Below, one piece after another: positions 1 through 32,034 of a stretch of 32,034 nucleotides of DNA. The translations under genes were made by a program, and so were the position numbers. Position 1 is the stretch's first letter. The number at the start of each line of letters is the position of its first letter. Source of the stretch: Squatina squatina (lineage: Eukaryota); the NCBI GenBank assembly GCA_031763465.1, contig JARFOE010000001.1, positions 20,258,906-20,290,939 of the forward strand. The letters are read 5' to 3'. Under the pieces are notes generated by a model, which saw nothing but the letters and a program-made list of their open reading frames with translations, was not told the origin of the DNA and did no database searches.

Positions 1-178
1 AATAGTGTCCTCGACTAGAACCTCGCCATTGTCCACCAAGGAGAGCAAAGAAACCAAATTAGAATCTACAATTTTCCCAAGGTCTCTACAGAACAGTAAG
101 TATCAAAATGGATTTGAAATGATGACATTCCTCAATCGTTTTGTCATAATAATACTGGACAATAGGTTGGAAAACTAC

Positions 179-271
179 CTTAACAGGTGTTTCTTCCACT
201 TCAGATAGCACATATTCTGACGAACGAGGACTGTGGGACTCTGGAGAAGTTACCTCACTACACTGGGGACC
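179..271 (-). CDS. RAI14: RAI14 (ankycorbin) internal exon, Ser/Pro-rich linker after the ankyrin repeats
   Basis: ttttatctag|GGT...GTTAAG|gtagtt; 93 nt, phase 0/0; GPQCSEVTSPESHSPRSSEYVLSEVEETPVK resembles human LSDVSSPRS...AEPPFK and directly follows the KKRKAPPPP exon in the expected order. Confidence 0.7.
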
Positions 272-486
272 CTAGATAAAACATCACAAAGTATTGGTAA
301 TTAAAGTACTGACTGCAGTGGTAAATCCTCATCAGTAAGTGAAAAATAAAACCTTCAGTCATTGTTTTATTAATGAGAAATTCAGTGATTAACCATTTTT
401 ATAAGATTTAATGTAAACTGATTTTCTATCTGCAAATATTTATGCTGCTAATCAGGTGGCCATTAGTTAGATGATTTTTCTTTTAC

Positions 487-573
487 CTGCATAGCACTGG
501 TTGGCGGTGGTGGTGCTTTTCGTTTTTTAGGAGTTCCACTTCTATCTGCATAGAATTTAATGGCAGGATCCAG
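487..573 (-). CDS. RAI14: RAI14 internal exon with basic NLS-like motif
   Basis: aattttcag|CTG...ATGCAG|gtaaaa; 87 nt; [29 protein letters not shown] matches human [20 protein letters not shown]. Confidence 0.92.
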
Positions 574-1164
574 CTGAAAATTTTACAGATCAGAAATGTA
601 GAGGAGTTAGTTTTGTTAGTAAAAGTTGTGAATGTTAAATTTACAATGAGTTAATACATGCCTTCTTCTGTTATTTGTTCAGGTTTGTGCATGCTCACTT
701 AGTTGTGAGTTTAACATGCATAAGCAAAGTTCAAATTTAAAATGGACAATATTAATGTATCCATATAATCAGAAATTTTGCATCCGACATGTGAAGAAAC
801 ACAAATTAGCTGCTATGATATCTAAGCCAACCAAAAAACACAAAGGTATTGGTAGATCTCTGAAAGAAAGGGTTAATGACCCCTTTTGGACATTGTGAAT
901 TTTTGAACTGAAAAGATAGCAAGATGCAGAAATCAGTGAAGAGGCTCCAAGAAGCTTTGGTACTAGCAGGCCTCTGGTTTGCAAAAACAACTGATGNNNN
1001 NNNNNNNNNNNNNNNNNNNNNNNNNNNNNNNNNNNNNNNNNNNNNNNNNNNNNNNNNNNNNNNNNNNNNNNNNNNNNNNNNNNNNNNNNNNNNNNNCCTC
1101 CAAAACTCCTCAATTATGATTTTTTTTTTTAAAAGACCTATTTTGAAGGAATGCACTATATTAC

Positions 1165-1271
1165 CTGCCATTCTTGTCTCTTGCATCAATATCTGCTCCT
1201 TGGTCTATCAGGTAACGACACACCTCAGCATGGTTGCTCTGTGCAGCCTGGATCAGTGGAGTAAAACCTTC
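1165..1271 (-). CDS. RAI14: RAI14 ankyrin-repeat exon
   Basis: gaattctag|GAA...GGCAG|gtaata; 107 nt; EGFTPLIQAAQSNHAEVCRYLIDQGADIDARDKNG(R) vs human [36 protein letters not shown]. Confidence 0.92.
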
Positions 1272-1529
1272 CTAGAATTCCAAATAAATGCAGGGTTGCA
1301 GAGAAAAAGAACTTCACATTTCAGCTCTGTGCACAGATAAGAACATTACAGATAATCTTTCAATTTAGAGTAAATGATTAACAATTCAAATTGGATTTGA
1401 AATTTAATTTATTTTTATTTTTAAAAAGGGGCCCTTGATAGATTCATGGGTAAATGCCTCACAATGTGGTATTGAGCCATATTGGCCGGGATATTTCCAA
1501 GTCAAATCGCCGTCTTGTGCTGAGCTTGA

Positions 1530-1690
1530 TAATTTGCTAGGTCTCTTGGTGGCATACTCAGTCAAATGCTGCCTTGAGGTTGAGGAAAGTTATGTTCACT
1601 TCCCCTCTTGCATTTAGTTCTTATGTCCATGTCTTAATCAAGAAGTCTGTGAAGAGGTCTGAAGCTGAGTGGTTCTAGCAGAATTTGCTT
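1530..1690 (-). mobile_element. Decayed non-LTR retrotransposon (CR1/L2 group) reverse transcriptase fragment
   Basis: Minus-strand translation FC*NHSASDLFTDFLIKTWT*ELNARGEVNITFLNLKAAFD*VCHQ carries the RT LDxxxAFDxV-type motif with in-frame stops. Confidence 0.75.
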
Positions 1691-1811
1691 TGCTGATTAT
1701 TGGAAGAAGGCTGATTACTCAAGGGAGTGTGTTACCACTGAGCCAAGGCTAACACCAGTTACTTGACCAAGTATGGCACCATGTAGCCACCTGCTGAGTA
1801 TTTCCAGCATT

Positions 1812-1910
1812 TAAATACTGTGGCTGCAAGAGCAGGTCAGAGGCTGGGTATTCTGCAGCTAGTGACTCACCTGTTGAATCCCCAAAGCCTTTCTACCACC
1901 TATAAGGGGG
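1812..1910 (+). mobile_element. Non-LTR retrotransposon (CR1/L2 group) ORF2 C-terminal fragment
   Basis: NTVAARAGQRLGILQLVTHLLNPQSLSTTYK is typical of the post-RT region of this LINE group. Confidence 0.65.
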
Positions 1911-2429
1911 ATCAGGNNNNNNNNNNNNNNNNNNNNNNNNNNNNNNNNNNNNNNNNNNNNNNNNNNNNNNNNNNNNNNNNNNNNNNNNNNNNNNNNNNNN
2001 NNNNNNNNNNNNNNNNCACGAGTGAGGGTAAGAACTAGTGTTGCAACTGCATTTGCAAAGGGCCACATGATGAATCTCTCGAGCATCATTACAGTGGCAG
2101 GTATGATCGGAGGAGTGTGGCAATACTGGAAAATTGTAAAATCTGTTACTATATTGGAAATGTCTTAGCCAACTGGAACTTAACCTGTTCTAATATTAAT
2201 TAACTTTTGCAAAATGAACTAACCAATATTCCAAAAAAAGTTATTTTAAAAAAAAATTCAGCTGTGATATGGACACATTACAAATTATCCCGCTCCCATT
2301 CAATATCATGTTGCATTCTGTCACTATTCTCTCTCTCAAATTTTGGTAGTCCATGATCTGGGCCCTTAGAGGTTACAGCCATTTCTTAAATTATAAATCA
2401 CAGATAGCAAAAACATGAGTCGCCACTAC

Positions 2430-2494
2430 CTGAAGGATCTTCTTCACACATTCTTGGTGACTATTTTTTGAAGCAAGGTGCAAAGCATTGTAAC
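2430..2494 (-). CDS. RAI14: RAI14 ankyrin-repeat exon
   Basis: gaattgtag|GTTAC...CTTCAG|gtagtg; 65 nt, phase 1/0; (G)YNALHLASKNSHQECVKKILQ vs human GHSALHLAAKNSHHECIRKLLQ. Confidence 0.93.
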
Positions 2495-4229
2495 CTACAA
2501 TTCAAACAGGNNNNNNNNNNGCTACTTTTTAAACTGCAGAATATAAAAGTGCCACTTAAATATTAGCTCCTCAGCTTTAATATGCATATGGTGAAGTCAG
2601 ATTTATAGTCTGAAGTGCTCTTTATAGGGAAAGGTGGTTATAAATTTATAACTAAAAATAGATTGTACTGGCAGACAAGAAACATAACTCAGAACATAAC
2701 ACGCATTTCATTTTTTTTCTCTGAATCAGCAACCTCCCAGCTGGAATGTCAGTAAAACTAATGGAATCCCAAGGACTGTAGCAGAAGAAAGAAGTGTCTG
2801 TTGGAATAAAACTGATAATTGATCAATTAAATGACAACTACTATTGAGATTAAAATAAAAGTTGCTGAGCTGGAAACCCAATACAAAGTAGCGAGCTCGA
2901 GAAACATCAGTCAACATCGGAACAACGAAGACAGATTAATGTTTCGTGTGAAAACCCTCTTCAAAACTTTAAAATATTCAGCCTGCAGACATGAGCTGAA
3001 AGAAGACCATGGTTTTGTTATGAATATTCACCCTTAGACTGGTAACATAACCAGGAAAATTCCTGGCCCCTTGGCTGGCCATTTAAAGTGCTCAGTTCAA
3101 ACACAGTCAGGCTGGAAAAAAAATCAGTCGTGTTACTTTGTAACAGTATCCCAATGGAGATTTCTTCAGCCTATCCTAAATGGAATTTTGATAGAGACTT
3201 ATTTTCTCAGACACACTACTATGCATAGTTTTNNNNNNNNNNNNNNNNNNNNNNNNNNNNNNNNNNNNNNNNNNNNNNNNNNNNNNNNNNNNNNNNNNNN
3301 NNNNNNNNNNNNNNNNNNNNNNNNNNNNNNNNAAATACAAGCAATGCATTAAACGACAACCTAAATGCAGAATTAGAAGCACGTCCATGACAGGTATTAG
3401 ATTTTCCTCCCAGGCCCCAAAAATCTGAAAAGGAAGCTGAATGAAAAGACCTTACAGTTGACACACATATCTAGACAAAAGAAGAATTTCAGATCTTGCA
3501 AGGCATTCTCCATTACAACGTTTAACTGCACTAGTCAGAGACCCATTAGTTTGCATATGCTGCACCGCGAATACCACCGAAGGCTGCTGACATCAGCCAC
3601 TTAAGATATTGACTGGCTCTCTGCCCAAACCGATCCTGTGGGAATAGCATTACGCATTTCTGTGCAAGGTTGCTCCCAAGATATAAAGCCTGATACAGAA
3701 CTCAATCTGACATTTCCAACACATTTCCTATTGTGACTGTCCAGGCAATGACTTTTCTTCAGATTTCACAGTGTACATTTGGCATTATCCAATAGCTGCA
3801 CTACAAAATAAATAATTCTCGTATATAACGGAGTCATGCGACAGATTAATAGATTCTGTACCTGGGAGTGACCTACATGCCTGTAATTTAATTGAGATTT
3901 TAAAATGGCATCAGAGTTATGAGCGTTGTCTGATCAGATTAAATTACAGGCTGGTCAGCATCTGAAAGAGAAAGGTAGGTTAAAATATTATGCAGGACTC
4001 TTCACAAACTAATAACAGGATAATCCAAAACAATAGCTCAACTTTTCCCCCCTATAGATGCTGACAAACCTGTGTGCGTTTTCAGCATTGCTGTTTACAT
4101 TTNNNNNNNNNNNNNNNNNNNNNNNNNNNNNNNNNNNNNNNNNNNNNNNNNNNNNNNNNNNNNNNNNNNNNNNNNNNNNNNNNNNNNNNNNNNNNNNNNN
4201 NNCAATGAAACAGGGACCGTGGTGCTGTC

Positions 4230-4535
4230 ATCATTCAGGGCCAGAGGGGAGGAAGCTGAGTGCGGCTCCTCCGCTCGGAGGGAGGAGGAGGAGGTGACTC
4301 GCTCGGTCGATTGTTCACCCTGGTTAATCCTGATCCCCGTCTGTGCTTGTTAATATAGGAGTGCTGCCTGATATTGGCCGGGCCAAGCTTAGCCCGCAGA
4401 CTGATGTGACGGAGTGAGGAGGAACCTAATGGACGTTATTGGAAGGCCCTCTCAGGGCAAATGGTCGTTTTCTTCCCCCGCCAAAAAAAAATTTCTGAGA
4501 TTTGGGCGTTCCTTCACAACATTGTTGATTGGCAG
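4230..4535 (-). promoter_or_regulatory. Candidate RAI14 promoter or first-exon region
   Basis: GC/CpG-enriched patch in AT-rich DNA, with three minus-strand CCAAT boxes (attgg at 4373, 4438, 4528) upstream of it; lies 5' of all RAI14 exons found. Confidence 0.3.
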
Positions 4536-7500
4536 TGCTAGGGAGACAATCTTGAAATTGCAACAAGCCACTTCACAACACGTCTGTGCTCCAGATATCC
4601 TCTTCCCCTTACAAAAGGCAAAAAGTGCATTATATGGTTGAATTATAAAAATATAACCAAGCTAAATGGAACCAGTGGCTTTGTGAAGCAATACTAATCC
4701 TGTAAAGATTTATTTCTTGCCACAAAACCCGATTTCCCACATCAAGCTCCATCTTCAAAAACACAAAAATCAATATTCACTCAAGCCTTTATGGTCAAAA
4801 GGCTGACGTACATGCACAACAATGTACTTAATCTGTGTCATGACATCAACAATACAATGCTCCTAAGCCCTGCAAGCCATGGTTGGCCTATACAGGATTT
4901 CAGAGCATGTGACCGTAAATTCTTCCCCACCCCTCCCACCACGCCAGCAAAGCTGTGAAGTAAACAGTGCAGCTCTTCACTGTCCTCCCACATCAAAAAA
5001 TGATACTAATATTAACTGTGGCATGAAAAAAAGTGCAGTAGTATATTGGGGACTACAGAACAAATCAAATCATTACAAGCAGGTAAAGCAAAACTATATT
5101 TTAAATGAAAAGGCTGGAAAAAGAATAGAACCTTGCATAAGATTACATTTGGATATTCTAGGAATTTACAGTTGGATATTCCAGGAATTTACAATCTGCT
5201 TCTAAGCAGAAACAAAATAACCAATTATAAAACAAGTTTATGGTACCAGGGGACATGTAATCACACTATAAAAATAGAAAGAGGAAAATAATTGGGGAAT
5301 AAATTGTTCTTTCTGGTAGATCTTGCTGTCTGAAGCCTTTTTTAAAAAAAAAAAAATTTGTAGTAAGATTAACATATTGTAAAACTGTGATTTACTATAG
5401 ATTTGTGATGTAACAGCTAACATATGCCTGAATAAAATTCCAGCCCTTTATTTCTTAAAAAAAAATTAGAACAGCTGAAGAGGCTACAGAACAAGTCAGA
5501 AGCTGCCCAAACTGCATTACCCTAAACACTCCTTCACATCCAGTCACTGAATTAGCGATAAACTTAACATTTGCATTACTGTTAATAGAAATTTTATTCG
5601 TGCAACTGTTTTTGAATATAATTTTAATAATTTCTGCTGCTAATCTCCAATTTTGAGCCCAAACATTTTGTGCTAAAGCCGCACCCGCTAGGGCAGAAGC
5701 GGGGGAGGGGAACAAGCTGAAAGGGGGTTTGAGTTCATGCAGGAAAATGGCAATCCAGTGAAATATTAATGGGGATTCACTGCATGTTTGGCGATGCCAT
5801 TCTTTAAGGTAAGAGTTCAAACAGAGGTCTCCCTTGCTTGGCAGATGAAATAGGTCTTAATGTATAATGAATGCTCTTTGAACAGTATTTTCCAAGAAGT
5901 GCCTTTGCTTCCCCAGAGTCTCACTCTGCATCTGATTTATTGTCTCATCGATGTACCTTATTTCACTCGTATATGGTGCAGATTCAAACATTTCCTTCCC
6001 TTTTTTCTATTATTAAAATACGTTCTCCCAATACATAGTGCAACACAGTCTTAAAACATTCACNNNNNNNNNNNNNNNNNNNNNNNNNNNNNNNNNNNNN
6101 NNNNNNNNNNNNNNNNNNNNNNNNNNNNNNNNNNNNNNNNNNNNNNNNNNNNNNNNNNNNNNNAATCCAGAGATTATTACCTTTGAGGTCCTACTTTTTA
6201 GTTTATCTCCTAGTTTATCATTGTACCGAGTTTCTCATCTTTCACTACAAACTTTCATTTGCCTAAGATACAAAAAATGCATTTCCTGGTAACTCTATTA
6301 ACAAACTATGCAGTGCACCCAATCAAGTAACATACAGAGTATTGGAGCAGTTGAAGAACAAGTATAGGAAGCTCAATATACCTTTTTTTTTTACAAATGA
6401 CAGACGATCCCCAAATCATATACATTTAACTTCCCTATGAGACAATTAATACAGAACAAAACTTAGATAGTCTGACACTTGCACTTTTAGGTTCAATGTG
6501 CAATTTATTGTTATGTTTTCCTCAATGTCTCTTTGCTGCAATAAATAATTCTGCTATTTTTGATTATTCAGGAAAGAACATTTGGTTTATCCGTTTCCTG
6601 CAGATAACAGGAAATTTCGCAAAAGAATTTAAAACACACTCCTTCATAAAGTACATTGTACAAACCATCAGCAAAGGAAATAACACAGAGGTAAAAGTAA
6701 TAAACGTAAAGGAAATTAGTCAAATTCAAATCTTGCCTGGAATTAAAAAAATTAGAAACAGACATGCACACACTCACCCAATTTCCAGAATACTCAGGTT
6801 TACACAGGCAGGAAACAACTGGAGCCAAGTACAATAAAGTTCTATGGGCAAAGTAGTATTACAGCATAGCCTTAGAGTTACAGTGCAATTTGCATCACAG
6901 AGTGTTTTTCAAATCCCAAGCTTTACAGCACTATACTTTAGGCAGTGTATGTTTAGTCTATTGCATCTAAAAGTAGATTTCATATAATTAAAAAAATGTC
7001 ATTTTTGGTGTTACATTTCTTACTCCTACAAGCTAGACATTTAAATTCAAGCTTTGGATCATCTAACCATTTTCAAATGCCTTNNNNNNNNNNNNNNNNN
7101 NNNNNNNNNNNNNNNNNNNNNNNNNNNNNNNNNNNNNNNNNNNNNNNNNNNNNNNNNNNNNNNNNNNNNNNNNNNNNNNNNNNAATCCTGCCTGGGACAG
7201 CAAAGTGAAAATGCTCACTACCCAAGCTAAATTTGATCAGTCCTTGTTGTAACTTAAAATGCCTTGTGTGCAAATAAACTAAATTGTTGCTTTAAGTAAT
7301 ACTACAATTAAGTTAATGCTGCAATTGTTATTTGTTGTATAATCCTTACTGGAATAATGCAAATCTGATGCAATTACTGCACCCTAGAAATAGATACTAA
7401 ATACTATGTAGTTAGGCAAATGGTTAATTCAGTCCAGCTATCTTCTTGTTTTTTTCCCCACTGTAAGTGGCTTCAACAGAGTCAATAGAAAAGACACTAC

Positions 7501-8004
7501 AGTGCATCCTGCAACTTAACACTTAAAACTGCCAGGACTGCGAAATCTCATCTTATCTAATAATTTGAATGCTAAAAAGAGAAATTCTTGACTGTCAAGG
7601 GACACTAACAAAAAAAATGTCCAGCTCTCCACTGAGAATGGAAGGAAGTGGCAGGAAGGGAAGAAGGTGGAGACACAGAATGAGTGAGTGAGTGAGTCCA
7701 ACTATAAGAACCTGGTACAGTGGCAACATCTCCAAGTTGTAGAGGAAGTTCTTGTACACAATCTATTTTCTTAAAGATAGATTAAAGAAAAAGTTCTGAT
7801 GAAGGGTACTGAAACATTAACTTTAAGATGCTGACTGACCTATATATTTTCAACATTTGCTGTTTATACTCATTAAAAATAGAATGGACAGAGGAAGGCT
7901 TCATTTTGAAAAGTTTAAGTTTCAGTTTCTTTGCATTCTGGATGATTGGTTCCTTTCTAAAAGATTATTTTCTCTCAGTATGAAAACAAGCAACAAATCC
8001 ATAT

Positions 8005-8440
8005 CTGCTTGGCTCAATGGTGGTACTCTTGCCTCAGAGTCAGAAGGTAATAGGTTCAAACTCCACTCCAGGACCAGAGCAAATGATCCAGAGTGACAGC
8101 TCAGTGCTCTACTGAATGGGTGCCACATCTTTCACACGCAAAAGTAAATTGAGCCCCTGTCTGGCCTGCTTGTGTGCATATAAAAGATCCCATGGTATTA
8201 TTCAAAGAAGAGCAAGGGAGTTCTCCCAGTGTCCTGACCAATATTAATTCCTCAATCAGCACCACCAAATCAAACAGATCATTATCTTATTATTGTTTGC
8301 GGCACCAGGCGGTTTTCAGATTAGTTCCTATTTTTGCCTACAAACTGTGACTACACTTCAAAAGTAAATCATTGGCTTTAAAAGTGTTTTGGGACGTCCT
8401 GAGGATGTGAAAAGCTAGATAAATGCAAATTTGTTCTTTC
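8005..8440 (+). mobile_element. tRNA-derived Deu-domain SINE (SacSINE1-like), near full length
   Basis: A box tggctcaatgg, B box ggttcaaactcc, core aaagatcccatggtattattcaaagaagagcaagggagttctcccagtgtcctgaccaa, LINE-like tail; homologous copies at about 15.4, 18.1, 27.4 and 29.9 kb. Confidence 0.85.
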
Positions 8441-10288
8441 TACAGCAACACAATGAACCTCCCATTTTATTTTTGTAATAATCCCAGCAATTCCAGTTCA
8501 TTTATGACCTTCATTGGTGAAAAAGCTGCAAGATACCAAAAATAGAATCAGTTACCTTCTAGATCAAAGTTATTTAAAACTTTAGCTGCTGATATACACA
8601 AGCCAGCCAAAGAATGCATACAATGTTACGAGGTAATATTGATGCATAGTTACATTCTGAAGTTGGCAATGAAAACAAAAAAAAAATCGAGACATGAATA
8701 TTTGGCAGTCAGACAATTTCAAACCAACCCCCAGTAAATTGCCTCGGGTACTGAAAAGAATACATAATTACACAAGCCCCTTTAACCGTATCAAATGGAA
8801 TGACATTATGAATAAATTGAAAAGAATGTCCTTATAAATAACCATAAATCGAAGGCCCCACACATATCTCCGTTTCCTTTTTGACTCAGTGATAAGTTGA
8901 TTTCCATTCTTTTGGGGTATTTTTATTCCTCAAGGGATGAGGTCAGAGACTGGGCCACATCCCGTCTATACTGCATTCTCTCTCTCAGAAAGAGCTGCAA
9001 GCAGCGACAGTCTCAAGAGGATACTGACTAAGTTTTTAAAAGTATAAATGCATCATTACCACAATATTCTATACTTCATTACAGCATTTGCAATCATTTA
9101 AAACCATATACAGTTATGTCTGCATCGGATCTTTTCTCCTCTAAAATATCAACACACATTATAAAACAAAGATATTTACACTGCATGCCCCCATCCTATA
9201 ATAGTTAATATGTTAAAAAGAACATGGACATAATCTTGAAGCCAGAAGCTATATATGGCAAACTATGAAATACTATTAAAATTGACCAAGTACTAGATTA
9301 TATCACTTCTCTGAATACTTCGATCTCTACAGATTTCGGCACAGGAGCACTTACTGTAGCAATAGTTTTTGGATTCTTTTTTTCTTGCCACTGCTAAAAA
9401 AAGTGTTCTTTTTAAATTTAAATTCACTAGTTTCAATTATCGTACAAAACAGTCCATTTATAAAATATAGCTGCTTCTATAGTGGGTTTCAAATGTACTG
9501 CCAGTAACACCCTCATCAATTGCAAATTAAATATCCGACAGCACCTCCAGTAGTGTACAGCAGTTTGGTCCTGGACTAGCAACCAAGATCTGATCATTTG
9601 TGGGTTAACATCTGGAAAACGACTGAAAGCCACTTGTCTATNNNNNNNNNNNNNNNNNNNNNNNNNNNNNNNNNNNNNNNNNNNNNNNNNNNNNNNNNNN
9701 NNNNNNNNNNNNNNNNNNNNNNNNNNNNNNNNNNNNNNNNNACTCCGTTTGTTATACACAGCACCTTTATGCGACAAATTATAAGAAAAAGTATCTAGAT
9801 CATGTATAATCATTAACGGAATTGAATATTGTGCAAGTTATTACAAGAACTAAAGTTGCTACATATTTAATATCTGATAGGGTTAACAAAAGCTCCAAAT
9901 GCCAGGTCTTTTATTTAAAAAAATACAAGCCATGCATTTATCCAGTTAGGGATGTCAGTATAACGAGATTACCACATGGTTCCATTTAGGAAAGTTCTGC
10001 ATTAGTCACAAGTTCTCACTTTCAACAAAGTTTTCACACTTGAACAAAAACAGACCTACGTTGAATGTTAAATGAATAACAGACACCAAAATAAGGGCGA
10101 CAAGGGAGCTATCAATATGGGTAGACATTAATCCATGAAAATCCACCTCCCTGTGTGACTGTGGTTAACTGATGAAGAAGTCACACTTCATTTAAGTAAT
10201 ATTTTTCTCGCTAGGTTTGACCGATCACAGCTGAGAGATTATATCACTGGGCTGTCCCAGAGTTTCCTGTACCAGAAGCTGACAGTAC

Positions 10289-10295
10289 TATAAAA
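10289..10295 (+). promoter_or_regulatory. Candidate TATA box of C1QTNF3
   Basis: tataaaa about 100 nt upstream of the C1QTNF3 ATG in contiguous sequence. Confidence 0.4.
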
Positions 10296-10389
10296 CTGTA
10301 CGCTTGGTGCAGGCTTCATAAGGATTGCACTTGGCTGGAGGATAAGACGGTAAGACTGGATTCTCGCTGCTGACCTCGACCCATAGAAT

Positions 10390-10466
10390 ATGGTGCTGAA
10401 GGCTTGTGAACGCTGGACCCTGCTCATTTTCCTCTTCCTTCCGTTTTGCCTATGTCAGGAAGAATA
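10390..10466 (+). CDS. C1QTNF3: C1q/TNF-related protein 3 (CTRP3), first coding exon with signal peptide, truncated by a gap
   Basis: MVLKACERWTLLIFLFLPFCLCQEE(Y) vs human MLWRQLIYWQLLALFFLPFCLCQDEY; expected position and strand upstream of AMACR. Confidence 0.88.
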
Positions 10467-11451
10467 NNNNNNNNNNNNNNNNNNNNNNNNNNNNNNNNNN
10501 NNNNNNNNNNNNNNNNNNNNNNNNNNNNNNNNNNNNNNNNNNNNNNNNNNNNNNNNNNNNNNNNNNGAAAAAAATCTTGCTGGGATGTCACTCACGGCCC
10601 ATCCATCAATTTTTTCATACTCAGAGAGTCAATTGAACACATGTTGTTTCAGAGATTTAAATTTAATTAACCTTCATCAGGTTGATGAGGCTGAACAACT
10701 CTTCATCTGAAATGCGAAAGATGTGGAGGAAGAGCTATCTTAAGCAATTGAAAGTACATAAAATAGCATAGCTTCAGACATCCAGAGTTAGGGATCAGCA
10801 GCTTCCTCAATAATTTTTATAAAATACTCAGACCATCTTTTTCAAAATTAATGCTCTACAAGAAACATTTGATGTTACCATTACCCCTCGGTGCTTCATA
10901 GATTTATTTTGCTTCAGATCTATAAAAAAGAAAAGGTTTTACAAACTGAGCTGTGCAACTTTATTTCACTTTTAAAAGTTTAATGACAGAGGCACCGATT
11001 TCATGAAAAATGTTTTTCCATTCTTTTCATTTGTTCACAAACACATCACATAACGACATAAAAGTGATCCAGTGAAGCATCTCAATTGAATAATACGTTA
11101 GCACATATTACACTTCAAAGAGAGATATCCTGAGGTAGCTTGCTCTTGTCCTCGTTACTTGTATTAATTATAGAGCTCTGCTTTGATTCTAAGGTTCACA
11201 GAATGACTATTGACGAGTCTCAGCATAGATCATTGCTGAATGTTAAAGCAATGCTTTCATACATAAACAATTCAGTTGAGTTTGCTCTGGCAAATTTATT
11301 TCTCAGCTCTTCAAAGTTTGCCTTAATTACATTTAAAACCTTGCTTTATAACTTTCCCTTCTCCCTTTCAAACTTAAGATCAAATGTAATCATATTATCG
11401 TCACTAGGTAGGGAGCTCCAGAATTTTTACACAGTAATGACGAAGAAATGG

Positions 11452-11630
11452 TGATATATCTCCAAGTCAGGATGGTGTATAATTTAGAGGTAATGGTATT
11501 CACATGCACCTACTGGCCTTGTCCTTCTAGGGTTTGGGAGATCCTGACAAAGAGGACTTGACGAGTTGCTGCAGTGCATCCTGTTGGTAGTGCACACTGC
11601 AGCAATGGTCCATCAGTGGTGGAGAGAGTG
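11452..11630 (-). mobile_element. Non-LTR retrotransposon (CR1/L2 group) 3' fragment
   Basis: Minus strand reads HSLHH...IAAVCT..RMHCSNSS, the degenerate ORF2 C-terminus of the same type of element as 1812-1910. Confidence 0.6.
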
Positions 11631-12068
11631 NNNNNNNNNNNNNNNNNNNNNNNNNNNNNNNNNNNNNNNNNNNNNNNNNNNNNNNNNNNNNNNNNNNNNN
11701 NNNNNNNNNNNNNNNNNNNNNNNNNNNNNNGCGGAACTCGGCTCACTTTGACTGGACGGAGACTTTCAAAACTTAATCTACATGGGACCCTTGTAACTTA
11801 ATCCACTTAGGACCCTTGTAACCAGCAGAGAGGAGCGATGTTGTTCAATCTTTGTGGGCTAGTCCATATCTTAGAGGTGAAATCACAGTACTTTAACCTA
11901 CTGCTCAAACCAGTGCCCCTCAGTAGCTGAAACTGTTAAATGGGAATATCAATGTGAAATCTTTCTATTTAGTGTTAGAGAGGTAAAACCTGTTCGTGGG
12001 AGAAGTACTGTGTACATCGTAACATTCCCCAGAAAAACCCTTTGTGTACACAAACAAAATATGGCTAA

Positions 12069-12330
12069 AATCATAGAATCGTACTGCACATTCATGGGCC
12101 ATTCATGCCCAAGATGGGTCGAATGGCCTCCTGCGCTGTATGATTGAAAGAGCTATCCCAATATGTACCATTTTTCTTTCACAATCTTCGTGCACATTTT
12201 TCCTTTTCAAGTATATATCTTGGAATGCAGAATTAAATCTGCATCCACTGCTCCGAGGTATTGGCATTCTCAACAGGTACCAGCTGCCTGCCATGCAATA
12301 TTTATTTACATTACTTTTTACGTTCTTGCC
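12069..12330 (-). mobile_element. CR1 LINE 3' end, degenerate
   Basis: Homologous to 30490-30780: atcatagaat tail, ggccattc hairpin, ttcaagtatatatc and gcattc...accagctgc segments. Confidence 0.7.
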
Positions 12331-12421
12331 TTACTTTTATGCAACATTGCTATTGCATTCTTCAAAGAGTTAGATGGTCTGCTGGCTGATCTAAGTGCAC
12401 AAAACTGGTATCTCTTCATAG

Positions 12422-12565
12422 GTGTCATGGAGAAGCTGGGTCTTGGCCCTGACCAGATACTTGGACAGAATCCAAGGCTTATCTATGCCAGGCTGACTGG
12501 ATTTGGACAGAGTGGACTATATGCCAGAAATGCTGGGCATGATATCAACTACACCGCTATATCAG
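12422..12565 (+). CDS. AMACR: Alpha-methylacyl-CoA racemase exon 2
   Basis: cttcatag|GTGTC...TCAG|gtaatt; 144 nt; [48 protein letters not shown] includes the catalytic GHD His. Confidence 0.96.
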
Positions 12566-13542
12566 GTAATTGGAATGGATTTATAATAAGGTTCAGCACA
12601 AATAAATTAATATTATTCTGTGCCGAGTAGGCTAATGTAAAGTAACCACTTTCATAGGAGTTGAGCAGATTTTGAACAGATGGGGAGATTCAATTAAAAT
12701 GCTATTCTGATGGATCAGCATGAGATTGCATTTTACTGAACAGCTATTTTTAGAATTCTTTTCCTTTAGAACATTAAATTCCTGNNNNNNNNNNNNNNNN
12801 NNNNNNNNNNNNNNNNNNNNNNNNNNNNNNNNNNNNNNNNNNNNNNNNNNNNNNNNNNNNNNNNNNNNNNNNNNNNNNNNNNNNNNNNNNNNNNNNNNNN
12901 NNNNNNNNNNNNNNNNNNNNNNNNNNNNNNNNNNNNNNNNNNNNNNNNNNNNNNNNNNNNNNNNNNNNNNNNNNNNNNNNNNNNNNNNNNNNNNNNNNNN
13001 NNNNNNNNNNNNNNNNNNNNNNNNNNNNNNNNNNNNNNNNNNNNNNNNNNNNNNNNNNNNNNNNNNNNNNNNNNNNNNNNNNNNNNNNNNNNNNNNNNNN
13101 NNNNNNNNNNNNNNNNNNNNNNNNNNNNNNNNNNNNNNNNNNNNNNNNNNNNNNNNNNNNNNNNNNNNNNNNNNNNNNNNNNNNNNNNNNNNNNNNNNNN
13201 NNNNNNNNNNNNNNNNNNNNNNNNNNNNNNNNNNNNNNNNNNNNNNNNNNNNNNNNNNNNNNNNNNNNNNNNNNNNNNNNNNNNNNNNNNNNNNNNNNNN
13301 NNNNNNNNNNNNNNNNNNNNNNNNNNNNNNNNNNNNNNNNNNNNNNNNNNNNNNNNNNNNNNNNNNNNNNNNNNNNNNNNNNNNNNNNNNNNNNNNNNNN
13401 NNNNNNNNNNNNNNNNNNNNNNNNNNNNNNNNNNNNNNNNNNNNNNNNNNNNNNNNNNNNNNNNNNNNNNNNNNNNNNNNNNNNNNNNNNNNNNNNNNNN
13501 NNNNNNNNNNNNNNNNNNNNNNNNNNNNNNNNNNNNNNNNNN

Positions 13543-13685
13543 GCAGGAAAGGTGAGAATCCCTATGCACCACTAAATGTTGTGGCTGACTTTGCTGGAGG
13601 TGGAGTTATGTGTGCCATGGGTATAATCCTAGCTCTATACGAGAGAATACAATCTGGAAAAGGACAGGTCATCGACGCGAGCATG
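13543..13685 (+). CDS. AMACR: AMACR exon 3 (5' part in gap)
   Basis: [47 protein letters not shown]|gtgagc; catalytic Asp in ADFAGG. Confidence 0.96.
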
Positions 13686-13974
13686 GTGAGCTGATACTTT
13701 AACTACAAAAACCTTAAAACTTCTAACCTGATATTAACGGGGAGGCGGGAGAGCCCGACAACAAGCGATGAACACTGCAAGCAGATTCGACTGTATATTT
13801 TTGTTGCATGATGTTTCTTTAAATACTTTTTGTTTAAAAAAAGAGTTACATGCACTCGGAGATGTGGGTGAGAATGAAGTTTGACTAAATCCTGTTGTTA
13901 TTTTTTTACTTTAAATGTGCCTGGTTTTTATTCCAGGTTTCTTTAGTCAACTGAAGTTATAAGGAAAAAAAACC

Positions 13975-14137
13975 CAAATCATGCAAATGCTGGAAATCTC
14001 TAAACAAAATCAGAAAATGCTGGAAACACTGAGCAAGTCAGGCCGTATCTGCAAAGAATAGGAATATTTCGGGAATAGCGCTTCATTACTTGCTGCCTGA
14101 CTTGCTAAGTTTTTGCAGCAATTTCTGCTTTTGTTTG
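13975..14137. repeat. Short interspersed repeat with inverted arms; family uncertain
   Basis: cagaaaatgctggaaacactgagcaagtcagg pairs with cctgacttgctaagtttttgcagcaatttctg; related remnants near 1790 and 7800-7865. Confidence 0.55.
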
Positions 14138-14409
14138 AGATTATAAGGAATTGCCCACCTTTGATTTCTCAGAGGCAGTGGGAGATCAGAGAGTGCATCT
14201 CTCAGGGGCATTAGGGAACCATTCACGAGGGCACTGGGGAAACTTTCTCTTTTCCTGATACCCAGTCTACCCTTGCCAGTGAGTAAAATCTTATTATAGG
14301 CTCCCAGTNNNNNNNNNNNNNNNNNNNNNNNNNNNNNNNNNNNNNNNNNNNNNNNNNNNNNNNNNNNNNNNNNNNNNNNNNNNNNNNNNNNNNNNNNNNN
14401 NNNNNNNNA

Positions 14410-15295
14410 GATATATTTTTAAAAATGGGATCCTAACGAAGTGGTAGGAGCTGCAAAAAGGCAGTACAAGAAAAAACTTGTGAGGGATAGCGAGGACAAC
14501 AACATTTTACAAGTATATTAAGAGAAAAAGGGAGACTAAGAGTAATGTGAACCCCTTAAAGATCGACACAGGTGATAATGAAATTGAAAATCAGGAAATG
14601 GTAGACAGACTAAATAATTACCTTGTGTCAGTCTTTAGACAGTAGAGAATGAGGATAATGTACTAGAGATACAAGGTAAAGTAAAAGCAAATCAAAGGGA
14701 GGAATTTACTAGATTTAATATAAGTAAAAACATGGTAATGGAGAAAATAATGAGACTAAAGCTAGACTAATCTCCAGGACCTGATGGTTTCCATTGCAGA
14801 GTATTAAAAGAGGTAGATGAGGAAATTGTAAATGCTTTAGTCATGATCTTCCAAAACTCTCTCGATTCAGGAATTGTCTCCGTGGAGTGGAGAATTGCCA
14901 ATGTTACTCCACTAATTAAGAAGGATAAGAGAGATAAACTAGGAAATTATACGCGTATTAGTCTAACATCTGTTGCAGGGAAGTCACTTGAATCTATTAT
15001 TCGGGACCGAGCGACTGAGCACTTGGACAAACATGAGCTGATCAGAGAGCCAGCATGGATTTGTAAAAGGTAAGTCATGTCTAACGCACCTAGTTGAATT
15101 GTTTGAGGCGTTAACTAACATGGTAGATAAGGAAGAGTCTATGCGTGTTGTTTATATGGACTTTCAGAAGGTATTTGGCAAGGTCCTGCATTAATTATCT
15201 CCAATTCCATGAGAGCACATGGAATTGGAGGCATCCTATTGACACAGGTAGGGAATTAGTTAAGAGGTGGGAGACAGAGAGTAAGGATAATGAAT
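14410..15295 (+). mobile_element. CR1 LINE ORF2 fragment (linker plus reverse transcriptase), inactive
   Basis: SPGPDGFH.RVLKE...WRIANVTPLIKK...GNYTRISLTSVAGK...QHGFVKGKSCLT...VYMDFQKVF, with stops and frameshifts. Confidence 0.92.
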
Positions 15296-15426
15296 ATAAC
15301 AACATATAAATTGGAGCAGGAGTAGGNNNNNNNNNNNNNNNNNNNNNNNNNNNNNNNNNNNNNNNNNNNNNNNNNNNNNNNNNNNNNNNNNNNNNNNNNN
15401 NNNNNNNNNNNNNNNNNNNNNNNNNN

Positions 15427-15595
15427 AATCTTGGCTGACACTTCAGTGCATTACTGAAGGAGTCTCAACAATGCAGCATTCCCTCAGTACTGCACTGAAG
15501 TGTCAATCAAGGTTTTTGAAAATTAAACTGAAACTCCTAAAAGCCTGCTCAGATCCCATGGCAATATTCAAAGAAGAGCAGGGAGTTCTCCTGAT
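15427..15595 (+). mobile_element. Deu-domain SINE fragment, rearranged
   Basis: gctgacacttcagtgc... and agatcccatggcaatattcaaagaagagcagggagttctcc match the other SINE copies. Confidence 0.75.
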
Positions 15596-15737
15596 GATAT
15601 TCACTTTTTAATAAGAACCCTTCAAAGTCGGCTCATTCTGAATTCAATGCTAGGATTGTTTTTATTTTCTGATCTAGATTTGACAGTTTCTCCTTGTGCG
15701 ATTAATCCTGTGACTAGCTTTCTGTATGTCATTGTAG

Positions 15738-16147
15738 GTCTCGGCTTGGATTCCACCAAACTTCCGCCTCAGATGAGCCAGTCTGACTGGCCAGAGTTGA
15801 AAAGAATTTTTACAGAAGCATTTGCTGTCAGGAGCCAAGAACAGTGGACTAAGATCTTTGATGGGTCTGATGCTTGTGTCACTCCTGTTTTGTCTTTCCA
15901 AGAAGCGTTCAATCATCCACACAATCGAGAAAGAGGATCTTTTATTACTGATCTGGATGGACAAGTCAGCCCGAGACCAGCTCCTCTTCTGTCCCGGACC
16001 CCAGCCACAATCAGTCTGGAAAGAGACCCGGAAATAGGAGAACACACAGAATCTGTGTTAACTGAATATGGATTCACCAAAGAGCAGATAAATAAGCTGC
16101 AGTCTGCTGGGATTATTGAATGCAATAGATCAAAATCTCGTCTGTAA
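15738..16147 (+). CDS. AMACR: AMACR last exon (exon 5), ending in -SRL
   Basis: cattgtag|GTCTC; GLGLDSTKLPPQMSQSDWPELK...DACVTPVL...PRPAPLLSRTPA...GEHTESVL...KSRL*. Confidence 0.96.
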
Positions 16148-16183
16148 CACAAATTTATATCCATTACTGCATTATATTAAGGC

Positions 16184-16189
16184 AATAAA
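16184..16189 (+). terminator. Candidate AMACR polyadenylation signal
   Basis: aataaa about 36 nt after the stop codon, followed by T/G-rich sequence. Confidence 0.45.
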
Positions 16190-16574
16190 ATTTAGTGCCT
16201 TAGTACAGTGAAATGATTTGTCACTTTTAATTTTTTTTTAATTCAAGTTGAACAGTTGAGCCAAATGTTTTCTAACATAAGCATCTACACAAAACAAATT
16301 AACGCTCTCGTATGCTTTCAAAAATTTGGAAANNNNNNNNNNNNNNNNNNNNNNNNNNNNNNNNNNNNNNNNNNNNNNNNNNNNNNNNNNNNNNNNNNNN
16401 NNNNNNNNNNNNNNNNNNNNNNNNNNNNNNNNTTTCACAAACCTATGACTGCTGAGACTGTAATATTTTTTCTGGGAAGACCTGCGTCATAAGAGAGCAG
16501 GAGATCCATAAATATTTCTGCTGCTGTCCCCGACGAGTTATATGTGTGCAAGACTCAAGTGAAAAAAGAAAGCC

Positions 16575-16986
16575 ATGACCCGTTTAACAGCGCTGCCCAA
16601 GGACGACATCACCAAACTACCTCAATCTCAGGTGTGGACCGGCAGCAAGCCGGATGAGGAGAAAATCGAGCTGCCGGAGCCTCCCAGGAGGTCCTCGGTC
16701 CGGCTGATCATGCACAGCCTGGTGATGTTTGGAAGGGAGTTCTGCTACGCCGCAGAAGGGGCTTTCGTGACCCCGGTGCTGCTAAGTGTCGGGCTCCCGA
16801 GCAGCCTCTACAGTGTGGTATGGCTCATCAGCCCCACTCTGGGCTTCATCCTGCAACCCATCGTCGGCTCCGCCAGCGACTACTGCCGGTCCAAGTGGGG
16901 CAGGAGGAGACCCTACATCTTGGCCATCGGGGTCCTGCTGGTGCTGGGGATGACCCTGTTTCTGAACGGAGAAGCCTTGGTAACAG
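16575..16986 (+). CDS. SLC45A2: Membrane-associated transporter protein (MATP) exon 1
   Basis: [17 protein letters not shown]...[11 protein letters not shown]...[23 protein letters not shown]; 412 nt, ends in phase 1 at CAG|gcaagt. Confidence 0.95.
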
Positions 16987-17362
16987 GCAAGTAGCATTCT
17001 TCGAAACTTTATAATACGAACATTGGTAGAACTGTGCGAGGGTCAGAGATATGGAACCGCAGCCTTGTCTCAAACCACTCTCACAAAACTTTTAAACCTT
17101 AATATTTCACGTTATTCTCACGGGCTCAAAAGTCTCGCTTTTAGTAGTCCAAAACAACATTAATTTCTCACTAACGATATCCGCGGTTGAATAGTAAATA
17201 CAGAAAGTGTTAACGGTAAATATTGCTTACACTTGTTAATTTTCCTTCAAAAGGGTGCAGGAATACATGAAAATGTGCACTGCAGATCTACACATTAAAA
17301 TAACAACTCAAATGTTGAAGAACCTCCTTAAGACTAATGATCTGATTTAAAATTTATTTCAG

Positions 17363-17539
17363 CTACAATAAGCGACAGGAAGAAAAAGCAAATTTGTGGT
17401 ATCCTTATTACTGTTCTCGGCGTGGTCGTCTTTGACTTCTCAGCTGACTTCATCGAGAGCCCCATCAAAGCTTATTTGTTTGATGTCTGCTCCCATCAGG
17501 ATAAAGAGAGGGGCTTACACTTCCACGCACTGCTAACTG
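17363..17539 (+). CDS. SLC45A2: SLC45A2 exon 2
   Basis: ttatttcag|CTACA...ACTG|gtgagt; 177 nt; [40 protein letters not shown]. Confidence 0.96.
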
Positions 17540-18085
17540 GTGAGTGCATTCCTTTCAATCCTGTCAGTTGGCTGTGTGTAATTGTCACGAGTTTCTCCTC
17601 TACGTTAGCAGAACTCAACTCGTGATCTTGTCAACCAGAGGCAGAAAAAGGCACAAAAAATGAGCAAACTTTCAGGTGTAAAAGATTTATTATTTCTGAA
17701 ACCACTTTCAAACAATTGACTATATGTAGTCTGCAGGTGGAGCGAGGTTCAGGAATAGTTGGACCCCTCCCTCCCCATATAATTTAGTCCCATTTTTAAA
17801 GTCACACATTCTGTCCTTATTCCCATGATAAATTTCAGTGTCCATATTTGCAATGAAAGCATATGGAGCTGCAATGCTGCTGGTGAGGTTGGCAACTGCA
17901 GTTGGCTGTATTCCTGGAGCTTTCATCACATGACTTTGGGCCCCCACACTCCTGCCATTAGACACCGAACCCATCCATCCTCATGNNNNNNNNNNNNNNN
18001 NNNNNNNNNNNNNNNNNNNNNNNNNNNNNNNNNNNNNNNNNNNNNNNNNNNNNNNNNNNNNNNNNNNNNNNNNNNNNNNNNNNNN

Positions 18086-18285
18086 GGCCACCAGAAATGC
18101 TCCCCTGCTCTTCTTTAAACAGTGCCATTGGACATGAACAAGCAGATTAGGCTTAACATCTCATCCAATAGACTGCACCTCTGTCAATAGAAATGTCAGC
18201 CTAGTGGATATATGCAAGCTTCGCAAGAGTAGGGCTTGAACCCACCACCTTCTGACAAAGGTGAGAGGGCTATCACTTGAAATAA
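18086..18285 (-). mobile_element. Deu-domain SINE, 5' part, degenerate
   Basis: Reverse complement contains the core (gcactgtttaaagaagagcagggg) and a B box (gggttcaagccc). Confidence 0.65.
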
Positions 18286-18435
18286 GCATACGAGCGACTT
18301 TTAAGTGCTTAATAAAAAAAAGCACTTGATTTTCCATTTCGCAGATGAAGAGAATAGCATTTTTTTTCCCAACAGCAAAGGATGTTCATATTTTTATGAT
18401 ATTTTTCACTTAATCTCTTTATTTAAACGTTCCAG

Positions 18436-18559
18436 GTAGTGTATAATGGTGATCCATATGCAGAACACAACTCTACCTCATACATTTCTTACGAGCGAGG
18501 TGTTGAACTAGGATGCTGGGGTTTGTGCATTAATGCCATTTTTTCATCAATCTATTCGT
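18436..18559 (+). CDS. SLC45A2: SLC45A2 exon 5
   Basis: gttccag|GTAGTG...TCGT|gtaagt; 124 nt; [41 protein letters not shown]. Confidence 0.95.
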
Positions 18560-20755
18560 GTAAGTCCCAGAGATTGAATCCTTCACTGTGTTTTCTGCAT
18601 ACTAAGTGCCTCTTTGCTTTAATAATATTGAGAATAACCCATTCTGAGTCTTTCCTGCTAAATACAAACTCTTATTTAAATATGATTATATGTGAGTTAG
18701 TAGCAATAACAGCTAATCAAAGTATTGTGATTTTAAAAATGTGATCAGCAATTTTATAAACATTTTGTTTCCTGTCCTTTTGACTCAAGATGTTTGCACT
18801 CTCCTTTACACTAATTTTGATCAGTAATTAGTGATTTGCATTTTCAGTCACTCGGGTTGGAATCCAGTCAATATCTTTCATTATTATTAATTTTCTGCCA
18901 CTTATTAATATAAAATTAAAGCAAATTTAATGTAAATGTCTTTTATGTTTAAGTGCTATTAATTATAATTATTTCTTTAAGTTTCTAAGGTGTATATCTT
19001 CTGCATTTTTCACTTTTTTTAAAATTATGATTGAGATTATTTAAAAAGTAGCCTATTCAAGACTCATTCAGTGCAATTATTTGTGAAATTACTAACTGGA
19101 AATATTATCAGATTATTCTCCCTATGTTATAGTACAACCTATGGTCAGGAGCCCACTACAAAAATAGATTTTTGATCTGGGTATAATACATTTAATAAAA
19201 TAAATATGGAAATAATTTAAGAGTAAGTTTCAATTCAAACATAATCACTGATAAATATACATAAAGGGTGCAATTTGTTAGCGGCGCATTGGCAGCACTC
19301 GCTGCCAGAAAAAGGTTGAGTTAGCGCCGGTAGTGCAGGCCTGCCAAAAATCGCAGCATTCGACTCTTTAAAAATAAATCCATGGCGGCGTTGTTGGAGG
19401 TGCTAAGCACCTGACTTGGTGCTCTGCAGGAGCGATGTACTCCAGTCTGCCGGCAATTCTGCCTGCCGTTCATAGTGTATTAAGCAGAACTTAATGCACT
19501 GCAGCCCTTAAAGGTTTTTGCAGTCGATGTCTAAGGGGTAGCAAACCTCACAGCAAATGGGCAACTACACAACCAAATGCTTAAATCACTGCTCTTTGGC
19601 CCAAATACGCTGGTGAATACTTTCAGCTACTTTGGTGTGAATTGGCCGATAAAAATGCCTCTCGCGCAGCCAATTTCAAATACCATTGGCGTTTCCGTGT
19701 TCGGGCAGGACAGTGACAGCTTCAGCTGTCGATGTCACCACNNNNNNNNNNNNNNNNNNNNNNNNNNNNNNNNNNNNNNNNNNNNNNNNNNNNNNNNNNN
19801 NNNNNNNNNNNNNNNNNNNNNNNNNNNNNNNNNNNNNNNNNATACATAGGAAACTATAGCAACTTATAATGATATCTTCAAAATACTGAGGCCAAAATAC
19901 GTTTTCATCAAATCGATAAAAGAAGCCGATGATGATAAACCACAAGAAGCACTGTTCCCGACTCAACTCTTTGAAAGCTTCTAAAAACTCAGACAACAAT
20001 GAACAACTGTCTCTACTGTAATGGAGAAACAAGGATAGGAATTGACCACAGTTATGAATCGATCTTAACGGCCTGATCTCACTCACATAAATGTTCCCGG
20101 AGTCCCAGCCAAACCTGGCCGATGGGCGGCAGTGGGGGTGGGGGCACCCATAAGCACTGTTCCCGGCAGTCAGTAGGAGGAGGGGTCTGGAAGCAGTGGT
20201 GCAGAGGTAGTTGAGGGTGGGGGGGTTCCCACTGCAAATAGCGGGAGGCTCAGGCTGGGGAGGCTCACGGAATCCTTCTCCTGCTCCTCCTGGCCCACAA
20301 GGAGTTCTGACAAAAGTAATTGTAAAAATAACTTGTGCTGTCCTCTTCTGGCCAGATGGCGTCGCCTCCCACCGTCAGGCAGCAGACAGTGCGGGACTCC
20401 CTCTGGCTTTTCGTTAAAGATGTCATTGGGCCAGGATTTTTGATTTTAAAATAGGTCATCACCTGCCTGTAGCCTTGATCGACTTGAAAGTCGGCAAAGG
20501 TGAAATGGAGCTGAGCAGGAACGGAGCAACATCAGGATGGTAAGCTAGTTCAATCTAATCCTAACCCCTCCCATGCACCATTCTTGCTGGGCAAGTGCAG
20601 GTAAAATCGAGACTCTGGTTTCAACACATCAGCAATGCTCAAATTTTCCTTTATATAAATTTAAATGGGAGCATTTGTAGTAGCCATTTTCCAGAAAAAA
20701 AAGGTCTAACAAAAAGTAGAATATCCCTCCAAATCTTTCATCACACTGTGATCTG

Positions 20756-20801
20756 GAGGAAGATAAATTTGAGTCACAGAGGAAGATAAATTTGAGTCAC
20801 A
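20756..20801 (+). repeat. Perfect tandem duplication, 2 x 23 bp
   Basis: gaggaagataaatttgagtcaca occurs twice in direct succession. Confidence 0.9.
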
Positions 20802-21845
20802 GAAGAACCGAATAACACATGTGACATGAATAGCTTTCTAGTGTCAGAAACCATAATCTTAACTGTATCCAATAACTATGCGCTTATACCAGAGCAGCTG
20901 GCCAGTAAAATATAGCTGTGACCTCACAGCAGCTGTATATGTACACTGTCCAACTATACCAGTTGTAATCAGAATATGGCCATGGGGTCATTTGAGGTAC
21001 ATCTCCCATTTATCTCTAGCCCTTTAGCAAACTTGTTTGCTCCATGTGCCTTTAGAGCTCCATTATTGACCTGCCAGCCTATGCTATACTGACTGAGCTG
21101 GCATTTAATGCTGTTTGCTTCCTTTTTCCATATTCTTCAATGCTGTAAGGAAAGAGCACTATTTGAGCTGGCATGTAGCACGAGTAANNNNNNNNNNNNN
21201 NNNNNNNNNNNNNNNNNNNNNNNNNNNNNNNNNNNNNNNNNNNNNNNNNNNNNNNNNNNNNNNNNNNNNNNNNNNNNNNNNNNNNNNCGAAACCAATGCT
21301 TCCAAGGTACAATATTGTTACTTTTTTTAAAAAAAAACAAAAGCTGGAGTGCCTTATTTCGTTGGTTTTGATGCTGTATACTAAAGGAGTTGTACTTGGC
21401 CTCGACCCGATTTCTGGTACTATTTCACAATAGTTTCACAAAATATGATTTGTGTTCACTTTCAGTAGGTTTTGACTGGTAGTTTTGCTATTAATTCGGA
21501 CCCAGTGCGCGGATATCCGCTGCTCGGCTGATTTCGTGTCGATAAATTGACCGGACAAGCAGATCTTTGGAAAAGGGAATCTTGCCCCTGAAGTAACTTT
21601 TGGTGTTGGGAATTGGCAGTGCTGCAGTTTGAACGGCATATCGATTAACGAAAACGGTAACCTCGTCTTCATAAACAATTGGACTAGAGTGGCAAAACGC
21701 TAACAACTAGCATTTGTGAGTTAACAGGTGTAAAATTAAACCGACGCACACTTACACCAAATGATCCCTTTACACTGATTTTAGAAACACAAAATATCGT
21801 CCCTCTGGAAAAACAGAGCAATTTAGCCGTCCCACTCAGAGACTT

Positions 21846-22115
21846 CTAATACCGGCGGTCCACAGAGTTGGCGGGCAAGATGTCATATCGACCATTGTAC
21901 ATCACAACCCCTGGCGGGTAGTACAAAATCTCTGGCGGCACGGGGTTGATCTGAATTATGGCATGTCTCTGATCATCTTGCTCTTGCTTGGTGGTGGCTG
22001 TGAAGGGGCGCATGTGTATAATGGTTGGGGAGGTTATCCTCCAAAACATGCCCTTCAACGCCTTCCTAAACTCCCTCCTCATCAGGCAGTACAGGATAGG
22101 GTTCAGGCAGCTGTT
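21846..22115 (-). CDS. RXFP3: Relaxin-3 receptor RXFP3, end of TM7 and C-terminal tail to the stop codon
   Basis: [28 protein letters not shown]....MRPFTATTK...[17 protein letters not shown] matches the RXFP3-specific tail; syntenic position and strand. Confidence 0.9.
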
Positions 22116-22459
22116 GGTGTAGCCCAGGGCGATGCAGAAGTGCCAGGCCACAGCCGCAAAGAGGGTGGCCGGGATCTTCACCAGGGCCCGCAGGATGACA
22201 TAGATGTGGATGGGCGTCCAGCAGATGATAAAGACGGCCACCACCACCAGGACCATCCGGGTGATGCGCCGGAGGTTCCTGTCCTTCTCCTTCGAGCCGG
22301 ACAGCATACGGACGCTCTTCAGGCGCAGGATCATCAGGCCATAGCACACGGTGATGATCAGGACCGGCATCACGAAGGCGAAGATGAAGACACAGATCCT
22401 CAGGAGGTTGTCCCAGTACCAGGAAGGGTGCGGGAATTTCAACGTGCAATCTGTTACTC
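22116..22459 (-). CDS. OPRM1: Mu-opioid-receptor-like exon 3 (ECL2 Cys to TM7), in frame with the RXFP3 tail
   Basis: caattttag|GA GTA ACA GAT TGC, a phase-1 acceptor at the opioid exon 3 position; [40 protein letters not shown] and [13 protein letters not shown] are mu-type. Confidence 0.85.
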
Positions 22460-22547
22460 CTAAAATTGAACGTGCGGGCAGGAGAAAAGCAGAAACAGTT
22501 GAATAGTTGGCCTAGTGCATAAACGGGCTTGTAGACAAACACACCAA

Positions 22548-22620
22548 CAATGAATGGTGGAGCAGACTTGAGGCGCCGAATGGCCTACTCCTGCTCCTAA
22601 TACATCTGTTCTTTTGTTCA
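22548..22620 (+). mobile_element. CR1 LINE 3' tail remnant
   Basis: tgaatggtggagcagacttgagg..ccgaatggcctactcctgctccta followed by tgttc repeats. Confidence 0.65.
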
Positions 22621-23582
22621 TCCCGCCTGAAACCATGTGACCTCCTGGGAGATGCAGAATTCCTGATCTACAACCAGGCCAATTTAGGGGAAAAAAATCT
22701 GGGCAATTCCTCCCTTAACCCCTCATCGATTGAAATTAGCCTAGGAGATCACTCTGGCACTAATAATGGCCCTGAAATTGAGATCGGAGGCTTCCTGCAA
22801 GTGGAGGCCTCCGATCGCAAAAATCTCTATGAACTTACCTGACAGCCTGGGATCCACGTAAACTTCCTGTCTTCTGCCCCCACAGTTGGGCATGTGCAGT
22901 GGGGCTGTGCTGTGTCGCCTCCAAGTCGTTCGGAGAGACTGGAGAGGTCACATGGGAGGCCCCAACCAATCAGGTAGGAGTATCTCTCATTCAAGCTTTG
23001 ACAGANNNNNNNNNNNNNNNNNNNNNNNNNNNNNNNNNNNNNNNNNNNNNNNNNNNNNNNNNNNNNNNNNNNNNNNNNNNNNNNNNNNNNNNNNNNNNNN
23101 NNNNNCCCAGTATAAATTCCGACCATAGGGGACCTACATTTGTCTTCACTAATCTTTTTCTTTTTACTTACTTGTAAAAGCTTTTACAGTCCGCTTTTAT
23201 GTTCTAGTGGGTTATTGTGCAGAAAAAAAACAATGGGCACCCTTGCATCTTGTGATTGCTGTGTAATGACTGGAGATATGGAGAGCTACATCATGTAAGA
23301 TTTTGTGAATTGAAGTGAATCACTACTGCCGTCACACATGAGATGTAGCTGTCAATGCAAATTATATCTTCATATTTCCACAATAGCTGTGACTATTTGT
23401 TCAAACCCACAAGCTATTCTTAATACTTTAATCCATTAATCAATGAAGCAGCTTACATGGCGGCCTGCCTTTCAGGATGCTATTGTTGGGTTGCATCTAG
23501 GATACAAAACACCCACATGCACGATATCCACCTTAATCAGCCTGTGCTCTGGCTCTAATTAACATTTTGAAGCCTGCCTTAA

Positions 23583-24148
23583 CTTTTGGATCTGGTACAG
23601 GCCGAGCCAGAACTGGCCAGAGCCGTTCTGATCTGGAAACTTCAGCAGGCAGAACTCCTCGTTGGAGAAGGTAGAGGTTGTGGAGAAAACGGCGTGGGGA
23701 ATGGTAGCCAAGATCGCAGAAATCCAGATCAGGACACTCAGCCATCTGGCGGAGCAGCCGGGAAATCTCCTCTTGGGCTTCAGTGCCGACGCCACTGACC
23801 AATACCTCGCAATGCTCATGGCGGTCAGGAAGAACACGCTGGCGTACATGTTCATGACCGTCACCGAGGAGACAAGCTTGCACATGACCTTCCCGAAGGG
23901 CCAGCTGAAGTCCAAAGCGGTGTCCACCGCCCAGAAGGGAAGGGTCAGGACGAACTGAAAATCGGTCACTGCCAGACTGGTCACGAACAGGTTAATCGAA
24001 GATTTCTTCCAGCCTTGCCTGCTCTTCATGAGGTAGAGCACCAGCACGTTGCCAACCAGCCCCAGAGCGCAGACCACCGAGTAAACGATGGAGATGGTGA
24101 TGCGCACGGCGGCGGACCCGTCTCCAATGATGCCCTGCTCATCCACGT
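23583..24148 (-). CDS. RXFP3: RXFP3 TM1-TM4 and ECL2; N-terminus in gap, 3' end truncated
   Basis: VVCALGLVGNVLVLYLMKSRQGWKKSSINLFVT...TDFQFVLTLPFWAV...MNMYASVFFLTAMS.ARY.SVASALK...FWLGLYQIQK, then homology ends and a stop follows at 23559. Confidence 0.93.
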
Positions 24149-24999
24149 NNNNNNNNNNNNNNNNNNNNNNNNNNNNNNNNNNNNNNNNNNNNNNNNNNNN
24201 NNNNNNNNNNNNNNNNNNNNNNNNNNNNNNNNNNNNNNNNNNNNNNNNCCCAAAGTAAATTAGAAACTCATGAAATCAGACTACCTGTTTGACAGTGCCT
24301 GCTGTTTTGGTAACTCCAAGCCCATTGCTACATTTGCAAAACGTTTAAATGATGTGAGCTTCATGTGCGTTCCTGTGTGAAGATTACGTTGTATGAACCT
24401 TTCTATGGTAAATAGTATAGAAATGATTGTAGAGTATTCACAGTCCGTTATGATGCCAGATGCTGTCATCTTGGGCTGTTCTAAACTGTTACATTTCTGT
24501 CATCTGCTCCTTTCCCCAAGAAAAAAACTAATTCTGTTTGGAAGTATTTATTTCTTCTCTTTCCCCTGCTTATTTTGTAACATTTTCTGTTTCCTTCTTA
24601 GGTACTACCAGCTCTTTGCACTATTCCCTGAGATGGGCTGGGCAAGTGACCTATTCTTAGGTCTCTCACTGTCCCTCTCTTGATCTGAGCTAAAATTTCA
24701 CCTTCGCACTTAGTATAGTGGAATCATAAATCCATTCTTTAGTCACAGAGGACATCTTCCCCAATAGCATTTTAATAGGGATTTTCTAACTGAGATTTTG
24801 CCTGAGATCCAGGGATCACAGCTTTGATAACACTACAACCAGTGATTATGTGTTCTCTGAAGTACCCACAGACATTAAAATGCCGATTATTTGTTCTAAA
24901 AAAGATGGATATAATTTGAAATCTTTCAGAAAAGAAGTACACTACTTCATTGTTTATATGGCTGATGAAATACCATTACATGTGCTGTTATTATTGCAG

Positions 25000-25143
25000 T
25001 TTTGGCATTCAACATGATGGACAGGGTAATGACTGTGAACCCATGGAGAAGCACCACTTCATCATGTCTCGACAGTTGCAATATGATCACTCTCCTCTCA
25101 TATGGTCCCACTGCAGCAAAGATTACATCACACGGTTTCTGGA
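25000..25143 (+). CDS. ADAMTS12: ADAMTS12 metalloprotease-domain exon (third Zn His and Met-turn)
   Basis: ttgcag|T TTT GGC...CTG GA|gtgagt; 144 nt; [14 protein letters not shown]....IMSRQLQYD...WS.CS..YITRFL. Confidence 0.94.
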
Positions 25144-26272
25144 GTGAGTAATTTATTTAACATAAGACGTTTTATAATTTGAAGTGGATTCTCAATTTTC
25201 AGTTTTGTTTTGCTTGCAAATTGCCTCATTTTTCATGGAGAAAACTGTTCTGTTGTGGTATGACATGTGAAGACTTTATGGAGCAGAAATGAAAGAAAGC
25301 GGTAATTGCGGATGAAAAATTACAAAGTTGCAGAATTTCTTGAAATCCTATAAGGCTGTAATTCCCAGTCCTGGTTCATAATAGTAGGACCAGAGCATGG
25401 AGGAGTTAATGTAATGTCTGCTGACTATTTGACCAGGANNNNNNNNNNNNNNNNNNNNNNNNNNNNNNNNNNNNNNNNNNNNNNNNNNNNNNNNNNNNNN
25501 NNNNNNNNNNNNNNNNNNNNNNNNNNNNNNNNNNNNNNCTTAACCCTCCGGGAGAGCTTCATTAAGGGTGGGCAATCTGCACCACCAGTTATTGCCAAGG
25601 TGCTGAAGATGAAAATCTATGGAAACCTGCAAAAAACATAGAATTCTAGCCTAAAGATATTACAATCACATCTCTGTAATTAAAACACAATTTGACTTAT
25701 TCAGTCACTGTAAACCAATCAGAGTACATTGTATACTACAAAACATAAAAGAGAATACCTTCTGACTCACCATGGGTAACACAGTAGGGGATCAGTACTT
25801 TCATATATTTATAGTTATAATATTGCATTGTGGAATTATTAGACACTTTGAATTGCTATTCCCATGGCTGGATGTGACCAGCACCACAGTAGATTTATTA
25901 TTTTTAAATAAATATTCATAGATACATAGAGGCTTAAACATCAATGATGGCAGTGCATAGATTATTTTTTTAATATTTTAAAAGCTAATGTTGGTTAGCT
26001 AGCAACTATCTTTTGATAAATGTAGCTCTGAAGGAGATTATGATTTCATTCATTGTAATTTCATTTCATTAACTGGCATAACATTTTCAAGAACGATTCT
26101 CCTTAAATTGCTGGTGATAACATTAATTAGGATCAGAGATGTAAGCATAAATTCTTTGATCTGGTGATCCCAGCAGAAAGCTATTCATGAAGGAATGTGA
26201 GTCAGAATTGACACTGCAGTGTTATATAAATACACATTCTTTCTTTCTTCCTTCCATCTTTCCTTCTTTCTC

Positions 26273-26479
26273 AGCATTCGCAATAAGGTAGATGAATCAA
26301 CAGCGCAAATAGATGTAAATGGGTATGATATAGTTGCTATTATGGAGACATGGCTGCAGGTTGATCAAGGCTGGGAACTAAATATCGACATTTAGGAAGG
26401 AGAGGCAAAAAGGGAAAGGAGGTGGGGTGGCGTTGTTAGTAAAGGATGAAATCAGTGCAATAGTGAGAAAGGATATTGG
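26273..26479 (+). mobile_element. CR1 LINE endonuclease-domain fragment
   Basis: SIRNKVDE...YDIVAIMETWL...KGKGGGVALLVK, APE endonuclease motifs with a frameshift. Confidence 0.85.
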
Positions 26480-27377
26480 NNNNNNNNNNNNNNNNNNNNN
26501 NNNNNNNNNNNNNNNNNNNNNNNNNNNNNNNNNNNNNNNNNNNNNNNNNNNNNNNNNNNNNNNNNNNNNNNNNNNNNNNNNNNNNNNNNNNNNNNNNNNN
26601 NNNNNNNNNNNNNNNNNNNNNNNNNNNNNNNNNNNNNNNNNNNNNNNNNNNNNNNNNNNNNNNNNNNNNNNNNNNNNNNNNNNNNNNNNNNNNNNNNNNN
26701 NNNNNNNNNNNNNNNNNNNNNNNNNNNNNNNNNNNNNNNNNNNNNNNNNNNNNNNNNNNNNNNNNNNNNNNNNNNNNNNNNNNNNNNNNNNNNNNNNNNN
26801 NNNNNNNNNNNNNNNNNNNNNNNNNNNNNNNNNNNNNNNNNNNNNNNNNNNNNNNNNNNNNNNNNNNNNNNNNNNNNNNNNNNNNNNNNNNNNNNNNNNN
26901 NNNNNNNNNNNNNNNNNNNNNNNNNNNNNNNNNNNNNNNNNNNNNNNNNNNNNNNNNNNNNNNNNNNNNNNNNNNNNNNNNNNNNNNNNNNNNNNNNNNN
27001 NNNNNNNNNNNNNNNNNNNNNNNNNNNNNNNNNNNNNNNNNNNNNNNNNNNNNNNNNNNNNNNNNNNNNNNNNNNNNNNNNNNNNNNNNNNNNNNNNNNN
27101 NNNNNNNNNNNNNNNNNNNNNNNNNNNNNNNNNNNNNNNNNNNNNNNNNNNNNNNNNNNNNNNNNNNNNNNNNNNNNNNNNNNNNNNNNNNNNNNNNNNN
27201 NNNNNNNNNNNNNNNNNNNNNNNNNNNNNNNNNNNNNNNNNNNNNNNNNNNNNNNNNNNNNNNNNNNNNNNNNNNNNNNNNNNNNNNNNNNNNNNNAGAT
27301 GTAATTGTGAGTGACACCTTACCTCTCTTGAGAGAGGACTGACAGCAATTTTGACGGTATCCTATTATTAAAGTGTC

Positions 27378-27794
27378 CACTTGGCTCAGTAGTCTTGCCA
27401 ATGAGGCAAATGGTGTGGGTTCAAGCACCAGTAAAGGACTCGAGCACTTAGATCTAGGCTACCACTTCAGTGCAGCACCGAGGGAGTCTGTTGGATGAGA
27501 TGGTCAACTGAGATCCTCTCTGCCTTTCAGATGAATATAAAAGATCCCATGGCACTATTTGAATAATAGAAGGGAGTTTTCCCATTTGTCCCTCAACCAG
27601 CACCAGCAAAACAGATCATTTGGTTATTCATATCATTGCTTATTTTAAGACCTTGCTGTGCACAAATTGGCTGCTGCAGTTGCTTACATTACAACAGGGA
27701 TGGCACTTCAAAAAAAGTAATTCATTTGGCTGTGAAGCACTTTGGGACATCATGAGGATGTGAAAGATGCTCTACTAAAGCAAATTTGTTCTTC
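27378..27794 (+). mobile_element. Deu-domain SINE (SacSINE1-like), near full length
   Basis: tggctcagt A box, ggttcaagc B box, aaagatcccatggcactatttgaa core and tail, colinear with 8005-8440. Confidence 0.85.
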
Positions 27795-28081
27795 ATTTAA
27801 ATTAAAATGCACTCTGGCTCGGTAATGAGTACAGAGATGGTATGAGTTCTTCAACTGTGGCTTGGTATAAGTTAAAAGGTAGACAAGTGTATTTTCAAAT
27901 TTATTGTTGGCCACTGTAAAGAATGATATAATTTTCAATCCAGAGAACTTTCTGCAGTGACAATAGGATAATGTTAACAGGCAACGTATAGAATTGTGAA
28001 ATGTAACTTCACATTTAGGTGTCCATAGAAGCAGTATTGGAAACATCAGTGTTCTACTAAGGTAATTTTTCTTTTGACCAG

Positions 28082-28251
28082 TCCAAAGTTTGGCGGGAAG
28101 TACTGTACTGGAGAACGCAAACGATATCGTATTTGTAATGTCAAGCCATGTCTGCAGGAGACACCTACGTTCCGTCAGATGCAGTGCAGCGAGTTCGACA
28201 CAGTTCTTTACAAAAATGAACTCTACTCTTGGGTTCCAGTCCATCATGCTG
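28082..28251 (+). CDS. ADAMTS12: ADAMTS12 TSR1 end and cysteine-rich domain exon
   Basis: tgaccag|T CCA AAG...GCT G|gtatgt; 170 nt; [23 protein letters not shown]...[12 protein letters not shown]. Confidence 0.95.
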
Positions 28252-28565
28252 GTATGTAGTTCATTTAGATCGAATGTTTTAACTAGTAGTCCAAACGTGT
28301 ACACCTGGTTGAGACGAAAGGATAGATTTTATGAACCCTTGCACTCGTCACAGAGCTTTGAATGCTGGAGCGAATATTGAGAATTTAGATAGGAAGATCA
28401 GAGTGTCAACATGATTGTGTATCCACTAAAATTGATGGCTATAAATTTCTGCAGGGTGCACTTTCAGAATAATTACTATTGGGGCAAAGGAACCTTGAGG
28501 AACCTCTTTTAATCTTTTTTTTCTTTTTACACTGTAGTCAGTATCATTGTTTAATTGTCCAGTCA

Positions 28566-28768
28566 TAAATTCCTTCTCATACATTTCTGCCTCTCCACCT
28601 CCTCTCCTCCGTTAAGGCCTTCCCTAAAACCCATCTCTTTGACCAAGCTCCCGGTCACCTCTCCGACAACTTCCTCTTTTAGCATGGCATCGTTTTTCTC
28701 ATGCCTCTGTGAGGTGCCTTGGGACCTTTTTTTTGTATTAAACATGCTATACAATGGGAGTTGTTGTC
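28566..28768 (+). mobile_element. L2-type LINE 3' end
   Basis: cctctccacctc...ctaaaacccatctctttgaccaagct...tgtgaggtgccttgggac...gctata..gttgttgt; inverted relative of 29053-29232. Confidence 0.7.
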
Positions 28769-29052
28769 TTAAAATTGAAATAATTAGTGCAGTTTTGCCC
28801 TGGAACATCAATTCAATGGCTAACATTAAAATTATCCTCTTTAGTAAATGTTATTAAAGCTAAAATAACTTAGCCTATATAAAGAGGCACTGTAATATTT
28901 GGGGTTGGGAAAGACTTGATCAGATTTAATTGCTCAACTGGCTAAAAAAGTANNNNNNNNNNNNNNNNNNNNNNNNNNNNNNNNNNNNNNNNNNNNNNNN
29001 NNNNNNNNNNNNNNNNNNNNNNNNNNNNNNNNNNNNNNNNNNNNNNNNNNNN

Positions 29053-29232
29053 ATCAGACAAAAATTGACATCGAGCCAAAGAAGGAGACATTAGGGCAGG
29101 TGACCTAAAGCTGGGTCCAAGAGCTGGGTTTTAAGGAGCGTCTTAAAGGAGGAGAGCGAGGCAGAGAAGTATGCGGAGGGAATTCCAGCGCTTTGGGCTG
29201 TAGACGGCTGAAGGCACAGCCGCCATGGTGGG
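29053..29232 (-). mobile_element. L2-type LINE 3' fragment
   Basis: Reverse complement gives gccttcagc...ctggaattccctcc...ccttaaaacc...gacc, the L2 ORF2 end (WNSLP...LKT). Confidence 0.7.
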
Positions 29233-29410
29233 GAAAGGGGGTTGCACAAGAGACAATAGCTGGCGGAAACTATTATGAGAAATTTATTGGTTTGGGCTGC
29301 CTGTCATTGCAGCATATGTCATTGATAGACTCACTTTACAAACGATCGTACCAAAATGCTAATGTACTATTGATTTGTCTGTCTAAGTTTACATTCTCTT
29401 CTGTTTACAG

Positions 29411-29655
29411 GTTACGTAGATGTGGGTCTGATTCCTGAAGGAGCACGAGATATCTGGGTGGAAGAGATAGCTGAAGCAGGGAATTTCTTGGCCTTAAGAA
29501 GTGAAGACCCAGAGAAATATTTCCTCAATGGAGGGTTTATTATCCAGTGGAATGGAGACTATAATGCAGCAGGAACAACATTTAAGTATGAAAGAAATGG
29601 GAACCTGGAAAATCTAACTGCTCCAGGCCCTACAAAAGAACCTGTTTGGATTCAG
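29411..29655 (+). CDS. ADAMTS12: ADAMTS12 spacer-domain exon
   Basis: tttacag|GT TAC...ATT CAG|gtaatt; 245 nt; [14 protein letters not shown]...[26 protein letters not shown]...[10 protein letters not shown]. Confidence 0.96.
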
Positions 29656-29932
29656 GTAATTCATGCATCAGAAATCTAGAGAATGTTCCATTTTTGTTAT
29701 TATGCAAAAGGTATTTATATTCCTTTCATTTTGTATTTAACGTGCTGGACTATGTTTATCAAATGGGTTTTAAGTATATAAAAGAATTTTAATTAAGGGC
29801 CCATTTAAGTTGTTCATTGAAACACATCAATCAGTGGTATATACCCATGGGCGCAGATAAAATCCTGGTTAGAAATACTGTCTCAAAATTCCACCCACAT
29901 CTGCAAACAATTTTTTTGTATTGAATTATGCA

Positions 29933-30035
29933 GAAAGAAAAAAATGTGTGTTTATGTAGCGCCTTTAAGATCCTCATGATATTCCAAAGCATTTCACAGG
30001 TAATTAATTACTTTTGAAGCGTAATCACTTTGTTG
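29933..30035 (-). mobile_element. Deu-domain SINE 3' tail fragment
   Basis: Reverse complement matches the SINE tail (cttcaaaagtaatt...tgtgaaatgctttgg...gaggat...aaaggcgctacataaa). Confidence 0.65.
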
Positions 30036-30418
30036 TGTCGGCCTGAGGGATTTTCTTTTTGAAAAATCTAGGTGAAAGGTCCACCTTTTGGAGCTGAGGG
30101 TTCAAATGATGTGTCAAAATCATCGATTATGCCGAATATGATTACTTAGAAATCTGAGCTTCCATAAACACAAATAGTGAGGTTCCCATGCGTAAAAAGC
30201 AAGAACCTGCTTCACACAATAGCAGTACACAAATGTTCCAAGCCCCCAACGACAAAAATATTCAACCCCTCCTCCTCTGTCCTCCCTCCGCCACTCTTCC
30301 TCCCTCCTCAACCGTTTCNNNNNNNNNNNNNNNNNNNNNNNNNNNNNNNNNNNNNNNNNNNNNNNNNNNNNNNNNNNNNNNNNNNNNNNNNNNNNNNNNN
30401 NNNNNNNNNNNNNNNNNN

Positions 30419-30488
30419 CAACTAGGGATGGGCAATAAATACTGGCCTTGCCAGCAGCGTCCACATCCCAGGAACAAGTGAAAAAAAG
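30419..30488 (+). mobile_element. Non-LTR element 3' tail with A-rich end
   Basis: agggatgggcaataaatactggccttgccagc...cacatccca hairpin followed by an A run. Confidence 0.55.
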
Positions 30489-30489
30489 G

Positions 30490-30780
30490 AATCATAGAAT
30501 AGCACGGCACAGTAGGAGGCCATTTGGCCCATCGAGTCTGCGCTGGCCCTTTCGAAGAGCAATCCAGTTAGTCTCACTCCCCCGCTCCTTTTCCCATATG
30601 CCTTCAATTTTTTTCTCGTTCAAGTATTTATCCAACTCCGTTTTGAAGGCTATTGTTGAATCTGTATCCACCACCCTATCAGGCATTACGTTCCAAATCC
30701 TAACCACTTGTTGTGTAAAAAAGGTTTTTTCATACGTCGTCTCTGGTTCTTTTGCCAATCACCTTAAATCTGTGCCCTCA
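30490..30780 (-). mobile_element. CR1 LINE 3' end
   Basis: FFTQQVVRIWNVMPDRVV...FKTELDKYL, the CR1 ORF2 C-terminus, plus tail gggccaaatggcctcct...attctatgatt. Confidence 0.88.
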
Positions 30781-31269
30781 GTAGTCCATTACTAGTAATA
30801 ATTCACAGGTGTAGAAGTATTCAGTATTAGTTCACTATTGAGAATCTAAAACCTGACTTCTAAGCACTGCTGTACTGTATGTTGAGAAATGTAAGCTGTT
30901 ACAGCTTTAAAATTGCAATGTGACGAATGGAATGTTTGCTATATATTCTGCTATTTAGGAACGATACAGTTTTATCAGTTTAGGAATTCTTAGAAATGTT
31001 GATAAACTCACCTGCCAAAGAAAACTATCCAGAGTCAAGAACTGGGTGAAGTAATCAAGAAAAGAGTCTAAAAGAGTAACAAAGCAGAATAGATGATTTT
31101 CTAAATTGACCTTTAATTATTAGTACGAATCTGTGCGATAACAATATGCATCAAAGGTCTATTTATTTGCTATGGAAGTGAATTCATTGTGTTCTGCTTT
31201 GCATGCTGAGGCACATTGAAACTGCACTGTGTGATTGATCCCTTTTGATCTTTGCTATTTATTTTTCAG

Positions 31270-32034
31270 TGCTCAGTTACATGCGGAGGTGGCTTCCGCA
31301 CACGGACAGTGGCTTGCACCAGGAATAATAAAGAGCTCTGCAATATTTCCAAAAGACCAAACACAAAAGGCTTATGTGGTTTACGTAACTGCCCCATTGA
31401 TAAGAAAATACTGTTCCCTCTGCGGAAGCCCAAAGGTGGCAAAATTTTTACCAAAGACCTCCCTAATAAGTTGGGGCCAAAATTTGGCCCTAACCACTCA
31501 GGTGCAAAAGTTCAACCTAAGCCCAGACAAGTACTCGTCACAACTGAGCAGCCTCTTCCCGTCAACATCACTGTGCAGTCAGCTGGTAGAACAAGCCCTG
31601 TAACGACTACGCGTACCACCACAAAACAACAAATGCATTTGCAAAATAAACCCGACCCTAATCAGGAAAACAACAATGTGTCGCATGATGGACATTATGA
31701 TTACAACTTTATTACTATTCACCAAGATCTGACGTACGAGGATGATACCACTAATGGAAAGAGGGTCCCTGAAGCTGGAACCATTACACCTACAATTCAA
31801 ACTAAGAATGGGATACGCAGTACTACTGGTGAAACTGACAGCACCTCAGAAGATGATCACATTACCACAGAAGAGGTTGATGATCACCTTCCATTTACAG
31901 AAGAACCTCAGGTTAATCCCACAACAGATGAATATGGTGATGAAGTTGCAAAGATGACAGCAGCCCCGATCAATGCTGAGGAATCAACTTTGTATAATAG
32001 TCCACAGACAACACTTGTGACTACAGTAAAGCCT
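31270..32034 (+). CDS. ADAMTS12: ADAMTS12 large exon, TSR followed by the mucin-like domain; runs off the window
   Basis: atttttcag|TGC TCA GTT ACA TGC GGA; CSVTCGGGFRTRTVACTRNNKELCNISKRPNTKGLCGLRNCP, then an open Thr/Pro/acidic frame totalling 255 codons with no stop. Confidence 0.93.

Follow-up and report, generated by a model that had tools for sequence, protein, structure and literature searches.

The window, a 32,034-nt stretch of the Squatina squatina assembly, carries parts of two receptor genes on its minus strand: exon 3 of a mu-opioid receptor (OPRM1) runs in a single open frame into the C-terminal tail of RXFP3. The flanking exons have the Pfam domains CoA_transf_3, MFS_2, ADAMTS_spacer1 and TSP1_ADAMTS, and we take the genes to which they belong to be AMACR, SLC45A2 and ADAMTS12. 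With the genes named in this way, these domains agree with the placement of the RXFP3 locus between SLC45A2 and ADAMTS12 in the original prediction. The features of the window are as follows.

16563–16991, plus strand: MFS transporter exon of an SLC45A2-like flanking gene (Pfam MFS_2)
21846–22097, minus strand: end of TM7, helix 8, C-terminal tail and stop of RXFP3 (tail 71/80 identical to shark RXFP3 P0121)
22098–22120, minus strand: crossover interval in the TM7 motif (Y/H)TNSCLNP, 23 nt, or 32 nt (reaching 22089) should Ile/Val not be diagnostic
22121–22459, minus strand: OPRM1 exon 3, from ECL2 to TM7, up to the first base of the Tyr codon of GYT (105/111 identity to shark OPRM1)
22460–23005, minus strand: intron 5' of the opioid exon, with an AG acceptor; high-copy repeats at about 22551–22599 and 22761–23005
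23006–23105, no strand: 100-N scaffold gap, with no evidence for the adjacency of its two sides
23106–23579, minus strand: non-coding DNA joined to the RXFP3 5' half; repeat at 23117–23204, single-copy in the assembly at 23205–23579
23580–24148, minus strand: RXFP3 5' half, from TM1 to the start of TM5 (93% identical to shark RXFP3; best PDB match relaxin-3 receptor 1)
29374–29676, plus strand: ADAMTS spacer exon of an ADAMTS12-like flanking gene (Pfam ADAMTS_spacer1)

Retrotransposon remnants, picked by eye, lie at 14771–15070 and 26382–26480 (plus strand); from their motifs, we take them to be reverse-transcriptase-like and endonuclease-like.

The chimeric reading frame

A pyrimidine tract and an AG at 22461–22460 precede a phase-1 exon start at 22459, from which the frame is open and free of N through a TAG at 21848–21846. 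Residues 2–112 are identical to sawshark OPRM1 (P0001) at 105/111 positions and to horn shark RXFP3 (P0121) at only 37/111, whereas the residues after NP are identical to P0121 at 74/83 positions and to OPRM1 at 7/83. This two-part pattern is far beyond chance. The best PDB matches are mu receptors for the front and relaxin-3 receptor 1 over the tail, and the proteins closest to the frame are shark proteins. Each half is an ordinary gene. The in-frame chimera with its phase-1 acceptor is therefore present in the assembly as first described, with both halves named correctly and with NSCLNPILY at 22115–22089. The C-terminal end had been given as GRYD*; the frame actually ends in [15 protein letters not shown].

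Where does one gene give way to the other? Mu-diagnostic bases run to 22121; from 22097 (Ile) the sequence is likely RXFP3, and from 22088 (Cys) it is certainly so. The codon map thus places the switch in the TM7 motif common to both genes, where the original prediction had put it. Among the best 120 mu matches fetched, GYT precedes NSCLNP in all 120, VLY follows in 119, and A(F/Y)LD comes next in all 120, as expected from the AFLDENF-type continuation first named as normal for OPRM1. The motif is found in 118 of the best 120 RXFP3 matches fetched, with AH(S/T/C) before it and CL(M/L/T)R after it. The OPRM1 hallmark NPVLY-AFLDENF is absent from the window, which reads [12 protein letters not shown]. 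Native RXFP3 had been expected to read LAHSNSCLNP upstream of the switch. All eight aligned chondrichthyan RXFP3 proteins have LAHTNSCLNP instead, so the possible crossover begins at 22120. The shared stretch, first estimated at about 19–29 nt, is revised to 23 nt if counted as far as the Ile/Val codon, or 32 nt if the Cys/Ala codon is taken as its limit.

The motif is common to both genes at the protein level and the codons are compatible, and the native arms could share the stretch as DNA. Twenty-two nucleotides of the junction occur once in the assembly, and two RXFP3/4-like paralogues come within one mismatch of this 22-mer. A rough codon-usage prior, based on small counts, puts exact 22-nt identity for this gene pair at ~1%. 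Because any switch inside a shared motif, real or artificial, would leave the frame intact, the open frame cannot be taken as a sign of selection.

The opioid part

The opioid exon was placed in a tree of 12 rows; four further chosen proteins, including both shark delta rows, had been dropped because the cutting pattern failed on them. The exon groups with the mu rows on a short branch with moderate support (83/85), and its nearest row is sawshark mu, at 95%. An opioid exon elsewhere in the same assembly (L002) falls with the kappa rows. The exon in the window is of mu type rather than delta, kappa or NOP; a delta or kappa identity is rejected on the PDB matches and the grouping with mu. A retrocopy origin is likewise excluded, as both the intron and its acceptor are present.

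What has become of the rest of OPRM1? No other opioid exon, exons 1 and 2 included, was found in the 232 kb surrounding the window (43% N), and no mu exon 2 was found among the 150 of 224 candidates scored in the assembly. Indeed, three opioid exon 3s are present in the assembly but only one partial exon 2 was found, which means that much coding sequence is simply absent. A search of the assembly also failed to find the OPRM1 tail (the AFLDENF continuation) or the middle of RXFP3 (TM5–TM7). These missing native continuations weigh little, because the assembly lacks most opioid exon 2s.

The TM5–TM7 regions of the shark mu (22459–22098), kappa-like (L002) and NOP-like (L003) genes are each on one exon. 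In tetrapod OPRM1, TM5–TM7 also lie in one exon, and the teleost mu gene has three exons, merged in amphibians, according to PMC8534031. The single-exon arrangement in the shark fits better with a gain of introns in teleosts. In the NOP-like exon (C162:4410560-4411021), NSSLNHVLY replaces the NPxxY motif directly past a run of six N, and this may be a sequence error.

Two breaks in RXFP3

The switch in TM7 is not the only break. The 5' half of RXFP3 stops abruptly after GLYQIQK(L) at 23580, inside an N-free piece, a break on which the original prediction was silent. From there the sequence is non-coding; it closes with a repeat next to the 100-N gap, and the repeat across that gap belongs to another family. 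About 94 codons (~280 nt, or 282 nt by count), covering TM5–TM7, are missing after this half, such that the RXFP3 reading frame is interrupted by both the break and the missing segment; the N-terminus falls in a gap. We take RXFP3 to be normally intronless. The paralogue L004 is one frame, and term look-ups in PMC3310001 and PMC9027355 returned no passage on RXFP3 exon structure. The gene is orthologous at both ends and distinct from its RXFP3/4 paralogues. For example, the tail is identical to those of four RXFP3/4-like paralogues from the same assembly at only 17–23 of 80 positions. Further RXFP3/RXFP4-like genes in the assembly are L004, L009, L012, L013 and L085, with one full length (C974938). 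Searched at the DNA level for a further copy, the two pieces matched only repeats and RXFP3/4-like paralogues. The 18 nt before the 23580 break have one further match with one mismatch, in the middle of a piece, which is at chance level (control 1).

These two breaks invite a different reading, in which a real and recent rearrangement replaced ~280 nt of RXFP3 with an OPRM1 intron and most of exon 3 (at least 1.4 kb). The TM7 microhomology would have served as the 3' anchor, with a non-homologous join at 23580, and the change would be specific to the lineage or to the individual. This scheme is very improbable. A single event would cover both breaks, whose distance in the scaffold is 1459 nt against the 282 nt that RXFP3 requires; the single-copy DNA at 23205–23579 could be OPRM1 intron; and the native RXFP3 middle and OPRM1 tail, as noted, were not found in the assembly. 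However, a 100-N gap separates the two pieces, and the absences mean little where most opioid exon 2s are missing. Moreover, neither half of RXFP3 has decayed. If the rearrangement were real, it would have knocked out an RXFP3 allele and left a hybrid exon with no known upstream exon.

The comparison with related species that the original prediction had proposed yielded no second instance. Among the 360 opioid and RXFP3 relatives fetched (the 120 best from each of three lists of 961, 882 and 314 matches), not one combines the opioid ICL3 with the RXFP3 helix-8 motif, a result that also speaks against a real rearrangement. Of the matches fetched, a shark mu receptor of ordinary form scores highest against the whole hybrid frame (66% coverage), and full-length RXFP3 and OPRM1 exist in sharks, rays and a chimaera. 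No report of an OPRM1–RXFP3 hybrid was found in the literature at the level of titles and the beginnings of abstracts. Overall, recombination between the two receptor families, offered at first as an alternative to an artefact, gained no positive support.

Read data come from one public run (X1), in the form of contigs with a word share of 0.07, which is possibly the source data of the assembly. Over 21290–24148, the one single-copy contig from this run covers only 22394–22565, at a depth of 2.6 and with one difference, so that the intron–exon border is contiguous there. Neither junction is covered.

Breaks in other receptor genes

How often do receptor genes in this assembly run into foreign DNA? 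The assembly consists of 1.15 million contigs, and the 232 kb around the window alone comprise 113 N-free pieces with a median length of 935 nt. A control scan by profile search took in 127 N-free GPCR-bearing pieces from the match lists, with 76 kb aligned, and flagged each frame whose homology ended >30 nt inside a piece. It flagged 31 ends, most of which are exon borders, long third loops, stops or frameshifts. Outside the window, eight of 125 pieces pass into unrelated DNA where no good splice site is present: L093 (CysLT1-like), L097, L107, L112 (AT2-like), L156 (GPR15-like), L168, L188 and L189, all judged by eye, in receptor genes that we assume to be intronless. In L093, a mediocre GT lies ~15 nt beyond the loss of homology, and a further break, in L019, is doubtful. 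Only two of the eight foreign flanks match repeats in the DNA searched. Switches from GPCR coding sequence into foreign DNA thus occur about once per 10 kb in this assembly, a rate that counts against reading the break in the window as a real rearrangement. It was on the side of an artefact that the original prediction had come down, and this preference is now backed by the eight abrupt switches, two of them on near-matches of 24–25 nt.

These two cases illustrate how such joins can arise. In L097 (C79), a high-copy repeat at 1432–1640 enters a GPCR in frame on a 25-nt stretch of which 23/25 are shared; the repeat, which we take to be LINE-like, has no Pfam match, and this is likely another false join. 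In L107 (C192), a chemokine-receptor-like piece at 1840–2120 carries a 34-nt foreign end, and its true continuation lies in the next piece, with an overlap of 24 nt and one mismatch. Both illustrate the mechanism of a misjoin, and the control joins tolerate one or two mismatches. A related arrangement is seen in L005 (C230:5967684-5971088), where two somatostatin-receptor-like paralogue pieces stand side by side across a 100-N gap and one of them begins at an exact 26-nt stretch common to its paralogue. No second switch between receptor families was seen by eye among the full-length GPCR frames listed, and none of the eight control breaks is a GPCR-to-GPCR switch.

A scan for overlaps across gaps gave five matches (four gaps) in 213 gaps, compared with 0–2 when partners were shuffled, the informative cases being few. 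Exact overlaps across 100-N gaps are mostly 0–5 nt; 3/133 reach 12, 15 and 20 nt, with none longer, and in a further 71 gaps the maximum is 5 nt. Long overlaps are too few to fix the word size of the assembler. Other receptor frames show an in-frame stop (L105), a frameshift (L178) and a stop in the third loop (L187), in genes that we take to be GPR35/55-like, adrenergic-like and serotonin-receptor-like, respectively; these defects would be errors or pseudogenes.

A very probable misjoin at the shared TM7 motif

There is strong reason to read the OPRM1–RXFP3 hybrid as an assembly misjoin, in which two separate ordinary genes were very probably fused at their shared TM7 motif. It is favored by the passage of further receptor genes of this assembly into unrelated DNA, and the undegraded state of the opioid front, the RXFP3 tail and the stranded 5' half counts for it as well. 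The animal itself probably has no such hybrid in its genome. Sequencing coverage would have been thin, with coverage holes over both the RXFP3 middle and the last part of OPRM1 exon 3. The path leaving OPRM1 and the path entering the RXFP3 tail would share an identical or nearly identical 23–32 nt, encoding (Y/H)TNSCLNP(V/I)LY. With nothing left of the true arms but short dead ends at most, the assembler would have linked the arms that survived, and since both genes read the stretch as the same motif in an identical codon phase, the frame would have been kept. Scaffolding then likely used the RXFP3 end of the contig to assign it to the RXFP3 locus. At 23580, on the far side of the RXFP3 hole, the sequence would likewise have been extended into foreign DNA. 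Although neither native continuation was found in the assembly, both genes would be whole in the animal and have the stretch in common.

Some observations stand against a misjoin. First, the prior for exact 22-nt identity is low, as given above, though the control joins accept one or two mismatches and many GPCR pairs exist. Second, two false joins ~280 nt apart in one gene are required where a single replacement would cover both; the two joins are not independent, however, because both border the same hole. Third, run X1 has no contig over either junction, and the control breaks, none of which joins one receptor to another, were judged by eye.

Could the false join have been made at the bench? 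A chimeric library molecule, produced by a PCR template switch between GC-rich motifs, would have to be the sole read path across the hole, which is extremely unlikely. The crossover does lie in homologous sequence, and at the X1 depth in this region (X1 perhaps not being the source data) one molecule could decide the path. Nothing separates such a molecule from a graph join in the window itself, but forks at shared 24–26-nt stretches elsewhere point to the assembly step. On this alternative the hybrid is still an artefact, but one of library preparation and not of the assembly step.

A last alternative is that the hybrid is expressed, with the RXFP3 5' half spliced to the opioid exon to give a receptor with RXFP3 TM1–4, mu TM5–7 and an RXFP3 tail. 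In its favor, the RXFP3 half breaks off near ECL2/TM5, and the opioid exon, which is on the same strand and has a canonical acceptor, begins in ECL2. However, the frame stays open from just two phase-1 GT sites, 23977 and 23737; these match four and three of nine donor positions, respectively, under the donor consensus that we assumed for scoring, and their use would delete TM2–4 or TM4. A phase-1 GT at 23563 gives no open frame. No route to a full hybrid receptor transcript is visible among the donor sites of the RXFP3 5' half, and from the sequence such a transcript would be scarcely credible.

Implications and comparison with known systems

What are the implications of the join? As an artefact, it shows that joining at a conserved motif leaves the frame intact and so mimics a gene fusion. 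Hence, fusions, truncations and gene losses inferred from this assembly require read support, and the truncations of L093, L112, L156, L168, L188 and L189 should not be taken as gene loss. If the hybrid were real, it would have two further consequences. First, GPCR families whose divergence predates jawed vertebrates could exchange sequence through a motif as short as the one in the NPxxY region. Second, the hybrid would provide a natural test of the role of helix 8 and the tail on an opioid receptor core.

RXFP3 has AMACR-like, SLC45A2-like and ADAMTS exons as neighbors, in keeping with the human order (AMACR, SLC45A2, RXFP3, ADAMTS12), whereas the copy in the window lacks ~94 codons and has two abrupt breaks. 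The front of the chimera is mu-type with a phase-1 acceptor, as is OPRM1 exon 3, and like tetrapod OPRM1 it has TM5–TM7 on one exon, but it continues with CLMRREF instead of A(F/Y)LD.

Natural tail variants of OPRM1 arise when exon 3 is spliced to alternative exons, as described in PMC8534031, and engineered swaps are also known, with PDB entry 9wsv being a mu/vasopressin V2 construct. The chimera shares with these splice variants and swaps a mu core carrying another tail. Unlike in the natural variants, the switch here falls within TM7 without a splice site, helix 8 is replaced as well, and the donor gene is unrelated.

Low-coverage short-read assemblies yield chimeric contigs. The join in the window differs from such contigs in being in frame between two GPCR families, which is true of none of the eight control breaks. 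It resembles them in joining at a short shared stretch, in the loss of the true arms, and in the kindred joins of L097 and L107.
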